Source: a virus
Lineage: Duplodnaviria; Caudoviricetes
DNA: 64,000 nucleotides
Reading direction: 5' to 3' (one strand)
IMG/VR virus record: IMGVR_UViG_3300048086_000017
Coordinates: 341-64,340 of that record
In this document: positions 1 through 64,000 of the stretch, in pieces
Numbering within the stretch: position 1 is the first letter of the stretch
Layout: the number at the start of each line of letters is the position of its first letter
Notes under the pieces: model-generated
The model's input: only the letters and a program-made list of their open reading frames with translations
What the model was told of the DNA's origin: nothing
Database searches by the model: none
Translations under genes and position numbers: made by a program

Positions 1-91
1 GGCACTGGGCAATGCAATAGTCGTTCCTTGTGTGGAATACATTGCAAGAGGCATCGTTGCCTATGAGCAAGAGATGGGAGGCGCGGCATGA
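1..91 (+). CDS. C-terminal fragment of C5 DNA cytosine methyltransferase (5' truncated by window)
   Basis: Frame from nt 2 reads ALGNAIVVPCVEYIARGIVAYEQEMGGAA*. GNAIV is the motif X signature; the stop overlaps the ATG at 88 (ATGA). Confidence 0.75.
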   Translation, partial: ALGNAIVVPCVEYIARGIVAYEQEMGGAA

Positions 92-1563
92 GCAATCAGA
101 GTATCATTGAACATAAAGCCAATATGTACTACGTAGAGTTCAGAGAAGACTACCTAATGCTCTGCATGGGATGCGCCTATAAGAAACCCACGAAAGAAGG
201 GCAGAAGAGTAAAGCGTCTCCTTACTGTAAATCGCTCATTTTGGCTATTCTTGAGGGATGGACGAATGACAAGCGAGGAAGAGGCGAAGACCTTTCTATC
301 TTCATGAGCTACCCTCAGTGGGTCAAGTCGATGTATGGCATGTTTGGGCGCTGTACGATCATTGACAGCGTCGATGAACTGATAGGGGAAGGGCTGCTGA
401 GTAGAGAGCCATATCGCCTATACGGGCGTGATACCTTCAAATATTGCCTCAAGTATCAGGAGATTAACCGCAGACTGAAATCTCTCCCAGAGCGTCATCC
501 AAACGAGAAGGAACCTCAAGTAGAGATAATAGGAGATGACCCGTCTACTAGTAAACCCCACCAGTCTATTAATAGACCTGACCCGTCTACTTTTAGACGG
601 GTAGCATCTACTAGTAAACCCGTTACCGATCTATTAATAGACGGGTACCCGTCTAAAAGTAGACGCAACATAGAATCTACTAAGCATCTTTCCATAGAAA
701 CAGCTAAAGAGGATACGGATGTTGCCTCCACATTTTCGCAATCCGACAGTGACGATGCTGCGCATCCGTCGCCCCCTCTCTCTCTTGAAGAAAAACTTCC
801 CTTCACTGAGGAAAACGCCACCGACCCTGTACAGGATGCACCCCCCTTCTCTGCAAACGCATCCACAGAGAAAGAAGCTGCCCCTAATGAGATGCCATCT
901 CAACAGACAGCAAGTAACCAGTTATCCACAAAGCAAGCAAACCATGTGGATAACCCCGTTGCTGGCGGTGGGAAGTCGCCCGACCCTGTGGGGGCAAGCA
1001 AGGAGGCATCGTATAGCCAACCGGCGTTATTGGTGCCTGAGAAGCCAGCGAAAGATACGGACAACAAGAAACCAGAAAAGCCAATCCAGATTAAGCCCGC
1101 GATGCCCGCCCCTACAGCCTTATGGCCCTCAGCAGAGACGGCAGTGCAAATTGTTGAGGCGAAGAAGGGGAGGCGCTATAGCGACACGACGCGCACGCAA
1201 GAACTGACTGAGGCAAAGAAGGTTCTGAAGATGGAGTATGACGATGGCCTGCTCACCAGAAGACACTTTGAAGATGCCTGGGATGAGATGGTGTCCTGGG
1301 CTTTCTGGAAAGAGAAGGGTGTCAAGCCCCTCATACGCTTCTTGCGCAAGGATGACAAGATCATCACCATTCTTGACGATTTGGGCAAGAAGTCAGGCAG
1401 ACGTGCGCCCCCATCAGCTTGTGACAATGCCGATGAAATAACCAGCAAGCGGGAATTGACCGCCGATCAACAAGAAAAATTGAGAGATGCCAGTGCTTTA
1501 CTGGCAAGAATGAGTGCAGCGAAAGGAACACCCGATCATGGGCGAATTGCAGCCGCTAAGTAA
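88..1563 (+). CDS. Phage replication initiator (replisome organizer, lambda O-like role)
   Basis: N-terminal winged-helix-like region, internal iteron array at 543-665, low-complexity linker; directly upstream of a DnaC-like ATPase. Confidence 0.75.
   Translation: MSNQSIIEHKANMYYVEFREDYLMLCMGCAYKKPTKEGQKSKASPYCKSLILAILEGWTNDKRGRGEDLSIFMSYPQWVKSMYGMFGRCTIIDSVDELIGEGLLSREPYRLYGRDTFKYCLKYQEINRRLKSLPERHPNEKEPQVEIIGDDPSTSKPHQSINRPDPSTFRRVASTSKPVTDLLIDGYPSKSRRNIESTKHLSIETAKEDTDVASTFSQSDSDDAAHPSPPLSLEEKLPFTEENATDPVQDAPPFSANASTEKEAAPNEMPSQQTASNQLSTKQANHVDNPVAGGGKSPDPVGASKEASYSQPALLVPEKPAKDTDNKKPEKPIQIKPAMPAPTALWPSAETAVQIVEAKKGRRYSDTTRTQELTEAKKVLKMEYDDGLLTRRHFEDAWDEMVSWAFWKEKGVKPLIRFLRKDDKIITILDDLGKKSGRRAPPSACDNADEITSKRELTADQQEKLRDASALLARMSAAKGTPDHGRIAAAK
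543..665. repeat. Iteron array / probable replication origin inside initiator gene
   Basis: Six TCTA-N4-TA(G/A)A quasi-palindromes starting at 544, 565, 586, 607, 630, 652 (21-23 bp period), e.g. TCTATTAATAGA twice and CCGTCTACTTTTAGACGG. Confidence 0.75.
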
Positions 1564-2464
1564 CATCTCCAGATTGCCAATTGTCCGCAAGCAGCGGGGA
1601 ACGCCTCAACATGTGAAGGGGCGAAAGTACACCCCAATCCGTCTCTCGGATGCCTTTTTCCTCACCCTTGGGGGAAAGCCCACGCGGGAAGAAGCTTTGT
1701 GGGTATGCGAGCACTGTGGCCCTATCGAGCCAAAGGAGTATGCCAATGGTTACACCCCTGGCAAGTGTGAGTGCCACATAGAACAGTTAGAACAGTACAG
1801 AGCGCAGCAGGCGCGGCAATTCCAAATCAGCCAGGAGCAGTCCATGCGTGCGCAAAGATGCGGGAACTGTTATACCTGGCTTGGGTCTGACCTCTCATCG
1901 GGGGTTATTCACACGCTCGAAAGTTATACGTTTGAGAGCTATGTTCACCCTGAATTGCAGCCTGAAGGGTTCTATGCCGCGTTGCACTTTGCCAATAATC
2001 CCTATGGCAATCTGGTTCTTTGCGGGAAGACCGCAGGCACCGGTAAAACCCACTTGGGAGCGGCAATTGTCAACTACCTGCTTGCTCAGAACATCCCCTG
2101 CTTGTGGGCAAAAGCGCAGGATGTGTTTACGGCCTTTGCAAACCGTATGGATGACCACAAAGGGTATACCGATCTGCTCATACAAGCAGGCTCGTATGAT
2201 GTCATGGTGCTTGACGATCTCGATAAGGTGCATGTCAGTCAGTTTAAGCACAACATCTTTTTTGACATTCTGGATAAACGCTATATGCGCCACTTGCCAA
2301 CCGTGATAACGACCAATGTGCACGTCGAGATGACAAGAACTGAGCTTGTCGGGATCTCTGCCTACGTTGGCGAATATGCCGCGTCGAGACTGGCCGCGCA
2401 GGATAACGGGGGGATTACCATTGTCGAGATGAATGGAGAGGATTACAGGAGACGAACATGCTAA
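1538..2464 (+). CDS. DnaC/IstB-like helicase loader ATPase
   Basis: Walker A GKTAGTGKT, Walker B VMVLDDLD, ITTN, terminal GEDYRR; N-terminal CxxC...CxC zinc motif; RBS GAAAGGA before 1538. Confidence 0.88.
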   Translation: MGELQPLSNISRLPIVRKQRGTPQHVKGRKYTPIRLSDAFFLTLGGKPTREEALWVCEHCGPIEPKEYANGYTPGKCECHIEQLEQYRAQQARQFQISQEQSMRAQRCGNCYTWLGSDLSSGVIHTLESYTFESYVHPELQPEGFYAALHFANNPYGNLVLCGKTAGTGKTHLGAAIVNYLLAQNIPCLWAKAQDVFTAFANRMDDHKGYTDLLIQAGSYDVMVLDDLDKVHVSQFKHNIFFDILDKRYMRHLPTVITTNVHVEMTRTELVGISAYVGEYAASRLAAQDNGGITIVEMNGEDYRRRTC

Positions 2465-2793
2465 AAACGCAACGAGTCCAGGGACAAGACAACTACTTCC
2501 CCAAAACACAATGCTCCGCTTTGCTCGATAGCGGGCGGCCATGCGGGAAGAAAATGGACAAGTCCGACGCATTCAGGGATGTGCTTGGCTTCTACTGGTG
2601 TCCAGTACATCAGGATCGGGGATGGCTGCTCAATTGGGCGGCTGCCCATAACTATCCTAAAATCCGCTGTGGGCGCTTTGCGATAGGCAATGGCCAACAC
2701 GCGGAATGCTGGACAATTCCCATGCTGATTGGGCATGAGGAGATGATACAAGAGGCAATGAAAGAGTTACGCCCTAATGAGGAGGTTGCATAA
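2458..2793 (+). CDS. Hypothetical protein (Cys/His motif)
   Basis: Overlaps upstream stop; co-directional with replication operon. Confidence 0.6.
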   Translation: MLKTQRVQGQDNYFPKTQCSALLDSGRPCGKKMDKSDAFRDVLGFYWCPVHQDRGWLLNWAAAHNYPKIRCGRFAIGNGQHAECWTIPMLIGHEEMIQEAMKELRPNEEVA

Positions 2794-2794
2794 C

Positions 2795-3205
2795 ATGAAC
2801 ACGCGCGAACTGCTGTCAAGCTATTGGAGCCTTGACGCGCTTCAGGCAAGTCTGGTGAAGGATGCCTATAGCCCGAAATCACTGTTTGAGAAGCTGGATC
2901 GCAGCACGTTGACGTTTACCCTTGCGAGACCAGGGGAGGAAGACATTGACGTGACCAATCTTGACGATCTCATTCTCCAGATGGTGAGCATTCTTGAGCC
3001 TAACGACTGGTGTCGTGTGCTGGTCTACAACAACGATCATTTTCTTGGGTATGCTGTCATCGTCGGATATAGCAGGGGCTATCGCTCAGAAGAAGAGGAT
3101 GAGTTGTTTGATGTAGAAGAATACGGGGAAGATTATGCGGTTGAGGGGCTGTCCGCGTGCATCAATGAGCGGTGGCGGATGCAGCGCAAGGGGGACAGCG
3201 AATAG
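2795..3205 (+). CDS. Hypothetical acidic protein
   Basis: RBS GAGGAGG before ATG at 2795. Confidence 0.65.
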   Translation: MNTRELLSSYWSLDALQASLVKDAYSPKSLFEKLDRSTLTFTLARPGEEDIDVTNLDDLILQMVSILEPNDWCRVLVYNNDHFLGYAVIVGYSRGYRSEEEDELFDVEEYGEDYAVEGLSACINERWRMQRKGDSE

Positions 3206-3348
3206 TCCCAAATCATTGCAAGCCCGCGCTCATCCTGCTATGATGCAAGTGGCGAGCGATATAAACCATGCGTTTCTACCATCAAAAGCAAGAAGGCGTC
3301 TGCTGTTCAGGCGCTTTTTTGTTGCCCTGTTGGGTTACAATGGACGGT

Positions 3349-3501
3349 ATGAAGACACACCTTGCAAAATGCCCGCGTTGCCGGAAGTTCTATCGCGGCT
3401 GGCCTGCTCTCTCGCGGGTAGACAACAAAACAAAGATCTGCCCCGCGTGTGGCGTCGAAGAGGCTCGAATAGGGCTTGTTCGCCCACCAGCAACAAAATG
3501 A
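3349..3501 (+). CDS. Small zinc-finger-like protein
   Basis: MKTHLAKCPRCRKFYRGWPALSRVDNKTKICPACGVEEA, two CxxC pairs. Confidence 0.6.
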   Translation: MKTHLAKCPRCRKFYRGWPALSRVDNKTKICPACGVEEARIGLVRPPATK

Positions 3502-3528
3502 GCGGCAAGGTTGCTCGCCTTGCCGCTC
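3500..3528. terminator. Hairpin ending the rightward replication operon
   Basis: GAGCGGCAAGG / CCTTGCCGCTC 11-bp stem. Confidence 0.5.
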
Positions 3529-3753
3529 TGCTATCTCCAGTGCCACGCTACAAGATACTGGGTCTCCCTTGCGGGGGATCGATAGCGCGTTGTGGTTCGT
3601 GTGTATGCCAACAAGGGCATCAGTGTGTTGGGTGACGCGCTTATGTAATGTGACGCGAGAGAAGCGAAAAAGTAAATGATTTTGATTTCCCCCTCAGATG
3701 CACGTCTCACCGGTGCAGGCCCGCCGTCCTATGCCATAGCACGACGGGGCTGC

Positions 3754-4026
3754 TTACTTTTCCTCAAAACAGGCTCGCAACCCCTCTAGCATGGGCATCT
3801 CTTCACGGGTGAGTAGCCCTTTCTCATCCATCCATGAAAGATGAGCATAGGCGTCACGTGCCGCTTTTACTATCTTATCCACTTCTGCGTAAAACATGCC
3901 GCTATGGCTCAACAAATCAGGATCGATGGTTATACCGCAACGGGCAACCATTTGATGCAAGGCGATCTCAGCATCACGGCGTAGTTCGGCGTAGGTATGG
4001 GTATGGTCGGCGGGATTGTCACTCAT
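3754..4026 (-). CDS. Hypothetical protein
   Basis: ORF track; ATGA-type overlap with upstream gene. Confidence 0.65.
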   Translation of the reverse strand: MSDNPADHTHTYAELRRDAEIALHQMVARCGITIDPDLLSHSGMFYAEVDKIVKAARDAYAHLSWMDEKGLLTREEMPMLEGLRACFEEK

Positions 4027-4208
4027 GGTTTGCCTCTCTTCATTCTCTTTGCTATCTTGCTTACCTGTTTTCTTTGGTCCTCGCTCATGAGCTTTGTCAT
4101 GATTTCCGCATAGACCAGTGGATACCAGATAGCAGGCTCCCAGAGTAGGGATGTGCTAGTGGTTGCTCGCTGTCTGAGGGCATCCACAATGTAAAGGGTC
4201 TTCATCAC
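4023..4208 (-). CDS. Hypothetical protein
   Basis: ORF track; overlaps both neighbours; start uncertain. Confidence 0.5.
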   Translation of the reverse strand: MMKTLYIVDALRQRATTSTSLLWEPAIWYPLVYAEIMTKLMSEDQRKQVSKIAKRMKRGKP

Positions 4209-4855
4209 TTCCCTCTCCTCTTGCTATGCGCAATATGCCACGAAATAAACGACTTTTGCTGTTCAGGTGTGAAATACCGTTCCATCTCGCCTAACCCCTC
4301 GCGCCCTGGCTTGGGAACCGCAATGTGCTCAATCTGCTTCTTGCCGTCCCGACAATGCCCAACGAGCGTCGTGCGATCAATATGTAATCTATCAGCGAAT
4401 TGGGGCAGCGTCAACGTCCCCGGTGGAAAATCGTCGGGGGATGACCCCACATCAGAAACGTTAAGTAACTCGTGTTGCGAAGGTGCTGGCGGTGTCTGTG
4501 TAGATAAAGTGGTATCTTTGGGGGTCGGTAAAATCTCGACCCTTCCAGGGGCCTCTACGGGCATTTGTGCTTTTTGGCTAGACACGGTGTCCAGAAGTTG
4601 CTGCATACTCATAAGGGTTGTTTGCATACTGGCTAACTGGAGCTCTATCTGGTCAACGCGTCTAGCCAACGTCATATCTATCTGCGCGGGTGGTTGCTTT
4701 GCAAGGGCTTCTACGCTGGCCCTGGTGATGAAATATTGCCTGCCTACTATGGCTGCGTCAAGCATGCCCGCATGGATGTAGCGGCGTACTTGCTTCTCGC
4801 TTTTATGCAGGATATCACAGGCTTCTCGAATGGTCACGGCGTCCATCATGTACAT
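4205..4855 (-). CDS. Excisionase-like (HTH_17/MerR-type) DNA-binding protein, possibly with a second C-terminal HTH
   Basis: VTIREACDILHKSEKQVRRYIHAGMLDAAIVGRQYFI; coiled coil; LTLPQFADRLHIDRTTLVGH; RBS GGGGAGGA before 4855. Confidence 0.75.
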   Translation of the reverse strand: MYMMDAVTIREACDILHKSEKQVRRYIHAGMLDAAIVGRQYFITRASVEALAKQPPAQIDMTLARRVDQIELQLASMQTTLMSMQQLLDTVSSQKAQMPVEAPGRVEILPTPKDTTLSTQTPPAPSQHELLNVSDVGSSPDDFPPGTLTLPQFADRLHIDRTTLVGHCRDGKKQIEHIAVPKPGREGLGEMERYFTPEQQKSFISWHIAHSKRRGK

Positions 4856-4885
4856 GATCTTCCTCCCCATACTGTCTACCCTCAG

Positions 4886-4943
4886 AGTTTAGACATGTCT
4901 AGCCTGCGAGTCAATTGACAGGCGTTCCAATCTGCGCTATCAT
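4886..4943. promoter_or_regulatory. Back-to-back sigma70-type promoters with palindromic operator
   Basis: Rightward TTGACA(4915-4920)-17-TATCAT(4938-4943); leftward TTGACT(4914-4909)-17-TAAACT(4891-4886); palindrome TAGACATGTCTA at 4890-4901. Confidence 0.7.
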
Positions 4944-4949
4944 GGGGAT

Positions 4950-5013
4950 GCCCGTCTGGGATTGAAACGTATCTGCTGCGATCCAAGTGAACATCGCCGC
5001 CCGTCTGGGATTG
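4950..5013 (+). CRISPR. Degenerate two-repeat mini-array / crRNA-like RNA (no cas genes in window)
   Basis: GCCCGTCTGGGATTGAAAC (4950-4968) and GCCCGTCTGGGATTG (4999-5013) separated by 30 nt. The CCC-GTCT-GGG hairpin plus ATTGAAAC handle is typical of Cas6-processed class 1 repeats. Confidence 0.7.
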
Positions 5014-5024
5014 CGCACAAGAAG

Positions 5025-5053
5025 AAAGCCGCTGGAGATCTCCAGCGGCTTTT
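5025..5053. terminator. Bidirectional intrinsic terminator
   Basis: Perfect 28-bp palindrome AAAGCCGCTGGAGATCTCCAGCGGCTTT followed by T. Confidence 0.8.
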
Positions 5054-5246
5054 GTCAATCAGTCCCTTTTTGCTTGTCACTAGAGAGACGGGAAAAGAGA
5101 CACATCATAAAATTTAGCTTTTTCTCTCTCAATCGTCTAAGGCAAATAAGAGCAGTTGCATCGATACTCTCTCCTCATGACGGCGATGCACAGGGGCATG
5201 CGGCACAATGCCCCCTCTTTTTTGCCACTCCAGAAAAAACGGCAAC

Positions 5247-5361
5247 AAAAAAGCCCCACCAATTGCGCGGAGGGCTTCTTTGCAGCGTCCCTTATCGAAG
5301 GGAGCCTACATACACTGCAACATGGGCAGAGGTGAAAGGACATCCCCAACACCTCTGCTTA
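5247..5361 (-). ncRNA. Putative ~115-nt three-hairpin small RNA
   Basis: Upstream TTGACA(5396-5391)-18-TAGGGT(5372-5367); stems GCAGAGGTG/CACCTCTGC and TGCAG..TCCCTT/AAGGGA..CTGCA; terminator with U6. Confidence 0.5.
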
Positions 5362-5458
5362 GCTACACCCTACACAAGACAAGCAGGCTTTGTCAACCCG
5401 TACGGGGAACTGCGTCATGACATCTCAGGATTGATGGATGTAGGAACGTGTTCTGAGG

Positions 5459-5695
5459 CTATCCCCATGGGTTTTTCCCGTACACTCCAGACGGTCTGCA
5501 ATCGTCAAGTGAGGACAGATCACCGTCGCCACGATCATATTTCACCAGATGGATGAGACAGTTATAGCAGACCCACGCCTCCCCGTTCCATCTCCAAATG
5601 GGTGTACGGCAGGCTGAACACTTGTCGGGCTTGCCACGTGTCGGGGTGCCAATGTTGCAAGGGATGTCTTTCGCCCAATCTGGTCCTACTGCCAT
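5459..5695 (-). CDS. Small zinc-ribbon-like hypothetical protein
   Basis: CSAC...CYNC pairs; abuts upstream gene. Confidence 0.55.
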   Translation of the reverse strand: MAVGPDWAKDIPCNIGTPTRGKPDKCSACRTPIWRWNGEAWVCYNCLIHLVKYDRGDGDLSSLDDCRPSGVYGKNPWG

Positions 5696-5932
5696 TTATG
5701 CCCCCTTGTATGCTTGCCAAAATGCACGGCGTCCTGATTGCACATATTTCTTGATGCTTTGCAGGCTATGCCCCGCAATGGCGGCTATCTCTTTGCACTG
5801 CATCCCTTCGTAGTCACGTGCGATGAGGATGGCACGCTGTCTAGTAGTGAGATGAGCAAGTGCCTGATAGAACTTGAGACGATCCATGTGGTGAACGTCT
5901 ATCCGCTCTGCTCCTTTTGCCGTTGGGAACAC
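5696..5932 (-). CDS. Stand-alone sigma70 region 4-like HTH protein
   Basis: LAHLTTRQRAILIARDYEGMQCKEIAAIAGHSLQSIKKYVQSGRR; strong RBS GAGGAGG. Confidence 0.8.
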   Translation of the reverse strand: MFPTAKGAERIDVHHMDRLKFYQALAHLTTRQRAILIARDYEGMQCKEIAAIAGHSLQSIKKYVQSGRRAFWQAYKGA

Positions 5933-6093
5933 TATAGCACCTCCTCCTCTTCTGTCTCCTCAAGATGACAAGGGCATGTCGGGTCATCACAATACGGGTG
6001 GTCGTCAGTGTGAATTGGTTCGTCCTCATCACAGATTTCAACGGGTAACGGCGTGGTACTGGGGTAGAAGTCTGGGAAGTAGAGTCCGCTCAT
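5932..6093 (-). CDS. 53-aa acidic Cys/His protein (not in ORF track)
   Basis: Own translation: MSGLYFPDFYPSTTPLPVEICDEDEPIHTDDHPYCDDPTCPCHLEETEEEEVL*; ATGA overlap upstream, stop overlaps next GTG. Confidence 0.65.
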   Translation of the reverse strand: MSGLYFPDFYPSTTPLPVEICDEDEPIHTDDHPYCDDPTCPCHLEETEEEEVL

Positions 6094-6269
6094 GCATCTT
6101 CCTCCTCTTCCAACAGGTGAGCCAACTGCTCACGGGTTGTTCTCTCACGTGCAAAACGCTCGCAATACGACGCCGCTTGCTCAATCTCTTCACGCATAGC
6201 ATCGATCAGGGTACGGGCCTGCTCAGGGGTGATCACTTCAATCGTGCTGGTGGTCGGTAGGGTATTCAT
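6090..6269 (-). CDS. Hypothetical small protein
   Basis: ORF track frame; likely start MNTL at 6269. Confidence 0.6.
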   Translation of the reverse strand: MNTLPTTSTIEVITPEQARTLIDAMREEIEQAASYCERFARERTTREQLAHLLEEEEDA

Positions 6270-6389
6270 GGTAAACTCTTTCTGATGCTTCTTCAAAGGG
6301 CATCACCTTCTATCGCGGAGGGCCAGCGGTTAACGAGGCTACTGGCCCTCTTTTTGTTGGCTACAGGGACGCGCTACGTTATCATGTCG

Positions 6390-6596
6390 CTACAGGGATT
6401 GATAGGTAATAGTAATTGTGAAGGTATGCCACATCAGGGTTTCACTGATGAGAGCGGTATGCGTGACGGTGGTACTGAGCCAGTATTCCTTGGTGATCTT
6501 TTCCGCTTCTAACCATTCGTTCATTTCGTACTCTGAGATGTCGGCTGCTACTTGTGCTGATGTCTCAGTGTTTGCAAAGGTGATGGTTCGGATCAT
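6390..6596 (-). CDS. Hypothetical small protein
   Basis: ORF track frame; start MIRT after purine-rich RBS. Confidence 0.6.
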   Translation of the reverse strand: MIRTITFANTETSAQVAADISEYEMNEWLEAEKITKEYWLSTTVTHTALISETLMWHTFTITITYQSL

Positions 6597-6610
6597 TGTT
6601 TTCTCTCTTT

Positions 6611-6844
6611 CTACTCTCGATCCATGGCCCGCACAGATCGATCCAACTCCCAAACCTCTTTGTCTGTCCTCTCCAGATTATTGAAGAGGTCATTCACGCG
6701 GCGACTCAAGACGTTGATGGCCAGCAACGCCTCTTTCCAATCAGCCACGGTGATAGCTGCGGGTGTCTCGCTGTCTCCTGGCTTGACTTCGTAGAGTGAG
6801 GTGTCAGGATCGACGTTCAGCAGTTCGTTCAGGTCTACTCTCAT
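6611..6844 (-). CDS. Hypothetical coiled-coil protein
   Basis: RBS AAGGAG; ORF track. Confidence 0.65.
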   Translation of the reverse strand: MRVDLNELLNVDPDTSLYEVKPGDSETPAAITVADWKEALLAINVLSRRVNDLFNNLERTDKEVWELDRSVRAMDRE

Positions 6845-6924
6845 TGGGTTTCTCCTTTCAAAAGTGCCATTTCTGAGCAGAAAAGTATCAACCCCCCTGC
6901 TCAGTTGCTTACAAATGGTGAGTG

Positions 6925-7137
6925 CTACTCATCTTCAAGAAATTCCGTGTTGACCCAAGCGGGCGGGCTAAAGGGATTATTCCACTTCACATAGACCTCC
7001 AATACCTCATCATCCTCATCGCCGTCGTAGCCGCTCTCATCCTCTGGCAACAGCATCACTTTGCCGTGCTTCCCGGCATATGGGTCGATACCAGACCCGT
7101 CGCCTACATACTGAACTTTTTGGCCTCTTTGCATCAT
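6925..7137 (-). CDS. Hypothetical acidic protein (SH3/KOW-like pattern)
   Basis: GQKVQYVG...GKHGKV...VYVKW pattern; acidic. Confidence 0.6.
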   Translation of the reverse strand: MMQRGQKVQYVGDGSGIDPYAGKHGKVMLLPEDESGYDGDEDDEVLEVYVKWNNPFSPPAWVNTEFLEDE

Positions 7138-7185
7138 GGTGTCCTTTGTGATGTTCTAAAAAGAGAAGAGAGGGCAAGCGTGCGA

Positions 7186-8031
7186 TCAGCACGCGGTTTC
7201 TCTCCCTCGTTTTTGTAGATAAATCTTCGCTTGATCTATCCCTTCTCGTATCATGTCCAGGTTAGTCCCCCAATTGGATAGAGGGTTCCATGCCTGTTTC
7301 AAGGTGTTGCATTTGTAGCAGGCGGGAACGCAATTACCCCAAACCGTTCCCTCCCCATGACCAAGTGGGATGAAATGCTCTAAGACGCTGTATGCCCCTT
7401 GGCAGTAGGCGCATCGCCAGTTATAGTGATCTAGTGTTTCTAGCCATTGCTCAAGAGTAAGCGTTGCGGGTAGATTGGCTCTGCTGGCTCTTGTATTGTG
7501 ATACTTTACCTTGCGCCTTTCCCCTTCAAGTATTCTTTCTCGTTCTCTTTTGCCCTCCTCCTCTGGGGTGATCTGCTGTGCTTGCTGTGTCTTCCCTGTA
7601 ACCTGGGAACGAATGCCTTGTGTGGTCTGATGAGTGGGAACGTCGTAAGCAGCATAGGCTAGCTCAACATTCTCTTTTTGATAGAGGATGCGCATGGTGC
7701 GATACCTGTGAGGGGTATAGGTATCATCAGTTGCATATTCTGCCGTAACATATCCTTTCTGGGCTAAGAATGCTAGCGCATTCTCTACTGCTTCAATTTC
7801 AAACAACTCAAACATATTTGCAGCCAACTCGGCAATCGTGCGTCGTGCCGCTGGTTTATATGCATCTGGGTCATCTGCCCACTCTATGGCTTCAAGGTAC
7901 GTGGCGTAAGTTGCGCTGATTGCGTCCAGTTGCATCGCTGCGCAATGGTTGTTATCACAAATCGTTACAAATTTTTTGCGAAGAAGGGCAATCGGGTCCC
8001 TTGTCTGGCTATAGAAGTCGTAGCTATTCAT
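7186..8031 (-). CDS. HNH endonuclease with N-terminal replication-initiator-like domain
   Basis: C-terminal CAYC...EHFIP..HGEGTVWGNCVPACYKCNTLK is HNH with zinc ligands. Confidence 0.85.
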   Translation of the reverse strand: MNSYDFYSQTRDPIALLRKKFVTICDNNHCAAMQLDAISATYATYLEAIEWADDPDAYKPAARRTIAELAANMFELFEIEAVENALAFLAQKGYVTAEYATDDTYTPHRYRTMRILYQKENVELAYAAYDVPTHQTTQGIRSQVTGKTQQAQQITPEEEGKRERERILEGERRKVKYHNTRASRANLPATLTLEQWLETLDHYNWRCAYCQGAYSVLEHFIPLGHGEGTVWGNCVPACYKCNTLKQAWNPLSNWGTNLDMIREGIDQAKIYLQKRGRETAC

Positions 8032-8082
8032 CGTTCAATTCCTCCAGTTTCTTTGACTTTTCAAAAACTCGTTTGAAAAGCC

Positions 8083-8131
8083 TTGACATCGTTACCGTTT
8101 CAGTATACACTAGTAAAGTACACAGTGTCAA
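8083..8131. promoter_or_regulatory. Overlapping divergent promoters with GntR-type operators
   Basis: Rightward TTGACA(8083)-17-TACACT(8106); leftward TTGACA(8131-8126)-18-TATACT(8107-8102); GTATAC and GTACAC cores. Confidence 0.7.
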
Positions 8132-8164
8132 GTGCAAATACACACCAATTTGAAAGGAATTTGA

Positions 8165-8893
8165 ATGGGGGAGAAATATACGGTTGAGTCAATGACCGAT
8201 GAGTTACGTGGTCGCATCCTTCATCGTGACTTTGGCACGAATGGGCCGATCCCAAAGGTTTCTGAACTTGCAAGAGGTTGGGGGACGTCACGAACAACGG
8301 TCTATCAGGTGGTACAAATGCTTCTTTCTGAGGGGCTACTCATCCCGAAGGGGACTGGCTATAATGTCAACTTTCCCATGCGCATCCCTGGCATCACCCC
8401 GACATTTGATAAATACCTTGTCGAGCAGGGGTTGCCCCCAAAGCAAGAGAACATTATTGAGCCTGAGCTAATCCAAATGCCTGATGAGATAGCGGCCATG
8501 TTCAAGCAGCCCAAAGGCGTGCATGTTGTGCATCGGATGAGGCGACAAGGAACGGTTGATATCCCCTATAGGCTCGCTGAAAACTGGTATCCCGCCAGTC
8601 TCGCCGCTGAATTTGTCGATGCCATGCGCAGAGACTCCAATCTCGATGTACTGAGCGAAATCAAGCGGGTGCATGGGGTGTATATCACGCAAGTGCATGA
8701 GGATGTCATAGGGCGTTTGCCCACGGCAAAAGAGGCAAGCGATTTGTCCATTGTGCGAACCGCGCCAGTCCTTGAAGTGCGTCGAAGTAACTTTGCAGCG
8801 GATGGAACGCCGATCATGTTCAACAAGATCATCTTTGTTGGCGCGTACTTCCTGCTCAGTTACGATTATCCTGCAAATCATTGGAGTGCGTAA
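8165..8893 (+). CDS. GntR-family (HutC subfamily, UTRA domain) transcriptional regulator, KorSA/TraR-like
   Basis: N-terminal wHTH (PKVSELARGWGTSRTTVYQVVQML..EGLL..KGTG); C-terminal UTRA pattern (RMRRQG..PY.LAENWYP; PVLEVRRSNFAADGTPIMFNKIIF). Confidence 0.9.
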   Translation: MGEKYTVESMTDELRGRILHRDFGTNGPIPKVSELARGWGTSRTTVYQVVQMLLSEGLLIPKGTGYNVNFPMRIPGITPTFDKYLVEQGLPPKQENIIEPELIQMPDEIAAMFKQPKGVHVVHRMRRQGTVDIPYRLAENWYPASLAAEFVDAMRRDSNLDVLSEIKRVHGVYITQVHEDVIGRLPTAKEASDLSIVRTAPVLEVRRSNFAADGTPIMFNKIIFVGAYFLLSYDYPANHWSA

Positions 8894-9031
8894 ATCGACG
8901 CAAGAGCGGTGATGTATCAGATCACCGCCCCTGCTGACCTAAGAATGGCGACAAACCCGCCTTTCAAGAGGCTACCCTCTATCATAAGGGTATCGCTCCT
9001 GAAAAGGCAAGATGAACAGGAGAGATACCCT

Positions 9032-9229
9032 ATGTTTACGAGACAAGCATCCTACGAACCCGAAGTAAAGACCTACGACGAACCCGAAGAAGAGCAGTAC
9101 CGTGTCGCGTGCGCTTGGTGCGAAGAAGAGCAGGGCGTGCATAGTTTCGGGTCTCATGGCATTTGCCCAGAACATGCAGAAGCCATGATGGAAGAGCATC
9201 GAGCACGGATAGCCAGGAGGGCGGCATGA
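9032..9229 (+). CDS. Small Cys/His protein
   Basis: CAWC...SHGICPEH; RBS AGGAGA. Confidence 0.7.
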   Translation: MFTRQASYEPEVKTYDEPEEEQYRVACAWCEEEQGVHSFGSHGICPEHAEAMMEEHRARIARRAA

Positions 9230-9456
9230 GCAAGCAAGAAGTCTTGGCATTGTTGAAGAAGGCGTATACGCACAAAGGGGATAAGCATACGGTGCATGAG
9301 GTGCAAGTTATTCTAGAGGATGCTCTGGTGCCAGGAGAGCATCCCCATGCCGCGGACTTCGCAGACGCCTATGTCGATTGGTACTATTCGGGGGTGGCAC
9401 CAACACTTGACTTGGTGGATGAATTGCTGGCAATCGCGCAAGGAGGGCGAGCATGA
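9226..9456 (+). CDS. Hypothetical protein
   Basis: RBS AGGAGG, ATGA overlap. Confidence 0.7.
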   Translation: MSKQEVLALLKKAYTHKGDKHTVHEVQVILEDALVPGEHPHAADFADAYVDWYYSGVAPTLDLVDELLAIAQGGRA

Positions 9457-9677
9457 GGATCATCTACCTCGATATCCGCGCCTACCCGCCAGAGGAGTAT
9501 GAGGCGGAAGTCCTTGCCCTCGATAAGCACGCGCTCTGTATTGTAAGCGAGCGCGACGGGTGCGAGGGCTTCATACGATGGGACTCAGTGATAAGGATTT
9601 TGCAACAAGAGGAGGGCAGCGATGCCAAACATCAATCTGTTGAAGAAAGTACCACACACACAGGAAGGAACAACTAA
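9453..9677 (+). CDS. Hypothetical protein
   Basis: RBS GGAGG, ATGA overlap. Confidence 0.65.
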   Translation: MRIIYLDIRAYPPEEYEAEVLALDKHALCIVSERDGCEGFIRWDSVIRILQQEEGSDAKHQSVEESTTHTGRNN

Positions 9678-9678
9678 G

Positions 9679-10200
9679 ATGGCAGAAGGAACGACAACTA
9701 CCGCGACCATCAAACCATCCGCACGCGGGGCCGTACCACCTTTGGGATTGTTCATTGTAGGCGTCATTGCCCTGCTCTTCTGGGCATGGGGCAACCTCGT
9801 TCAAATCCAGACCAGTGAAGCCTTTCTGTTGGGCGGCGGCAACATCTCGCTTGTCCCCAATTTGCACGTCCTCAATCAGCCATTTGACTTCTTTCATGGT
9901 ACGCTCTCGCCCGATCTGATGAAGGCTGCGACCTGGGCATGGGGGTTAGAGGGATTGTTGCTAGTGGTCTCGATTGGTGTTGAGTACTCGCACATTGTCC
10001 AGAAGCACGCCCGCTGGTTTAATACTGGCGCGATCATCCTGCTTGTGCTTAACTCTATCGCTGATTACCAGTATGGCAGTGTGCAAACCGGATTTTGGGG
10101 GCAAGTGGCCTTTGCCGCGATGACCCTGTTCATGAGCTTTTTTATGGGATTGGTCGGAATACATCTCATCTGGTCCTCGTTTAGCGGGGCGAAACACTAA
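9679..10200 (+). CDS. Four-TM membrane protein (Spd-like candidate)
   Basis: Four hydrophobic segments; immediately upstream of the ATPase. Confidence 0.7.
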   Translation: MAEGTTTTATIKPSARGAVPPLGLFIVGVIALLFWAWGNLVQIQTSEAFLLGGGNISLVPNLHVLNQPFDFFHGTLSPDLMKAATWAWGLEGLLLVVSIGVEYSHIVQKHARWFNTGAIILLVLNSIADYQYGSVQTGFWGQVAFAAMTLFMSFFMGLVGIHLIWSSFSGAKH

Positions 10201-10205
10201 GGAGC

Positions 10206-11870
10206 ATGACGATGCAAGACGATATGCAGCACGAAGAGAACGAGCAGGGGAATGCAACCTCGTTCCAGATGAAAGCGGGTTTAGGGGCTGGCACGTTTGC
10301 GACGGGCGCATTCCTCGATCTTGCCGTCGCGCATGGCAATCCAGTCGGCATGATGCTTGCTGGACTTGCCACCTATGTAGCGGTCAAGCATGGCCCTGAA
10401 TTGATCGAAAAGGCGAGGGGGATTGTTCCCATCAAGCCTGTTCTCCCAACGCGTGAAGTGACCTTGCTTGCCTCATCGCAGAAACGCACGTTTGTGCAGC
10501 GGTGGTTGGGCATTTATCCCGATCAGGCAGAGGAAGAGGAGCCAGACGGCAAGCCATCCCCGCATTATGAGCCTGCTACCGCTGCATATGATCTTGAGAG
10601 AGAGGAGCCAACGGTGCTCATGCAGCAACCACGCAAAGCCATTCAACTCAACACCTCCCAAATCCAGGATATCAACGACGTGGTCGGCAAGGCCATTTTC
10701 ATCGCGGGTATCCGACGTTCAGGGAAAACCACACTCGGCGCTCGCATTGCAGAGGAGTTGGGCAAACATTTTATCCCGTTGCTTCTCCCCGATATGGAGG
10801 GCGATCTGCTTGCTTTGGCGGCAGTCCTTCCCCGCGCTCTTATCGTTGGGCACCCCGACGCGGATACGAGCCAGTATCCAGGCCCGCGCTTTGCCGGTGT
10901 CACGTCCCAACATGCGCAAAGCCTGGGCTATGACATTCTGGATAAGGGCTTTCAGGTCATCCTTGATCTTGCCTCGTATCCGACGCTGGAAGAGGGCATC
11001 ATGGTTCAGGTAGGATGCATTCGCGGCATGATTGCCTGGGCTGACGCACATCCTGGGCTGCGCTGCCCCTCTCACGTCTACCTTGACGAAGCGCAGCGCT
11101 ACCTGCCCCAAACGCTGGGCGACTCAGTCATTCAGGATAAAGCGGTTGTGGGCGAACTGCTCCGCGCCTATATGGATGTGATTGCTATTGGTGGCAAACG
11201 GGGCATAGCGCCTGTCATCCTGACACAGCGGTTTGCTCAAGTCAATAAAAAGATCATGGCTCAGTCGGAAGTCTTCTTCTTGATGCGACAAACCCATGAT
11301 AAGGATTTGGAGCGCTGTATGGAGTATGTGAAGAAGACGACAGCAACAGAGGAAGCCATTTCAAAGTTCAAGCAGGGCCAGGGCGTCTACATTGCCGCCG
11401 ATGGGATGCAACAGGTGTGTCAGTTCCTCCCCCGTCGCTCGAATAGTGCGCGTTCCTCTACCCCCAAGGCCGAGGCAGCAGATCGCTATGCGGATATGCC
11501 CCTTACGTTGTCGCAACGCCCCTTGCGTCCTGATATGGAGCGGGCGCAACCTGAAAACATGACGCGTAACGCAACGCAAGAGGATCGCAATTTTTACGCT
11601 CAACGCAACGACGCAACGCGCAACGGCAACGCGCAACAAAATACAGCGCGTCCTGATATGGGGCGGGCGCAACCAGCGCAAAGTAGCGCAACGGGTGCAA
11701 ACTTCAAGTACCAACTGGCCGAGCGGCAAATCATTGAGATTTTCGCCCTTTATCCCGATATCATCAGAAATAAAGATCATGCATTGGCAAAGGTGGGGGC
11801 AAATAGTGCCTATCGTGACCACTTCAACTTTTTAATCCAGCAACGCAGAGACAAGAGAGGACATAACTAA
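10206..11870 (+). CDS. Membrane-anchored HerA/FtsK/VirB4-superfamily ATPase (Tra-like DNA translocase candidate)
   Basis: N-terminal hydrophobic hairpin; Walker A GIRRSGKTT; Walker B VYLDEAQRY; GGKRGIAPVILTQR; FFLMRQ; short helical C-terminal domain. Confidence 0.85.
   Translation: MTMQDDMQHEENEQGNATSFQMKAGLGAGTFATGAFLDLAVAHGNPVGMMLAGLATYVAVKHGPELIEKARGIVPIKPVLPTREVTLLASSQKRTFVQRWLGIYPDQAEEEEPDGKPSPHYEPATAAYDLEREEPTVLMQQPRKAIQLNTSQIQDINDVVGKAIFIAGIRRSGKTTLGARIAEELGKHFIPLLLPDMEGDLLALAAVLPRALIVGHPDADTSQYPGPRFAGVTSQHAQSLGYDILDKGFQVILDLASYPTLEEGIMVQVGCIRGMIAWADAHPGLRCPSHVYLDEAQRYLPQTLGDSVIQDKAVVGELLRAYMDVIAIGGKRGIAPVILTQRFAQVNKKIMAQSEVFFLMRQTHDKDLERCMEYVKKTTATEEAISKFKQGQGVYIAADGMQQVCQFLPRRSNSARSSTPKAEAADRYADMPLTLSQRPLRPDMERAQPENMTRNATQEDRNFYAQRNDATRNGNAQQNTARPDMGRAQPAQSSATGANFKYQLAERQIIEIFALYPDIIRNKDHALAKVGANSAYRDHFNFLIQQRRDKRGHN
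11512..11692 (+). repeat. Cluster of nine same-strand CGCAAC hexamers plus a 27-bp near-direct repeat
   Basis: CGCAAC at 11512, 11545, 11570, 11604, 11612, 11619, 11632, 11668, 11687; GCGTCCTGATATGG(A/G)GCGGGCGCAACC twice. Confidence 0.85.
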
Positions 11871-11871
11871 C

Positions 11872-12342
11872 ATGCCAAACAAACAGACAGCAACATTCCC
11901 ATTTGATTTCATTGTCATGTGGGTTCGCCCGAATATCGCACAGATGAAGCCTGAACGCTGCATGTTCTGCAAGGAGCAAGGCGTTTACCGTCTCTATCAA
12001 ACAGTGAGCATGAAACATATTCTCGATCATGGGATGGATGCCGCGTGGCGTAATGCTATCGCCCGTCAACTGAGAGGCGATTATGCCTTTGGTCTCTATC
12101 AGCCCGTGTGCTTAGAGCATTGTATCCAGTTTGCGGCCATTCAATTAGGGAAGCAGAGGCCAATTCAGCAACTCTTGAGCAATGCCTCTTTGGTAAAAAA
12201 GCAGCAAGAGATTGACCTCTCCCTTGTGATTGTAAGCACCGTTCGTTCGCTCGATGATGAGGGGGATAATTGGGTGGTAGCTGCCCCCAACACCACGATT
12301 GAAGAGGTGGTTGCTCATCTCAAAACCGTAAAAAGACCGTAG
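11872..12342 (+). CDS. Hypothetical protein
   Basis: RBS GAGAGGA; follows the ATPase. Confidence 0.7.
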   Translation: MPNKQTATFPFDFIVMWVRPNIAQMKPERCMFCKEQGVYRLYQTVSMKHILDHGMDAAWRNAIARQLRGDYAFGLYQPVCLEHCIQFAAIQLGKQRPIQQLLSNASLVKKQQEIDLSLVIVSTVRSLDDEGDNWVVAAPNTTIEEVVAHLKTVKRP

Positions 12343-12446
12343 GCAGAAAGGAAGGACTCATATCATGACTAAAGGACAAGTGGCGACGGCCTTCAAGAGC
12401 GTGTGGAAGAGTCTCATTTCGTGGGGCTGGACGAAAGGGGCAGGAT

Positions 12447-13247
12447 ATGAGGGGTAAATTCTACGTCTATGGGTTGTACTATCCCGAAAACATGGGCGGG
12501 CGATGCTTCTATGTAGGCAAGGGGCAAGGCAACCGGATACATGACCATGAGAGAGAAGCAAAGGGATTGATGAAAGAATATAACCCTTACAAGTGTAATG
12601 TTATTCGCAAGATATGGGCGAAGGGGGAACAGATACAGAAAATCAAACTCGCTCACTTTCTGATAGAAGAAGATGCTTTCGCCTATGAAACGGCTCTCAT
12701 ATTCTTCACGCCAGGGTTAGCTAATCTTACGGATGGTGGCGAAGGCAGATCAGGGTCCGTGAGATCGGAGGAGGAGCGACAGCGAATCAGCAAATCCCTC
12801 ATGGGGCATGGATGCTCAGATGAGACACGGGAACTGATGAGCCGCAACAGAAAGGGGAGGGTGATCTCAGCATCCCATCGGCGTGCGCTTCTTGAGTCTA
12901 TAACAGGGAAAAAGTTATCAGAAGAGACACGGCGGAAAATAAGTGAAGCGAACAAAGGGAGATCGCTCTCGGAAGAACATCGCCAAAAGGTCAGTGATTC
13001 CCACAAGGGGAAGCCGCTTTCAGAAGAACATCGCAAGAAACTCAGTGAAGCCCAACAGAAGAGACCGCCTGACTCAGAGGCAACGTTGCGCAAAAGAGCA
13101 GAAAGTATAAAAAAGAGCTGGACTGAGGAGAAGCGAAAGCAGGTAAGTGAATCCTTGCGGGGGCATGAGGTATCAGAAGAAACACGCCGCAAGATTAGGG
13201 AAACAAAAAGATTGGCAAGGGAAAACAAAAAGGAGCAGGCATCATGA
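12447..13247 (+). CDS. GIY-YIG (LEM-3-like) homing endonuclease with NUMOD3 repeats
   Basis: FYVYGL...FYVGKG...RIHDH..EA; repeated SEETRRKISEANKG / SEEHRQKVS / SEEHRKKLSEA. Confidence 0.85.
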   Translation: MRGKFYVYGLYYPENMGGRCFYVGKGQGNRIHDHEREAKGLMKEYNPYKCNVIRKIWAKGEQIQKIKLAHFLIEEDAFAYETALIFFTPGLANLTDGGEGRSGSVRSEEERQRISKSLMGHGCSDETRELMSRNRKGRVISASHRRALLESITGKKLSEETRRKISEANKGRSLSEEHRQKVSDSHKGKPLSEEHRKKLSEAQQKRPPDSEATLRKRAESIKKSWTEEKRKQVSESLRGHEVSEETRRKIRETKRLARENKKEQAS

Positions 13248-14365
13248 ATGTGGAACCGCTAAAAAACATCTGGGACTCTCTTCTTCATTGGCGCTGGTCG
13301 AAATCGTTGTTGCACTGGATCATTATAAGCGCGGGCACGATGGCCGAGTGTGTGTTTCTCATCGCTAGCCTTTGGGTATCGGTCAATGCCAACGTACATA
13401 AATTTGTCCTCCTCTTCATCAATGAGGACACAACCATTCACTTAACCGAACTGGCAACGACGGCGTATGTTGCCTTGCCTGAATGTATCGTTGCTTTGGC
13501 AGTGGTAACGACGCTCTCTCATCTGCGTATGGTGAGAGTGGATAAGCGAGCAATCATCTGGAGTATTCTGTTTGGATTACCGACTCTGGTCTTTCTGGTT
13601 TTATCCCTGGTGACCCTCTGGAATGCAGTCCAATCGGTCACGTTTGAAATGCCGGCGCCACTCGTTTCGACTCGCGCATTAGCTGGTTATACCTTCGCCT
13701 TTGCCAGCCTCTTATACACGCAAATAGGCATTCCTCAAGAGAAAGATAGACTGTCTAAGAAGGATGAATTGATTGCCGATCTGCGAAATGAAATGGCGCA
13801 AAGCCGGGCCGATCTCATCCGAGAAAAAGAGGAAATGCTGACGGCATTGGTGACTTCAAAGGATGCCAAAATTGCAGAATTGCAAAACTTCATCCAGCAG
13901 ATAAGCCATGAATTGAGCCAGCAAAAAGAGCTTTTAACTGAAAGCAAAACCGTTCAATCGGAATTGCTAAAAGCCGTGAATAAATCGTCGGAAGATGCGC
14001 TGGCAGGGTATTCAGAAGCATGCAAAGAATGGATAAAGAGCGGGACAAAAACCGTTTTGATCGATGAGATAACCAAGTTTACGGGGCATTCAAAACGCAA
14101 GATTGCCAGTGCCATAACGAATGGTATTCTTGCGGTATCGTCCCGCAATAAAGATTTAATACTCATCTCTTCACTCATCGAATGGCTCAAGAATACCCCG
14201 CCTATTCTCTCTTTATCCGAGACGAATAACGGCGCGAAACCCGACCCATTGACCACCGTAAAAGACGTCTTTCGTATGCAGGAAATGGAAGTCACTACCG
14301 ACGCGTTGGATACCGTCACGGTGTCAACCAATGGACACACAAACGGACACCAGAAAGGATCATGA
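13244..14365 (+). CDS. Four-TM + coiled-coil + C-terminal HTH protein (SpdB2-like architecture)
   Basis: Four hydrophobic helices, ~90-aa heptad region, then TVLIDEITKFTGHSKRKIASAITNGIL...ILISSLIEWL. Confidence 0.7.
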   Translation: MNVEPLKNIWDSLLHWRWSKSLLHWIIISAGTMAECVFLIASLWVSVNANVHKFVLLFINEDTTIHLTELATTAYVALPECIVALAVVTTLSHLRMVRVDKRAIIWSILFGLPTLVFLVLSLVTLWNAVQSVTFEMPAPLVSTRALAGYTFAFASLLYTQIGIPQEKDRLSKKDELIADLRNEMAQSRADLIREKEEMLTALVTSKDAKIAELQNFIQQISHELSQQKELLTESKTVQSELLKAVNKSSEDALAGYSEACKEWIKSGTKTVLIDEITKFTGHSKRKIASAITNGILAVSSRNKDLILISSLIEWLKNTPPILSLSETNNGAKPDPLTTVKDVFRMQEMEVTTDALDTVTVSTNGHTNGHQKGS

Positions 14366-14559
14366 CCATGAGCATTTCTGACAAAGCAAAGGAATTTGTG
14401 AGAAACATCGTAACGGGCGAGCCACCAGTTGATGAAGAATGGATGAGACTCGTTGAAGAGGAGCATGAAGAAATGGAGCGTATCAAAGTAGGGGATAACG
14501 AGTACTATTGTGGGCTACATGGCGTGCAACCCCTTGAACATTTCCCATGTAGCGGATAG
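14362..14559 (+). CDS. Hypothetical small protein
   Basis: ATGA overlap; C-terminal YCGLHG...C. Confidence 0.6.
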   Translation: MTMSISDKAKEFVRNIVTGEPPVDEEWMRLVEEEHEEMERIKVGDNEYYCGLHGVQPLEHFPCSG

Positions 14560-14602
14560 AATAGAGCCACGTGTTTTCGAGACACAAAGTAAAACTGTAA
14601 AG

Positions 14603-14631
14603 GCCCCGATGAGAGCGATCCTCATCGGGGC
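14603..14631. terminator. Hairpin ending the GntR operon
   Basis: GCCCCGATGAG / CTCATCGGGGC. Confidence 0.6.
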
Positions 14632-14750
14632 TTCCGCCATTTTAACACATCCCTCTCAAAAGATACGTAAGGTGATTACGTAATTCCCCTGATGACATCC
14701 CCCCTTCCCTCTGTGATTATAGTCCCGTTTGATCGATTGACAGTTGACCC

Positions 14751-15005
14751 ATGCGTGAGACAATCGAGAGGGATGGAATGCTGAAAGATGGATGCACGTA
14801 CTACCATCACGTCTTTGTGACAGAGCAGGGCGTGACACACACGCTAGAGGTATGCAATGGGGTTGCCCTCCTCACAGCTGCGCAGCCGATGATAGACGGG
14901 GTAGCGATGCCCGACGCGGTGATCTTTGAATGGAGTGAGAATGATCTGAGGGCATTTACGCAGATGGTAGGGGAGTTGCTTACCCTCATGGGGAGAAGGG
15001 CGTAG
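14751..15005 (+). CDS. Hypothetical protein
   Basis: ORF track; followed by strong hairpin. Confidence 0.6.
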   Translation: MRETIERDGMLKDGCTYYHHVFVTEQGVTHTLEVCNGVALLTAAQPMIDGVAMPDAVIFEWSENDLRAFTQMVGELLTLMGRRA

Positions 15006-15009
15006 CACA

Positions 15010-15054
15010 CAACAAGGCGCCTGCTAGTTCATAACGCTAGCAGGCGCCTTGTTG
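15010..15054. terminator. Bidirectional terminator
   Basis: 18-bp perfect stem CAACAAGGCGCCTGCTAG / CTAGCAGGCGCCTTGTTG. Confidence 0.75.
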
Positions 15055-15223
15055 TACCATAGGTTCAAGTCAGAAGTGGAGGTCAGGCCGTGTGGGGCTT
15101 GTGCAGGGTGTCAGCCTGCGCACCACGTCCTACCAACCAGCATACCACGCTCAACCCGCTTGACGCCTGCAAAATATCGCACAATCCAGCGATGTGAGGA
15201 CGCGATTTTTGACATGCCCCCCC

Positions 15224-15253
15224 TTGCCAATTATTTTGTAGCTATGTTATAAT
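15224..15253 (+). promoter_or_regulatory. Extended -10 promoter, copy 1
   Basis: TTGCCA-ATTATTTTGTAGCTATGT-TATAAT. Confidence 0.7.
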
Positions 15254-15300
15254 GGCATGCATGGGGGTGAAAACCCCGATATCATGCAAAAGGGGAAGAC

Positions 15301-15675
15301 ATGACAGTTATGGCAGAAAAACCCGCGAGGCGTAAACGGCATGTGGGGAGGCCAGCAGTGAAGCAGCGAGAAGATATGCAATCCCTGCACATCCGCATAC
15401 CCGCCCGCGTCTATATCCAGTTACTAGAAGCCAAGCCAGACGAGCAGGCGATCACCTCCTATATCTTACAGGCCATTTTAGACCGGCCTGAAATACGCGC
15501 GGCCTTCACACAAGAGGAGATAGCGCAGTTTCTCGCACCCTCTCAGGCAGTCGTCAAACAAGAACGGGCAAAGCAACTGAAGGATGAGGGCATGGCGGTT
15601 GCGGACATTGCCAAGCAACTTCACGTGCCACGCCAAACCGTTTACTCATGGCTGCGCAAGAACGGGGAGACCTGA
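15301..15675 (+). CDS. DNA-binding protein (RHH-like N-terminus, C-terminal HTH)
   Basis: LHIRIPARVYIQL; EGMAVADIAKQLHVPRQTVYSWL. Confidence 0.8.
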   Translation: MTVMAEKPARRKRHVGRPAVKQREDMQSLHIRIPARVYIQLLEAKPDEQAITSYILQAILDRPEIRAAFTQEEIAQFLAPSQAVVKQERAKQLKDEGMAVADIAKQLHVPRQTVYSWLRKNGET

Positions 15676-15706
15676 CCCCTCCACTTCTCTCTCTTTTTTG
15701 TCAGGG

Positions 15707-15736
15707 TTGACAATTATTTTGTTGGTATGTTATAAT
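15707..15736 (+). promoter_or_regulatory. Extended -10 promoter, copy 2
   Basis: TTGACA-ATTATTTTGTTGGTATGT-TATAAT; near-identical to 15224-15253. Confidence 0.75.
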
Positions 15737-16035
15737 CAAATCAAGGAAGCATTGATGCAAGGGTCTCCAGGGTTCATCTGGAGCGGGTCCGCAAACGCCC
15801 GTTTCCCCTTTGTATCAGTGCGAGGGTAGGGATGTCGTAGCCTCTACCCTCATCCTTTTATAGTTTTGCATGCATGACGTGGGCTTCGACCCCACACCAT
15901 GCACTGACCAAGTGAACAATCGGAGGCCCACATGGCTGGTTACAGTGTACTGCGAAAAGGAAACGTGAGCAAGGATGCACCCCAATATGCCCACGTTCAT
16001 GGTGATCTCTCCCATGATAATGAGAGGGAAGACCT

Positions 16036-16917
16036 ATGAACGCCATTGCCATCGAGAAGGGGATGAAACTCCCCTTCACCCTCGCAATCCAGGCGGTAGA
16101 GGAATTGCTCGACGTATACCTCGCCGCTGATGCCCCCTTCACCATCACGCTCTACGATAGGGGCCATCCTGAGCGGCAAGCATCGACAATGCAAGAGGGC
16201 AAGCAGATCATTCGTACGCTGCTCTTCCCCGGTAATCTCTTGCATATCCACAGAGGCGAGTCTCTTGTGTATGTGTTGCCTTACAACGTGGCTAAAGACA
16301 TTGCCCGCACGGTCTACCTTCCTGAAGAAGATCGCGTCCCTCTCGCCTTCTCTGAGGAGCATTGGCTGCGATTGGTTGAGGGGAAACGGGCGTTTTTGTC
16401 AGATGAGGAGCGCATGAGGGAAGCCGCTCAAAAAACAGGTGATGGGCATAGAGGGCGCCCATTGCCTGAGGCGTGGCGTGAAGCAGTCAGCCGTGGGAAA
16501 CGCTTGCATGATGCAGGTCAGTTTGATCCTGAGCGATACGAAAGAAAGCCTCAGTTTGAAGCCTCCCCGCTTCCTGGTGATACACGCTGGATACCGCTTT
16601 CCCAACCTGACCCGGAAGTTGAGCAGGAGAAAAAGAGGCTTCTCAGTGAAAAACGCCGCAATGTTTCCGAAGAGACACGCCAGAAACTCAGCGAAGCAGG
16701 CAAGAAAAAGAAAGGGGTACGCCAAGGCCCGATGAGCAGGGAAACCCGCGACAAGCTAAGCGAGGCGTATAAAAAGCGTCCTCATACTCCCCCGGTCTAT
16801 TCAGAGGATGGGCTCAAGAGAATGGCAGAGGCGCGTGCGCGTGGCCATGAAACGCAGAAACGTCGGGCTGCAGAGCGCCGCGCCAAACAACAGGAGGCGC
16901 AAGATGATCGACATTAA
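16036..16917 (+). CDS. Hypothetical protein with C-terminal NUMOD3-like repeats
   Basis: SEETRQKLSEAGK, SRETRDKLSEAYK. Confidence 0.7.
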   Translation: MNAIAIEKGMKLPFTLAIQAVEELLDVYLAADAPFTITLYDRGHPERQASTMQEGKQIIRTLLFPGNLLHIHRGESLVYVLPYNVAKDIARTVYLPEEDRVPLAFSEEHWLRLVEGKRAFLSDEERMREAAQKTGDGHRGRPLPEAWREAVSRGKRLHDAGQFDPERYERKPQFEASPLPGDTRWIPLSQPDPEVEQEKKRLLSEKRRNVSEETRQKLSEAGKKKKGVRQGPMSRETRDKLSEAYKKRPHTPPVYSEDGLKRMAEARARGHETQKRRAAERRAKQQEAQDDRH

Positions 16918-17236
16918 GCCCGGCGTCACCTACAAATTCCAGTTGCTGTGTGAGATCGTCGAGCAGTCCGTAGTCGTGACCCTGCACACGGGCGGATTGG
17001 CATTCCAAACGGGCGTTACCAAAGGCAGTGATCTCTTCCCCACATGGCATGATGCCGGGCGCGTTCTAGAGGGTGACTCCAAAGGCGACTATAAAGCCAG
17101 GCAGGTGCTTGACGAAGGGGATATCCTGCACATCTGGCCTGTGTGGGATCGAAGCCTGCAATTGTACCAACTCTCCTATCAGGATGCGAAGGCCATGGCG
17201 ATACCAGAGACAGCAGAAAGTGAGCCAACCACATGA
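16904..17236 (+). CDS. Hypothetical protein (distant paralog of neighbours)
   Basis: RBS AGGAGG; shared F.L.C / LHI / Y.LSY pattern. Confidence 0.7.
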   Translation: MIDIKPGVTYKFQLLCEIVEQSVVVTLHTGGLAFQTGVTKGSDLFPTWHDAGRVLEGDSKGDYKARQVLDEGDILHIWPVWDRSLQLYQLSYQDAKAMAIPETAESEPTT

Positions 17237-17553
17237 GCATGAAACACCCCTATATCATTGACGCCGCAATGACGCTGCCCTTTGATCTCATCTGCGCAAG
17301 TGGGAAGGGCAAATCAGTGAGCATCCAAATCCGTAGCCGCGAACAATTTGACGTGTTTCTCATCAATCCAGGGGCCGAGAAGGCGTTCCCACTCAACCCG
17401 CCGCTGGCGCTCGCCCCGCATGACCACCTGTTCAGTTACACGACAGGCCAGCACGCCATGCTCTTGATCCGCCATGGGGGATTGGTCTACCTGCTCTCCT
17501 ATGCGGAAGCCTTGCAATTGTCCCTACTAGATGAAGAAGAGGAAAACACATGA
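17233..17553 (+). CDS. Hypothetical protein (distant paralog of neighbours)
   Basis: ATGA overlap; LPFDLIC...LLIRHGGLVYLLSY. Confidence 0.7.
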   Translation: MSMKHPYIIDAAMTLPFDLICASGKGKSVSIQIRSREQFDVFLINPGAEKAFPLNPPLALAPHDHLFSYTTGQHAMLLIRHGGLVYLLSYAEALQLSLLDEEEENT

Positions 17554-17762
17554 ATATCCCCATTGTTGACTACGTTCTTGCTTGCGTCTCGGCCTTGATT
17601 GCAGGCGCACTCTTCGGCGCTGGATATGCGGGGGTGGTTGCGCGGGGAGACCCCTACCTGAACATCATTTTCTGGCTCATCATTGCCGTGACGATTTTTC
17701 GCACAGTGCGCAGGGCACTCAAAAAGCAGGAAGCACAATCCGATGAGGAGAAAAACGCATGA
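17550..17762 (+). CDS. Small two-TM membrane protein
   Basis: Two hydrophobic segments, basic tail. Confidence 0.65.
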   Translation: MNIPIVDYVLACVSALIAGALFGAGYAGVVARGDPYLNIIFWLIIAVTIFRTVRRALKKQEAQSDEEKNA

Positions 17763-17986
17763 AAAGATACATCGTACCCGTTACACTTGCTCTCTTATCC
17801 ATTGCAAGTACGTGTTTCGTAGTTGTTGGATTGCTCAGTCTGCTCACTGCGTACTATGGGGTTGCAGCACTGGAGTTTTTCACGGCATTGGTGGCGCTCA
17901 TCCCTGTTATCCTGCTCATCCGAGAGAGGCATATAGGGCAAGACAATCAGACGCAGCCATTAGAGCAAGAGGAGGATGCGAGATGA
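17759..17986 (+). CDS. Small two-TM membrane protein
   Basis: Two hydrophobic segments. Confidence 0.65.
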   Translation: MKRYIVPVTLALLSIASTCFVVVGLLSLLTAYYGVAALEFFTALVALIPVILLIRERHIGQDNQTQPLEQEEDAR

Positions 17987-18210
17987 ATTGGCAACACATG
18001 GAATTCTTGCGACAAGTCCAGCACGAACGGCATCAAGCCCTGCTCAATGAGGCCGATGAGGAGAGACGGGCTGGTGTGTTCTCGCCTGCATCTAGCCCGT
18101 TACAGGCGTTTGCAGAGTGGCTTGCATCGGTCTGGGCGTTCCTGAACGATCGGCGGCGCGTGCATCCTCCCCTGAGTGATCCGATGTTGGAGAAGCACCA
18201 TGATCTTTGA
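17983..18210 (+). CDS. Hypothetical protein
   Basis: RBS GAGGAGG, ATGA overlap. Confidence 0.6.
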   Translation: MNWQHMEFLRQVQHERHQALLNEADEERRAGVFSPASSPLQAFAEWLASVWAFLNDRRRVHPPLSDPMLEKHHDL

Positions 18211-18478
18211 AACCAACAAACAGCCTCTCCCAGGTTTGGGGGATCTCATGCGAGCGGTGTCCTATGAACCCTTTACCGCTCGCATGACACGCAAGTACAC
18301 AGAGGCATGGGTCAGGGTCTCCTTTCGCCAACCATCGGGTCTCCATACTGTTCCCTTCTTGCTTGGCGAGAATGACGTGCTGGAGTGCTTTCAAGATGGC
18401 AAACTGGCAGGTGAGATGCGCGGGGCAAACATGCATCTCTCCGATGAGACAGAGAATGAGGAGGTCATAGCATGGTAA
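18200..18478 (+). CDS. Hypothetical protein
   Basis: ORF track frame, internal start. Confidence 0.6.
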   Translation: MIFETNKQPLPGLGDLMRAVSYEPFTARMTRKYTEAWVRVSFRQPSGLHTVPFLLGENDVLECFQDGKLAGEMRGANMHLSDETENEEVIAW

Positions 18479-18849
18479 CGCACGCTGACATCACCGATTA
18501 CCGGCTCCCTGGCCTGCTGCATGACAACTACCACATGCGTGTTGACCCTGCTACCTATGCCATAACGCTCCATAGCAGCGAGGGTGTGATACGCGTCCAT
18601 TTCGATCATCTCTCTTTCCTTGTGGTCAATGCGCTCTTAGAGGCGTATCCCTGTTCGCTCCCCCTGGCTACGTATCACACGATCCTGCTCGCCCGTCTCC
18701 ATACGCGAGCTCTCGCCCACAAGAGTCAGGGGCCTCTTATTGCATGCTGTAGCGAAATCTTACGCGATGCCTTCGGGCTGATTATCGCGTCGAGAGAGGG
18801 CTGGTATAGGCTCGCAATGTATGAGGAGGTGCGTGATGATCGATTATGA
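18472..18849 (+). CDS. OmpR/PhoB-type winged-helix-like protein
   Basis: Ends LRDAFGLIIASREGWYRL (wing-like hairpin); related to next gene. Confidence 0.55.
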   Translation: MVTHADITDYRLPGLLHDNYHMRVDPATYAITLHSSEGVIRVHFDHLSFLVVNALLEAYPCSLPLATYHTILLARLHTRALAHKSQGPLIACCSEILRDAFGLIIASREGWYRLAMYEEVRDDRL

Positions 18850-19333
18850 TGATACGCGGTTTCCTCGCTATCCGGTGCCTGCCGATGACTCGTTTGAGGA
18901 AATGCCCAATCACTGGTTCGTGTTTGATCGGCAGGAAAGAACACTTGCGCTGCTCCGATGCGTTGAGGGTCATGGCTGTTTCATGATTGGGCAAGTTTCC
19001 TTTACCCTCATCGAGTTCCCTGTCGTCTCTGAATTGTTTGCCAATGCCCCCTGGCATTCCCCGGCTGAGCGATTGTATGCGGCCTTCCAGTTTGGGGGCG
19101 TGACAGAGAAGCGTGTTGAGCAAAGCCGTGACTATCTTTTGAAAGCGGCTAAGGAAGGGATTTATGATCAGGAGATGCGCCCGCTGCGCAATGTCCTCTC
19201 TCGCGTCCGGTTGAAACTGTCTCAGTTGAGGATTGTTCCTGTTTCGATGATTGGGACGGGGTATATGCTCAGGAGGATAACCCCTATCACGGCAACTCTG
19301 TACAGCAGAAGGAGAACGCATGAAGAGGAATAA
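18836..19333 (+). CDS. OmpR/PhoB-type winged-helix DNA-binding protein without receiver domain
   Basis: MRPLRNVLSRVRLKLSQLRIVPVSMIGTGYML. Confidence 0.75.
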   Translation: MIDYDDTRFPRYPVPADDSFEEMPNHWFVFDRQERTLALLRCVEGHGCFMIGQVSFTLIEFPVVSELFANAPWHSPAERLYAAFQFGGVTEKRVEQSRDYLLKAAKEGIYDQEMRPLRNVLSRVRLKLSQLRIVPVSMIGTGYMLRRITPITATLYSRRRTHEEE

Positions 19334-20078
19334 ACTCTCCCTCTGGCTCAAAACCCGCATTGAGATGATCGCCCTCTTTGTCTTTGTGGTCGCCATTGGC
19401 ACGGGCACGACTTCAGCCTTCCTGTACACCTACAACCTCAATTCGATGCATGATGTGGTTGTTGCCTTTGGGGATGACGGGCATGTGCTGCTTGCTCTGC
19501 TCATCGCTAACCTCTTACCGGAGTTGGGGTTACTCTTCGTCGGTGTTGGTATCATGGCAATTGCGCGGGCAAGCTGGCATATCCCCTTGTCTGATATCGG
19601 GATGACAAAGCCTCACATCTCACCTGTGGGGCTGATAGTGCTGCTTCTTTCCCCATTTGCAGTCCTTTTGATGAGTTGGGGTGCAAGAAGCATTGCACCG
19701 TGGTGGCAAGGGATTGTGCATGTGGCCCCATTGGATAGGACAACGGTACTTACGGCGTTTCATGGGTTGCCGCTCTCGACGGCGTTGATGGTTGTGCATA
19801 TCGTCATTGTTGCGCCTGTCTGTGAAGAGGTGTTATTCAGGGGAGTGCTGCAATTTCAACTAGCAAGGTGGTTGCCTGCGTGGGCGGTTGTGCTCATTAT
19901 CCCGCTGGTATCGATCCTCTTTGCCGTAGGACATGAGGATCTGGGGGCGCTGCTGTCCTATGTGGGCGCGGGCCTCGTCTTTGGCCTCGTTGCGCAGATG
20001 ACCCGCTCGATATGGCCTGCTATCATCGTGCATGCGTTAGTCAATGGCCTCTTTGTGCTCATGGTGCTCACTCGTTAG
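19320..20078 (+). CDS. CPBP (Abi/CAAX) intramembrane metalloprotease
   Basis: PVCEEVLFRG, FAVGH, IIVHALVN; many TM segments. Confidence 0.9.
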   Translation: MKRNKLSLWLKTRIEMIALFVFVVAIGTGTTSAFLYTYNLNSMHDVVVAFGDDGHVLLALLIANLLPELGLLFVGVGIMAIARASWHIPLSDIGMTKPHISPVGLIVLLLSPFAVLLMSWGARSIAPWWQGIVHVAPLDRTTVLTAFHGLPLSTALMVVHIVIVAPVCEEVLFRGVLQFQLARWLPAWAVVLIIPLVSILFAVGHEDLGALLSYVGAGLVFGLVAQMTRSIWPAIIVHALVNGLFVLMVLTR

Positions 20079-20080
20079 GC

Positions 20081-20110
20081 TTGCGTACATGCCGCTTGCT
20101 ATGCTATAGT
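20081..20110 (+). promoter_or_regulatory. Probable promoter at start of late region
   Basis: TTGCGT-18-TATAGT with TG extension. Confidence 0.5.
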
Positions 20111-20139
20111 TCCCAGAAGAACACGCGAGGCGGGCACAC

Positions 20140-20334
20140 ATGGCCGATACAGGAGAACTGCCCATTGTTCCAAAGAGCCATGTTTCACCGCTGTTCCTGA
20201 CCCGCGAAATCATTAAGCGAGCAAACGGTTTCTTGAAGGGCATGCGAGACGGGGAAATCAGGATCGTCGTTGCGAACGGGCGGATACGGTGCGTGAAGCG
20301 GGTTCAGTGCTACACAATTGAAGACGAAGAATGA
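20140..20334 (+). CDS. Small protein (DUF2292/YezD-like pattern)
   Basis: GMRDGEIRIVVANGRIRCVKRV. Confidence 0.55.
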   Translation: MADTGELPIVPKSHVSPLFLTREIIKRANGFLKGMRDGEIRIVVANGRIRCVKRVQCYTIEDEE

Positions 20335-20384
20335 TGCTTGATTGATGTTCTATGCCAGCAATGGCTTAAATGAAAGAATGTTCT

Positions 20385-20424
20385 GGCGTCAAATCCTGAC
20401 GAGATCGGGGTTTGACGCCTTTTT
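20385..20424 (+). terminator. Intrinsic terminator upstream of packaging genes
   Basis: GGCGTCAAATCC / GGGTTTGACGCC + TTTTT. Confidence 0.7.
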
Positions 20425-20439
20425 GTGTGTTAGAGGGTT

Positions 20440-20703
20440 ATGAGTGATTTAGAGAAAGAAGTGGACACACTCATCAATCTGGTGATCTCGCTGCATAAGC
20501 GGGTTGTCGAGTTGCAAGAGGAGCAAGCTACCACGTCACAACTTTTGTTGCAACTCATCGCCATGCACGCGAAACAGCACAAGCCCGCCAACATGGGGCC
20601 GTCGAGGCCACTGAGCGAGGAGCAGATAGCGGGGCTAGAGGACGTGTTTGAGGGCTTTGCAGAGCGGTATAGGGCAAGGGGGCAATGTGATAGACCCTCA
20701 TGA
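20440..20703 (+). CDS. Hypothetical coiled-coil protein
   Basis: ORF track, RBS GAGG. Confidence 0.65.
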   Translation: MSDLEKEVDTLINLVISLHKRVVELQEEQATTSQLLLQLIAMHAKQHKPANMGPSRPLSEEQIAGLEDVFEGFAERYRARGQCDRPS

Positions 20704-21271
20704 GTGGATGTTGATACGACAAGAATACGAAAGTGGGGATGCCTCGTTAAGTGCCTTAGAACGCCACTACGGGGTCAGTAGGCAGGCCATAAGGAAACGT
20801 GCCGCCAAAGAGCAATGGGTGACACCAGAGCGGTTACAGGGGCCAGTTACAGGGAACTCGCATGGGGTAATCACCAGAGATGTCAACGCGGGCATGAGAG
20901 TAGCCGAAGCGATTAAGTATCGTCAAGCGGGCTGGACATATGAACGCATAGCCGCTGCGTGTTCCTATGCCAATCCAGGCAGCGCGAGAAATGCCGTGCA
21001 AAGAGAACTGGATAGGATACTGACACAACAAGTAGAGGAGTGGCGTACCGATCATCTTGCGAGACTGGAGAAGTTACATGAGGAGATATGGACGCTCACC
21101 ATGGATCGTAAGGCAAAGGGGCGATTATTCGCGCTTGACCGCACACTGGCCATTCTTGAGAGAGAGGCGAAACTCTTAGGTCTCGACAAGAAGTCGGATG
21201 AGGAGGCGCAAGGGGCGCAAGTCATCATACAGGAAGTACCGGCGGGCTTATTGGAGGGGCCGAAACTATGA
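20687..21271 (+). CDS. terS: Terminase small subunit
   Basis: HTH (YESGDASLSALERHYGVSRQAIRKRA..EQW), second HTH, ILEREAKLLGLD; directly upstream of TerL. Confidence 0.8.
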   Translation: MIDPHEWMLIRQEYESGDASLSALERHYGVSRQAIRKRAAKEQWVTPERLQGPVTGNSHGVITRDVNAGMRVAEAIKYRQAGWTYERIAAACSYANPGSARNAVQRELDRILTQQVEEWRTDHLARLEKLHEEIWTLTMDRKAKGRLFALDRTLAILEREAKLLGLDKKSDEEAQGAQVIIQEVPAGLLEGPKL

Positions 21272-22602
21272 TACGGGTTCCTGTTCAGAAGATACCGTCC
21301 CCTCAGTTGCGCGGCGCTGGCTTAGAACTTATTGGGTGCCGTGATTTAGAGGTGGCACTCGACGGACCAGCAGGGAGCGGCAAAACAGTTGCGGCACTCT
21401 TCAAGGTGCATGCATTGCTTCTTGCTTATCCAGGGGCTAAGGCGCTTGTTGCACGCAAAACCAACACCGCGCTTGCTGGATCGGCGGTGGCAACGTTTCG
21501 AGATACTATTCTCGATATTCGCCATAACGTGCATTATTTTGGGGGCAATAAGATCAAGCCTGCGGCCTTTGAGTATGCGAATGGATCGCTCATGATTATC
21601 AATGGGCTTGATCGCCCCGGTAAAGTGAAGTCGTGGGAATTTGACGTTGCCTATATCAACGAGGCCAGTGAGTGCAACGTAGAGGATATCGAGTTTGTGC
21701 GGTCAAGGTTGCGCAACGGCAAAATGCCCTATCACCAGCTCATCATGGACACCAATCCCGATGCTCCGATGCACTGGTTAAACCTTCGCTGTAACGCGGG
21801 GATAACGACGCGCCTCCTCTCGCGCCACGAAGACAATCCGCGCTATCATGATGGGCGTGATTGGACAGAAGAGGGACGCGCCTATATCTTCGATGTGTTG
21901 GAAGGGTTAACCGGTGTGAGATTGGCCCGCCTCCGCTATGGTGTCTGGGCTGCGGCTGAAGGGGCCGTCTACATGGACTCCTATGATAGAGCACGCAATG
22001 TCATCAACCCCTTCCCTATCCCACTTGAATGGCCTCGTTGGGTGGTTTTAGATTTTGGCTACACCAACCCATTCGTTGCAAAGTTCTATGCAGAAGATCC
22101 CGACGGCAGGCTCTTCATGTATCGTGAATTCTACCGTACAAAGACGCTGGTTGAAGATCATGTGCAATACATCAAGCAGGTTGTGCGTTGGGGTGAGAAA
22201 GGCGGCGAACCGCTACCACGTGCCGTTATTGCAGATCATGACGCTGAAGACCGCGAGACGTTCACTAGGCATAGTGGGCTATTCACGATACCAGCACACA
22301 AAACGGTGAGCGATGGTATCCAGGCGGTAGCGTCACGGTTGCGCCCCGCCGGTGATGGTCGCCCTCGTTTGATGTACTTCAACAATGCGCTGGTCGAGCC
22401 TGACCCCGAACTGGTGAGAGCAAAGAAGCCCAAATGTACCATTGAGGAATTCGATACGTACATTTGGGACACACGGCAAGGGATGAAACGCGGTGAATTG
22501 CCGGTAAAAGACTCAGATCATGGTTTAGATTGTGATCGGTACATGTGCGCTTATAAAGACTTAGTGCCTTCGGGCGTGAAATACAGTAGCAGGATTTATT
22601 AG
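21268..22602 (+). CDS. terL: Terminase large subunit (PBSX-like)
   Basis: GPAGSGKT Walker A; YINEASE Walker B; DTNP; LDFGYTNP and DHGLDCDRY nuclease motifs. Confidence 0.95.
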   Translation: MIRVPVQKIPSPQLRGAGLELIGCRDLEVALDGPAGSGKTVAALFKVHALLLAYPGAKALVARKTNTALAGSAVATFRDTILDIRHNVHYFGGNKIKPAAFEYANGSLMIINGLDRPGKVKSWEFDVAYINEASECNVEDIEFVRSRLRNGKMPYHQLIMDTNPDAPMHWLNLRCNAGITTRLLSRHEDNPRYHDGRDWTEEGRAYIFDVLEGLTGVRLARLRYGVWAAAEGAVYMDSYDRARNVINPFPIPLEWPRWVVLDFGYTNPFVAKFYAEDPDGRLFMYREFYRTKTLVEDHVQYIKQVVRWGEKGGEPLPRAVIADHDAEDRETFTRHSGLFTIPAHKTVSDGIQAVASRLRPAGDGRPRLMYFNNALVEPDPELVRAKKPKCTIEEFDTYIWDTRQGMKRGELPVKDSDHGLDCDRYMCAYKDLVPSGVKYSSRIY

Positions 22603-22611
22603 GAGCAAGCC

Positions 22612-24078
22612 ATGCAAACGATGACCGCGCCCGCGCAAGTACAGCAGCCAGCCTATGAGATCAGCGATAGTGATAGAGAGCGTGTACAGCGGATAGCCCA
22701 GGCTTGGGATGCCTACAACGGTAATCTTGTAGAGCCGCTCAAAAAGCTACCTGAAAGCCCGAACGACAATGTGTTATCGAATCGATGCCAGCCCATCGTA
22801 GACCGTGGCATTGACTTCTTATTTGGCAAAGAGTTAGAGATCAGTTGCGAGGAGGGCGCACCGCAAGAGGCTCAGGACTTCTTAGACGCCACATGGGGAC
22901 GCAAGGAGACACGCATACCGCTCTTGCAAAAGCTTGCCATGAGTGGTGCTATAGCAGGGCAAGCGTTCCTCCGTATCGTGCCGAGTGTAGACAAAACATT
23001 CAGGCTTATCGTGGTTGACCCTGCCACCGTCTACGTTCGCACTGCCCCACAAGACTGTGAGACGGTCCTCCTCTACTGCATTGAATATGCCAGCGACCAG
23101 AAGATCGAAGGACGCCCGCAGCGTGTCTACTACCGGGAAGAGATCACGCGTATCAATCCCGATGCAAATAGTGGTGAGCAATATGCGGATACCGACGCAT
23201 CTGGCATCGATCCAGATGACACATGGTCGATTGCGCACTGGACAAAGATTGGTGACAGAGGCCAATGGATACCAGCGGGTGAGCCGATCATCTGGCCCTA
23301 CCCGTTCGCTCCTCTGTTCTCATGCCAGAACCTCCCAAAGCCGAGCGACTTCTGGGGCATCCCTGATTTAACACCCGATTTGATTGGCGTGAATAACGCG
23401 CTCAACCTTGTGCAGAGCAACATCAACCGCATAATCAAACTGTATGGCTCGCCAATCATCTACAGTACCGGCGTAGGCGATACCGTCATCGACATCAAAC
23501 CAGGGAAGATCATCGGCTTGCCCTTGCCAGAAAGCAAGATTGTCGCCGTGACCCTGCAATCAGACCTTGCCAACGCGCTGCAATTTGCGATGAACTTGCG
23601 CTCCGATATCGATGAGCAATCCTCAGTCCCCGGCGTGGCAACCGGGCGCATTGTCGATTTACCGCGTGGCACGATGAGCGCCGTTGCCTTAGAATTGCTC
23701 TTTATGCCCTTACTGCTCAAGATGAATAAAAAGAGGTGTGGGTATGGCTCTTTAATTCTCGATGTAAGTAAGGCCCTATTAGCACTCAATAACATGAGTG
23801 GCGATATTGAGATGACGATTGCTTGGGTCGATCCACTGCCACATGATGATTTAACGGCCATGCAGGCGGCGATATTAAAGCAGCAAATTGGAGTCTCGAC
23901 GCGCACACTTTTAGAGGAGCTTGGTATGGATGCTGATGAGGAGGAAGAGCGTAACCAGGAAGAGGCTGCGCAGAAGATGACGAACTTTGCACAAGGGCGA
24001 GGCATGCCCCCACCGATGGATATGAATGCACAACCGCAACCGCAAGATCAGGGCAATCAGCCATTTGGAGGGCAATAA
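22612..24078 (+). CDS. Portal protein (SPP1-like)
   Basis: Follows TerL; SAVALELLFMPL, VSTRTLLEELG...EEEER. Confidence 0.9.
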   Translation: MQTMTAPAQVQQPAYEISDSDRERVQRIAQAWDAYNGNLVEPLKKLPESPNDNVLSNRCQPIVDRGIDFLFGKELEISCEEGAPQEAQDFLDATWGRKETRIPLLQKLAMSGAIAGQAFLRIVPSVDKTFRLIVVDPATVYVRTAPQDCETVLLYCIEYASDQKIEGRPQRVYYREEITRINPDANSGEQYADTDASGIDPDDTWSIAHWTKIGDRGQWIPAGEPIIWPYPFAPLFSCQNLPKPSDFWGIPDLTPDLIGVNNALNLVQSNINRIIKLYGSPIIYSTGVGDTVIDIKPGKIIGLPLPESKIVAVTLQSDLANALQFAMNLRSDIDEQSSVPGVATGRIVDLPRGTMSAVALELLFMPLLLKMNKKRCGYGSLILDVSKALLALNNMSGDIEMTIAWVDPLPHDDLTAMQAAILKQQIGVSTRTLLEELGMDADEEEERNQEEAAQKMTNFAQGRGMPPPMDMNAQPQPQDQGNQPFGGQ

Positions 24079-24305
24079 TGGCTGATAGAGAGGACACGAC
24101 GGCAAATAGCAGATGGCAGCCTATCATGGTTGTGTTACGACAAGGGGGAAGGCTCGAATGCGGGTGTGGAGCGTTGGGCGTGATTATTCTGAGCAAGATA
24201 ACTCCTGAGAACGATCATCAACTAGAAGAGTTTCAATGCTACTGTCAATCATGTTGGCTGAGTGAGTTGGAAGAAGCGGCAAAGAGGAAAGAGGAGGAAG
24301 CCTAA
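24078..24305 (+). CDS. Small Cys-rich hypothetical protein
   Basis: CGCG...YCQSC; abuts portal stop. Confidence 0.6.
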   Translation: MADREDTTANSRWQPIMVVLRQGGRLECGCGALGVIILSKITPENDHQLEEFQCYCQSCWLSELEEAAKRKEEEA

Positions 24306-24619
24306 TGCCACGAAAGAAATGCGTGCTTGTACCGCCAGACCCGCCAACATTCAGCGTCGAGATGCCCGATTGGCTCACGTGGTCGTATGAGTTGCACCTT
24401 GAAGGCTTCAAGACAAAGGTAGAGATCACGCACGCTGGCAAGATCATCACGCTTGCCAACATCCTGCCATGGGATGATTTCATTCATGGGCTAGCAACGG
24501 GCTGGTCATGCTATCCAGAACTGCACTGCAATGCTGACTTGACCACACTGCTTAATAGTTTTATCGAGCAGTGCATTGCTGACGGGCGGTACACGCCAAT
24601 AAGGGAGAGCAAGAAGTGA
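24305..24619 (+). CDS. Hypothetical protein
   Basis: RBS GAGGAGG; abuts. Confidence 0.65.
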   Translation: MPRKKCVLVPPDPPTFSVEMPDWLTWSYELHLEGFKTKVEITHAGKIITLANILPWDDFIHGLATGWSCYPELHCNADLTTLLNSFIEQCIADGRYTPIRESKK

Positions 24620-26283
24620 GTCAAGGCAAGTTACTACAAACTATAGCTCATTTCAGGCGGCTCTTACTCCAGCGCAACGCACAAGCAGAGCAGGCGCTCA
24701 CCGCTGCCTATCGCACGACGCTTGCCACGATCAAGCCACAACTAGACCACCTCTACCAACACATGCAGACACGGCGAGATGCGGGGGAAGATGTGTCGCT
24801 CAACTTTCTCTATGAAGCCAATCGGATGGAGAGGCTGACCACCTTTATTTCACACGAGGTTAATCAGTATGGCTCTTTAGCCCTCAGTCATACAAACACC
24901 TTACAACATCAGGCCATCACCCTTGGCGGGCAATCTGCGCTGTCTCAATTGCATTCCCTAGTGCCTGACGGCGTGCACTGGTCATTTGGTCGCCCGTCAC
25001 CAGATGCCATTGCGAACCTTGTAGGGGCTAGCGCATCAGGAAGCCCCTTATCCGATCTGTTCAATGGCTTTGGCAAGGAAGCGGCTAAAGGGGTAAAGGA
25101 TGCGCTGGTAACTGGAGTCTCATTGGGCAATAACCCGCGCCGTATTGCCCCGCAAGTTGAGCAGGTGCTACAGGTGCCTAGATACAGAGCATTAGTCATT
25201 GCGAGGACTGAAGCAGCAAGGGCATACAGAACCGCGAACTTACAGACATTCAAAGCAAACGATGATGTGGTGAAGCAATGGCGCTGGACAAGTGCAAAGT
25301 CGATACGCTCATGTGCGGCTTGCCTTGGCATGGATGGATCGTTACACGATTTGGATGAGGATATGGGATCTCACCCGTCTTGCATGTGCGTCATGTCACC
25401 TCTTACAAAGTCGTGGGATGAGATATTAAGCCCGTTAGGGATAGACACGTCTGATATCAGCGATACGCAACCAGAATATGAAAGCGGTGCTGATTGGTTT
25501 GACAAGCAGGATGAGAAGACGCAGCGAGGCATTCTAGGCAGTGATAAGGCATACGAGCTTTACGCATCGGGAACGCCTCTCAAGTCATTCGTGGGGCATG
25601 CGAGCGACCAGAAATGGGGAGACAGCATCTATCAGAAGCCCTTGAAAGACATGGCAAAGGGACAAACTTCGCAAGAACCCGCAACGAAGCCCAGTATGCC
25701 CGCATTCCCACAAGGGAAAGACGCACAAGATGTCTTCTTGAAGCAATCACAGGCGCATGCCATCCAATCACTGACCAATGCAGAAAGAGAGAGCGTCAAG
25801 GAATACACCTATTTGAACTATCGAGACATCAACCCCGCGCTGCGTCATCCTGAAGACGTAGCAAAAGAGGACCGGAAGTGGATCGATGAGGAGATAGCTA
25901 ACCTTGATAAAGCCGTTGCTAAGGGGAGTGTCCCCGCTGATATGACCTCCTATCGAGGGATAGAGGCGTATGGAGGGACTCTCGATTTCTTCAAGCAAAA
26001 CGTTGGGAACATCATTTCTGACAACGCCTTTCAATCGACCTCACTGGATAGGGAGCGGGCGAGCATGTTCGCTGATGAGGGCGGCGCTATCGTCAGTGTA
26101 CGAATACCAAAGGGGACGAATGGCCTGTACGTGAGTCCCCTTTCAGAGTTTGATAAAGGAGGCGATACGGCAACACCGGAATATGAAATGTTGTTACCAC
26201 GCGGAACGAAATACAAGATCGTAGAACATACACCGGCAACTGAGGCGGGGAAAGAGCACTTTGTCTTTGAGGTAGTACCATGA
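24616..26283 (+). CDS. Minor head protein (MuF/SPP1 gp7) fused to C-terminal R-S-E ADP-ribosyltransferase
   Basis: MuF: RALVIARTEAARA, WRW...SCAACLGMDG, SHPSCMC. ART: EYT..NY.DIN..LR, YRG, FQSTS, EYEMLLPRG. Confidence 0.9.
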   Translation: MSQGKLLQTIAHFRRLLLQRNAQAEQALTAAYRTTLATIKPQLDHLYQHMQTRRDAGEDVSLNFLYEANRMERLTTFISHEVNQYGSLALSHTNTLQHQAITLGGQSALSQLHSLVPDGVHWSFGRPSPDAIANLVGASASGSPLSDLFNGFGKEAAKGVKDALVTGVSLGNNPRRIAPQVEQVLQVPRYRALVIARTEAARAYRTANLQTFKANDDVVKQWRWTSAKSIRSCAACLGMDGSLHDLDEDMGSHPSCMCVMSPLTKSWDEILSPLGIDTSDISDTQPEYESGADWFDKQDEKTQRGILGSDKAYELYASGTPLKSFVGHASDQKWGDSIYQKPLKDMAKGQTSQEPATKPSMPAFPQGKDAQDVFLKQSQAHAIQSLTNAERESVKEYTYLNYRDINPALRHPEDVAKEDRKWIDEEIANLDKAVAKGSVPADMTSYRGIEAYGGTLDFFKQNVGNIISDNAFQSTSLDRERASMFADEGGAIVSVRIPKGTNGLYVSPLSEFDKGGDTATPEYEMLLPRGTKYKIVEHTPATEAGKEHFVFEVVP

Positions 26284-26363
26284 CAAAAAAGAAAGTCAAG
26301 CCGCTTGGTGATCGATTCATCTGGCGTCAAGGGGATGTAAAAGTTGTAAAGAAAGGACGGTGA
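26280..26363 (+). CDS. 27-aa peptide translationally coupled to MuF-ART (not in ORF track)
   Basis: ATGA overlap; MTKKKVKPLGDRFIWRQGDVKVVKKGR*. Confidence 0.5.
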   Translation: MTKKKVKPLGDRFIWRQGDVKVVKKGR

Positions 26364-26369
26364 ATATAT

Positions 26370-26516
26370 ATGGTCTTCCTCCTTTTTGAATTCATCGTGT
26401 TATTGGGCTTTGTCGTGCTCTTTGGCGATACGGCCATTAACGCCGCCATTGCGAAGAATACCATACGTGCTATCTGCTATGGCACGGTAGCACTCTTAGC
26501 CCTTATCCGCATCTAG
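26370..26516 (+). CDS. 48-aa two-TM peptide (not in ORF track)
   Basis: RBS GAAAGGA; MVFLLFEFIVLLGFVVLFGDTAINAAIAKNTIRAICYGTVALLALIRI*. Confidence 0.55.
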   Translation: MVFLLFEFIVLLGFVVLFGDTAINAAIAKNTIRAICYGTVALLALIRI

Positions 26517-26526
26517 AAAGGGAGTT

Positions 26527-26706
26527 ATGGAGAAAGCTGAGCCACAGAGTGCGGTATGGGTAGAGGAGGGGAAGTACTTTGCCTGCATTGTCTCTAATCA
26601 TATCAAGATACAACGGGAGTTCGCATCATGGGAGGAAGCAAGTACATGGCGTGCATCGCTGATGATCTTCCTACGGGATGCCTCCCTAGAAATTGAGAGC
26701 GAATGA
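26527..26706 (+). CDS. 59-aa hypothetical protein (not in ORF track)
   Basis: RBS AAGGGAG; MEKAEPQSAVWVEEGKYFACIVSNHIKIQREFASWEEASTWR... Confidence 0.55.
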   Translation: MEKAEPQSAVWVEEGKYFACIVSNHIKIQREFASWEEASTWRASLMIFLRDASLEIESE

Positions 26707-26709
26707 CTT

Positions 26710-26931
26710 ATGAACGAGGAACAGCAACAGCCAACCTACCCGATAACCAACTACAACGTCATGACGCAGGGATTGATGATTAACATACAAATTTCACCCA
26801 CGACCGCTATCTCCCATCTTGTCGCCAACGAAGCATTAGGGGAAATACGGCGTCTCTTGAAGGAGCGGGATAAGCAGCAAGAAAGCCAACTTGCTCTTAT
26901 CCGACATGTCAACGCAACAAAGAACAATTGA
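26710..26931 (+). CDS. Hypothetical protein
   Basis: ORF track. Confidence 0.6.
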   Translation: MNEEQQQPTYPITNYNVMTQGLMINIQISPTTAISHLVANEALGEIRRLLKERDKQQESQLALIRHVNATKNN

Positions 26932-26939
26932 GGAGGAAT

Positions 26940-27212
26940 ATGGGATTAGCAATTCTTCCTGTCCATTTAAGCGTGCTTGAAGCGGCGCTGCAACTGCCAG
27001 CAGGCTATCATCTGATAGTGGCTCAGCATGAGATGAATAGCCCTTTCGTGTCCATCCTTGTTGAGTCGGCTGATATTCCCCAAGCCCCGACTGCGCATCC
27101 GCTCCCAACGCTTGATCTTCTGGTCACTGAGCATTGGCATCCTGAAGATCATTCGTATCGTAAATACACAGCAGAGGTGAAGGTGAGAGAGGACATAAGG
27201 TGGCAAAGATAA
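26940..27212 (+). CDS. Hypothetical protein
   Basis: RBS GAGGAGG. Confidence 0.65.
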   Translation: MGLAILPVHLSVLEAALQLPAGYHLIVAQHEMNSPFVSILVESADIPQAPTAHPLPTLDLLVTEHWHPEDHSYRKYTAEVKVREDIRWQR

Positions 27213-27448
27213 CCAGCAACCCGATAAAGAAGACCCACAAGCGACGCACACAGGATGAGATGAGCAAAGCGCTCGGCGTTCTTGACCAGCACCGCGATAC
27301 ACTGCACAGAAACGTTGACGATGAGCATGTTGACGTGCTCTATGACGCGGTGCGCGAACTAATGGAAACGCGGGCCATCCTTGCCAAACTGATGCAAGGC
27401 TTGAACTATCTGACCCTTGAAGCCCAGACGGGCATCAAAGCCATGTAA
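27200..27448 (+). CDS. Hypothetical protein
   Basis: GTG start with RBS GAGGA. Confidence 0.6.
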   Translation: MAKITSNPIKKTHKRRTQDEMSKALGVLDQHRDTLHRNVDDEHVDVLYDAVRELMETRAILAKLMQGLNYLTLEAQTGIKAM

Positions 27449-27462
27449 TTCCTGACAAATAC

Positions 27463-27491
27463 TTGACAGAATGAGAGGACGCACGTATACT
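27463..27491 (+). promoter_or_regulatory. Consensus sigma70 promoter before scaffold/capsid genes
   Basis: TTGACA-17-TATACT. Confidence 0.6.
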
Positions 27492-27492
27492 T

Positions 27493-28182
27493 ATGGCAAC
27501 AGAACAAACCTCCCCTGGCACGGGCGCGACGCCCACCCCAGAGATGCCTGCGATAGGCACCCCGACTTCACCGAGCGCGACGCTCACGAAGCCAGCGACA
27601 ACGCTAGAGGAAGCGTTAGCGCGGATTGCGGATTTAGAGCGGCACGCAGCCAATAAGGAAGAAGAGGCCAAGCGCCACGGCAAGAACCTCACATCAGCCG
27701 AGAAACGACTCGCTGACTATGAGGCGAAAGAACGCGCACAGCAAGAGGCCGCACTTTCAGAGGCTCAGCGCTCGGAGAAGCGGGCACTAGACGCAGAGCA
27801 ATTAATTCAGCGATACAAAGACGATCTCATTTCAGCACGTGTGGAACTGGCCGCGCACAGCCTTGGCATTATCGACCCTGGCATTGCAGCACTTGCCATT
27901 AAAAGCACACTGGAATATGGTGATGATGGGTTGCCTACGAATGTAGACGATGCCCTCAAAGCATTAGTCAAGAGCAAACCCTATCTTGCGCCACCAAAAC
28001 CCGCTGAACAAACACAAGCAACACCGCCTGCTACGCCTGCACAGACAGCGCACCCGCCAGCATACCAGACACCCGCAATTCCCGCTATGAATCCAGGCCG
28101 GTCCAGCATTGCCGCGCCCGGTTCCCTTCCTCCTGGTCACATCACACGCTTATCAGACCCAAGTGTGTTCAAGCGCCCATAG
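27493..28182 (+). CDS. Capsid scaffolding protein
   Basis: Coiled coil, LKALVKSKPYL motif, Pro-rich tail; upstream of the capsid gene. Confidence 0.85.
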   Translation: MATEQTSPGTGATPTPEMPAIGTPTSPSATLTKPATTLEEALARIADLERHAANKEEEAKRHGKNLTSAEKRLADYEAKERAQQEAALSEAQRSEKRALDAEQLIQRYKDDLISARVELAAHSLGIIDPGIAALAIKSTLEYGDDGLPTNVDDALKALVKSKPYLAPPKPAEQTQATPPATPAQTAHPPAYQTPAIPAMNPGRSSIAAPGSLPPGHITRLSDPSVFKRP

Positions 28183-28240
28183 CCAGGGGTAGAGATAGAT
28201 TGAAGGCTCCTGGCAAGAATACATGCCAGGAGTTAATTTT

Positions 28241-29248
28241 ATGGCAATTGCAGCGAATTCGGTAAGCCTTGCGGATTATGCTCTCAACAGCAATAGCCCG
28301 TTAGTGCGTGCCGTCTCCTATTCCCTCATCCAAAACGACATCATCCTTCAAGATATCCCCCTCATGACGAAAAAGAGTATGATCGTCAATGGGGTCCGTT
28401 TTGAAGGCAACCTACCCTCTGTGAACTGGTCACAATTGAATGCCGAGGGCGTCACCACGAAGGGCACCCCCACGGCATACAGCGAGCAGGTCTATCTCTT
28501 ACGCAACTACATCGACGTTGACCATGTGTTTGTTGAAGAGGAAAACCAGATCGTTGACCCGCGAGCCTCCCAGGTTGGCGCGTACATGCGGGCGTTTACC
28601 TACGACTTCAACGATAAATTTGTGAACAACAACCACATCACCGGCAACGCACAGGCCCCAGTCGGCATTAGAGCACGTATCGACAACGGCGCGACCTTTG
28701 GTGTTCGCAGCGAGAACAAGGTGAACGGTGGCGGCGTCGATCTCACCCAGGCCGCAGCCACGCAAGCCACCGCCAACAAGTTTATCGAACTGCTCGACCA
28801 ACTCTTATGGTCCGTTGACTCCCCTACCGGCAGCGGTGTGATCCTCTACATGAACGAGGTCATGCGGCGTCGCTTCGCCTTCGTGATCCGCTTAATGGGC
28901 ACTAGCGGCGGTTTCGCAACCACTCAAGACCAGTTCGGACGCACCATCGACATGTATAAGGGCGCCGTGATACGCGATACCGGCTATAAGGCCGATCAAA
29001 GCACACGCATTATCACCTCCACTGAGGATAGCGCGGGCGTTGACGCCTCCAGCACCTACACCAGCATCTACGCCGTGAACTATGGCGACGGGCATTTCAG
29101 GGGTTGGCAGTTTGGAGAGTTGACCGCGTTGGATTTGGGCCTCATCAACAACGGGGTCATTTACCGCACATTCATCGAATGGATAATTGGACTCGTAAAT
29201 GACTCAACCCGCTCACTTGGTCGTTTGTACGGGATCAAACTCGCGTAA
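28241..29248 (+). CDS. Major capsid protein
   Basis: Position and size after scaffold; VNWSQLN..V, TSIYAVNYG; RBS AGGAG. Confidence 0.88.
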   Translation: MAIAANSVSLADYALNSNSPLVRAVSYSLIQNDIILQDIPLMTKKSMIVNGVRFEGNLPSVNWSQLNAEGVTTKGTPTAYSEQVYLLRNYIDVDHVFVEEENQIVDPRASQVGAYMRAFTYDFNDKFVNNNHITGNAQAPVGIRARIDNGATFGVRSENKVNGGGVDLTQAAATQATANKFIELLDQLLWSVDSPTGSGVILYMNEVMRRRFAFVIRLMGTSGGFATTQDQFGRTIDMYKGAVIRDTGYKADQSTRIITSTEDSAGVDASSTYTSIYAVNYGDGHFRGWQFGELTALDLGLINNGVIYRTFIEWIIGLVNDSTRSLGRLYGIKLA

Positions 29249-29272
29249 GGCGTGTAGGAATGGAGAACACCT

Positions 29273-29764
29273 ATGGAACATAAGATGCAAGTTGAGGACT
29301 ACACGTCACTACACGCGGATGTCAAAGCGGTTATGTCGCAAGATGTCCATGTGGGGCGTGTGTTAGGGGCGATGCTGCTCTATCTGGCCCATGCCCACGG
29401 GCTTGACCCGGCGCAGATAGAGGCCGATGCGGCGGCGCAAGCCCGAGCTTCCAAACGCGCACAAGAGGATAAGGACGCACAAGCCCTTGCCGATGTGCTT
29501 GTTGAGGTTCGCGCACTTGAGGATAAAGAGACGCTTACCCATGCTCAGATGGCTGCACGCAAGATCAAACGTGAGCAAGAGGATAAGGACGCACAAGCCG
29601 CAGCCGACGCGCTGGTTGCCACACGTGCGCAAGAGGACGCCGCCATTGCTGCCACGCTCGTGCCTGATGCATCGGCGAAAGAGCCACTTGTGAAGCCCGA
29701 TCCCTACGCTCAATCGCACAAATCCAAGCCATTTATGAAGGAGGAATACCCCCATGCCAACTGA
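29273..29764 (+). CDS. Hypothetical protein with internal repeat
   Basis: QEDKDAQA.AD.LV repeated. Confidence 0.65.
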   Translation: MEHKMQVEDYTSLHADVKAVMSQDVHVGRVLGAMLLYLAHAHGLDPAQIEADAAAQARASKRAQEDKDAQALADVLVEVRALEDKETLTHAQMAARKIKREQEDKDAQAAADALVATRAQEDAAIAATLVPDASAKEPLVKPDPYAQSHKSKPFMKEEYPHAN

Positions 29765-30149
29765 CGCCCTTATCGCCCTACAGGCGGCGGTCACGAAGAC
29801 GGCCACATTCAACGGCGCGGCGCTCATCTTGCCGGGTGGGACACCCCGCAGGGGACTCGTTGCGCGTGTCATTTACTCTGCCGCAACTCAGGCATCTGGT
29901 AGTGGGGTATGGACTTTTAGCATCGACGTCTGCTATGACGGCGTTCCAACGCTCTGGCTTGCCGACTTCGTAGCTCCTCCTATCACCCTTACAACTACGG
30001 CACAGGCAAATGAGATTTTTCTCCCGTTTTCCATCAGCCCCACGTCAGTCGCCAATGGTACTCAGGTCCGCCTAAGTGCTACACTGTCAGGCTCGCCTGT
30101 GACGCCCACAATTACATATAGCGCAGATATTGTACTTTCTAGGCCTTGA
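29754..30149 (+). CDS. Putative virion structural (head decoration-like) protein
   Basis: Beta-rich, Thr/Ala-rich, in head module. Confidence 0.6.
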   Translation: MPTDALIALQAAVTKTATFNGAALILPGGTPRRGLVARVIYSAATQASGSGVWTFSIDVCYDGVPTLWLADFVAPPITLTTTAQANEIFLPFSISPTSVANGTQVRLSATLSGSPVTPTITYSADIVLSRP

Positions 30150-30193
30150 TACCCGTACTGTTCCTATGAAAGCCGTGAAAAGGAGAATGATCC

Positions 30194-30412
30194 ATGGATA
30201 ACCTTCCCAAAGACAAGTCGTCTGCAAAGTCTCCCAAAGAGGGCGATACCGTGCTCTATACCGCGCCCGATGGTCGCACGCACAACGCTACCATCGACAA
30301 GCTTTCTGGCACTGTTGCTGATCTGACGGTCAATGTCGATGGCAATGCTCAGAAGGTGGCGGGCGCGTCCCGTAGCGAGCATGGCGGGCCGAACACCTGG
30401 GATATCGCATAA
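30194..30412 (+). CDS. Hypothetical small protein
   Basis: RBS AAGGAG. Confidence 0.65.
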   Translation: MDNLPKDKSSAKSPKEGDTVLYTAPDGRTHNATIDKLSGTVADLTVNVDGNAQKVAGASRSEHGGPNTWDIA

Positions 30413-30427
30413 GGAGAACATGGGAGC

Positions 30428-31036
30428 ATGGCAGTAAGAACGTCAATGGCAGCATTAATACTGCGAGTCAGGACGCTTATCAATGACACCTTACCGGTTG
30501 GCAATGGTCAGATATTCACCGACCAGACCATTCAGGATGTCATGGATGAGAGTCGCATGGACTTCAAGAATGTCATGCTCAAGCCTGCTCCCACCTTCAC
30601 AACGGGCATAGTCCAGTATCTCGATTATTGGGCTGATTACGGCGGTGGTTGGGAAGACTCAACCACCTTCAAACAATGGCTCTCTTCGTCTGTCACTCCC
30701 TCTCTTTCCGAACCGATAGCAGGTCATTGGCAGTTCTCAGCGTCTACACTTCCCCCAGTGTACATTTCTGGTGCTGTCATGGACTGCTATCGAGCGGCGG
30801 CAGACCTGCTAGAGCGACAATCCGCGCAATGGCTTATGTCCTACAACATCGTAGTTGACGGGCAAAACCTGCAACGTAGTCAAGTGGCTGATGCCATGCA
30901 AAAGCTAGCGCGTTCGTATCGCATGAAGCAGAGGCCGGGCACTATCCAGGCCATCAGGACCGACTTGAACGCAACGCAGAGGCCCGATGAGGGATTGAGC
31001 GGACCTCGTTTTTACGATTACATGACAAAAGGCTAG
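30428..31036 (+). CDS. Head-tail connector/adaptor protein
   Basis: LRVRTLIND...FTDQTIQ; YRAAADLLE; synteny. Confidence 0.7.
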   Translation: MAVRTSMAALILRVRTLINDTLPVGNGQIFTDQTIQDVMDESRMDFKNVMLKPAPTFTTGIVQYLDYWADYGGGWEDSTTFKQWLSSSVTPSLSEPIAGHWQFSASTLPPVYISGAVMDCYRAAADLLERQSAQWLMSYNIVVDGQNLQRSQVADAMQKLARSYRMKQRPGTIQAIRTDLNATQRPDEGLSGPRFYDYMTKG

Positions 31037-31049
31037 AGGAGAAAGACAC

Positions 31050-32279
31050 ATGACGGCAAATACCAGCGAGTGGCAAAAGAATATTGCGGTCTTGTGCGAC
31101 CTCTTGCAGCCGCCCATAGCCATTGCAGGCACCTTCACCGCGACGGCTACCAATCCGAGCGTGGGAACAGACGGCGCGGCTATCCCCACGTCAAGTACGC
31201 TTGTTGGCGCGTCTGATGGCACCAACCTTCAGCCGTTGCAAGTGGATGGATCGGGCAACCTCAAAATTGTAGGCAGTATCACCGCATCTAACCCAAGCGT
31301 CAGTACCGATGGGTCAGCCATACCAGCCTCATCAACCCTGATCGGGGCCAGTGACGGCACTCTCTTACAGCAGTTGCTTGTCGAGAGTGCAACCAATCGT
31401 AACCTACGCATAAGCCTCTACAGCGGCGCGAACGAGGCAACGATAAGCGGCGGTGCGCTCACTGTTGCCGGTACTGTCACGGCCAATGCAGGGACGGGCA
31501 ACCATACCGTTGTGCAGGCTACAGGGTCAAACCTTCACGCCGTTCTTGACGCCTCAAGTGCAGTCATAGGGCACGTTATTGCAGACGCCTCTACCGCCGT
31601 GATAGGACATGTCATTGCAGACACAGGAAGTACGACGGCGGTAACGAGCCTTCCTGCTCTTCCTACTGGCGCGAACACCATTGGCAATGTGGGGTTGGTA
31701 ACGGGCGCGGCCACCATAGGCGCGGTGACACAGGCATCAGGGCCATGGACAAGCAATCTTACCCAAATCAATAGCGCAGCCATCGGGGTGGGCAATCCAT
31801 TCCTGACGAACGATATCGTGCGAGCCTATACACAATCTGCCCAGGGCTTTGCAGCGACCAGCGACAAGATTACTAGTTCGGTTGCTCAGAATGCGGGCGT
31901 CTTCCTGTTCAATCCCAATACCGCGAAAACGTGCGTGATTACAGCCATTCGCGTCTACAACACGGCTGCATCAGCGCAGCCACAACTGCGCACGATCACG
32001 ACGGCACCGACAACCGGCTACACGGCTATCACGCCCATCAACCGAGTGATCGGCAATGCAGCAACAAGCCTGATGACATCGGGCTATAACGCGAATGTGG
32101 GCAGTATCACGGGAACCGCTATCGATACGCTCAACAGTTCAACCAATACCACGCTTGAATTCTGTCAAAACAACAAGGTGTACATCCTGCCACCTAGCTC
32201 TAATCAAGGCTTACTTGTGTGGTTTGCAGAAGGCGGCACGGGATCGTTCGGAGTCACGTTCGAGTATGTGGAGTACTAA
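31050..32279 (+). CDS. Putative neck/collar fiber-like virion protein
   Basis: Ala/Thr/Gly-rich with internal repeats (NPSV.TDG.AIP.SSTL.GASDGT; AVIGHVIAD x2). Confidence 0.55.
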   Translation: MTANTSEWQKNIAVLCDLLQPPIAIAGTFTATATNPSVGTDGAAIPTSSTLVGASDGTNLQPLQVDGSGNLKIVGSITASNPSVSTDGSAIPASSTLIGASDGTLLQQLLVESATNRNLRISLYSGANEATISGGALTVAGTVTANAGTGNHTVVQATGSNLHAVLDASSAVIGHVIADASTAVIGHVIADTGSTTAVTSLPALPTGANTIGNVGLVTGAATIGAVTQASGPWTSNLTQINSAAIGVGNPFLTNDIVRAYTQSAQGFAATSDKITSSVAQNAGVFLFNPNTAKTCVITAIRVYNTAASAQPQLRTITTAPTTGYTAITPINRVIGNAATSLMTSGYNANVGSITGTAIDTLNSSTNTTLEFCQNNKVYILPPSSNQGLLVWFAEGGTGSFGVTFEYVEY

Positions 32280-32468
32280 ATGCCTGGTATCTCTACAGTC
32301 ACCGTGAATATGCGGATATGGCGAGATGGGCTTCTCGTTCACTGGGAGGTGAACAAACTCATCAGAGTAACAATTGACCTGAAAGAGTATCTCAGGCTTT
32401 CAGAGGAACAGGCGCAAAGTTTGCTCAAGAGGCTTGATGAGCAGGATAAGGCAGAGGTGACAAGCTAA
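32280..32468 (+). CDS. Hypothetical small protein
   Basis: Abuts both neighbours. Confidence 0.55.
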   Translation: MPGISTVTVNMRIWRDGLLVHWEVNKLIRVTIDLKEYLRLSEEQAQSLLKRLDEQDKAEVTS

Positions 32469-32851
32469 TGCCTGGTATGAATGCGGTCAGTGCCGCTGAA
32501 ATGGCGGCTATACGCTCAGAAATTGCTAGTGCCGCGCTGGATTTGCCGTGTGTGATTAAGCGCAAGACGCAATCGAGAGATGCCTATGGGACGGCAACGG
32601 AAACATGGGCAACGGTGGCAACGGTCAATGCGGGTGTCTCTTCGCCTTCTATGACGCACCTACAAAACTTTGCCTACTTGATAGGCAGCAGCATCACCTA
32701 CCAAGTAAACCTGCCATACGGGCAAGATATCCAGGTTGACGACCATTTAGAGATGGGGTCAGACATCCTTGTAGTCCAGGTCGAAATCTCACAACAGTCC
32801 TATTCAGCCGTCAGCACGGTACTTGCTAGCAAGGTTGAACACAGTGGATAG
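32468..32851 (+). CDS. Head closure (head-tail adaptor) protein
   Basis: RDAYGTATETWATVATV; DIQVDDHL; synteny. Confidence 0.8.
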   Translation: MPGMNAVSAAEMAAIRSEIASAALDLPCVIKRKTQSRDAYGTATETWATVATVNAGVSSPSMTHLQNFAYLIGSSITYQVNLPYGQDIQVDDHLEMGSDILVVQVEISQQSYSAVSTVLASKVEHSG

Positions 32852-33248
32852 CTATAACCATTTCAATAAATTAGCACAAGCGTTGCCTGGCGTGCTCTCG
32901 CAAGTGGTGAGAAAGACGGCGTTTGATGGGCAAGGGCATATTCAGGAGCAGATACGAGCCAACGACCAAATAGACACGGGCTTCATGTTCAATAGCGTCT
33001 ATGTCGTGACCAGTGAGGAGACAACGTACAAGGGAGGTGCAGAAGCTTTGCCACCAGTTGACAAGCCTGAAAACAATCAAGAGGCATATGTAGCGGTAGC
33101 AGCTAAATATGCTCAGTTCCCTAATTACGGCACAAGGTTCCAGCCCGCTAAACCCTTCTTTGAGCCTGGAATGGAGAAGACGCGCAAGGGTTTCGATCAG
33201 GCCATCGCTGCCATAGAGAAGAAGTTGAAAGAGGCGAGCGGCTCATGA
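32844..33248 (+). CDS. HK97 gp10-like neck protein
   Basis: IDTGFMFNS, YAQFPNYGTRFQPAKPFFEPG. Confidence 0.88.
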   Translation: MDSYNHFNKLAQALPGVLSQVVRKTAFDGQGHIQEQIRANDQIDTGFMFNSVYVVTSEETTYKGGAEALPPVDKPENNQEAYVAVAAKYAQFPNYGTRFQPAKPFFEPGMEKTRKGFDQAIAAIEKKLKEASGS

Positions 33249-33670
33249 GTGTCATCGAAACGGGGCTAGCTTTGCAGTGGCTCACATCCACACTGCTCAA
33301 TGATGCAACACTTACCAGCCTTGCGCCGGGAAGCGTTTGGCGAGGGCTTGCCCCGACGAGTGTGACCACATACCCGTTTTGCGTCTACAATTTTCAGGCC
33401 GGTAGCGATCTGCTCACCTTCAATGTCACCCGTATCTGGTCAAGCCAACTCTTCCAAGTGCGTTGTGTAGGGCCAGCAAGCAATACGGCGGGCATCATGA
33501 ATGCAGCATCACGCGTTGATGCACTTCTAGGGAGAACATCAGGCACCCCAACGGGCGGGATAATTTACGCCGCATATAGGGAATCACCTCTCTTGCTAGA
33601 GGAGTTAGTCAACGGCGTTCTGTTTTCATCTATCGGCGGTTTGTATAGATTGCTTGTACAACAGGCATAG
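33245..33670 (+). CDS. Tail terminator/completion protein
   Basis: VWRGLAP...YPFCVY; synteny. Confidence 0.8.
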   Translation: MSVIETGLALQWLTSTLLNDATLTSLAPGSVWRGLAPTSVTTYPFCVYNFQAGSDLLTFNVTRIWSSQLFQVRCVGPASNTAGIMNAASRVDALLGRTSGTPTGGIIYAAYRESPLLLEELVNGVLFSSIGGLYRLLVQQA

Positions 33671-33756
33671 TAACATTTTTATTGTCTTTTCGTATCTCTT
33701 GCTTAGCACCTGGGATGGCTCAGATGTTAGGCTGGGGGTGATGGAAGGAGTCATAC

Positions 33757-34758
33757 ATGGCAGAAGTTGCCACAATTAACCAAAAGGTACAAGTCGGCGT
33801 TGAAACTACATCTGGTACTTCTGTCGCCGCAAGCAAGCAAGTTAACTGTTTTACGTGGGCTATGGGCGTTGAGGCTGATACGAAGTTTTACATGGGTACA
33901 GGTCGTAAATATGCCAGTACCGCCGTTGAAAACAAGGAATGGGCATCGGGCACGTTAGACGGACCTTTAGACTTTAACGCGCTTATCTATCCCTTGAATG
34001 GAGCCATGGGCGGCATCTCTGCCGCAACGCATGGCACCTCCGCCACCGCGAAGGATTGGATATTCACGCCCCCCTTGACCGGGAATGCAGCACCCAAAAC
34101 GTTCACCATCGAACAGGGCGATGCAGTACGCGCACACAAGTTCAGTTACGGGTTATTTACCTCATTCAACTACAAGGGCACGCGAGATGAATTCACGTGC
34201 AATGCTGACCTCATCGGGCAATTGGTGACGGACGGCATTACCATGACGGCCAGCCCGACGGCGGTGGCGCTCTCTCCCATGGCTAGTAAGCTCTTTAGCG
34301 TCTGGATCGATCCGACCAGCGGCGCACTGGGCACGACGCAGTTTACCCGTATCATCAGCGTCGACTACAGCTTTGCCAACATCTACACGCCCGCGTGGTT
34401 CATCAACCGCTCAGTCACCTCATGGGCAACGCATATTGATACCGCGCCAACCTGCACACTCAAGATCATGATGGAGGCCGACGCGGCAGGTATGGGACTA
34501 CTCACCAGTCTACAGGCGGGTACCACGCAGTACGTGCGTATCCAGGCGGTAGGCGCTCAGATTGCGGCAGATGGCCCAGGCTCAGTGCTTGCTACCTTCA
34601 CACACGATATGGCGGTGAAGTTCCAGAAGCCGACCCGATGGCAGGATCAGAACGGCATTTTCGCCATTGAGTGGGATGCGCAGATCGTAGAAGACACGGC
34701 ATGGGGCAGTGGAACGGCTCAGACGTTCACATTAACAAACCTGCTCACAGCATTGTAG
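33757..34758 (+). CDS. Major tail (tube) protein
   Basis: Synteny; QVGVETTSGT, FTIEQG; no sheath gene, so siphovirus. Confidence 0.85.
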   Translation: MAEVATINQKVQVGVETTSGTSVAASKQVNCFTWAMGVEADTKFYMGTGRKYASTAVENKEWASGTLDGPLDFNALIYPLNGAMGGISAATHGTSATAKDWIFTPPLTGNAAPKTFTIEQGDAVRAHKFSYGLFTSFNYKGTRDEFTCNADLIGQLVTDGITMTASPTAVALSPMASKLFSVWIDPTSGALGTTQFTRIISVDYSFANIYTPAWFINRSVTSWATHIDTAPTCTLKIMMEADAAGMGLLTSLQAGTTQYVRIQAVGAQIAADGPGSVLATFTHDMAVKFQKPTRWQDQNGIFAIEWDAQIVEDTAWGSGTAQTFTLTNLLTAL

Positions 34759-34768
34759 AAGGGGCTTT

Positions 34769-35131
34769 ATGCCAGTAAGTTTAGCAAAGATCGCGGCCAA
34801 TGTCGCATCGGTCTCTTTCTCCTATGAGGGCGACTCTATCACCATCGCGTACTATCCAGGGCGCATCACGGCCAAGGTGCTGATTGACTTGCAAGCGTCA
34901 CGTACACGGGCGCAAGAGGATATACAGGATGGTATGACCCTGCTCACGGTGACACTGTGCAGCATTATGAAAAGTTGGGATGTGTATGAAGACGTAGAAC
35001 AGACGGTCATGCTACCACTTGAACCGGAACGCATGGAAGAGTTGCCTTTGCCATTTATCAATGCCGTGGGCGGGGCCATCATGGGGGATATGACGGGGGA
35101 AGTGACAGCGCCTCAGACAGCGACGAGTTAA
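34769..35131 (+). CDS. Tail assembly chaperone (G-like)
   Basis: Between tube and tape measure; IMKSWDV. Confidence 0.8.
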   Translation: MPVSLAKIAANVASVSFSYEGDSITIAYYPGRITAKVLIDLQASRTRAQEDIQDGMTLLTVTLCSIMKSWDVYEDVEQTVMLPLEPERMEELPLPFINAVGGAIMGDMTGEVTAPQTATS

Positions 35132-35328
35132 CGCAACTGAGGCGCTACATAGCAACAGATGGCAAAGTGGGGAGTATGCCAGAAACGTACCATCTCATTG
35201 CAGCGGCGAAATACCTGAATACCACGCCATGGGAGTTATTGGAGAGATCAGTATATTGGAGTGATAAGGCATTGCTTTACATGACAGCAGAGGCGCAAGG
35301 GCAAAAGATCAAAAAGCAGCATCAATAG
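35095..35328 (+). CDS. -1 frameshift extension of tail assembly chaperone (GT-like)
   Basis: G GGG GAA at 35095-35101; -1 frame open to TAG 35326-35328 (..DELTQLRRYIATDG...AAAKYLNTTPWEL..). Confidence 0.7.
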   Translation, partial: GGSDSASDSDELTQLRRYIATDGKVGSMPETYHLIAAAKYLNTTPWELLERSVYWSDKALLYMTAEAQGQKIKKQHQ

Positions 35329-35335
35329 AGGGCAT

Positions 35336-38300
35336 ATGAGCGTAACGGTCTCGCAACTCATAGGGAAGGTCAGTATAGAGGGGGTTGAAACTGCAAAGCG
35401 GCAACTCTCGGATGTGCATAGCCATGTTGAGAAGACCTCATCAGGCTTCAAGGACATGCTCAAAAACGCGTTGTCCTTCGCTGGTGGACAGGCCATATTT
35501 AACGCCGTTGGGAACTCTCTAGGCTTCCTCAAGGATCAGATGGTTGATGTGGTCAAGGCGGGGATGGATCAGGCCGCCTTGAATGCCCAGACCGTCGCCG
35601 CGCTCAAGAGCACACACAATGCCGCCGGGATGACCGCCGACGCCATAGGCAACCTTGCGGATAGCTATTCCCACCTTACCACGTTCTCAGATGACACGAT
35701 CCAAAGTGCTGAGAATATGCTGCTCACCTTTACCAACATCGGCAAGAACGTCTTTCCACAGGCCACGAAGACCGTTCTTGACATGAGTCAAGCATTAGGA
35801 CAGGATACCAAGTCTAGCGCCATTGAGTTGGGTAAAGCGTTGAATGACCCATTAACAGGTATCACGGCTTTGCAACGTGTGGGCGTCACGTTTGATACAA
35901 AGCAAAAAGACCTGATAAAAACCTACATGGCGCATAATCAGGTGGCAAAGGCGCAGGCCATCATTCTTCAAGAGCTACAGAAGGAATTCGGGGGGAGTGC
36001 AGAGGCGGCGGGTACGACGTTCGGTGGGCAGATGAAAATCCTGGGCAATATCATCGATCAAGCAAAGGAAAAGATAGGGACGGCCCTCTTGCCCGTACTG
36101 GCGAAATTCGGTGATTTTATCGCAAAGAATATCGTGCCCGCCCTCATCAAGTTCGCCGACTTCCTCTCATCACCCGCATTCATCAAATTTGCTGGACTGA
36201 TCGGGGATAAGGTCATAGGGTCCTTAAAGCTCTTAGGCCAGTTTCTTACTCCCATCATCACCAGTTTCATGAACATGGGGAAGTTCATCACTCCCCTGAT
36301 TGCTCAATTCTCCAATTGGGCAGAGAAGAACCATATCGTGAGTCTCGCTATGGGGCTGGTCAACACGGTAACAAAGACGCTCAGTGACATATTCGCCCAA
36401 CTCTCTAAGGACTTTGGGCCGCTTATCCAACAGTTTATCGTCTGGGCTGACAAGAACCATGTGGTTGAGGGGGCTATCCAGGCCCTCAAGATCGGCGTGC
36501 AATTCCTGGGTGAAGTGATTAAATTCGCCTCGCCCATCATTGCCAGTATGGTCGCGCAACTGGGCAAATTTGCCACTGAGATATTTACAAGATTGCAACC
36601 CATCCTTACCAATCTAGCAAAGTGGTGGAAGACGAACTGGCCACAATTCAAACTCATCTTTGAAGGAACCTGGACGGCTATCGGGGGCATCCTCAAAATC
36701 GCGTGGTCACTGATATCCGGTATCATCAAGGTCGGGCTTGATTTGCTGAGCGGTAACTGGTCACAAGCCTGGACAGACATGAAAGAGATGTTTACCGGCA
36801 TTTGGGACGGTATCAAGCAATACCTGCAAGGTGCGTTAAAGTTCCTAGTTGGCCTCTTCCATCCTCTTCTTGAGGCAATTGCGGGCATCCCAGGCCCAAT
36901 AGGCGACATGGCAAAGAGCGTGCTCAAGAACTTCGATAACATGAATAAGGGGTCACAGCAGTCCGTATTGGAAATGAAAGCGGCAACCCTCTATCACACG
37001 GCGCAACTAGCCATAGCCGCCACGCAAAACTACGAATACATGCGTCAGCAGTTGATAGCGAAGATGAAGGATACCAAGGATAAGACGGTACAGCACGCGC
37101 TGGACATGAAGATCAAGACCATAGAACACTTAGAGGAGATGCAACGACAAGCAGCCATCAAAGCCTCCAACATGGCGGATAAGGTGACACAGCAAGCCAA
37201 AAACATGAAGGATGATATGGTTGGGAATTCGATCATACCCGATATGGTGGGCGGCGTGCTTGACTGGCTAGGGCGTATGGCCAGCGGGGCATCAGCGCCC
37301 ATCAAGGCATTCTCTAACAATATTATCGATATGCTCAACAATGGCATACGAGGCTTCAATGACTTCACAGGCGGGGTGCGCTCAGCAGTCAACAGCGTAG
37401 CGAAGGCGTTCGGCATGGATAACGTCGTGCCAGCCATCTCCATAGACCTCATCCCCCATTATGCTCGCGGGACACGTGGCCATCGCGGCGGGCCTGCCAT
37501 CGTTGGTGAGGAAGGGCCTGAAATGGTCATCTTGCCTGCTGGCTCCGCCGTCCTCTCTCATCCTCAGACCATGGAAGCGTTACGCCATAGCCAACACAGG
37601 AAAGGCGTTCCCAACTACGCTGCAGGCACCGATAACTCGAACATCCTCATGGAAGTCATAGGCTGGCTATCGGGTGGCGCGTCCAGCATGCTCGATCACA
37701 TCATGGGCGATATGGGTATCAAAATCCCCCACCTGTCAGGCGTCATGGGACAAATCGCCGGGGCCATGGTCAACAAAACCAAAGACTTCGTTTTGCACTG
37801 GATTAACAACCTGTTCTCTAACCCCACAAGCGGCATGTTCGCCATGGTGCCTGGGCTTGGCGGCACGAAGGGCGGCAACTGGCTCAACTATCCACAGAAC
37901 ATCTTTTACGGCAACCCCAACCAGGACGCGAACTTAGGCGGAGCACACGACATCGACCTTCAAGCCCCATTCGATACCCCGATAACGAGCATCTTAGGCG
38001 GTATCGTCTCCGATGTGAGCTATCCATCATGGGGCGCACAGGTGGGTATACAGTTAGCCCAACCGTATAGAGGCGCTCCCTACATGGCCTTCTTGCACCT
38101 AGACGCGGTAAACCCCATGTTGCGCGTTGGCATGCCGATAGCCCCTGGGACGTTGGTTGGCTGGTCTGGAGGCGCGAACAATTGGGGACAGGTGACCGCC
38201 AACAACCCAACCGGAACACACTTTTTGAACACCTCTTACATGTCAAGTGGGCCTCAGATTGGTATTGCGCTCATGTATGGGCCTCGCTACGGGTCGGGCG

Positions 38301-38602
38301 CGGGCTTCCCTGGTATCTCAGGCAACCTTGACCCAATGCCCTTGATTAGAGCGGCTAGAGGCTTTGCTAGAGGGACAAGTTCTGCCCCTGGTGGCTGGTC
38401 ATGGGTTGGAGAGGAAGGACCGGAACTCAGGTATGTGAGGCAAGGGACAAAAATACTCTCGCATGGGCAAAGTATGCAGGCTATGCAGCAACCGATACAA
38501 GTGCATGTCGATGTGCATCTTGACGGCGCACGCACGACAAGGCAACTCATGCCCCATATCACCCAAGCGATACGGCGGGCAACATCGAATAGAAGGATAT
38601 AG
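35336..38602 (+). CDS. Tape measure protein with C-terminal M23-peptidase-like domain
   Basis: 1088 aa; LGKALNDPLTGITALQRVGV, W/F periodic amphipathic repeats; M23-like HDID...FLHL region. Confidence 0.92.
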   Translation: MSVTVSQLIGKVSIEGVETAKRQLSDVHSHVEKTSSGFKDMLKNALSFAGGQAIFNAVGNSLGFLKDQMVDVVKAGMDQAALNAQTVAALKSTHNAAGMTADAIGNLADSYSHLTTFSDDTIQSAENMLLTFTNIGKNVFPQATKTVLDMSQALGQDTKSSAIELGKALNDPLTGITALQRVGVTFDTKQKDLIKTYMAHNQVAKAQAIILQELQKEFGGSAEAAGTTFGGQMKILGNIIDQAKEKIGTALLPVLAKFGDFIAKNIVPALIKFADFLSSPAFIKFAGLIGDKVIGSLKLLGQFLTPIITSFMNMGKFITPLIAQFSNWAEKNHIVSLAMGLVNTVTKTLSDIFAQLSKDFGPLIQQFIVWADKNHVVEGAIQALKIGVQFLGEVIKFASPIIASMVAQLGKFATEIFTRLQPILTNLAKWWKTNWPQFKLIFEGTWTAIGGILKIAWSLISGIIKVGLDLLSGNWSQAWTDMKEMFTGIWDGIKQYLQGALKFLVGLFHPLLEAIAGIPGPIGDMAKSVLKNFDNMNKGSQQSVLEMKAATLYHTAQLAIAATQNYEYMRQQLIAKMKDTKDKTVQHALDMKIKTIEHLEEMQRQAAIKASNMADKVTQQAKNMKDDMVGNSIIPDMVGGVLDWLGRMASGASAPIKAFSNNIIDMLNNGIRGFNDFTGGVRSAVNSVAKAFGMDNVVPAISIDLIPHYARGTRGHRGGPAIVGEEGPEMVILPAGSAVLSHPQTMEALRHSQHRKGVPNYAAGTDNSNILMEVIGWLSGGASSMLDHIMGDMGIKIPHLSGVMGQIAGAMVNKTKDFVLHWINNLFSNPTSGMFAMVPGLGGTKGGNWLNYPQNIFYGNPNQDANLGGAHDIDLQAPFDTPITSILGGIVSDVSYPSWGAQVGIQLAQPYRGAPYMAFLHLDAVNPMLRVGMPIAPGTLVGWSGGANNWGQVTANNPTGTHFLNTSYMSSGPQIGIALMYGPRYGSGAGFPGISGNLDPMPLIRAARGFARGTSSAPGGWSWVGEEGPELRYVRQGTKILSHGQSMQAMQQPIQVHVDVHLDGARTTRQLMPHITQAIRRATSNRRI

Positions 38603-38605
38603 CGA

Positions 38606-40090
38606 ATGAGAACGGTCACTGTCGATGGAAGTGTTGTCAACGTCATGGCGGGTAGTTTGCACGTCTCGCGTGCTGTCGGGCGCACAACCACTGCCGCATG
38701 CAACGTCTGGAGTGATACGAGCGTTCACTTCAGGACACATGCACAAGTCACCATCACCGATGATACCGATGCCACCGTCTTTACCGGCTATATTGAAAAC
38801 CCTGATGAAACTCAGCCTGGATTTTCCCCAACGCTAGAGCACACACTCACCTTTGTTGACCAGTGGTGGCTCGCTCAAAAGCGCAGAGTAGCGGCTAGTT
38901 TCACGAACCAGACGGGCGGGGCCATTGCGCGGTACATGATCACCAATGTGCTCGCGGCGGAAGGGGTGACAATAGGCCAGATTAACGACGGCGCAACGCC
39001 TGGGGCGGGCCTCATCCCGCCGTTTACACCGGGGAATAGCGTCGGTCTGATACCGGAAGCGACGTTTAGCTACTGCACGGTAGCAGAGGCGCTAGACGCC
39101 TGTGTACAATCCATATCCGATAGTGGCGTGCCCTTCTATTGCATGATCGACCAGAGCAAGAAACTCTATTTCGTGCCCTATACCGCTATTGTCAACGCTA
39201 CCCTCATAGATGGGACACAGGTTGAAGACGTGCCAAGTGTGCATAGGGCCAATCCGACGTACAGGACGGCGCAATTTGTATTAGGTGGCACTGAGAAGAC
39301 GGTACAGCAGGATGAGTCGCGCAAGGGGGATAGCAATACCATTGCGTGGCCGATGAAGTTCGCGCTTTCAACGGTGCCGACTATCACCGTCAACGCGGTA
39401 GCGAAAACCGTAGGCATCAACGGGCTAGACACCGGGAAGGATTTCTATTGGAGCAAGGGCGATCCCAACATCACGCAGGATAGCGCGGCCACGAAGCTTA
39501 CCAGTAGCGATACCTTGCGTGTCTTGTACTATGGCCAATACCCCAACGTGACGCGATTGCAGGATAACTCATTGGTGACTGCGCAAGCCGCCATTGATGG
39601 GACAAGCGGCATTATTGAGGATGCCGTAAGTGACAGCACGCTGACTAGTTCATCTTCTGCCCTTGCGCGTGCAACTGCCCTCATGGCGAGATACGGCATA
39701 CAGAACGTTGCGGTTCTCTCCTTTAGCACGCTGCAATCAGGCTTTGCCCCTGGTCAATTAGTGACGGTGAATTTGCCACAACACAACCTCAATAGCGCCC
39801 AAATGCTGATTGAAAGTGTCGATATGAGCGATAGCGGAGATAATTTCAATCTGAGATATCAGGTCAATTGTGTGCTAGGGCCTGCTGATAGCACATGGTC
39901 AAGCTTCTTCTCGAAACTGTTCGCAACGCCGCAACTTGCCAACGCCGTCAATATCGGGCTGACGCAAGCAACCACGATCCTGCAATCCTTTAGTGCGACG
40001 GTTGCCCCTAAAGCCACGCTTGCCGTGCTCTGTATCAATTGCCCGATTGTCGATGTCGCCGTATGCGGGCCTGCTACGATAGTTTGTTGA
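38606..40090 (+). CDS. Minor tail / baseplate hub protein
   Basis: Directly after TMP; beta-rich. Confidence 0.7.
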   Translation: MRTVTVDGSVVNVMAGSLHVSRAVGRTTTAACNVWSDTSVHFRTHAQVTITDDTDATVFTGYIENPDETQPGFSPTLEHTLTFVDQWWLAQKRRVAASFTNQTGGAIARYMITNVLAAEGVTIGQINDGATPGAGLIPPFTPGNSVGLIPEATFSYCTVAEALDACVQSISDSGVPFYCMIDQSKKLYFVPYTAIVNATLIDGTQVEDVPSVHRANPTYRTAQFVLGGTEKTVQQDESRKGDSNTIAWPMKFALSTVPTITVNAVAKTVGINGLDTGKDFYWSKGDPNITQDSAATKLTSSDTLRVLYYGQYPNVTRLQDNSLVTAQAAIDGTSGIIEDAVSDSTLTSSSSALARATALMARYGIQNVAVLSFSTLQSGFAPGQLVTVNLPQHNLNSAQMLIESVDMSDSGDNFNLRYQVNCVLGPADSTWSSFFSKLFATPQLANAVNIGLTQATTILQSFSATVAPKATLAVLCINCPIVDVAVCGPATIVC

Positions 40091-40102
40091 GGGAAATGTC
40101 TT

Positions 40103-41146
40103 ATGAGTTATGCAACCACCGTGCTCGCTGATAACCCGCTGATGTACTTGCGCACTGGAGAGGCCAGCGGCACAGTAGCGGGCGATACCTCTGGCAATGG
40201 GCGAACGGGCACCTATGCCGGGTCAGGCGTCACCTATGGCGTTACAGGGGCCTTAGTGAGCGATACCGATACGGCGGTGACATTCAACGGGACTACCGGC
40301 AAGATTGATATAGCCAACCCAACCACGGCAACGAGCAATGTGACGCTGGAATATTGGGCAAAGCTCCCCTCATCAAGCATCAAAGGCGGGGGAATTAAAC
40401 TTGGTCCTGATGCCAACGGCTATGGCATCGGATTTGGGTCTGGTGCGTGGGATACCAACGGAACAGTTCCAATCTACTTACGCGGTGGCGTTGGATGGAC
40501 GGTCTCACCCGGTGGCGCGGTTTCTACGGGCGTATGGCACCATATTGTGCTGGTCTTAGACGGCTCAGGCCAGCCCAACTTTTACGTTGACGGGGTTGCT
40601 TTGGGCGCGGTAGCAGTAGCAGCACCGTCAGCGCCTACGGCAACCGGGTATGTGGGCAGTGATGCAACGGGGACGCGTTTTCTCAACGCTTCCATGGATG
40701 AAATAGCCGTGTATGGAACTGCGCTCAGTGGGGCGCGTATTGCAGCACATTATAACGCCGGGGCGTTCCCTTCGTTCCTCATGACTACGTTGGGACACAA
40801 CCTTTTGAGGGACGGGCAATCTGGGGCCAATAACGCGCTTATCAAGTATATCGCCTTTGGCACTGGTAGCGCCGCTCCAACCATCGGTGATACGAAATTG
40901 GTTGCTGAGACTTTCCGTAAAGCTATCACCTCTTTCTCGAATGGTGCTAGTACAGGTGAATTGCTCTCGAATATGTACCTATCGCCTGCTGATGCGGTAA
41001 GTTACTCAATAAGTGAAGTAGGTATCTTTGGTGGCAGTAGTGCATCTTCTGCACTCAATAGCGGGGTACTCATAGCACGCGGTTTATTCACGCATACTCA
41101 TGTAGCAACGGAAAGCATTATTTTCACGTATGACAGCATTGTTTAG
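40103..41146 (+). CDS. Tail protein with LamG/concanavalin A-like domain
   Basis: YATTVLADNPLMYLR.GE, TLEYW, WHHIVLV, FYVDG, DEIAVY..ALS..RIAAHY; C-terminal YIAFGTG domain. Confidence 0.85.
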   Translation: MSYATTVLADNPLMYLRTGEASGTVAGDTSGNGRTGTYAGSGVTYGVTGALVSDTDTAVTFNGTTGKIDIANPTTATSNVTLEYWAKLPSSSIKGGGIKLGPDANGYGIGFGSGAWDTNGTVPIYLRGGVGWTVSPGGAVSTGVWHHIVLVLDGSGQPNFYVDGVALGAVAVAAPSAPTATGYVGSDATGTRFLNASMDEIAVYGTALSGARIAAHYNAGAFPSFLMTTLGHNLLRDGQSGANNALIKYIAFGTGSAAPTIGDTKLVAETFRKAITSFSNGASTGELLSNMYLSPADAVSYSISEVGIFGGSSASSALNSGVLIARGLFTHTHVATESIIFTYDSIV

Positions 41147-41158
41147 AAAGGGGCTAGC

Positions 41159-41536
41159 ATGGGGGCTTATACAAGAACCACGTTCACATCAGGGGTCAGT
41201 ACTATCACAGCGGCCTATCTGAATGGCGTCGAGACGTTTATAGACACCATGGATGACGCCAATATCAATGCAGCGGGCGGCGGGCGCTTGAACGTGTTGA
41301 CGCTCGGCTTTACGACAGGCACAATCACCCGCATGAGCCGATTTAGTGGAACGGGGAGTGTGACGGCGGCGGCGCACGGATTAGGGGGCACGCCTGATAT
41401 CATTCTCTTCAACTACGCTGGCAACTTTGGCAGCCCGCCCGACCATCCAATCTACTACTACAACGAAGGCTCAAGTACCGTGCACGTCGTCGCGGATAGT
41501 ACCTACTTCTGGTATGGGCTAGCAATCAAGTTCTAG
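41159..41536 (+). CDS. Minor tail/fiber protein
   Basis: N-terminal AAYLNGVETF shared with next gene. Confidence 0.6.
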   Translation: MGAYTRTTFTSGVSTITAAYLNGVETFIDTMDDANINAAGGGRLNVLTLGFTTGTITRMSRFSGTGSVTAAAHGLGGTPDIILFNYAGNFGSPPDHPIYYYNEGSSTVHVVADSTYFWYGLAIKF

Positions 41537-41543
41537 AGGTTCT

Positions 41544-42203
41544 ATGGCGAAAGTAACATACACATCATACTATTCGGGTTTCATTGACGGTGATGGCACA
41601 AAACCGGTAAATTCGGCTTTTCTTAATCTGCTCGAAACCTTTCTTGTGGCGGGCTGGTTTGATAGTGCCATCACCTCCAATGGGTCGGGGGTGCTCACGG
41701 CGTCGGGGTTGGTGACGGCGGGCACGCTTGCGGTAGTAGGCATCACCAATACAGGATCGACCACAACGGCGGGCATAACCAATTCGACCACCTACAACAA
41801 CTCGCTTGCCGGTACGACGGTCAACGGGGCCACGTCGGGAAGCGTGACGCTGTATCAAGATTTCATCGGCAATGTCAAGCGGGTGATGATCTACGAAACC
41901 AACTATCGCAGCGGCGGCGCGGCGCAGACGATAGCCCTCCCTACGGCCTTTACCAAGGGGGCATACATCAGAACGGGCGGGATCGGGGTAAGTGGATCGG
42001 GTGGGTTACAATTGCTGGCCTCGGCGGCTGCTCAAAACCTCAACATTATCACAACCTGGGCAGCGGGCGGTGGCAGCGTCACGACGCAAACCACTATCTA
42101 CGCCTATTCTAGCGCAGAGATGACCACGGCCTTTGATACCGTCTCATTCCCAATCAACACCACATCTGCACATACAGCATTCATACTCATTGAAGGGCAG
42201 TAA
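41544..42203 (+). CDS. Minor tail/fiber protein
   Basis: N-terminal SAFLNLLETF; Gly/Thr-rich. Confidence 0.6.
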   Translation: MAKVTYTSYYSGFIDGDGTKPVNSAFLNLLETFLVAGWFDSAITSNGSGVLTASGLVTAGTLAVVGITNTGSTTTAGITNSTTYNNSLAGTTVNGATSGSVTLYQDFIGNVKRVMIYETNYRSGGAAQTIALPTAFTKGAYIRTGGIGVSGSGGLQLLASAAAQNLNIITTWAAGGGSVTTQTTIYAYSSAEMTTAFDTVSFPINTTSAHTAFILIEGQ

Positions 42204-42213
42204 GGAGAATAAC

Positions 42214-43281
42214 ATGCCATTGCCTTGCTATTCAGTAACTATGGGATATTGGGGACAAACACTTCCCCAGCAGGCTATTCATGATCTGCTTGATTTATCA
42301 GGTGGTCATCCTGAGAGGATTATGTTGCGCTATCAGGCGGCAATGGGGCGTGTTACCGCCAATTGGGGCATCTACGATACAGCGGTTGCGCAGTGCAATG
42401 CGGCGGGCATCCCCATCTATCTCTGTTGCAAACGTTTTGACGGGGCCAGCGTGACCGGGCACGCCACAACGAGCGAGATAGCAGCGTTCGCCAGTGCCGT
42501 TGCGACGCGCTACAAGGGCAAACTTGCGGGTATAGAGATCGGCAATGAGGATTATGGGTATAGCGACTTTGGGGCGCTTGCTGATGCGATGCTGGCCTGC
42601 TATGACAAGTTGAAGCAGATTGATAGCAAGATGCTTGTGTTGCCGGGTTGTACATTGCAGCGCAATACCACCAATCTCAAGCAAGCCTTGACGGTGTTAT
42701 TGAGTCGGGCGGGCCATGTTGTTGATGGTACAAATGTGCATACCTACTTTGGCATTCCAGGGACGGGAAGCCATACCCCGCAAGATGGCAGCGTTGGCAA
42801 TACGCCGTCATTCCCGCAATACATTCAGGCTGTACAGGAGGTGTGCAAGGCGCAAGGCTTCCCCGGCATGGGGATTTACGATACAGAGTTCGGGTTTGCC
42901 AGTACCGGCGTCAACCATGGGAATGTGCTGGTCTTCAACGAGGCCGATCAAGCAAAGCACATGCTCTATTGCCTGGATACGGCGCGGACCATGGGGGTGA
43001 AGCACATGAGTTGGTTCACGCTCGGATACCATAGCCCGCCTGATGGCATGTCACTACGTCAACCCCATGGCCCGACGCTGGCATACACGGCATTGAAGGA
43101 CTACATAGCCAAGTATCCAACGTGGGGAAGTGCTACGCCACAGCCACCAGACCCTAACCCGCAGCCCGTTATCTCGACCAAGCAGCACATTCTTGACCTG
43201 CTGCGCACCGCAAAGACGCTCTCACCGATAGCCGCCAATCAGTGTATTGATCAAGCTATCGGGCTTCTCAACACGCTCTAA
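42214..43281 (+). CDS. Clan GH-A glycoside hydrolase (GH5/GH39-like)
   Basis: IEIGNED (acid/base), NVHTY, IYDTEFG (nucleophile), WFTL. Confidence 0.85.
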   Translation: MPLPCYSVTMGYWGQTLPQQAIHDLLDLSGGHPERIMLRYQAAMGRVTANWGIYDTAVAQCNAAGIPIYLCCKRFDGASVTGHATTSEIAAFASAVATRYKGKLAGIEIGNEDYGYSDFGALADAMLACYDKLKQIDSKMLVLPGCTLQRNTTNLKQALTVLLSRAGHVVDGTNVHTYFGIPGTGSHTPQDGSVGNTPSFPQYIQAVQEVCKAQGFPGMGIYDTEFGFASTGVNHGNVLVFNEADQAKHMLYCLDTARTMGVKHMSWFTLGYHSPPDGMSLRQPHGPTLAYTALKDYIAKYPTWGSATPQPPDPNPQPVISTKQHILDLLRTAKTLSPIAANQCIDQAIGLLNTL

Positions 43282-43294
43282 AGGAGGTTCTCTC

Positions 43295-43492
43295 ATGCTT
43301 GCTTTTCTCTTCAAGTTAACGACCCTGCCGTCGGTCACGTTTGCATTTATCGCTATTGCGCTGCTCACAACCCACGCATGGGGCTACTATGGCAGGCGTG
43401 CCGAGAACTCTGGGTATTGGCTTCTCGCCCTGCTCGCCTTCATATTCGGGATATGCGCAGTGATTGGCTGGTTTTTCTACATGTTTGGGTAG
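43295..43492 (+). CDS. Small two-TM membrane protein
   Basis: RBS AAGGAGG; hydrophobic. Confidence 0.65.
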   Translation: MLAFLFKLTTLPSVTFAFIAIALLTTHAWGYYGRRAENSGYWLLALLAFIFGICAVIGWFFYMFG

Positions 43493-43576
43493 GGGATATT
43501 CAGAGGCAGAACGCCCGCAACGCAGCAGATATCTATCCGCGAGTTCTTAGAGCGGGTCATAGACGAGAGGAAGACT

Positions 43577-43954
43577 ATGCAGCAACCACCGACACACCAG
43601 CCATCGGATCAGTCTTCTGCGGTCATGTACCGTGTTGAGTTACTTGCACAGAAGTTAGACATACATGAGCAAACACTCAGCGAGATCAAGCAACAATTCA
43701 CGAACTTTGTGCGCGTGCGAGAAAATGAACTCTTGCTGCTTAATCTCCAAAACAAAGTGACGAAAGTTGAGTTGGACATCGTAGACAACAAGCATGAGCT
43801 TGAAGCTATCAAAACCAAAATGCAAATCGAGGATATCGCAGCACAGCGTCGACAGTCTCAGTTACAAATCGACGTGCTCAAATGGGCAGTTGGGTTGGCC
43901 GTGACCATCGGCTTGCTCTTTCTGGCGGCTTATGCCACTCATATCATCCATTGA
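43577..43954 (+). CDS. Coiled-coil protein with C-terminal TM (lysis-associated, XhlA-like architecture)
   Basis: Heptad region then WAVGLAVTIGLLFLAAY. Confidence 0.65.
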   Translation: MQQPPTHQPSDQSSAVMYRVELLAQKLDIHEQTLSEIKQQFTNFVRVRENELLLLNLQNKVTKVELDIVDNKHELEAIKTKMQIEDIAAQRRQSQLQIDVLKWAVGLAVTIGLLFLAAYATHIIH

Positions 43955-43968
43955 AAGGGGGTGCAATC

Positions 43969-44631
43969 ATGCGCGATCCAAGGTTCACGCGTGCCTATGT
44001 TCGCATTATCGTGATCGCGCTGCTCCTGATCCTGCTCTTGCTAGGGGGCTTCCAAAGCATTTGGGTGTTCGCTGGATCTGCAAGTAGCATTATGGTGCAA
44101 GTGGGATTGCAGCGAACACGGGGGCAGGCCATAGCGAAGGATGTACTCATCCTTGCCTACCGCCCAGAGAGTGAGCATATCCAGGCGATTAGTGAACTCC
44201 AAAACGCCCTCCCACTTTTTGAGCAGACACAAAAGGGTCTGCAAGTGGGGGATAGTTCATTGATGCTGCCGAACCGCATTGCCGATGAGATTGTGCAGTT
44301 GGTTGCGGCAACACAACCAGATTTCGTATCTATCGACACCGCCGTAAAGGTCATTCTTGCTCAAGTGCATGCTCATCCCGATGCCCCCATTGATCCGACG
44401 CAACGAGATATCATTCTCGCTCATGAACACGGTTATGTGGTAGCAATGAGCGCCGTGAATAGCGCATGGCAGGCACGGATAGAGAGCGCGTTCTTGCACC
44501 TCTATGAGATAGAGACCGGGCATGTCGTTGTGCTTATTGCGCTCATTGGAGGCAATTACTTCTTCGTGACACGCCGGATCTACAACCAGCTCGTTGAGGA
44601 AGCCAAGACAGAGCAGAAGGAGACCTCATGA
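43969..44631 (+). CDS. Membrane protein with PilJ/NarX-like extracytoplasmic sensor domain, no output domain
   Basis: TM, then VGLQRTRGQAIAKDVL (cf. P-box AGxQRMxSQxIAK), LPLFEQTQKGL..GD..L.LP, second TM. Confidence 0.6.
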   Translation: MRDPRFTRAYVRIIVIALLLILLLLGGFQSIWVFAGSASSIMVQVGLQRTRGQAIAKDVLILAYRPESEHIQAISELQNALPLFEQTQKGLQVGDSSLMLPNRIADEIVQLVAATQPDFVSIDTAVKVILAQVHAHPDAPIDPTQRDIILAHEHGYVVAMSAVNSAWQARIESAFLHLYEIETGHVVVLIALIGGNYFFVTRRIYNQLVEEAKTEQKETS

Positions 44632-45569
44632 ACATTATCGATGGGTGGATTGACACGGCACTTGAAATAGACTACGACAATAAATCTATGTCCAGGCAAG
44701 GGCAAAAAGTCACACACATCTGTCTCCATGGTACGGCTGGAGGGACCAGTGCAGAAGGCATAGCCCACTACTTCCATGATAGCCCTGTACAAGCAAGCGC
44801 ACATATCATCATAGGGACTGATGGGCATGTAGTACAGGGCATGAGTCTCGACGATGCTGCATGGTCCAACGGAATTATCCTTCATCCTCGTATCCCGTGG
44901 GATGCATCAATTAATCCTAATCTCTATACAGCTTCGATAGAGCACGTGAAAGCCAGTACTGACAATTCCGATGAGTTGACCCCTGCTCAGAAGCTCGCCT
45001 CATTTCAGGTGATCGCGGCGATATGTGACTACTACGGCATAGCAAAACGGCGCGGTGATGTCCATGGGGGAATTATCAGCCACGCAGATCTAGACAGTGT
45101 GAACAGGGCCAGATGCCCCGGACCTTACCCATGGGATGAACTTATGGCCTTCCTTACCGGCTCACCAGTCACGATAGGAGAGGATACCACTATGCTACAA
45201 ATCACCGATCCATTTGCAGCCACCTATTTCGTTGATAAGGGCGGCGGGCGCTGGCATTGCACAAAGACACAGGTTGATATCATCGGGGGCATTCTTGCCT
45301 TCTACAGAGCCATTAACGGGGCTGTACGCTTACCCCTCACTGGTGAGCAATACACGATCCCTGGTGTCGTGTGGCAAGTGTTTGAAAGTGCCATTCTTGT
45401 GTATGACCCTCAGAAGAAACTGGACAATCCTACCGGCTCAGGCCCATGCTACTTGGCAAAGTTGGATAGCCCACTTGCCAAATCCATCCTTGCGACCAGC
45501 ACGCTCGACCTTGCCGCGATCACCAACCATGTGCAGGCCATCATGACGCTGTTGGGCGGGAAGCCATGA
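44628..45569 (+). CDS. Endolysin, N-acetylmuramoyl-L-alanine amidase (Amidase_2) with LGFP-like C-terminal region
   Basis: ICLHGT, SAHIIIG, ASIEH, ISHADLD...CPG; GAVRLPLTGE...QVFESAILVYDP. Confidence 0.9.
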   Translation: MNIIDGWIDTALEIDYDNKSMSRQGQKVTHICLHGTAGGTSAEGIAHYFHDSPVQASAHIIIGTDGHVVQGMSLDDAAWSNGIILHPRIPWDASINPNLYTASIEHVKASTDNSDELTPAQKLASFQVIAAICDYYGIAKRRGDVHGGIISHADLDSVNRARCPGPYPWDELMAFLTGSPVTIGEDTTMLQITDPFAATYFVDKGGGRWHCTKTQVDIIGGILAFYRAINGAVRLPLTGEQYTIPGVVWQVFESAILVYDPQKKLDNPTGSGPCYLAKLDSPLAKSILATSTLDLAAITNHVQAIMTLLGGKP

Positions 45570-45661
45570 GAGGAGAAAAGCCCTCGGCCATCGTGCTTGA
45601 TGCTTACTCAATGCCGATGTATCCAGAGTTTATAGCAGCATGAAATTGTTGGGAGGGAAGC

Positions 45662-45835
45662 ATGATTGGTCTCGACACACTAGAAAATATGCTCATTGTA
45701 CTCGGCGTGCTGGTCATTATTGGCACGGTACTGGTCATTGGGTGGAACGAAGCACGAACGCGGGCGCGGGTTGAACAAGAGCTAGAGAAGGATGAGACAA
45801 ACCCCGCGAGACTGAACCATAAGGGGGCATCATGA
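45662..45835 (+). CDS. 57-aa single-TM protein (not in ORF track)
   Basis: RBS GGAGGG; MIGLDTLENMLIVLGVLVIIGTVLVIGWNEAR...; ATGA overlap with next gene. Confidence 0.6.
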   Translation: MIGLDTLENMLIVLGVLVIIGTVLVIGWNEARTRARVEQELEKDETNPARLNHKGAS

Positions 45836-46227
45836 ACGATTTAGCGCCCATTGTCAGCCCGTTCCTGATGCTTGTGGCAACGTATCTGAGCCATAAGCTT
45901 CGCGATATGGATAAACTTCCACACGGCGTTAATATCGCGTTAACGCTTGGGTCAATCCTGGTCTTGTTTGGTTTGGATTACTGGTTGACTGCTGATGTGA
46001 CGGGGGACTTAAAACAGAACGTGGTTGTGGGTATTGGTCTGCTCTTATCGCTCATCTCAGGCGGGCGGGAGTTGTACGTGTTGTGGCAGATACTTGATGA
46101 CTCGCCCTCACCGCTGGTATCGCAGGATGCACCCCCGCCTGTCATTCTCACGAAGAAGCCGCAAGCCGCGACCACCGATGAGCCTCAGCCGATTATCTTG
46201 AAAGACGCTACCGGGGGGCAAGAGTGA
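45832..46227 (+). CDS. Putative holin
   Basis: Three hydrophobic segments; downstream of endolysin. Confidence 0.6.
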   Translation: MNDLAPIVSPFLMLVATYLSHKLRDMDKLPHGVNIALTLGSILVLFGLDYWLTADVTGDLKQNVVVGIGLLLSLISGGRELYVLWQILDDSPSPLVSQDAPPPVILTKKPQAATTDEPQPIILKDATGGQE

Positions 46228-46393
46228 CACGTGAGACGTGGGAGAGGATCAAGACGGGCGTGCAACTGGTCATCATTGGGGTGGTTGTCGTGCTGTTCTG
46301 GCTGCTTATGGCATTCTTGCTCTTTGCAGCGGGTGGGCCAGTGCATTAAGACGCCCGCTAGACATCAATCTAGCGGGCGTCTTGTTTCTCTCT

Positions 46394-46597
46394 TTAGAAG
46401 CCGTGTCGCTTTGCCTCTTCCACATCTTCTTCCGTATAGTAGAAGACTCCTGTAATTGGTGGATGCTCCGCAGAGAATTGCTCTACCAGGGCTTTTAGTT
46501 CTGCTCCGGCCTGCTCTCTTTCTTCATCTGAGAGCGTTTCATCGTTCCATGCGGCGCGTAGTGGGGCCTGAGCCTCTAAAAATTCGCGATCTGTCAT
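46394..46597 (-). CDS. Small acidic hypothetical protein
   Basis: RBS AAGGAG; downstream of tRNAs. Confidence 0.6.
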   Translation of the reverse strand: MTDREFLEAQAPLRAAWNDETLSDEEREQAGAELKALVEQFSAEHPPITGVFYYTEEDVEEAKRHGF

Positions 46598-46672
46598 TCT
46601 TTTTCTCCTTCATCTCGAACTTTGTTCCTGGCATAGAGGTTGCATAGAGTGCTCCTTACTATGGCTCAAGAA

Positions 46673-46744
46673 TGCTCTCTACGGGGATCGAACCCGCGTG
46701 ACGACTTTGAAGGAGTCGCAGCCTGACCACTAGCTGAAGAGAGC
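46673..46744 (-). tRNA. trnE: tRNA-Glu(UUC) with non-canonical C33
   Basis: GCTCTCT TC AGCT AGTGGTC AGGCT G CGACT CCTTCAA AGTCG TCAC GCGGG TTCGATC CCCGT AGAGAGC A; no encoded CCA. Confidence 0.85.
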
Positions 46745-46747
46745 GCA

Positions 46748-46819
46748 TACCCGCTACCAGATTTGAACTGGTGTCTGTTGCTTGAGAAGCAACCATCCTA
46801 ACCCCTAGACGAAGCGGGC
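46748..46819 (-). tRNA. trnE: tRNA-Glu(CUC)
   Basis: GCCCGCT TC GTCT AGGGGTT AGGAT G GTTGC TTCTCAA GCAAC AGAC ACCAG TTCAAAT CTGGT AGCGGGT A. Confidence 0.92.
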
Positions 46820-46853
46820 GAGATGTCTCTCTGCTCAAAGAGAGACGAGACTA

Positions 46854-47192
46854 CTACTGGCGCACGGTAAAGCGCCGCACTGCGTAAGGTTGACCATCCT
46901 TGCGAATACAATCAGGGCCGCTATCAGGAACGATCAAATCAACTCGATCCTGCACGTCGGGATGAGCAAAGATCATCGTGCTGACAATATACAAGGTGTC
47001 TGTCTTCGGATCAGGCAATCCACTCACCGGGCCGTACTGAGTCATGCTCATCGGTACGCCGTCGATATGACGTACAACCTGTGGGGATGTGCGCACAGTG
47101 GCTCGATCCCCAGAAGGATCAACAGTCAAAATGATCTGATCCTGCGCATCCGCCACTCTCACGGTATGCGGGGTAAGGTTGACAAAGTTCAT
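46854..47192 (-). CDS. Conserved-looking hypothetical phage protein
   Basis: MNFVNLTPH...GLPDPK.DTLYIVS...DL.VP; RBS AAGGA. Confidence 0.75.
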   Translation of the reverse strand: MNFVNLTPHTVRVADAQDQIILTVDPSGDRATVRTSPQVVRHIDGVPMSMTQYGPVSGLPDPKTDTLYIVSTMIFAHPDVQDRVDLIVPDSGPDCIRKDGQPYAVRRFTVRQ

Positions 47193-47197
47193 GCGTT

Positions 47198-47587
47198 TTA
47201 TCCTTCCTGTAGTGCTGCTTCTATCGCAGCGTTCTCAGCTTCAAAATCCTTTTTCGCGCTACGAAGACGATACTTTGCGAGTGCCGCCGTGTATGCCTGC
47301 TCAGTTGTGACGCCCGCCTGTTGAGCAAGGTAGGCAACCGTCGAGTCAAGATCGCGCTGGTCCTGGTCATGATGCCATTCCTGGCAAGAATAGTAGACAA
47401 GATCGGCCAACTCTGAAAGCATGTCTAGCCTGCTCTTTGTGGCTTTCGCCTCTGTGAACTCCTGGTATTCGTGCAAGAGTTTGATCCTGATGGTGTCAAA
47501 ATCCTGCAAGTGGTCTTCGCCGCGCTGCTGCTTGGCGATGGTATGCGCAATCTTGATAAGTTCGTCTCTTGCTTGCGCTGCGTCCAT
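47198..47587 (-). CDS. MazG-like all-alpha nucleotide pyrophosphohydrolase
   Basis: KLLHEYQEF.EA...MLSELADLVYY acidic helix pair. Confidence 0.65.
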   Translation of the reverse strand: MDAAQARDELIKIAHTIAKQQRGEDHLQDFDTIRIKLLHEYQEFTEAKATKSRLDMLSELADLVYYSCQEWHHDQDQRDLDSTVAYLAQQAGVTTEQAYTAALAKYRLRSAKKDFEAENAAIEAALQEG

Positions 47588-47679
47588 GTCCTTCATCCTC
47601 CTTGTCTCAAGTGTAGCAGCGGTTTCGCTGGAACACATCAGAGCTAGCTATGAATTTTCTCAGTAGATAGAGTAGGTGT

Positions 47680-48051
47680 TCATACTGGCACCTCAAACAC
47701 ATTATCAAAGTGATCTCTGAGCAGTTGATAGGCTTTTTCTCTATCCCCTGGCTCATTGCGCCGTATCACGTCTTGAGCCTTTTTGTATGCCTTGAATGCC
47801 TCTTCACTGAGGTTACTGCATCCCCCCCCTACCCCATTGAGATCATTGCTCAATCTGCGAATAGTGCCAGAAGCATCGCCCTCATCATTGTAGAAGCGGA
47901 GAGCATAGCGCTCTCTCACCATTGGCTCAGTAGCCAGTTTCTCTAGCTGGCTACGTAACCATGTCTCAAGCCCCATATTTGCAGCGCTGGCTTTCGCCTT
48001 GAGCGCTGCATAGACATCATCAGAGACATCACGAATAGAGATTGCGGCCAT
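47680..48051 (-). CDS. Ribbon-helix-helix (Arc/FitA-like) regulator with extra C-terminal domain
   Basis: MAAISIRDVSDDVYAALKAKASAANMGLETWLRSQLE. Confidence 0.85.
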   Translation of the reverse strand: MAAISIRDVSDDVYAALKAKASAANMGLETWLRSQLEKLATEPMVRERYALRFYNDEGDASGTIRRLSNDLNGVGGGCSNLSEEAFKAYKKAQDVIRRNEPGDREKAYQLLRDHFDNVFEVPV

Positions 48052-48053
48052 AC

Positions 48054-48320
48054 TTATACCTCTCTCACAACGGCTTCAAGCATCCCCTCGATCTCATCCT
48101 CATCATAGCTTTCTTCCACTTCCTCATCGCTCATTTCTAGCATATCTGCGTTCTCTACCTCCTCATCGGTCAGCCGTTCCGCGCCGTGGGCATTCGTCCA
48201 GCCTTCACGCTCTCCCCAACTTGAACGTACCTCGTAAAAGTTCCCCTGGTACGCAATGACACCCTTTGTTGGGCCATCCCAGGAGGGAGAATAGAAGATC
48301 ACTTCGGAAAGTTTTACCAT
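48054..48320 (-). CDS. Small, very acidic hypothetical protein
   Basis: Start MVKL after RBS GAGAGGAG; tail EMSDEEVEESYDEDEIEGMLE. Confidence 0.7.
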   Translation of the reverse strand: MVKLSEVIFYSPSWDGPTKGVIAYQGNFYEVRSSWGEREGWTNAHGAERLTDEEVENADMLEMSDEEVEESYDEDEIEGMLEAVVREV

Positions 48321-48337
48321 GGCTTTTCTCCTCTCAA

Positions 48338-48393
48338 TTGCTAGCATTGCTATCACTTCCACTAGTATACGCTAGCAATGCTAGCAAAGTCAA
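48338..48393 (-). promoter_or_regulatory. Promoter with 15-bp inverted-repeat operators
   Basis: TTGACT(48393-48388)-18-TATACT(48369-48364); TTGCTAGCATTGCTA (48338-48352) and its exact inverse (48373-48387). Confidence 0.8.
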
Positions 48394-48688
48394 CGAATAT
48401 CTGTTCCAATTTCAGCATCTCCAAAATATTCATCACGACGCCCAAATCCTGACAAGAGCCTGACATTATGCTATACTTGCCCAGACTGAGCGGGCGCTTT
48501 GATCGATTGTTTGAAAGCGTCACAAGAAGGAATTACCTATCCATACCTCATCTACCAACCGCCTGCTCAGTCTCTCTCTTCCCATCACCGCTCACTTGTG
48601 TTATAATCCGGGTGTCTCGGACGTCGAGACGAAGACAGAACCCGAAAAACGAAAAAGCACAAGCATACCTGATTCACTTTTCTACACA

Positions 48689-48727
48689 CAAAGACGCTGC
48701 CACCTGGGGAAGCTGGCAGCGTCTTTG
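48689..48727. terminator. Bidirectional terminator
   Basis: 14-bp stem CAAAGACGCTGCCA / TGGCAGCGTCTTTG. Confidence 0.7.
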
Positions 48728-48746
48728 CTTTGGCATCGTGATGCGC

Positions 48747-49232
48747 TCAGTTTGGCTTGACACTCTCCAAAATCTGTAAGAAAGTTTGCTGAGAAATCCA
48801 GACCTGTATAGCCGGCGTCTCCCCCTCTCTCCCAATCTCATCTACTTTGCGCATAACATCCTCTGCCCAGTCAGGCATGGCGTAATGCTCTGTAGATGAC
48901 ACAGGCTCAACCCATGGTTCATCGTCTTCCCAGACGGTACGCAGGATATCGCCATACCCGCCAATCTCCCAATCTTCAGGGACCGGCCACACCTCATTGA
49001 GATAGCAAGCGAGAGGACAGTACAGTTGATTGTTACTCCGTCCAATGGCTTCGATCTTCCTGATTTCGCCATAGCCCGTACTTTTTGCTATCCAGGGGGC
49101 AACGGGATGCGCCATTGCCCATATATAGACCTTCTCCCAAGAGAACAGATCACCTAACGCCTGCTGCGTCGGGTCGGCATCGAGATCCTCAACCACCAAA
49201 TGCCCTTCGCGTCCAGTTTTACGCATCGTCAT
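48747..49232 (-). CDS. Hypothetical protein
   Basis: ORF track; Trp-rich; overlap with upstream gene. Confidence 0.7.
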   Translation of the reverse strand: MTMRKTGREGHLVVEDLDADPTQQALGDLFSWEKVYIWAMAHPVAPWIAKSTGYGEIRKIEAIGRSNNQLYCPLACYLNEVWPVPEDWEIGGYGDILRTVWEDDEPWVEPVSSTEHYAMPDWAEDVMRKVDEIGREGETPAIQVWISQQTFLQILESVKPN

Positions 49233-49474
49233 GCAAGTACCTCCTCCTGAAAAGGGCCAATATTCACGCCAATACTGAAAAGCATACAGTTGAGCCGGTG
49301 GGCAAGTTGCTCTTTCCGCTCCTTCTCCGCCTCAGAGAACGCCTCATACTTTGCATCGCTATCAGCAAACTTTCTCCCGGTGTAGAATTCGGAGTTGGGA
49401 TACTCTTGCCTGTACTCGCGGCTATGCCACCGTTTCAACGCCTCTTGTTTCTGCCAGATCGATTGTTTCTCCAT
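49229..49474 (-). CDS. Hypothetical protein
   Basis: RBS GAGGG; upstream TTGACA-16-TATACT. Confidence 0.65.
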   Translation of the reverse strand: MEKQSIWQKQEALKRWHSREYRQEYPNSEFYTGRKFADSDAKYEAFSEAEKERKEQLAHRLNCMLFSIGVNIGPFQEEVLA

Positions 49475-49640
49475 AATACCCTCGCTTTCTTGCAAGTAAA
49501 ACACTATCTACATGTAGTATACGGTAATGTACAAAATTGTCAATCGTCGTAGTGGCTCATAGTTCCCTCCAGGCTTTTGCTCTCTCATCCTTTGAGCATA
49601 CCCGGCATTTGGGGAAACTTCAAGAGTAATTGAATTCGGG

Positions 49641-50642
49641 TCACTTTATCCCTGCTCGGCGGGCGACCTCTTCACGGTACGGGTTATCAGCAGATGCCAG
49701 CACGCTCGCGTAAATGCCAGTGGTTGCTAGCGAGGCGTGGGCTAGTTTCTGCTGAATAAGTGGCAGCGGTGCGCCCGCGTCAAGCATGTTCTTTGTCCAG
49801 GTGTGGCGTGTTCTATGCACGCGGGTTGTACCAAAGTGCCTTTCACAGATGTCTGTGAAACTGCGTACCGACAACATCCCGCCATAGCTACGCCCACGAT
49901 AGCCGCCAGAGGCCAGTGATATCCAGAGCGGGCTATCCGAGGTCAAGGTAAGAGCGCCGCCGTAGTAGCTTCTCAGCCACACTAACAGGGCTTTACCTGT
50001 ATTCGTGTCAAGGATATCGCTCTGCTCTTTGCCGCCTTTCAGGTTGGTAAAGCGTAACGTAACGATCTCACTCTTACTCACCTCTACGTGTTGCCATCGC
50101 AGGCCCGCAACTTCTGAGACGCGCCGCCCTGTAGAGAGCAGCACAGACAGGATAGCATAATCACGCTTACCGATGGGCGTCTCTTGATCGATATGCCCCA
50201 AGCCCTCTGATGTCTGCTCTGTCGTGAGTGCGCGTACCTTGTCGTATTGATGAACTTTAGCCCGTTCAACCTTCTCAATGGGGTTGTAGTCGAGAAAGTC
50301 ATGCTTGATCGCATACACGTAGAAACTGCTGATAACGCTCAGGCGTTGTTTCTGCGTGGCGGGTGCGACTTGCTTCTCTGGCTTGACTGACCAGGAAGCG
50401 AACTCTTGCGCCGTGAGCGTGATGATTTGCCTTTCTGACATCCATTGATAGGCTTCGCGCTGCACATTGGAGAGGGTATTGAGGTCAAGCCCTTTGTATT
50501 GGAGTGCAGCGCGAAACTGCGCAAGGGTAGCGGCGTAGGCGTTCATCGTGCGCAGGCTCTGGCGTTTGGAGTGCAGCCAGGAGGCGATAGCGAGATCGAG
50601 CGGGCCTCCTGTAACAATCGTAGTGACTTCGTAGCTACTCAT
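49641..50642 (-). CDS. Tyrosine recombinase (XerC/D-like integrase/resolvase)
   Basis: LSTGRRVSE (R), KGGK (K), HRTRH (HxxR), LAH, TTGIY (Y); core-binding domain present, no arm-binding domain. Confidence 0.93.
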   Translation of the reverse strand: MSSYEVTTIVTGGPLDLAIASWLHSKRQSLRTMNAYAATLAQFRAALQYKGLDLNTLSNVQREAYQWMSERQIITLTAQEFASWSVKPEKQVAPATQKQRLSVISSFYVYAIKHDFLDYNPIEKVERAKVHQYDKVRALTTEQTSEGLGHIDQETPIGKRDYAILSVLLSTGRRVSEVAGLRWQHVEVSKSEIVTLRFTNLKGGKEQSDILDTNTGKALLVWLRSYYGGALTLTSDSPLWISLASGGYRGRSYGGMLSVRSFTDICERHFGTTRVHRTRHTWTKNMLDAGAPLPLIQQKLAHASLATTGIYASVLASADNPYREEVARRAGIK

Positions 50643-50866
50643 GATTTGCCCTTTCCCTTGTTCCTTTTCTCCAATCGCTCGCTGTTCTCTAGTCGAATAC
50701 CGATGTCTGTTATCAGACCGTCGCCGGTATGGTTCAGGGCAATGAGATCATAGGGCTTCCCATGTATCAAGAAGGTGATATCGCGCGGGCGACCTGTTGC
50801 CCCTCCAAATTCGTAGGTTCTCAGGAATTCGATCATCTGAGAAGTGGTCATCTTCGTAAAATCCAT
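50639..50866 (-). CDS. Hypothetical protein
   Basis: ATGA overlap with recombinase start. Confidence 0.65.
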   Translation of the reverse strand: MDFTKMTTSQMIEFLRTYEFGGATGRPRDITFLIHGKPYDLIALNHTGDGLITDIGIRLENSERLEKRNKGKGKS

Positions 50867-50922
50867 CGCTCATCCCTCTCGCTGTGTAAGAAAATTACCA
50901 TTTACTAAGGCTTTCTTGCACG

Positions 50923-51321
50923 CTATATTGAACAGTAGATCGGTTCATTGCGTTCTAGCGCCCTGTCCAAAAAGGCCAGTAACCTTTCACGCTTGTTTCG
51001 ATAGTAGGTATGCCAACCTTCAAGCGAACTCTCGCCACTGTCCTCAATATGTGCCCCGTCTTCTTCCAATTCTTCTCTACTTGGGAACTCTTGCGTGGTT
51101 TCCAGAACGGTTTGCTTAAACCATCGGATATCTTCAACCTGAAGATATCCTCCATCGTCGAGATGAGGCCCGATGGATATCCACCAGGAGAGATCAAACG
51201 TCCCTAATAGGCTGGTCACATTGTAACTATCTCGAAAGTAGCCCTCCGTCTCACTCCCAACAAACTTACGCTGCTCAGCATCATATCGATAGATGCTTTT
51301 GATGTACAAATCTGCTCCCAT
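50923..51321 (-). CDS. Hypothetical phage protein
   Basis: MGADLYI...GYFRDSYN; RBS GAGAGGA. Confidence 0.75.
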   Translation of the reverse strand: MGADLYIKSIYRYDAEQRKFVGSETEGYFRDSYNVTSLLGTFDLSWWISIGPHLDDGGYLQVEDIRWFKQTVLETTQEFPSREELEEDGAHIEDSGESSLEGWHTYYRNKRERLLAFLDRALERNEPIYCSI

Positions 51322-51403
51322 AAAATTCCTCTCTTTCGTTCATGCAACAGCATGTAAAACGGGTATTTTGAACTACAACAAATTGGAGTTAGTTACGGTT
51401 GGG

Positions 51404-51760
51404 CTACCTATACAGCTTCCGTATCTCGCGTTCTTGATCTCTCAGAAAGGCGAAACGCTCACCTTCTGGTCGATGGGATGCATGGATATGGGCAGCAATC
51501 ACATAACTGGCAACTTGCCATGCAACGGTTAATTCATAGCGACTCTCATCCCATCGGGTTGATTGCTGCATGAGGTTCATTAACCCTTGATCGGGTGGAA
51601 CGATTTGCTCGCCTGCTCCCCGGTGTTTTTGAATAGCCCCCTGAAGCTTGCGTGATGCATCCTGTCTCACGTATTCACATGAGCCGCTCCCATTGAACCA
51701 GCGGTAATGCATCCCTAACCCAATCTCTTGCATAATCTTCGTTTCAAGCTCTAGCGCCAT
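51404..51760 (-). CDS. Hypothetical protein
   Basis: RBS and ORF track. Confidence 0.7.
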   Translation of the reverse strand: MALELETKIMQEIGLGMHYRWFNGSGSCEYVRQDASRKLQGAIQKHRGAGEQIVPPDQGLMNLMQQSTRWDESRYELTVAWQVASYVIAAHIHASHRPEGERFAFLRDQEREIRKLYR

Positions 51761-51763
51761 CGT

Positions 51764-51991
51764 TCATCTTCCTTCCACTGCTGCAAAGACACGCCCCTGC
51801 TCTCTATCGCCTTCAATATAGCTATTGATGAGGCTATACCGTTTGCCGTCTGGCGTCTCTATCTCTCGAAAGAAGTTCTTCGACCTGAGCAGATCATAGA
51901 CGCCCATGGCCTGCTGTTCTGTCAGAAAATCGTCATCGGAAACGCCATACACGGCGACTACAGCCTCAAATGTGATTGGTTGGTTATCCAT
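51764..51991 (-). CDS. Hypothetical protein
   Basis: RBS and ORF track. Confidence 0.7.
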   Translation of the reverse strand: MDNQPITFEAVVAVYGVSDDDFLTEQQAMGVYDLLRSKNFFREIETPDGKRYSLINSYIEGDREQGRVFAAVEGR

Positions 51992-52006
51992 CGTTCATCT
52001 TTCCTT

Positions 52007-52357
52007 TCAATCATGTGTCTTTGTGGCTGGTTGCGAGACAATCGTGATGAGATGCTTCAGCCACGTTTGCAACTGCTCTGCTTTCTCGAATGAGACGCCA
52101 AAGCCTGGAACGGGCAAGAACCGGACGGTAAACATTCCATCAATCCATTGGCCTTGCATCCCAACGTCAAGCTTTCTCATTTTGGCTTTGGCTTTCTTCG
52201 CTCGCTTATTCTCTGTCAGCACGCTTTGAGCAAGCCAGTTGATAGCGGTCATCAGGATTTGCGCATTCTTCGCATAGATGTTGCCAGGAACGCCTTCAAA
52301 CTGAGCGCCAACGGTCCCATCGTCATACTCCCAATACTCAATACCAAGTTCTTTCAT
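52007..52357 (-). CDS. Hypothetical protein
   Basis: RBS and ORF track. Confidence 0.7.
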   Translation of the reverse strand: MKELGIEYWEYDDGTVGAQFEGVPGNIYAKNAQILMTAINWLAQSVLTENKRAKKAKAKMRKLDVGMQGQWIDGMFTVRFLPVPGFGVSFEKAEQLQTWLKHLITIVSQPATKTHD

Positions 52358-52374
52358 CGTTCATCTCCCTTTCA

Positions 52375-52503
52375 CTAATCCTCATGGTCGCTGGACAGGC
52401 TCAGTTCAAACTTCACCATTTGCCAGACAACCACGCCTATCCGCGCCACGATCAGCGCGAGCAGGGCTGCGACGCCCCACGTGAGTATTCTGCGTTTATT
52501 CAT
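52375..52503 (-). CDS. 42-aa single-TM peptide (not in ORF track)
   Basis: MNKRRILTWGVAALLALIVARIGVVVWQMVKFELSLSSDHED*; TAATG overlap. Confidence 0.55.
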   Translation of the reverse strand: MNKRRILTWGVAALLALIVARIGVVVWQMVKFELSLSSDHED

Positions 52504-52790
52504 TATATTGCCTTTCTTGCTTCTCTTAACTCTTTCATCTTTGCGACCATCTCACGCCATGGCAAGGATACCGCGCCAAACGTGATAGCCAGCGCTCGCT
52601 TAGATGGGACAAGATCGTAGTGTGGGAAGCTATCAGATTGGAAGTAGGAGCGCCGTAATCCAAGTTTCGCCGCCATGGCGTGCAACTCCTCAAGATCACC
52701 ATCGGTTATCATGTGTGACCAGCGCGTACCATGTGAGCGGGCTTGTGCATTGCGTGGCATGGCCTCAAAAACCTCATCTACGTAGATCAT
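52503..52790 (-). CDS. DUF4031-like protein
   Basis: MIYVD...WSHMITD..LEELHAMAAKLGL.RSYFQ...PHYDL..SKR..A...GA. Confidence 0.85.
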   Translation of the reverse strand: MIYVDEVFEAMPRNAQARSHGTRWSHMITDGDLEELHAMAAKLGLRRSYFQSDSFPHYDLVPSKRALAITFGAVSLPWREMVAKMKELREARKAI

Positions 52791-52957
52791 ATGGTTACCT
52801 CTCCTGGTTCATCGGGTGCCTCTACAATGGCGGTGACGGCCTTGGCAACTTCCTCCCATGCGGCCTTGTCTTCATCTGATAGTTCATCCCAATCAAGCGG
52901 GTTGTATGGATTGGGGATACCACCATATTCGTAGCAATCCCGTCCTGTAATCTGCAT
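52787..52957 (-). CDS. 56-aa acidic hypothetical protein (not in ORF track)
   Basis: MQITGRDCYEYGGIPNPYNPLDWDELSDEDKAAWEEVAKA...; ATGA overlap. Confidence 0.6.
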   Translation of the reverse strand: MQITGRDCYEYGGIPNPYNPLDWDELSDEDKAAWEEVAKAVTAIVEAPDEPGEVTI

Positions 52958-52961
52958 TGTC

Positions 52962-53291
52962 TCATCCTTTCACCGGCTCAACTAACATCTCACACTCATT
53001 GCAGCGCTCACCATCTTCACTTGCAAGGGAATAGTGCGTACAGGTATGGGAGCGACAGTGAGAACACCAGAGCGCGGTTTCTGGCTTGCACAATTCACAG
53101 ATCGCATCACCCTCTCGCCCATACACGCGCAACCAGGGGCCGATCTTTGGCCCGATCTCAACATAGCGTACCTCGCGGAGTGCAAGCGCCGCTCGAAGAT
53201 GCTGGCGTAGTGGTTGCCAACCGCTTACCACATAGGTCTTATACCGATTGCCGCTCATCCGGTAGATGACCTTCCATTCAGTTGCTAGCAT
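52962..53291 (-). CDS. Zinc-finger hypothetical protein
   Basis: CELC...CSHCRSHTC..CNEC. Confidence 0.65.
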   Translation of the reverse strand: MLATEWKVIYRMSGNRYKTYVVSGWQPLRQHLRAALALREVRYVEIGPKIGPWLRVYGREGDAICELCKPETALWCSHCRSHTCTHYSLASEDGERCNECEMLVEPVKG

Positions 53292-53306
53292 GGCTTGCTC
53301 CTTTCC

Positions 53307-53486
53307 TCAAAACACGGACAACGCGAGACGGCTCAACGCCTGCTCATTCAGGTTGGGGAATAGCCCCCGACAATGGTCAAGGTACTCATCCCAACATGGC
53401 TGACAGAGCACATGGTGAACGATTGCCAGAGCAGGGCAGTGCTTACAGGTTGCCGGTTGTGGCTGTGCTTTTGTCTTTGCTTTCAT
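53307..53486 (-). CDS. 59-aa Cys protein (not in ORF track)
   Basis: RBS AAAGGA; MKAKTKAQPQPATCKHC...LCQPCWDEYLDH... Confidence 0.6.
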   Translation of the reverse strand: MKAKTKAQPQPATCKHCPALAIVHHVLCQPCWDEYLDHCRGLFPNLNEQALSRLALSVF

Positions 53487-53545
53487 GGCTTGTTCCTTTC
53501 AGGCAGGCGGGTTACGGCTCGCCTGCCTGCACTCTCTCTTGACTG

Positions 53546-54397
53546 CTAACTAGCTTTTGTGGCTCTTGCACGTTTCTCTGCTTGAAGGTCGTTGTAGAGT
53601 TTACCGGCCTTGGCTTTGGTGAGATTGTCCATTGACTCCTCTTGCTTGCCAAGCTCTTTGTAGAGGTTCGCAATTGCGTTTATTTGCGTTAGCGTCGCCA
53701 GTTGCTCACCTTGACTGGCTTCTCCTATAGCGGACCTCTCTTGACCATTCTGGCGCGTTGTAGGGGCATTCCTGCGATCTATGGAAGCCGGAACCTCTTG
53801 CGGGATCACGTCAGCCTCTATGGCATCCTCATGATCGGCTTGTCCCATCTCTTCGCGGGTATACAATCCACTGGTCTCGCAAGGAAAGGCCCGACGTAGT
53901 GCAAGCGACTCTGCACACTTTGCCAGCATAAGGTCTGGCATCTTCGCCCACAAGGTTGCAGGACTCCCATCTTTGCCCGTCTGCACATAGCTCGCATACT
54001 TCGCCACTGCCCATAACGGCTCTTTGAAGTCTGAGCGCAACACCCCAACACGCGCCGCCATTGGTGGCTTAGGGGCAAGCCACACATCGCGCCATTCGCC
54101 ATCTTCACCACACCAGAACGGGCCAATCTGCCCCGCGTACTTGTTGCTTCGCTCTGCTAAGAGGCGCATGCCATCAATGCTCACCTGGATCGTCATGCGG
54201 TTACCGTTGGCTTGCCGGTCATAGCGAGAAATGGCGTAGATTTGGCGGGCGATAGGGTCAAGGCCGGTCTGTCTGCATCGCTCAACAAACAGCGCGAATT
54301 CATCAGGGGTCACGGTTGGGGCAATCGTCCGGCGGATGAGGGATAGCCGGTCCTCGCTAAACTGCTGCCCCTGGTACGCTTGCATATCGGTACTCAT
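53546..54397 (-). CDS. bet: Phage recombination protein Bet (RecT/Redbeta family ssDNA annealase)
   Basis: [52 protein letters not shown]. Confidence 0.95.
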
Positions 54398-54398
54398 G

Positions 54399-54593
54399 CT
54401 ATTCGCCTTTCTCTACTTGCTTACTCGTTGGTTGATATTGGCTCAGACAGAAGAGGTAGAAGTCTACATATCGCCGCTCATACCCCTCTGCAATCAGTTC
54501 ATCGTAGATTGCGCGGCGTGTCTTCTGCTCGCCTCCATACCATAACAACTCATTCAGCACGACATCAGAGGCCAGTTGTTTCTTAGCGCTCAT
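54399..54593 (-). CDS. Hypothetical small protein
   Basis: ORF track. Confidence 0.6.
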
Positions 54594-54783
54594 GATCTTT
54601 CCTCAGCGGGTTGAAAAGGCGGTTTGGCGTGATCTGCTCAGCGACCAGATCATAACTGGGAACCTCATACCATTGAGAAGCTTTATGCAGAGCCTCCCCC
54701 ATGCTGCTCGCCTGTATTTCACCAAGGTAGCGCTTCTCATCGTCTGTATCGGCATTCTCGTAATAGATCTTGAATGTGTGCAT
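54583..54783 (-). CDS. Hypothetical small protein
   Basis: ORF track, RBS present. Confidence 0.6.
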   Translation of the reverse strand: MHTFKIYYENADTDDEKRYLGEIQASSMGEALHKASQWYEVPSYDLVAEQITPNRLFNPLRKDHER

Positions 54784-54828
54784 CTCGTATCCCGCCTTTC
54801 GCAGAGTCGCCCCTGCCCGCTTGTCGTG

Positions 54829-55098
54829 CTACGAAGAATAGCGCCCAAATTGACGCTGCAAACACCGATCACAGGCGCACGTGCGTGGGTGATTGCCTGG
54901 GTAGCGCGATCCCTGCTCTTGATAACCGCGCTCATCGGCATCTCGCCGCGCCGTCCATTCCAGGGTAGCCATCCGTTCGCGCAAATCCTCGACCTCATGA
55001 CGAAGTTCGGCTATCTCTGCGCGTAACGCTTTCTCTTGTGACGCCTTGACAATCAGGCTGGCATCACGTAGGCTCATGTGGCGTTTTATCTGTCTCAT
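54829..55098 (-). CDS. Coiled-coil protein with HxxxCxCxxC motif
   Basis: RBS AAGGAG; HPRTCACDRC. Confidence 0.6.
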   Translation of the reverse strand: MRQIKRHMSLRDASLIVKASQEKALRAEIAELRHEVEDLRERMATLEWTARRDADERGYQEQGSRYPGNHPRTCACDRCLQRQFGRYSS

Positions 55099-55116
55099 TG
55101 CTTGCTCCTTGTCGTG

Positions 55117-55692
55117 TTATTCGTCGTCTGCCATTGGGGTATCAACGCCGTCAAACTTGTTGCTCATGGCTTGCGAGCATGCTCTATTGATCCGCAGCAC
55201 GCCCTCAACTTGCAAATGCTTAAAGCGTATCTTCCCCTCATCGCTCAAGTAGTTCTCCCCCAACGCGGCCACGAACGTGAAAAAGGCTTCAAGTTCTTTC
55301 CCCAATTGCTCGCTAGAGAGGGTGCGTACCTCTTGCGCTTGTTGCATGTCGGTCAACTCAGGGATAGCGATATCGGGGGTGATACCCTCCTCGTCAGTCC
55401 AAACTTTCTCAACTTCACAGAGTGCCATGAATGCGGTGTGTGCGCCCTCCTGTGATTTGAAGAAGAGAAGGATATCATCATAACCACGCCATAGCCGCCC
55501 GATCTGTACGCCGTGTTGCGGTATCTCTTCATCATGCCATTCTACAAGTTCGTCACCTTGAACGGTGTTCTCTGTAAATTCGATCATTGCTCTTTCCTTT
55601 CTCAGATCATCTTCTATGTGAACTATCGTATCGCTCTCATCGCGCCACAGGGGAGAGACAACCTGCTCCCCTGTTCTCTGCTCATCCGACAT
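55117..55692 (-). CDS. Hypothetical acidic protein
   Basis: ORF track; abuts upstream stop. Confidence 0.65.
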   Translation of the reverse strand: MSDEQRTGEQVVSPLWRDESDTIVHIEDDLRKERAMIEFTENTVQGDELVEWHDEEIPQHGVQIGRLWRGYDDILLFFKSQEGAHTAFMALCEVEKVWTDEEGITPDIAIPELTDMQQAQEVRTLSSEQLGKELEAFFTFVAALGENYLSDEGKIRFKHLQVEGVLRINRACSQAMSNKFDGVDTPMADDE

Positions 55693-56003
55693 TACGCTAC
55701 CCGATGGTAGTCGTACATGGCGTCGTTGGCTGCGCGTTGCTCGGCTTCGCTCAGTTCATACCAGCAGACCGTTTCGATCTTGCGATTGCGGATACGGTTG
55801 ACGCCGCTGGTTGAAAGGGCAAGATTGCGGAAGAAGCGGGCGAGGTTGTGGAACGCCGTATGCTTACAGGCATGTTGGCGATAGAAGCAATCGGGGCAAT
55901 CACAGTCAGTTGCGACCCCATCGGCATTCACGGTCAAATTGTACTGCTTATCGACGTGGCTCATGCTGGCCGTCTTGCGGGTTTCGGTGATTACTGGTAG
56001 CAT
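55692..56003 (-). CDS. SWIM zinc-finger protein
   Basis: CDCPDCFYRQHACKH. Confidence 0.8.
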   Translation of the reverse strand: MLPVITETRKTASMSHVDKQYNLTVNADGVATDCDCPDCFYRQHACKHTAFHNLARFFRNLALSTSGVNRIRNRKIETVCWYELSEAEQRAANDAMYDYHRVA

Positions 56004-56069
56004 CTTCTGTGTCCTTCTAGAGAGGTGAGGGATAAAGTTGAAAGGGTGTTTCTCATCTCTCTACGAATT

Positions 56070-56138
56070 ATTTTACCATAAAACTATGGCAATGTCAAGT
56101 GTTTAGGGCTTGATTTTACCATGATTTTATGGTATTTT
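56070..56138. promoter_or_regulatory. Divergent promoters each carrying a CCAT-N6-ATGG operator
   Basis: Leftward TTGACA(56098-56093)-17-TAAAAT, operator 56076-56089; rightward TTGATT(56110)-17-TATTTT(56133), operator 56119-56132. Confidence 0.8.
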
Positions 56139-56172
56139 ATGTGTATCCAGAAAAGTCATTGAAAGGATACCC

Positions 56173-56469
56173 ATGAAGCAGATGACCGCAAGCAAACCAA
56201 CAAGGAAAACCTTTGCTCTGTTAGACAAACATAAAACTGAGATCATCGAAGAGTTGGGGGCGAAGGCGTTTGACCTGCTCTCACCCCGTCAGACACGGGA
56301 GGAATTGGATGTTGACCGAACGCGCATCCCCGATTTGGTGAGAAGGGGATGGTTAGAGGCCGCGCCCGCTGAATACAACGTTGGGCCAGCTCACTTCTAT
56401 TATCGGTGGCGCGTTGAATTCGTCAAGCGATTTAAGCGAACACACGAAACTGGTCTATCCCCCTCTTGA
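56173..56469 (+). CDS. Small HTH repressor (probable immunity/master regulator)
   Basis: LLSPRQTREELDVDRTRIPDLVRRGWL; flanked by three promoters sharing one operator. Confidence 0.7.
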   Translation: MKQMTASKPTRKTFALLDKHKTEIIEELGAKAFDLLSPRQTREELDVDRTRIPDLVRRGWLEAAPAEYNVGPAHFYYRWRVEFVKRFKRTHETGLSPS

Positions 56470-56494
56470 CATTGCCATAAAACTATGGTAAACT
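56466..56494 (+). promoter_or_regulatory. Rightward early promoter with CCATAAAACTATGG operator
   Basis: TTGACA(56466)-17-TAAACT(56489), operator 56475-56488. Confidence 0.85.
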
Positions 56495-56539
56495 AAAAAA
56501 AACATGAAAGAGAGTTGAGTCAAGAGAAGGAGCAATGAG

Positions 56540-57136
56540 ATGAAGAACAATAAAAGCACCAAGCGAGAGCAAGCCCCGAAGCTGTGGACGCCGCCAACCG
56601 CTGCGAATATCGCACCACTAGCAGAGCAGCTTACAGCACTTTCCGCTGACGCTCCCCGCTTCGTCGTTATCGAGAAGGGCTATGGCACCTACAAAGAGCA
56701 AGGCTACGCGGTCTATGACCGCAAAGAGCAAAAGGTTACACGTGCCGATCATTCCCCATATACCACCTGGAATGATGTTCATCAAGAGCGTGCCCATGCC
56801 GAAGAAGAAGCGGCCACATGCAATGCTCAGGCACCGAAAGAGATTGAGGTGGATATGGGCATCCTCGGAATTCTGGTCGAGACAGAGAAGGATTGGGAGA
56901 ACAGATTTGAAACTCCTTTGCCAGAACCGACTCCCCCACAAGCAGAAGAGGAAACGGTTTTTGTGAGTGACGAGCCTCGTCAAGTCGGCGATGAGATCAC
57001 TGATCGATACGGACACATCTACGTCGCTATTGAAGCCTCTTGGTATCTCTCTGAGCGCGACATTGCAGACCTGGAGGATCAGGATGTACTCGGAGCTGCT
57101 GTTGGTTGGCAAACGAAAGCGAAGCTGAAAGGCTAG
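56540..57136 (+). CDS. Hypothetical acidic early protein
   Basis: RBS AAGGAG; first gene after promoter. Confidence 0.7.
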   Translation: MKNNKSTKREQAPKLWTPPTAANIAPLAEQLTALSADAPRFVVIEKGYGTYKEQGYAVYDRKEQKVTRADHSPYTTWNDVHQERAHAEEEAATCNAQAPKEIEVDMGILGILVETEKDWENRFETPLPEPTPPQAEEETVFVSDEPRQVGDEITDRYGHIYVAIEASWYLSERDIADLEDQDVLGAAVGWQTKAKLKG

Positions 57137-57274
57137 AGCTTAGATGCTAACAGCGTGTAAGCCGCATTTCTTGAATAAATCAGTAGAACCTCCTAAGAAT
57201 TTCGTAATGTGTTCGGATATCGTTTGAAAGAGAACCCGCTACACTGATAGCAAACACAAGAAAGGATACCCATC

Positions 57275-57496
57275 ATGACGAAGACCAACAACCAAAACAA
57301 TCTTGAAGCTGAATACGCAGAGCGAGCACGTAGAGAGGCACAATTCGAGCAGGACTATGGAGGGACTGGAGAGGGCAGCGCGTACCACATGACGGTTGCT
57401 CAGGTGGTCGAGTTGGAGAAACAGTATGGCTTGTATTGCGGCATTTGCCAGCATGGCAACGGCTGTGAGCATGGCGTTCCAGCCAGCCGCTCCTAA
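57275..57496 (+). CDS. Small protein with C-terminal zinc motif
   Basis: YCGICQHGNGCEH; RBS AAAGGA. Confidence 0.65.
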   Translation: MTKTNNQNNLEAEYAERARREAQFEQDYGGTGEGSAYHMTVAQVVELEKQYGLYCGICQHGNGCEHGVPASRS

Positions 57497-57718
57497 CCAC
57501 CCATCCATCCCACCAACGCCGTCAGCCTTGCGCTCGCGGCGTTTCTTCTTGCCTGTACGCTCGCCTTCTTGTACAACATCACCTCAGCATGCACTTTTCG
57601 CCTCATCCTACTTGCTTCTTAAATCGAGTACAATCAATTGACAGATCAACACATAATAATGTAGAGTAGGGGTGTACATTGTCTTGATTGTTCGTGTAGT
57701 TGTGGATGGGAATTTCGC

Positions 57719-57985
57719 ATGGTACTACTCCATTTGTTCTTCGCATGGCTTGTGCGCAAGGCGCATCTTTGCCTCGTGCGGCGTCGTATTTCGCGTCACA
57801 CCGAGCCATTGCCTGCTTTTACCGCTGCCCCCTTGCTGACCGATGAAGAGTGCCATGCTGCACAGATTGCCGCAGGCAATAATGGCTATCACTTTGGGCC
57901 TGAACTGCTCAGCATGATTGAATTGCGCAATGCCGCACGTGAGCAAGGCTTATCCATGAGGAGGAGTGATGAGCATTTTGTTTGA
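57719..57985 (+). CDS. Hypothetical protein
   Basis: ORF track. Confidence 0.5.
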   Translation: MVLLHLFFAWLVRKAHLCLVRRRISRHTEPLPAFTAAPLLTDEECHAAQIAAGNNGYHFGPELLSMIELRNAAREQGLSMRRSDEHFV

Positions 57986-58427
57986 TGCCGTACTCCCACT
58001 TCCCCCGTCGGTAAATAGGCGCGTTCTTATCACCCGATATGGCGGGCGCGAGCATCCATCTGTCACAGCGTACAAGTGGCTGTGTAAAGAGCCGCTACGC
58101 ACCGCCTACCGTGACGAGCAAGCCATCCTCCAGGCTCGTCACGGTCATGCATGGCTGAAAGTCGCCATGCGCTTCCTTCTCCCCGTCGAGAGAGACAAAC
58201 AAGGCCGTATCCAATTTGAGATACGCGACCTGGACAATATGGTTCAGGTTCCCTTGAACATCCTCAAAATTGAACTAGGGATCGACGACGCACGTGTTGT
58301 TGATCTCCTCTCTTGTAAACGCCCACTATCGCCCGGCGCGGAGGCTTCGCTGCGGGTCGTGGTAGAGGATTTGGAGGACTTCTATGCAGACGCCCACCAC
58401 AACATTCGATCTCATCATTGTGCTTAG
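57966..58427 (+). CDS. RusA-like Holliday junction resolvase
   Basis: LPLPPSVN...RDLDNMV....LK..LGIDDARVV. Confidence 0.85.
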   Translation: MMSILFDAVLPLPPSVNRRVLITRYGGREHPSVTAYKWLCKEPLRTAYRDEQAILQARHGHAWLKVAMRFLLPVERDKQGRIQFEIRDLDNMVQVPLNILKIELGIDDARVVDLLSCKRPLSPGAEASLRVVVEDLEDFYADAHHNIRSHHCA

Positions 58428-58839
58428 GCAGCAAATCATTGCGGTTGAGCAAGAGCAGTTTGAATGGCGGCAACGGTTACGCCGCATGCGTGAAAGTTAC
58501 GCGCAACGGCAGACACCCGACGCGCTAGAACAACATGCATTCGCACGTGCTACAGCGCGGCAAGAACTGAAGTTTTACCAGGAGCGGGTATTGCTCCTGA
58601 CCAACATCATCGCCTGCAATGATCTGGCCTATGTTGGGGAGTTGAATGCGGCAGCACCAATCAGGCGGAAGGGCGCAGAAGCGCAGACACAGCAGAACAT
58701 GACGCTTGCCGTTGCTGAGAAACGGCATCAAGCCCCCATGGCGAAGATCGACACCTCGCACGAACTGGCCGCCGTTGAGGTGACAGAGAAGCGAGCCGTG
58801 ACGCTGGTCACGTTCAGAGATGAGGCATTTGTCCTGTAA
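58384..58839 (+). CDS. Hypothetical coiled-coil protein
   Basis: ORF track, RBS GGAGG. Confidence 0.65.
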   Translation: MQTPTTTFDLIIVLRQQIIAVEQEQFEWRQRLRRMRESYAQRQTPDALEQHAFARATARQELKFYQERVLLLTNIIACNDLAYVGELNAAAPIRRKGAEAQTQQNMTLAVAEKRHQAPMAKIDTSHELAAVEVTEKRAVTLVTFRDEAFVL

Positions 58840-58862
58840 TCAGGGGTAGAGAAGAGACATGA

Positions 58863-59144
58863 GTGAACCTTTTAGCAACGATCACGCGGCAATGGGCGCA
58901 TTGGAGAGGACACCGGCACGCACCGACTATTCTCTTCCCACCGCGAGCAGGGCGGTATTTCAGGCGCATACGCATGCAGGATTGCCGAGAACAGATTGGC
59001 ATGGGTGCTCTCTTCGCCTTGCAAGAACCCGACGAGGATGAGGAGATTGCATCGGCAGACCCACACGCAACGAAGCCGATCACGCGAAACATCTGGAGTG
59101 TATTCGTCACAAAGCCCTTACCGTTCACCAGGAAATTGGAGTAA
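58863..59144 (+). CDS. Hypothetical protein
   Basis: ORF track. Confidence 0.5.
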   Translation: MNLLATITRQWAHWRGHRHAPTILFPPRAGRYFRRIRMQDCREQIGMGALFALQEPDEDEEIASADPHATKPITRNIWSVFVTKPLPFTRKLE

Positions 59145-59289
59145 ATAAACCCTACCATTGTGAAGGCCCCTGGAAGGGGCAAGAGAGGGCATGAAAATGA
59201 GATGCCCATTTCCCCGTTTCGATCACTGGAGAGGCATTCTTGACACGTGGCGCGATCACCACGCGGTATCCTGATTGGAGGACAAAACC

Positions 59290-59514
59290 ATGAACAAGTG
59301 CAGCGGGTGCGGCAAAGATTTTCGTTCTGGCGGCGCATTTGAGATGCATCGCATTGGCAAGTTTGAGCCGAAGCCTGGGCAAGAGGGACGCCGATGCATG
59401 ACCACCGATGAGATGATTGCCGCCGGGATGCAACAGGACGGCAAGGGGACATGGCGCGGGCCAGCAAACCCCTATTTTCAGAAAAAGACAGCGAAAGAAA
59501 TGAGCGACGAATAA
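59290..59514 (+). CDS. Small zinc-binding protein (CxxC...FxxHR type)
   Basis: KCSGCGKDF....AFEMHRIG...RRCMT.DEM...GM; RBS GGAGG. Confidence 0.75.
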   Translation: MNKCSGCGKDFRSGGAFEMHRIGKFEPKPGQEGRRCMTTDEMIAAGMQQDGKGTWRGPANPYFQKKTAKEMSDE

Positions 59515-59667
59515 GCTGAACCATATGTTGAGGCGTACAGGTGCCATAGCGCACGAATTTGAAAGCTGCGCCAATTATACCGCTCATCCATTTGAGCGGC
59601 ACTCTTGACCCGTATAGGTGGCAAAGAACAGCATTCCTGATTGGGTATGCGGGAAAGGAAAATTTTC

Positions 59668-60027
59668 ATGTTGACAACTAAACCGGCTCCTTGCCTATCG
59701 CCTCTTGCTGATGCTGACGTGCTGGCCTATCTGGCCAGTAAGCAATCCCATGAGGTGATTGGATACTGCGCTGATGCGGGCAGATGCGTCATTGCAGAGG
59801 CATACACGCACCGATATGGCCTAGAAGTCTTTGCTGACGAGGATGATTTTTATGGAGGCGTTCTCATCAAGTATCCTGAGCGAACGTCGTGCTCACTCAC
59901 GCCCATGATGGTCAACATGCTGCACATCTTTGACCATCTTGAGAGGCCAGGGATGCCCATCCTCAAATCGGCCTTCGTGACGGCCTGGGATGCGTTCAAG
60001 GTGCGCAAATGGAGGACGGGCAAATGA
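59668..60027 (+). CDS. Hypothetical protein
   Basis: RBS AAAGGA. Confidence 0.6.
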   Translation: MLTTKPAPCLSPLADADVLAYLASKQSHEVIGYCADAGRCVIAEAYTHRYGLEVFADEDDFYGGVLIKYPERTSCSLTPMMVNMLHIFDHLERPGMPILKSAFVTAWDAFKVRKWRTGK

Positions 60028-60212
60028 CCTATGCACCCGGCGCATGCTGCTACATCAAAGCGTGCAAGAGCCGTGCCAACCTCAAAATCCAGCGCATCGG
60101 CGGGAAGTGGCAATGGATTTGCTTGCTGTGTTGGGCCAATCTCATGCGCCAACGTGACGAAGAGGTACACGTAACAATACAAGATACACAAGTAGAAAGT
60201 GAAACGAAATGA
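60024..60212 (+). CDS. Small Cys-rich protein
   Basis: CCYIKAC...ICLLC; ATGA overlaps. Confidence 0.6.
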   Translation: MTYAPGACCYIKACKSRANLKIQRIGGKWQWICLLCWANLMRQRDEEVHVTIQDTQVESETK

Positions 60213-60424
60213 AAAAATATGCGGCAAAGAACAACCCGCCCGACGACTCACCAGACGCGCTATTGACCATTCATGAGGTGGCGACCATCTTTCGCGTTGA
60301 CGATACCACCGCCCGCCGTTGGGTGCAACAAGGGGCACTAGAGGCTATTAGCTTACCACATCTGCGAAAACGAACCGCATACAGAATACGGCGGGCAACC
60401 ATTAACACCATATTGGATAAATAA
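60209..60424 (+). CDS. Excisionase-like HTH_17 DNA-binding protein
   Basis: LLTIHEVATIFRVDDTTARRWVQQGALEA...AYRI. Confidence 0.88.
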   Translation: MKKYAAKNNPPDDSPDALLTIHEVATIFRVDDTTARRWVQQGALEAISLPHLRKRTAYRIRRATINTILDK

Positions 60425-60426
60425 TC

Positions 60427-60774
60427 ATGATAGAACCAGCAGTAGCCCACATACCAGCACTCACGCAAGAAATGAGGGCAAGAGAGAGTATTGCAGAACT
60501 GTTTCGCACTTTATCTAATCCGCCACGCATCGCTATGCTAGAACTCTTACTTGAGTATGGGATGCCTTCCGGTATTGAAGTGCTCGACGCCCTGGCTGAA
60601 CGGGGTTATCCGTTAGCACAGCCCACCATCGCCTATCATCTGGGCCGGTTAGAAGCGCTCGGACTTGTTCGGGGGGAGAAGGCAACAGGAAAGTATGCAC
60701 TACAAAGAGTTTTTCGTCCTTTGCCCAGAGTACGTAGAGGGGTTGCTCGCCGCTGTCCGTGCTCCCCGTGTTGA
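60427..60774 (+). CDS. ArsR/SmtB-family wHTH regulator
   Basis: FRTLSNPPRIAMLELL...QPTIAYHLGRLEALGLV. Confidence 0.85.
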   Translation: MIEPAVAHIPALTQEMRARESIAELFRTLSNPPRIAMLELLLEYGMPSGIEVLDALAERGYPLAQPTIAYHLGRLEALGLVRGEKATGKYALQRVFRPLPRVRRGVARRCPCSPC

Positions 60775-60816
60775 GTTCATCCCTCCCGTGCTTCACCCAG
60801 ACGAGTGGAGGGAGCC

Positions 60817-61176
60817 ATGATCTGCCCAGTTGAGGCGCCCACCGTGATTTCAGAGGATGAGATTGAACGCAGTGCCGCCATCTTTGCCGCGCTGGCATCG
60901 GGTATTCGCGTCACGATCTTGCACTACCTGCTTGCACATAGGGAAGCCACCGTCACGGATATTCACCGCTTCCTTGGCATCACGCAATCGAATACATCGC
61001 AGCAGTTATGGCACCTCGCACAAGCAAAGATCGTGAAATCGCGCAGGGTAGGAACCTACCGCTGGTATTCCTGCTGCGATCCCGACGACGTGCGCACTCT
61101 GCTTACCATCGCAGGGAGACCAGCAAAGGAGGGGAGACGCATTGACCTCTTCCGAACGCCAGAACCCGCATTCTGA
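60817..61176 (+). CDS. ArsR/SmtB-family wHTH regulator
   Basis: FAALASGIRVTILHYL...QSNTSQQLWHLAQAKIVKSRRVG.YRWY. Confidence 0.88.
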   Translation: MICPVEAPTVISEDEIERSAAIFAALASGIRVTILHYLLAHREATVTDIHRFLGITQSNTSQQLWHLAQAKIVKSRRVGTYRWYSCCDPDDVRTLLTIAGRPAKEGRRIDLFRTPEPAF

Positions 61177-61513
61177 CATCCCACCCAACGCGTCCTATTC
61201 GCGCCGTCTCATCCGCTGCGGGCGCCGTAACTGCCCATCCTGCACACACGGCGGTGATGGGCATGGCCCATACTGGTATGCGTACTGGCAAGAGAACGGG
61301 CGAGCCTGCCACCGCTACATCGGCCTGAGATTGCCCGCCTGTGTACCGGAAGAGCAGATTAGCGCCCTCAGTCTCTCCTATGGCGAGATGCTGGTTATCA
61401 TGAAAATCTTGAGGAAAGCGGGCGATACCGTCATCTGTAAAAAGATCGGGCGATACATTGAGACGCGGACACAGTACCTCTTTCTTGCAAGGGCGATACC
61501 AGAAGAGGAATAG
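61142..61513 (+). CDS. DUF6788-like zinc-binding protein
   Basis: RCGRRNCPSCTHGGDGHGPYWY...YIG. Confidence 0.8.
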   Translation: MTSSERQNPHSDIPPNASYSRRLIRCGRRNCPSCTHGGDGHGPYWYAYWQENGRACHRYIGLRLPACVPEEQISALSLSYGEMLVIMKILRKAGDTVICKKIGRYIETRTQYLFLARAIPEEE

Positions 61514-61670
61514 CAAAAAGCCTCTCAATAGCATCCGAGAGGCTTCTCACTTGTGGAAGTGAATGGTAGCTAAGGGAATGAATACCTTCACATCTTACCA
61601 TATCAATGAGAATTTGTCATGAAGAGAGCAGATCATAGGACAAAAAGGCTACCAAAGGAGAGAAAGAACG

Positions 61671-61907
61671 ATGAAGCATGGAACAATCAGACGACCAGCA
61701 CGATTACCACGCGAGATTATCGCCACTATCGAGCATGAATACCCGCTGATTGCTTTCTTCTCTTGGCGCGGCATGTGCATCCCACGCGCTATCGTGGAAT
61801 TGCCACCCGATGACGCGCTAGCACTGCGGACAGCAGTTGAAACGCGCATACAAGAATTGGTCATGAGCCACGCTCAGGCAGGCAAGCGAAAAGAGGTACA
61901 ATTATGA
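61671..61907 (+). CDS. Hypothetical protein
   Basis: RBS AAGGAG. Confidence 0.65.
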   Translation: MKHGTIRRPARLPREIIATIEHEYPLIAFFSWRGMCIPRAIVELPPDDALALRTAVETRIQELVMSHAQAGKRKEVQL

Positions 61908-62203
61908 CAACAGAACCAGGGTCTCACCGCAATCTCAACCGTGTGGCACCCATGACACATGACATGTCACTGACCGAGTATGCCATCCTGCTTGAACAGC
62001 AGACGAAGCAAACGGCGCTCATGCTTGACTTGCTGGCGGGCATGTCGCAGAAACAGGACATGATTGTGTTAGGGGTGACAGGTGAGCAAGCGACAAAGTA
62101 CGCGCAAGAGATCATTGCACGGTTGCGCGGTATGCAACTACAACTGATGCTCTATAGCGAGCAGTTAGCGCAGTTGATGAGGATACAGGAGACAGAACAG
62201 TGA
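61904..62203 (+). CDS. Hypothetical protein
   Basis: Overlaps; ORF track. Confidence 0.65.
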   Translation: MTTEPGSHRNLNRVAPMTHDMSLTEYAILLEQQTKQTALMLDLLAGMSQKQDMIVLGVTGEQATKYAQEIIARLRGMQLQLMLYSEQLAQLMRIQETEQ

Positions 62204-62610
62204 ACGAAGGGCTATTTTATCGAGCATGGGACACAGAAGAGAAGCGCATGTATGAGGTAACGGCGTTGTGGTGGAATGCTGCTATCCCTGGACAAATCGA
62301 GAGAATGGAACTTGTGGGGGCTGAGCAGCCATTCCCGACAAAGATCGTCTATCGAACATCGGGCATCGAGCACTTCATTCTCATGCAAGGGACTGGCAAA
62401 ATGGACAGGGGCGGCAAGGTGATCTACCCAGGCGATATCGTGCTCTGGTGTGGCGGCCAGTACACCATCACCTTTTCTGACAATGAAGGCACCTGGATAC
62501 TCAAAGATGATCGGGAGGATTGGGATTGCCCGTCCCTCTACGGGATAAGCAGCCCGCTCCAATCGCGCATTCAGATCATCGGCAATATCTATGAAACGCC
62601 GTCTAGCTGA
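62200..62610 (+). CDS. YopX family protein
   Basis: FYRAWD...LMQGTGKMDRGGKVIYPGDIV...IIGNIYE. Confidence 0.92.
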   Translation: MNEGLFYRAWDTEEKRMYEVTALWWNAAIPGQIERMELVGAEQPFPTKIVYRTSGIEHFILMQGTGKMDRGGKVIYPGDIVLWCGGQYTITFSDNEGTWILKDDREDWDCPSLYGISSPLQSRIQIIGNIYETPSS

Positions 62611-62771
62611 CGACTAACCAGTATTTCAGCATTGGGGTTTGCAGATGGGTCGCTCTATTTTTGACTGCATTTCTGAATACGTTTATAATATCTGTATAGC
62701 CTTGCATTTTCGACAAGGATATGCTATACTCTGCTTATCTCACAAAGGGAGGGAAACAGAGCTTGATTACT

Positions 62772-62957
62772 ATGCAGCAAGAATTTATGACACCAGACGA
62801 AGTAGCAAAGAGCCTTCGCATCTCAGAAGACTCCGTAACGCGTCTCTTGCGCGTCGGCAAACTACCAGGATACAAAATCGAAGGGTCATGGCGGGTAGAC
62901 CGCAAGGACCTTGCGGAGTATCTGGCAACGAAGAGGAACACTCAGGACAAAAAATAA
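62772..62957 (+). CDS. Excisionase-like HTH_17 DNA-binding protein
   Basis: FMTPDEVAKSLRISEDSVTRLLRVGKLPGYKIEGSWRVDRKDL. Confidence 0.9.
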   Translation: MQQEFMTPDEVAKSLRISEDSVTRLLRVGKLPGYKIEGSWRVDRKDLAEYLATKRNTQDKK

Positions 62958-63128
62958 ACGCTGATTGCCAGCGTTCGTATTGGCATTACCAGAGGGCAGG
63001 CCGTAGCCTAGACAACTCCACCCGCCTCTCCGGTGTCGTTCTGCCTATTTCTATTCTACATTGTGCAGTGAAAAATGGCAACCCTGCACAGGGGATAGAA
63101 ATTGGCGGATGGAAGGGACGGTCAGTAT

Positions 63129-63281
63129 ATGGGACACCTCACAGTCTTTCAACGCGCACACACCACATATGCGCAATCACGCAAAAACACAACTATTCCC
63201 ATTGTACCACACATTTCAGACCGACACGTCTGTTTTGCCAGACCGTTCGGTCTATTTTATAGAGAGGTCGAGGAAAGATGA
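63129..63281 (+). CDS. 50-aa hypothetical protein (not in ORF track)
   Basis: MGHLTVFQRAHTTYAQSRKNTTIPIVPH...; stop overlaps methyltransferase ATG. Confidence 0.45.
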   Translation: MGHLTVFQRAHTTYAQSRKNTTIPIVPHISDRHVCFARPFGLFYREVEER

Positions 63282-64000
63282 AGACGCCCACGCATTACGC
63301 TTACTACAACGACAATGAGCATTTCTGTTGTGAAGTGCTGCGCAAGAATATCAAGAGTGGCAACCTGCCAGGAGGGCACGTCGATGAAAGAGATATCCGA
63401 GAAGTACGAGCAACCGACCTTGTGGGATACCAGCACGTTCACCTCTTCGCAGGGATCGGAGTCTTTGCCCTTGGCATGCATCGAGCAGGATACCCCGCGC
63501 ATATCCGAACACTTACCAGCGGCTTCCCCTGTCAAAACATCAGCAATGCAGGAAAACGCACTGGCATCACAGGCGAACAATCAGGACTTTGGAAAGAGAT
63601 GCACCGGATCATTCAGGAAAGTCTTGATCGCGGTTGTGGATTTGACTACCTCTTGCTTGAAAACGTTGCAGCTCTCACTGGGCGGGGACTTGATACCGTT
63701 CTCACAGACCTTGCCCAAGCGGGGTATGACTGCGAATGGCAGTGTTTACGAGCTAGTGACTTCGGCGCCCCTCATCAGCGAGAGCGCATCTTCATCGTGG
63801 CCTACCCCACGGGCCGAGAAGATAGGCGGTTACTCCAGCCCACAGTACAGACCTACGCTCTTGCAAATTGTAAGGTGCTGGCCGACGCCAGCCGCGCAGG
63901 ATGGCAAGAACTCGACGCTTCCCCCATCTCAGGAGACCAGGGACACCCTGCCTGGCGCAAGATTGCGCCAGGCGAAGAGCAGCGGCTTGTGGAGGACTCC
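63278..64000 (+). CDS. C5 DNA cytosine methyltransferase, phage type with permuted N-terminal motifs (3' truncated by window)
   Basis: Own translation: YYNDNE..., VDERDI, HLFAGIG (motif I), SGFPCQ (IV, catalytic Cys), LENV (VI), PHQRERIFIVA (VIII). Confidence 0.92.
   Translation, partial: MKTPTHYAYYNDNEHFCCEVLRKNIKSGNLPGGHVDERDIREVRATDLVGYQHVHLFAGIGVFALGMHRAGYPAHIRTLTSGFPCQNISNAGKRTGITGEQSGLWKEMHRIIQESLDRGCGFDYLLLENVAALTGRGLDTVLTDLAQAGYDCEWQCLRASDFGAPHQRERIFIVAYPTGREDRRLLQPTVQTYALANCKVLADASRAGWQELDASPISGDQGHPAWRKIAPGEEQRLVEDS

What the first reader, a model, noticed from the sequence alone, without database searches (positions are those of the whole stretch)
4915..5053. Self-contained crRNA-like transcription unit (mini-CRISPR / RNA anti-CRISPR candidate) with no cas genes
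Seen: TTGACA-17-TATCAT promoter whose start site falls just before GCCCGTCTGGGATTGAAAC; then 30 nt (GTATCTGCTGCGATCCAAGTGAACATCGCC); a second GCCCGTCTGGGATTG; then a perfect 28-bp terminator. Established: CCC-N4-GGG hairpins followed by an 8-nt ATTGAAAC handle are Cas6 substrates of class 1 repeats (I-D/III-like). Phages carry mini-arrays and solitary repeats (Racr), and crRNA-like RNAs with short guides (CreA type) make Cascade repress promoters. Inference: host Cas6 would cut twice and release a ~49-nt RNA (handle + 31 nt + hairpin), much shorter than a normal crRNA. If repeat 2 starts at GTGAAC (4987) the guide is only 18 nt. It could titrate Cas proteins or steer host Cascade to silence, not cut, a host or competitor target.
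Basis: partly seen in the sequence, partly recalled or inferred. Interest (0 to 1): 0.87.

Follow-up and report, generated by a model that had tools for sequence, protein, structure and literature searches.

The report
Phage one-guide CRISPR mimic RNA gene
A temperate-type phage of Ktedonobacteria (Chloroflexota) carries a tiny RNA gene made of a promoter, two cut-down copies of its hosts' CRISPR repeat around one 30-letter guide, and a terminator, so it most likely feeds a guide RNA of its own into the host's CRISPR machinery; this kind of phage trick is already known, and this is a new example for a different CRISPR type and host group.

Summary
The 19-nt motif at 4950-4968 is identical to the invariant 3' end (Cas6 hairpin plus 8-nt handle) of the 37-nt repeats of many CRISPR arrays in Thermogemmatispora and other Ktedonobacteria. 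Those genomes carry a type I-D locus, two type III loci and two Cas6 genes. The 64-kb phage has no cas genes. The unit keeps only what a Cas6-made crRNA needs: a promoter abutting repeat 1, hairpin plus full handle, 30 nt, a second hairpin without a full handle, and a terminator. Two unrelated IMG/VR phage contigs carry mini-arrays of the same design.

Function is unresolved between a guide-bearing crRNA (favoured), a Racr-like decoy and a Cracr-like repressor. No rival-phage target was found, and the phage has almost no sequenced relatives. The only similarity of the guide is 24/26 (26/28 counting two further bases in repeat 2) to a conserved lipoprotein gene, seen in two of the 8 Thermogemmatispora-group homologues examined among 169 class genomes. 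The RNA would be antisense to its mRNA. This fits type III, not type I-D.

Verdict: a new member of a known kind (viral mini-arrays / RNA anti-CRISPRs). This scan has noted over 50 similar phage crRNA mimics on other DNA, mostly types I-C, I-E and I-B.

The parts
4915..4943 (+). Sigma-70-type promoter: TTGACA, 17 nt, TATCAT. The predicted start is about 4949-4951, at the first base of the repeat hairpin.
   Evidence: 11 of 12 positions, the best match in 3500-7500. Host arrays have the same layout, a TTGAC-17-TA..T promoter ending 12 nt before repeat 1. Transcription itself is inferred.
4944..4968 (+). Repeat 1, cut down to the 3' part of the host 37-nt repeat. It has a hairpin (CCC 4951-4953 / GGG 4958-4960, loop GTCT) and the full 8-nt handle ATTGAAAC (4961-4968). 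Cas6 is predicted to cut between 4960 and 4961.
   Evidence: The 19-mer at 4950-4968 is exact in arrays of Thermogemmatispora and Ktedonobacteraceae. The 25 nt at 4944-4968 match the repeat of a Ktedonobacterales MAG at 24 of 25. The cut site is inferred from general knowledge of Cas6 and 8-nt handles.
4969..4998 (+). The 30-nt guide (spacer).
   Evidence: It has no copy or target elsewhere in the phage. Its only outside similarity is to a host lipoprotein gene.
4973..5000 (+). 28-nt segment that is 26/28 identical to the antisense strand of a conserved lipoprotein gene of Thermogemmatispora carboxidivorans PM5. Mismatches fall at guide positions 18 and 21.
   Evidence: The 26-mer with up to 3 mismatches hits only 2 of 169 class genomes, and the reversed control gives 0.
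4999..5013 (+). Repeat 2: the same hairpin (CCC 5000-5002 / GGG 5007-5009) plus only ATTG of the handle. The second Cas6 cut is predicted after 5009, giving a 49-nt RNA (4961-5009).
   Evidence: family D7, 100% identity, spacing 49. The loss of the last 4 handle bases resembles the degenerate terminal repeats of host arrays.
5025..5056 (.). Intrinsic terminator: a perfect 14+14 palindrome followed by T-rich sequence. It looks usable from both strands.
   Evidence: I6; folds strongly; whole transcript -41.7 kcal/mol, z -3.0.

Best explanation
This is a phage-borne, single-guide mini-CRISPR array, that is, a crRNA-like RNA gene that uses the host's Cas proteins.

Proposed steps:
- A strong promoter starts transcription at the first hairpin.
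- Host Cas6 binds the two CCC-GTCT-GGG hairpins and cuts after each. This releases a 49-nt RNA with the 8-nt 5' handle AUUGAAAC, a 30-nt guide and an 11-nt 3' hairpin.
- The handle lets the RNA load into the hosts' class 1 effectors. For type III, 3' trimming would leave about 38 nt, a normal mature size. For type I-D it would give a Cascade about one Cas7 shorter than normal.
- The phage thereby places a guide of its own choosing in host complexes and, as a side effect, competes with host crRNAs.

The target is not settled. It is either an unsampled rival element or, as the only similarity found suggests, the mRNA of a conserved host lipoprotein.

Shown here: the repeat identity, the cas content of the hosts, the architecture, and its recurrence in other phages. 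Inferred: transcription, Cas6 cutting, loading and the effect.
For: (1) The 19-mer is exact in many host arrays. It is the invariant part of repeats whose 5' 18 nt differ from array to array, so the phage kept exactly the constrained Cas6/handle part.

(2) The hosts have Cas6 (two copies), type I-D, and type III loci that lack arrays of their own. The arrays with this repeat are orphan arrays served in trans.

(3) The design is asymmetric in the way a one-crRNA gene needs. Repeat 1 keeps the full handle that ends up on the guide. Repeat 2 keeps only the hairpin needed for the 3' cut. A decoy would need neither a second hairpin nor a fixed guide length.

(4) The layout copies host arrays, with the promoter directly before repeat 1.

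(5) Two other IMG/VR phage contigs, unrelated to this phage, have the same design for the sister repeat that Ktedonobacteria arrays also use. Between those two related phages the promoter, first repeat and terminator are conserved while the guides are exchanged.

(6) The guide has a non-random similarity to a gene found only in the candidate host genus, in the antisense orientation that type III needs. Three null 26-mer searches gave 0 of 169.

(7) A plasmid-borne repeat-spacer-repeat mini-array works in trans with type III systems in Thermus (PMC7515739).
Against: No full protospacer was found anywhere. Searches gave 0 in IMG/VR, 0 in JGI metagenome contigs and 0 with up to 3 mismatches in 169 class genomes.

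The best host-gene match has 5 mismatches in 30 and no GTN PAM. It lies in 58-65% GC Thermogemmatispora, whereas the phage is 52% GC and its repeat 1 fits a 52% GC Ktedonobacterales MAG best. That MAG's homologue of the gene does not match the guide.

The repeats lack the 5' 18 nt of host repeats, so loading into I-D is uncertain.

In the minimum-energy fold the guide pairs with repeat 2 instead of the second hairpin forming.

No relative of this phage carries the unit, so conservation cannot be judged.
Confidence: 0.5

Rival explanations
1. Racr-like decoy. The RNA's job is only to bind Cas6, Cas7 or Cas5-type subunits through its repeat parts and tie them up in short, useless complexes. This would lower host type I-D/III immunity against the phage. 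The guide sequence would be irrelevant.
For: The repeat mimicry is perfect in the protein-binding part. The unit has a strong promoter of its own directly upstream, as described for viral solitary repeat units and RacrIF1 (PMC10651486). No convincing target was found. The distance between handle and hairpin is 30 nt, against 52-59 nt in host arrays, which would give shortened complexes. The unit sits beside an operon of small acidic ORFs plus an HTH, a typical anti-defence layout.
Against: Racrs are single repeat units. Here two hairpins frame a segment of defined length, the full handle is kept only where a guide needs it, and the guide shows a non-random similarity to a host-genus gene. In the analogous arrays of two related phages the guides are swapped rather than drifting. 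No host spacer against this phage was found in the arrays examined, so pressure from this CRISPR system is not shown.
Confidence: 0.25
2. Cracr/CreR-like repressor. Through a short PAM-proximal match, the RNA steers I-D Cascade to sit on, but not cut, a host promoter (cas genes, a CRISPR-guarding toxin or another defence gene) and silences it.
For: Viral crRNA-like RNAs with shortened guides do this for types V-A, I-B, I-C, I-E and I-F (bioRxiv 10.1101/2024.10.29.618823). The guide here is shorter than host spacers. The host I-D loci contain a solitary repeat-like unit just before cas10d, so cr-like regulation may exist there. In the two analogous phage arrays, two guides share their first 11 nt and then diverge, which looks like conservation of a seed.
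Against: In the I-D loci of PM5 and T81 the best seed-type match covers guide positions 1-5 and 7-11. It lies at the 3' end of an MFS transporter gene, has TGT or TTT instead of a GTN PAM, and is not at a cas promoter. About 0.04 such matches are expected per 20-kb locus. The guide does not resemble the sequence after the host solitary repeat. No I-D Cracr is described.
Confidence: 0.08
3. Inert relic. This would be a fragment of a host array, or of an older phage mini-array, picked up by recombination and now decaying, with no present function.
For: Both repeats are truncated and repeat 2 has lost part of the handle. No target was found. No relatives exist to show conservation.
Against: Both hairpins are still identical to each other and to host repeats over 15-19 nt. 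The piece is framed exactly by a near-consensus promoter and a perfect terminator. The same trimmed design recurs in an unrelated phage lineage.
Confidence: 0.1

Closest known systems
Virus-borne mini-CRISPR arrays (Medvedeva et al. 2019, PMC6858448; reviewed in PMC11656645)
   Same: It is a virus without cas genes that carries one or two spacers between repeats matching the host's arrays, and it relies on host Cas proteins.
   Different: Here the repeats are not full copies; only the 3' 19-25 and 15 nt of a 37-nt repeat remain. The guide is 30 nt against 33-40 in host arrays. No match to a related virus was found, which is the feature that gave the known arrays their role in interviral conflict. 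The host group (Ktedonobacteria) and repeat family (I-D/III) are new for this kind.
RNA anti-CRISPRs (Racr) / viral solitary repeat units (Camara-Wilpert et al. 2023, PMC10651486)
   Same: It is a phage-encoded repeat mimic with its own promoter and no cas genes, and it would compete for Cas6 and backbone subunits.
   Different: It has two repeat pieces framing a guide with an intact 5' handle, not a solitary repeat. Inhibition was not tested.
Cracr RNAs and Cracr arrays (Liu et al., bioRxiv 10.1101/2024.10.29.618823)
   Same: It is a viral crRNA-like RNA with degenerate repeats and a shortened guide, in a compact unit with a promoter and terminator.
   Different: Cracrs are defined by at least 9 PAM-proximal matches to a host cas or creT promoter (or to host CreR/CreA). 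None was found here. They are described for V-A, I-B, I-C, I-E and I-F, not for I-D or III.
Host cr-like RNAs CreR/CreA (Shmakov et al. 2023, PMC10120712; cited)
   Same: It is a mini-array of degenerate repeats with a short guide.
   Different: Those RNAs are encoded inside host cas loci and match the neighbouring promoter. This unit is in a phage.
Engineered plasmid mini-arrays for type III in Thermus (Artamonova et al. 2020, PMC7515739)
   Same: It has the repeat-spacer-repeat plus terminator layout, expressed in trans and used by resident type III-A/III-B complexes.
   Different: Those are artificial and use full repeats. The present unit is natural and minimal.

Membership tests
Viral mini-CRISPR array | Lies in a virus genome that has no cas genes of its own | tested here: met
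   The record is an IMG/VR virus, 64,340 bp, CheckV 100%. It has phage hallmark genes. A PADLOC scan of 64 ORFs found no cas family.
Viral mini-CRISPR array | Two or more repeats identical or nearly identical to host CRISPR repeats, around 1-2 spacers | tested here: inconclusive
   The 3' 19 nt (repeat 1) and 15 nt (repeat 2) are identical to host repeats, and 24 of 25 nt match one MAG's repeat. The 5' 12-18 nt of the 37-nt repeat are absent.
Viral mini-CRISPR array | Spacer matches a related virus | tested here: not met
   There were 0 hits in IMG/VR, in metagenome contigs and in the one distant prophage relative. The phage has almost no sequenced relatives, so this test is weak.
Racr / solitary repeat unit | Solitary repeat-like unit in a mobile element, similar in sequence and fold to host repeats | tested here: inconclusive
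   Sequence and hairpin are similar, but the unit is a pair of repeats with a guide, not solitary.
Racr / solitary repeat unit | Own promoter within about 250 bp upstream | tested here: met
   A predicted promoter ends 6 nt before the hairpin. This is a prediction only.
Racr / solitary repeat unit | Inhibits the cognate CRISPR-Cas system by forming aberrant Cas complexes | not testable with these tools
   This needs interference assays and complex purification.
Cracr (Cas/CreT-repressing RNA anti-CRISPR) | At least 9 PAM-proximal guide bases match a host cas or creT promoter, or a host CreR/CreA guide | tested here: not met
   The best match in the PM5 and T81 I-D loci is 10 of the first 12 positions. 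It lies inside the 3' end of an MFS gene with a TGT/TTT flank and is not at a cas promoter. The guide shows no likeness to the sequence after the host solitary repeat before cas10d. The true host strain is unknown.
Cracr (Cas/CreT-repressing RNA anti-CRISPR) | Guide shorter than host spacers | tested here: met
   The guide is 30 nt, against 33-40 nt in 69 host spacers.
Class 1 (type I-D / III) Cas6-type repeat | Short G:C hairpin followed by an 8-nt handle, identical to repeats of arrays in genomes that encode Cas6 with I-D and/or III effectors | tested here: met
   Arrays were found. Cas6, Cas10d, Csc2, Cas3', Cas1d and Cas2 were found. RAMP clusters of two type III loci were found.

The most novel reading that the evidence does not exclude
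The phage RNA is a type III crRNA aimed at a host messenger. It is antisense to the mRNA of a conserved single-copy lipoprotein (weak LolA-like/DUF4367 matches) of Thermogemmatispora-type hosts.

In the best-matching host it pairs over guide positions 5-30. The only mismatches there are position 18, a sixth position that does not pair, and position 21. Positions 1, 3 and 4 are mismatched. In Thermus Cmr those 5' positions form the Cas10-activating region: mismatches there stop cyclic-oligoadenylate signalling but not binding and cutting of the target RNA (PMC8376896).

The phage would thus use the host's own type III complex as a silent RNA-knock-down tool against a cell-envelope gene, for example to block superinfection, without setting off the alarm.
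Probability: 0.12. Interest if true: 0.85.

Novelty: new member of a known kind. Interest (0 to 1): 0.45.

Why it matters
Phage-encoded crRNA mimics are a recently recognised counter-defence (mini-arrays 2019, Racr 2023, Cracr 2024-26). Tested examples are type I-F, I-C, I-E, I-B and V-A in Proteobacteria, Firmicutes and Actinobacteria.

This unit extends the idea to the I-D/III repeat family and to Chloroflexota phages. It also shows, in a natural example, how little of a 37-nt repeat is kept: the hairpin plus the 8-nt handle. That amounts to a natural definition of the minimal Cas6/effector-loading module, and it is useful for building compact guides for type III or I-D tools.

If the similarity to the host gene proves functional, it would be a first case of a virus reprogramming a type III complex against a host transcript.

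Tried and rejected
**Target searches for the 30-nt guide**
- Within the phage, up to 3 mismatches plus a seed scan: nothing.
- IMG/VR, with every sixth base free: 0.
- JGI metagenome contigs, two patterns: 0 and 0.
- Five host-like genomes and then all 169 class genomes, up to 3 mismatches: 0.
- The distant prophage relative: nothing.

**Host spacers against the phage**
- 69 spacers from the fetched arrays gave no real protospacer. The best was a 16-nt partial match.
- BLAST of phage 1-20 kb against five genomes, and of 20-40 kb against the class, gave no spacer-size hits.

**Relatives carrying the unit**
- The neighbouring HTH protein has no homologue in IMG/VR or in 5.8 billion proteins.
- The only related prophage (G094) sits on a contig that ends before the early region.

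**Other checks**
- Phage-borne homologues of the lipoprotein: none.
- Rfam: only two tRNAs in the window.
- Coding explanation: ORFs overlapping the unit (4987-5556 +, 4882-5058 -) have no Pfam hit and run through terminators.
- Homology between the phage promoter and host leaders: only the hexamers and spacing agree, so I do not claim it.
- The third near-copy of the motif at 27419-27433 (-) has 2 mismatches and lies at the start of a short reading frame. I judge it to be chance.
- Guides of the two analogous phage arrays: no self, cross or host targets were found.

Full report
**What is there**

The window is all but the first 340 bases of a 64,340-bp IMG/VR virus record that CheckV rates as complete. 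It encodes an integrase, RecT, large terminase, portal, major head protein and tape measure, so it is a temperate-type tailed phage.

The finding lies in a 590-bp gap between genes. On one side is a divergently oriented HTH_17 (excisionase-like) gene at 4205-4870 on the minus strand. On the other is a minus-strand operon of small acidic ORFs, a sigma-70 region-4 HTH and an HNH protein at 5459-8031.

- TTGACA-17-TATCAT at 4915-4943, the best promoter match in the surrounding 4 kb;
- the 19-nt motif at 4950-4968;
- 30 nt at 4969-4998;
- the first 15 nt of the motif again at 4999-5013 (family D7);
- a perfect 14+14 palindromic terminator at 5025-5052.

**It is a CRISPR repeat, and whose**

The 19-mer had no other hit in IMG/VR. 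In one genome per species of bacteria and archaea it hit 19 places. Twelve of these lie in arrays with a period of 72-77 nt, in Thermogemmatispora tikiterensis, T. carboxidivorans, T. aurantia, Thermogemmatispora MAGs and Ktedonobacteraceae MAGs.

Reading these arrays shows 37-nt repeats. Their last 19 nt are invariant, while the first 18 nt differ from array to array, even within one genome. The phage has therefore kept exactly the constrained part: a three-pair G:C hairpin with a four-base loop, then the 8-nt handle ATTGAAAC.

Upstream of the 19-mer the phage also matches some host repeats. Positions 4944-4968 agree at 24 of 25 with the repeat of a Ktedonobacterales MAG whose DNA is 52% G+C, like the phage. 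Thermogemmatispora loci are 58-65% G+C.

Each host array has its own TTGAC-17-TA..T promoter ending 12 nt before repeat 1. The phage unit copies that layout, with 6 nt in between. I do not claim homology of the promoters, because only the hexamers and the spacing agree.

**Which Cas proteins**

Each Thermogemmatispora genome has two Cas6 homologues. In T. carboxidivorans PM5 one of them sits in a type I-D locus with Cas10d/Csc3, Csc2, Cas3', Cas1d and Cas2. That locus has an adjacent array of a sister repeat with a five-base loop and the handle ATTGAAAG. The other Cas6 stands alone among metabolic genes.

The same genomes also have two clusters of RAMP genes, that is, two type III loci. These have no array within 14-20 kb. 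The arrays with the phage-like repeat lie far from all cas genes, so they must be served in trans. Type III deserves at least as much weight as I-D.

**Anatomy and the likely product**

With the usual 7 nt between the -10 box and the start, the transcript begins at about 4950, the first base of hairpin 1. A Cas6 cut at the 3' base of each hairpin would release 4961-5009. That is the 8-nt handle, the 30-nt guide and the 11-nt hairpin, 49 nt in all.

Two points of design argue for a guide-bearing RNA over a pure decoy. Repeat 1 keeps the whole handle, which stays on the guide. Repeat 2 keeps only the hairpin and four handle bases, which is all that a 3' cut needs.

Host arrays place 52-59 nt between handle and next hairpin (a spacer of 33-40 nt plus 19 nt of repeat). 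The phage places 30. After the 3' trimming known for type III complexes (established knowledge, not tested here), 8 + 30 nt is an ordinary mature crRNA. In I-D it would give a complex about one Cas7 shorter than normal.

In the minimum-energy fold, hairpin 1 and the terminator form. Part of the guide (about 4978-4984) pairs with repeat 2 instead of hairpin 2 forming. Cas6 binding would have to win this competition.

**The same design in other phages**

I scanned IMG/VR for a handle followed within 18-44 nt by another hairpin plus ATTG. Two contigs came back, of 67.9 kb and 21.5 kb, both 43% G+C. They are related to each other (about 85% nucleotide identity) but share no detectable protein with this phage.

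Both have a TTGACA-17-TATGCT promoter and a first repeat ending in the sister 19-mer with loop GTTT or GATT. That 19-mer occurs in arrays of 8 Ktedonobacteria genomes, T. tikiterensis among them. Their guides are 23-30 nt. Later repeats are reduced to hairpin plus handle, the last one to a bare hairpin, and a terminator follows.

Between the two relatives the promoter, first repeat and terminator are conserved, while the guides are exchanged. Two guides share their first 11 nt and then diverge. So this is a recurrent class of element in Ktedonobacteria phages, with turnover of guides.

**Search for a target**

No protospacer was found in any of these:
- the phage itself;
- IMG/VR;
- JGI metagenome contigs;
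- 169 class Ktedonobacteria genomes at up to 3 mismatches over 30 nt;
- the one distant prophage relative.

Sixty-nine host spacers, and BLAST of 40 kb of the phage, gave no spacer against this phage. The neighbouring gene has no homologue anywhere, so the databases simply lack this phage's relatives. The negative result for rival phages therefore carries little weight.

**One unexpected similarity**

BLAST of the region against the class found that 4973-5000 matches T. carboxidivorans PM5 at 26 of 28, and T. aurantia nearly as well. A search with the 26-mer (guide positions 5-30) at up to 3 mismatches hit only these two of 169 genomes. The built-in reversed control gave 0, and so did an unrelated 26-mer and its control.

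My estimate of the chance expectation is about 0.004 to 0.03 for the class, and lower still given that both hits fall in the candidate host genus. Comparable BLAST scores did turn up three times by chance in the other 2.6 kb of query. I therefore treat the match as probably real but not proven.

The matched gene encodes a 377-aa protein with a lipoprotein signal peptide and weak DUF2092 (LolA-like) and DUF4367 matches. It is a mostly single-copy chromosomal gene found in 77 of 169 genomes, and it lies among ordinary metabolic genes. That count includes three unpublished genomes (G081, G120, G128), and no other claim rests on them.

All eight homologues of the Thermogemmatispora group match the guide at 22-25 of 30, and none matches better than PM5. 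Guide positions 1-4 never match fully. The homologue in the 52% G+C MAG does not match at all (17 of 30).

The phage RNA would be antisense to the mRNA, as type III targeting requires. The flank is GAG, not the GTN PAM known for I-D (the PAM is from my own knowledge), and the PAM-proximal bases mismatch. I-D could therefore not use this site.

The reverse complement of the guide reads in frame as a variant of the host peptide, with one synonymous and one replacement change in the matching part. This is what divergence from a homologous gene would give.

**How I weigh the mechanisms**

- **Guide-bearing crRNA that hijacks host Cas6 and a class 1 effector: 0.5.** The grounds are the asymmetric design, the copying of host array layout, guide turnover in the analogous arrays, and the non-random guide similarity.
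- **Racr-like decoy: 0.25.** It explains the missing target and the anti-defence-like neighbourhood, but not the second hairpin or the handle asymmetry (PMC10651486).
- **Cracr-like promoter silencing through I-D Cascade: 0.08.** The defining PAM-proximal promoter match was looked for in two host I-D loci and not found. The best match is inside an MFS gene with the wrong flank (bioRxiv 10.1101/2024.10.29.618823).
- **Inert relic: 0.1.**

The most novel reading left open is a silent type III knock-down of the host lipoprotein mRNA. In Thermus Cmr, pairing of guide positions 1-7 is needed for cyclic-oligoadenylate production but not for RNA binding and cutting (PMC8376896). Here the mismatches to the best host gene fall at positions 1, 3 and 4, plus position 18 (a non-pairing sixth position) and position 21. 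I give this 0.12.

**Comparison with what is known, and novelty**

Viral mini-arrays, solitary repeat units/Racrs and Cracr arrays are established kinds (PMC6858448, PMC10651486, PMC11656645, the Liu et al. preprint). This scan has already noted more than 50 phage crRNA mimics in at least 48 other genomes.

What is new here:
- the repeat family (I-D/III) and the host phylum;
- the reduction of a 37-nt repeat to its 3' hairpin-plus-handle half;
- its recurrence in two unrelated phage lineages;
- a possible host-transcript target.

I file it as a new member of a known kind. The membership table shows that it does not meet the target criterion of either mini-arrays or Cracrs, and that it is not a solitary repeat. 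It works like these elements without fitting any one definition fully.

Noticed in passing
L033:6640-6910 (+) and L034:12140-12340 (-): Two IMG/VR phage contigs (43% G+C, related to each other, unrelated to this phage) carry promoter-driven mini-arrays of the sister repeat (loop GTTT/GATT). Their guides are 23-30 nt, the repeats shrink step by step to a bare hairpin, and a terminator follows. Two guides share their first 11 nt and then diverge.
   Followed up: partly
L029 about 18900-18945 (-) and L031 about 6960-7010 (+): In T. carboxidivorans PM5 and T. tikiterensis T81 a solitary repeat-like unit (hairpin plus handle-like ATTGGAAG / ATTGGAAC) sits immediately before the ribosome-binding site and start codon of cas10d. 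It could be a CreR-like regulator or a Cas6 processing site in the cas mRNA leader.
   Followed up: no
L004, L007, L012, L013, L014, L016, L022 (host arrays): Orphan arrays scattered over Thermogemmatispora genomes share an invariant 3' 19 nt but have different 5' 18-nt repeat halves. Each has its own conserved promoter 12 nt before repeat 1. Several contain duplicated spacers.
   Followed up: partly
window 46854-47192 (-): A 112-aa ORF next to the two tRNA genes, inside an RHH/MazG operon, matches PADLOC family PDLC01138 ('unknown small protein, sometimes fused to CARF', E 2e-19). It has no Pfam hit. It could be a type III signalling-related (anti-defence) protein.
   Followed up: partly
window 5053-5132 (-): A promoter-like site on the minus strand (TTGAGA-17-TATGAT, 5132-5104) faces the same palindromic terminator. 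The roughly 75-nt RNA it would make contains CCCGTCT (complement of 5086-5092), the first 7 nt of the repeat hairpin.
   Followed up: no
window 5459-8031 (-): This is an operon of translationally coupled small acidic ORFs (53-78 aa), a sigma-70 region-4 HTH, a Zn-ribbon-like ORF and an HNH protein. It ends at a terminator at 5254-5272. The layout is reminiscent of acr-aca early genes.
   Followed up: no
L029:5334-5345 (+) and L031:14606-14617 (-): Guide positions 1-5 and 7-11 match the 3' end of an MFS transporter gene 1.3 kb from the I-D-linked array in both PM5 and T81. The flank is TGT/TTT, not GTN. About 0.04 such matches are expected per locus.
   Followed up: partly
L119/L120 (G094:C6:14963-24023): A distant prophage relative (64-72% nucleotide identity over terminase, portal and head genes) lies in a 45% G+C Ktedonobacteria genome. 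The contig ends before the region that would correspond to the unit.
   Followed up: partly
window 4974-4984 with 5008-5017: In the minimum-energy fold the guide (UGC.GCGAUCC) pairs with repeat 2 and the bases that replace the handle (GGAUUGCGCA). This competes with hairpin 2.
   Followed up: no
window 21371-21386: The first spacer of a T. aurantia array (L004) matches the phage over 16 contiguous nt, inside the gene that precedes or overlaps the terminase region. It probably reflects a conserved ATPase motif of a related phage.
   Followed up: no

Follow-up and report, generated by a model that had tools for sequence, protein, structure and literature searches.

A cassette of a HerA-type ATPase and flanking membrane proteins in tailed phages and integrated elements

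Organization of the operon

The window, by which we mean the whole 64,000-nucleotide stretch of DNA analyzed here, represents a temperate tailed phage with genes for TerL, portal, MCP, TMP and an integrase. One of its operons (Table 1) encodes a P-loop ATPase of the FtsK-HerA superfamily together with membrane proteins on either side.

Table 1. Features of the ATPase operon and its borders
Feature	Position	Strand	Basis
Face-to-face overlapping sigma-70-like promoters	8083..8131		Consensus promoter scan
HutC-type GntR regulator with UTRA effector domain, first gene of the operon	8165..8893	+	Pfam UTRA 1.5e-16, GntR 2.1e-07; phrog_10724 5.7e-21
Small ORF, at most 106 aa, putative, Cys/His-rich C-terminus	8909..9229	+	ORF list
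Small ORF, 76 aa from ATG 9226 (longest frame from 9163)	9226..9456	+	Start overlaps preceding stop
Small soluble ORF, 74 aa	9453..9677	+	Same position as conserved ~100-aa soluble protein
3-4-TM membrane protein, 173 aa from ATG 9679 (longest frame from 9622)	9679..10200	+	TM prediction
FtsK-HerA-superfamily P-loop ATPase, 554 aa	10206..11870	+	Structure model, Foldseek, structural alignment
Nine same-strand CGCAAC copies within disordered-linker coding sequence	11512..11692	+	6-mer cluster scan
156-aa ORF with Cys/His motifs	11872..12342	+	ORF list; insertion relative to related phage G005
Free-standing GIY-YIG / NUMOD3 homing endonuclease	12447..13247	+	Pfam NUMOD3 2.8e-14, LEM-3_GIY-YIG 1.6e-12; phrog_314 7e-23
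Polytopic TM + coiled-coil + HTH-like protein, constant downstream partner of the ATPase	13244..14365	+	TM/architecture prediction
65-aa ORF, last before hairpin	14362..14559	+	Start overlaps preceding stop (ATGA)
Terminator-like hairpin: 11-bp GC-rich stem, 7-nt loop, poor T tract	14603..14631	+	Inverted-repeat search

The + strand promoter (TTGACA..TACACT, 8083-8111; 10/12 against the consensus) serves the operon, and the - strand promoter (TTGACA..TATACT, 8131-8102; 11/12) serves an HNH endonuclease gene (7186-8031, -). The overlapping divergent promoters of the original prediction were both located by the scan, although the divergent one drives the endonuclease gene and no transfer gene. 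TACACA-type direct repeats (8103-8144) are possible operators, judging from their sequence. The regulator had been described as a GntR-UTRA repressor, and both domains were matched in Pfam. A 48%-identical homologue lies upstream of the cassette discussed below in only one other locus (L006). The regulator thus accompanies the cassette in 2 of ~14 loci, and the GntR link is not conserved.

As predicted, three small ORFs follow, with stops and starts that overlap or nearly touch. The first has no family match in Pfam, PHROG, NCBIfam or PADLOC, and the second has a weak, sub-threshold Pfam match to DUF4129. The third lies where five other loci have a conserved soluble protein of ~100 aa, directly upstream of the TM gene; the likeness is positional, and BLAST shows no homology. 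The next product, predicted to have four TM segments, is a membrane protein with three to four, and it has no Pfam, PHROG, NCBIfam or PADLOC match. Its BLAST relatives are immediately upstream of the ATPase in seven elements, and TM proteins also occupy this upstream-partner position in more distant loci.

The genes described between 8083 and 14365 are real, but two ORFs downstream of the ATPase had been overlooked. The 156-aa ORF has no family match (Pfam, PHROG, NCBIfam, PADLOC). The homing endonuclease gene is inserted between the genes for the ATPase and the TM-coiled-coil-HTH protein, and its stop overlaps the start of the latter. Both ORFs are missing from the related phage G005, and the homing endonuclease is missing from this position in all other loci as well. 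The TM-coiled-coil-HTH protein itself is present as predicted, with three to four TM segments (residues 25-160), a long coiled coil (~165-260) and a putative HTH-like segment at the C-terminus. A terminator had also been proposed. We find one terminator-like hairpin, but it lies beyond 14365 and beyond one more ORF, and it was not picked up by a consensus terminator scan, which found no terminator on the + strand. Among the scanned ORFs of the window there is no relaxase or T4SS gene, in agreement with the original prediction.

The repeat cluster noted at the 3' end of the ATPase gene was also found. Within it are a tandem array of period 7 (11604-11637) and two copies of a 27-nt segment (11525-11551 / 11648-11674), and its CGCAAC copies are split 2/4/3 among the codon phases (arithmetic from the coordinates). 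It is the densest 6-mer cluster in the window, with 0.5% of windows reaching that density. The cluster is not conserved in position across 11 other homologous loci and is present in this phage only.

The ATPase and its conserved partners

The ATPase consists of a weakly hydrophobic N-terminal hairpin (residues 20-71), a disordered linker, a HerA/VirB4-like core (140-421), a second disordered linker and a three-helix HTH-like tail (~503-552). The core is modeled with pLDDT above 90, and its best structural match is HerA (4d2i; VIA Z 25.2, rmsd 3.0 over 246 residues; Foldseek 1e-11), followed by VirB4 (Z 21.4), TrwB (19.2), EccC (17-18), TcpA (17.5) and the FtsK motor (16.2). Based on the structure model, the core is assigned to the HerA/VirB4 clade and not to the FtsK/SpoIIIE/TraB clade. 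The catalytic motifs are intact: Walker A (G168/R170/R171/G173/K174/T175), Walker B (D294/E295) and Q341/R342 are invariant across 31 sequences, and the family comprises 263 cluster representatives at E<=1e-30. In Pfam, the window ATPase does not match PF01580 and does not reach PF01935/DUF87. The best sequence-profile matches, PADLOC HerA and mad8 (~1e-8), fall far short of family level, and the NCBIfam model HerA_antiphage gives 15 bits against a cut-off of 800.

The alignment with HerA begins past the HAS barrel (chain residue 113), indicating that this domain is absent from the ATPase. In its place are two N-terminal hydrophobic helices whose pattern is conserved across homologues. The linkers are variable. 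The helices form a Gly/Ala-rich hairpin (pLDDT 59-77, Kyte-Doolittle below 1.4). Of the predicted membrane-anchored ATPase, the superfamily assignment holds; anchoring by this hairpin is probable, according to the model. The last 50 residues of the ATPase are modeled as a bundle of three helices, with homeodomains and sigma region 4 as best matches, none significant. Similarly, homologues of the TM-coiled-coil-HTH protein match Pfam HTH_23, HTH_17, HTH_28 and coiled-coil families, all below threshold.

The same four products recur together in ~14 loci. They are a small soluble protein, a protein with three to four TM segments, the ATPase carrying its HTH-like tail, and the polytopic TM-coiled-coil-HTH protein. 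In most of the 14 elements, distant paralogues included, the 3-4-TM protein is encoded just upstream of the ATPase and the TM-coiled-coil-HTH protein just downstream; the downstream architecture recurs in L002, L003, L005, L008, L009, L017, L018 and L024. This membrane HerA-type ATPase cassette is previously undescribed.

The cassette is at the same place, in the early/replication region, in two complete tailed phages, that of the window and the related G005, whose MCP is 70% identical. A third carrier (G004) is a 67-kb record classed as a virus by IMG/VR, in which the TerL and MCP of the window found no match. Two further carriers are integrated elements with integrase and replication genes. 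One (G001) is 48 kb long and lies between 28-bp direct repeats at a tmRNA gene; the other (G002) is ~33 kb long and adjoins a BREX cluster. No virion proteins were detected in either among all ORFs of at least 170 aa. The G001 element also encodes another P-loop ATPase, which gives a weak TrwB-like match (L012:7525-9033). In L002 the cassette directly follows a primase-PolA gene, and in the window it is 5.7 kb after a DnaC-like loader.

Judged by the records that carry names, the cassette is confined to Ktedonobacteria: each is a MAG of Ktedonobacteraceae or Ktedonobacterales, apart from one labeled 'uncultured Chloroflexia bacterium'. Cultured Ktedonobacteria relatives are mycelial and spore-forming (PMC6497799), consistent with the prediction of a phage of a filamentous host. 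We assign the phage to mycelial Chloroflexota of soil.

Possible functions of the cassette

The cassette is found in elements without detected virion genes and therefore may pump element DNA between cells or hyphal compartments. By analogy with TraB/Spd or TdtA, we tentatively favor such virion-independent movement, to which we give somewhat less than an even chance. We infer ring formation, membrane insertion, DNA binding, which DNA is pumped and in which direction, and any transfer, and picture them as follows. An ATPase ring at the membrane would dock on its TM partners while the two HTH domains hold the double-stranded DNA of the element. ATP hydrolysis could then pump the DNA across the membrane or a septal cross-wall, and the phage or integrated element could spread between hyphal compartments or cells. 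In this phage, the GntR/UTRA regulator heading the operon might tie expression to a small-molecule signal. The original prediction that the genome may move without virions gains indirect support from the two integrated elements, whereas the CGCAAC cluster and the GntR link are not conserved.

Several observations count against the pump. HerA proteins of anti-phage systems are among the closest structural relatives of the ATPase, its N-terminal hairpin is weakly hydrophobic in this phage, and none of the HTH assignments reaches significance. The window revealed neither a cell-wall hydrolase nor a relaxase, and no further component for crossing the envelope. The CGCAAC cluster, the candidate cis site, occurs in this phage only, and the GntR link extends to two loci only. 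The G001 element might use its second ATPase as the actual transfer motor, carriers that lack virion genes might be satellites riding in helper capsids, and a tailed phage already has an efficient exit from the cell.

A membrane-sited HerA-type ATPase with DNA-binding partners might instead act in defense or superinfection exclusion, sensing or expelling foreign DNA or triggering membrane damage and so protecting the lysogen from phages and plasmids. We think this less likely than the pump but a serious alternative. Sir2-HerA, DUF4297-HerA, TdpA and DndH-C are among the closest folds, but no Sir2, DUF4297, NurA or other effector partner is present in any locus inspected, and the ATPase lacks the HAS barrel that HerA usually has. 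The PADLOC matches also point toward defense, although at the low level given above. Temperate elements often bring defense genes, the linkers are variable, and turnover among elements is rapid; however, the cassette occupies the early/replication region in two related phages and not a variable moron slot. The G002 element adjoins BREX, but its own integrase and flanking repeat account for the adjacency.

About as likely as defense, in our estimation, is that the cassette only anchors, organizes or segregates the DNA of the element within one mycelium, as a replication tether or by delivering copies to spores or new compartments, with no transfer to other individuals. Two membrane proteins or ATPases with putative DNA-binding tails would suit such a role, and the TM, coiled-coil and DNA-binding layout resembles that of phi29 p16.7, a membrane organizer of phage replication. 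Proximity to the primase-PolA and DnaC-like loader genes, spore formation by the hosts (PMC6497799) and the performance of such work by relatives of FtsK and SpoIIIE fit as well. However, integrating elements do not need a partition system, these elements carry separate replicative helicases, and a ring translocase with a set of polytopic membrane partners exceeds the needs of a tether. Anchoring overlaps intramycelial spreading, and sequence alone hardly separates it from the pump model. We consider it very unlikely that the ATPase is a soluble HerA-type helicase serving recombination, packaging or the processing of DNA ends, with unrelated membrane genes as neighbors. Its core has the HerA fold, phrog_2666, labeled 'terminase large subunit', matches it at 2e-07, and RecT and nucleases are encoded elsewhere in the phage. 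But the phage has a bona fide TerL (21268-22602), a NurA-like partner is absent, and the nearby HNH and GIY-YIG genes are homing-type insertions that do not follow the cassette from locus to locus. In most of the 14 elements, the ATPase gene keeps its place between the two TM-protein genes, closely packed and translationally coupled.

Comparison with known DNA translocation systems

The operon was originally likened to the kor/tra/spd transfer module of Streptomyces plasmids and AICEs (pIJ101, pSVH1, pSAM2). This likeness stands as analogy, in host, ATPase layout, polytopic flanking proteins and elements without detected virion genes, and is not supported as homology. AICEs combine TraB/Spd with GntR or XRE regulators, and actinophages carry Spd homologues proposed to spread phage DNA (PMC4447253, PMC2440964 for AICEs; PMC4447253 for actinophages). 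Like TraB, the ATPase, a putative ring, combines a hydrophobic, probably membrane-associating N-terminus, a translocase core and a putative C-terminal DNA-recognition tail. Adjacent small polytopic membrane proteins are translationally coupled, carriers include integrating elements with replication genes in mycelial, spore-forming hosts, and the operon here has a GntR regulator. In this phage, short repeats also cluster toward the 3' end of its ATPase gene. However, TraB is of the FtsK/SpoIIIE clade. The ATPase family profile aligned to pIJ101 Tra with a probability of 2% (hhalign), no Streptomyces plasmid matched in tblastn, and the cassette membrane proteins have no similarity to pIJ101 SpdB. 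Because of the HerA/VirB4-clade fold and this lack of homology to pIJ101 Tra or SpdB, we conclude that the cassette is not a kor/tra/spd homologue. The regulator, 21% identical to KorA, is alike at the family level only; it is co-directional and first in the operon, whereas the Streptomyces regulator is divergent from the motor gene. The repeats are not conserved, the host phylum is Chloroflexota, and the cassette is also in tailed phages.

HerA proteins of repair and anti-phage systems (HerA-NurA, Sir2-HerA, DUF4297-HerA, TdpAB, DndH) are the best structural matches to the core (Z 22-25). Grouping with defense-associated HerA, which the original prediction had set against transfer, is seen at the core fold only: the HAS barrel and a nuclease or Sir2-type effector are missing, and membrane proteins are the partners instead. 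Type IV coupling proteins and VirB4 share a HerA/VirB4-like nucleotide-binding domain and an N-terminal membrane segment (putative here), and the small TM protein encoded directly upstream recalls VirB3 before VirB4. The arrangement of TM gene and ATPase also resembles the archaeal Ced DNA-import system, in which CedA proteins accompany CedB. Unlike these systems, the cassette has no all-alpha domain, relaxase or other T4SS or Ced component that we could find, and VirB4 is a much longer protein than the ATPase.

The integrative element ICETh1 of Thermus thermophilus encodes TdtA, a HerA-like ATPase that donates DNA without a T4SS (transjugation; PMC5365140). TdtA is hexameric and membrane-associated, and it has been proposed to drive double-stranded DNA from the donor cell. 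Compared by description, TdtA has the usual HerA layout with NurA-like nuclease and restriction enzyme partners, whereas the cassette has no nuclease partner and places its ATPase between polytopic membrane proteins, and the ATPase carries a hydrophobic hairpin at the N-terminus and an HTH-like tail. By analogy, we speculate that the cassette would work like Streptomyces TraB/Spd or Thermus TdtA while standing outside the TraB and Spd families.

Operon layout in a temperate tailed phage

The cassette lies in an IMG/VR record of 64,340 bp that CheckV rates as complete, and the window is almost all of that record. The window encodes a large terminase, a portal, a MuF-like head protein, a major capsid protein and a tape measure, along with a DnaC-like loader, a tyrosine integrase and RecT, and therefore represents a temperate tailed phage. 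The C-terminal third of the MuF-like head protein (24616-26283) matches ADP-ribosyltransferase families (phrog_3895, 1.6e-19; Alt-like phrog_802). A Rce1-like CAAX-type membrane protease domain (Pfam 6e-19) is encoded at 19320-20078, past the cassette region and ahead of the terminase genes.

The original prediction described a Streptomyces-like kor/tra/spd transfer module at 8083-14365, and the parts that it listed could be recognized there. These are two face-to-face sigma-70-like promoters, a GntR-UTRA regulator (Pfam UTRA 61 bits, GntR 30.9 bits, each above its cut-off), three small ORFs whose stops overlap, or nearly touch, the next start, a membrane protein with 3-4 TM segments before the ATPase, a repeat cluster at the 3' end of the ATPase gene (nine CGCAAC copies in 181 bp), and a membrane protein with a coiled coil and an HTH-like end. 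The sole terminator-like hairpin is at 14603-14631, beyond the predicted interval and after an extra 65-aa ORF that extends the operon. This ORF had been overlooked, as had two reading frames between the ATPase gene and the last membrane protein gene, one of 156 aa and one for a free-standing GIY-YIG/NUMOD3 homing endonuclease. All genes except the endonuclease gene have overlapping or near-touching stops and starts, so we regard them as a single operon. The divergent promoter is that of a gene for an HNH endonuclease.

We considered whether the endonuclease had cut a single gene into the 156-aa and 373-aa ORFs, and rejected this because the 156-aa ORF is unlike any downstream partner and the 373-aa protein is complete alone. 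The related phage G005, whose capsid protein is 70% identical to that of the window, carries the cassette at the corresponding place in its genome without the 156-aa ORF and without the endonuclease, and both are therefore insertions in the window. Three homing-type endonuclease genes, including this one, lie within a 10-kb stretch inside the window (see table).

Coordinates of cassette genes, repeats, endonuclease genes and the G001 integrated element
Feature	Location	Remarks
3-4-TM protein gene	window 9679-10200	173 aa
ATPase gene	window 10206-11870 (+)	554 aa
Membrane, coiled-coil and HTH-like protein gene	window 13244-14365	373 aa
27-nt direct duplication, one mismatch	window 11525-11551 and 11648-11674	in the ATPase linker; codes for RPDM(E/G)RAQP twice
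GIY-YIG/NUMOD3 gene	window 12447-13247	wedged into the cassette
ORF	window 16036-16917	30% identical to the GIY-YIG/NUMOD3 gene; no Pfam match of its own
HNH gene	window 7186-8031	281 aa; transcribed from the divergent promoter
GGGAAC/GTTCCC, twelve copies in 190 bp	L024 1270-1464	linker-coding part of a distant family member; in-frame G-N-x-P
G001 element	contig 50, 3450-51483 (loci L012, L013, L002)	integrated at the tmRNA gene

The ATPase and its relatives

Sequence searches placed the ATPase loosely. Its best matches were weak (PADLOC HerA and mad8, about 1e-8; phrog_2666, 2e-7), generic P-loop models alone matched in Pfam and NCBIfam, and searches of the PDB by sequence, with the window ATPase alone or with the family profile, gave nothing significant (the best was HerA-like YjgR, E 0.16). 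In tblastn searches, phages yielded one 23%-identical 'hera helicase' from an unrelated podovirus with an uninformative neighbourhood, and the matches among 72,556 plasmids were confined to haloarchaeal and alphaproteobacterial proteins labelled DUF87 or 'ATP-binding', with no Streptomyces record.

In an AlphaFold model based on 31 homologues, pLDDT exceeds 90 in the core (residues 140-421). Exhaustive structural alignment puts HerA first (4d2i, Z 25.2; HerA-DUF4297, 9c1m, 25.0; over ~250 residues), with high scores for other HerA-type proteins (TdpA, 8wet, 23.3, likewise over ~250 residues; DndH-C, 22.1). VirB4 (21.4), TrwB (19.2), EccC (17-18), the STIV2 packaging ATPase (17.6), TcpA (17.5) and the FtsK motor (16.2) score below this group, and Foldseek concurs with the HerA ranking (1e-11). 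On this ranking, the fold is nearer to HerA than to the FtsK motor. Invariant residues include G168, R170, R171, G173, K174 and T175 of Walker A, D294 and E295 of Walker B, and Q341/R342.

The HAS barrel of HerA is not present, and the alignment to 4d2i begins at chain residue 113, after the barrel. Residues 1-140 are modelled as helices and disorder, including a disordered linker and two Gly/Ala-rich helices (20-71) that are weakly hydrophobic in the window ATPase and more hydrophobic in some homologues. Another linker, this one highly variable, leads to a three-helix C-terminal domain (pLDDT about 80), for which the best fold matches, to homeodomains and sigma region 4, are all non-significant (E > 1) and indicate HTH-like folds only. 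Given a HerA-type core, N-terminal helices replacing the barrel and a three-helix tail, the model indicates that this is a HerA/VirB4-clade predicted ring ATPase in a TraB-like or coupling-protein-like layout. Some family members (P0061 and P0064; alignment A1, columns 1-100) have an N-terminal extension of ~90 aa whose CxxC...HH...CxxC spacing suggests a fused HNH or zinc-finger module.

A word-indexed search found 75 relatives of the ATPase, and among 1.84 billion representatives a profile search picked up 263 at E<=1e-30 and 584 at E<=1e-10. The family has no Pfam family, and its members are annotated as hypothetical save for rare instances of 'DUF87 domain-containing protein' and 'MFS transporter'. 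Every organism-named record is from Ktedonobacteraceae or Ktedonobacterales, plus a single 'uncultured Chloroflexia bacterium'; an ATPase match occurs in 7 of 401 sampled Chloroflexota genomes, with no finer taxonomy attached to these matches. The apparent restriction to Ktedonobacteria is thus a statement about named records, and the host assignment draws on MAG names and integrated homologues.

The module extends well past the window phage: a constant unit recurs in the ~14 distinct loci that we compared, including phage G005 and integrated elements of the MAGs G001 and G002. It consists of a soluble protein of ~100 aa (five loci by BLAST), a 3-4-TM protein encoded directly upstream of the ATPase (seven by BLAST, more by position and topology), the ATPase itself and, directly downstream, a polytopic membrane protein that has a long coiled coil and an HTH-like C-terminus. 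The downstream protein forms two BLAST groups and elsewhere has the same architecture; its Pfam matches to HTH_23, HTH_17 and HTH_28 are sub-threshold, and the TM region of the 373-aa protein, used as a query, found unnamed phage membrane-protein clusters only. Contig 22 of G001 has a distant paralogous copy with identical three-gene order.

In G001, the cassette belongs to a 48-kb segment with a 28-bp direct repeat at its ends; one of the repeat copies overlaps the 3' end of the tmRNA gene and adjoins a tyrosine integrase. This element encodes a primase-PolA fusion, a DUF3987 protein, a helicase, methylases and cargo-like genes. Another of its genes, L012:7525-9033, follows that of a single-TM protein and codes for a second P-loop ATPase, which has weak matches to TrwB_AAD_bind, phrog_7035 and phrog_2666. 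We dropped L012:6225-6950 as a replication-relaxation protein for want of Pfam support. Between the DUF3987 and primase-PolA genes, a dense GTAGCA cluster (nine copies) with inverted TTGCTAC copies (L002 4632-4946) is likely to be an iteron-type replication origin. In G002, the cassette segment of ~33 kb lies between a BREX cluster and an integrase, and the evidence for its bounds is weak, the sole flanking repeat being 14 bp long; it encodes an XRE-TPR regulator, a replication initiator, DnaB, three methylases and a DUF5131 protein. The BREX-type cluster immediately to its left (PglX-like methylase, PglZ and BrxL) occupies L015 8009-19059 on contig 15. Among all ORFs of at least 170 aa in the two elements, no terminase, portal, capsid or tail match was found in Pfam or PHROGs, and neither element has an ORF of tape-measure size.

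Likeness to Streptomyces transfer modules

TraB/Tra proteins are marked by N-terminal membrane association and a C-terminal wHTH that reads 8-bp direct repeats in the clt locus, and by transfer of unprocessed dsDNA and pock formation. We compared the proteins of the window with those of pIJ101, and homology to kor/tra/spd did not survive. The window ATPase has no match to PF01580, the FtsK/SpoIIIE-type translocase domain, and alignment of the family profile with pIJ101 Tra by hhalign gave a probability of 2%, i.e. no alignment. The 373-aa and 173-aa membrane proteins reached no Pfam family and gave E > 1 in BLASTP against pIJ101 SpdB, the sole Spd protein compared. The predicted Kor-type repressor is present as a GntR wHTH plus UTRA protein, and its 21% identity to KorA is a resemblance expected of any HutC-type GntR; a constant kil-kor type of pairing with the motor gene was not seen, in that among the loci compared a GntR homologue adjoins the cassette only in the window and L006, and the G002 element has its XRE-TPR regulator instead. 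With no alignment to Tra, no likeness to SpdB, a family-level resemblance to KorA and no Streptomyces plasmid among the matches, we therefore reject membership in the TraB/Spd families.

The repeats noted in the original prediction stand as a feature of the window ATPase gene. The nine CGCAAC copies lie within 11512-11692, the densest hexamer cluster of the window, and occupy all three codon phases (2, 4 and 3 copies). They include a period-7 array, and two of the nine belong to the 27-nt duplication, whose copies are 123 nt apart; the phases, the array and the duplication together indicate a DNA-level feature inside the coding sequence of a disordered linker. Beyond the cluster, CGCAAC has no strand polarity (30 on the plus strand, 25 on the minus strand). 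When 6-mer clustering was compared at the 3' ends of 12 ATPase genes (the window and 11 family members), none of the 11 had a comparable cluster except the distant member L024, where the repeats are explained instead by an in-frame G-N-x-P peptide repeat and were rejected as a counterpart. The repeats may have a clt-like role in the window phage, but the comparison of sequences across loci lends it no support.

Possible roles and known systems

The cassette seems to fit best with a membrane-sited DNA translocase complex on mobile elements of a mycelial host. Such a complex could move the dsDNA of the element across septa or between cells independently of virions, and we regard a function in virion-independent spread as a serious possibility that falls short of being probable. 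It is more doubtful that a HerA-based membrane pump, common to the temperate tailed phages and the capsid-less integrating elements of mycelial Chloroflexota, carries their dsDNA genomes from one hyphal compartment or mating cell to another without virions. T4SS-independent transfer of dsDNA occurs in actinomycetes (TraB/Spd) and, in a different form, in Thermus (TdtA), and TraB/Spd of Streptomyces is a precedent for virion-independent spread. Spd homologues are found on actinophages, and phage DNA has been suggested to spread through them (PMC4447253); the HerA-like TdtA donates DNA from a Thermus integrative element (PMC5365140).

Other roles for the cassette seem less probable. The kinship of the ATPase to HerA could indicate defence or exclusion, in which case the cassette would be a new membrane-bound type of HerA system. 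We consider this unlikely: the HAS barrel is missing, no NurA, Sir2, DUF4297 or other nuclease or effector partner was found among the scanned neighbours (Pfam, PHROGs, NCBIfam and PADLOC), and the position of the cassette is fixed in the early region. Equally improbable, in our estimate, is that the complex anchors or segregates element DNA at the membrane within one mycelium, a role that sequence does not separate from spread between cells. A soluble repair or packaging helicase is also unlikely.

To our knowledge, Ktedonobacteria are the only mycelial, spore-forming bacterial lineage beside the actinomycetes. If the cassette does serve spread, a HerA-clade counterpart in Ktedonobacteria would suggest that multicellular growth has driven convergent evolution, and with a HerA pump, conjugation and spreading of the Streptomyces kind would have arisen independently a second time. 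A tailed phage might then carry a second, capsid-free route of spread and be a true hybrid of phage and conjugative element, which would change views of prophage spread, of plaque and pock formation, and of gene flow in Ktedonobacteria. Because the family of 263 representatives is mostly annotated as hypothetical, establishing one function would annotate many genes.

The cassette combines traits of several known systems. It shares a RecA-like HerA-type core with the HerA helicases of repair and anti-phage defence, and differs from them in lacking the barrel and, among the neighbours scanned, a nuclease or effector partner. As for type IV secretion, with its VirB4 and coupling proteins, the scanned ORFs of the window and of the two integrated elements included no relaxase or further T4SS part, and L012:7525-9033 gave its weak match to TrwB_AAD_bind. 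As with SpdB and SpdB2, the motor gene has a conserved neighbour, which codes for a polytopic membrane protein containing a coiled coil and a predicted DNA-binding end, but the domain order differs, the coiled coil of SpdB2 being N-terminal (PMC4447253). According to a review (PMC2440964), AICEs combine an integrase and an att site beside it with a regulator of the GntR or XRE type, genes for replication, an ATPase for transfer and hydrophobic partners. Except in the class of motor, and with the caveat of the second, weakly TrwB-like P-loop ATPase in G001, the G001 and G002 elements have the same make-up.
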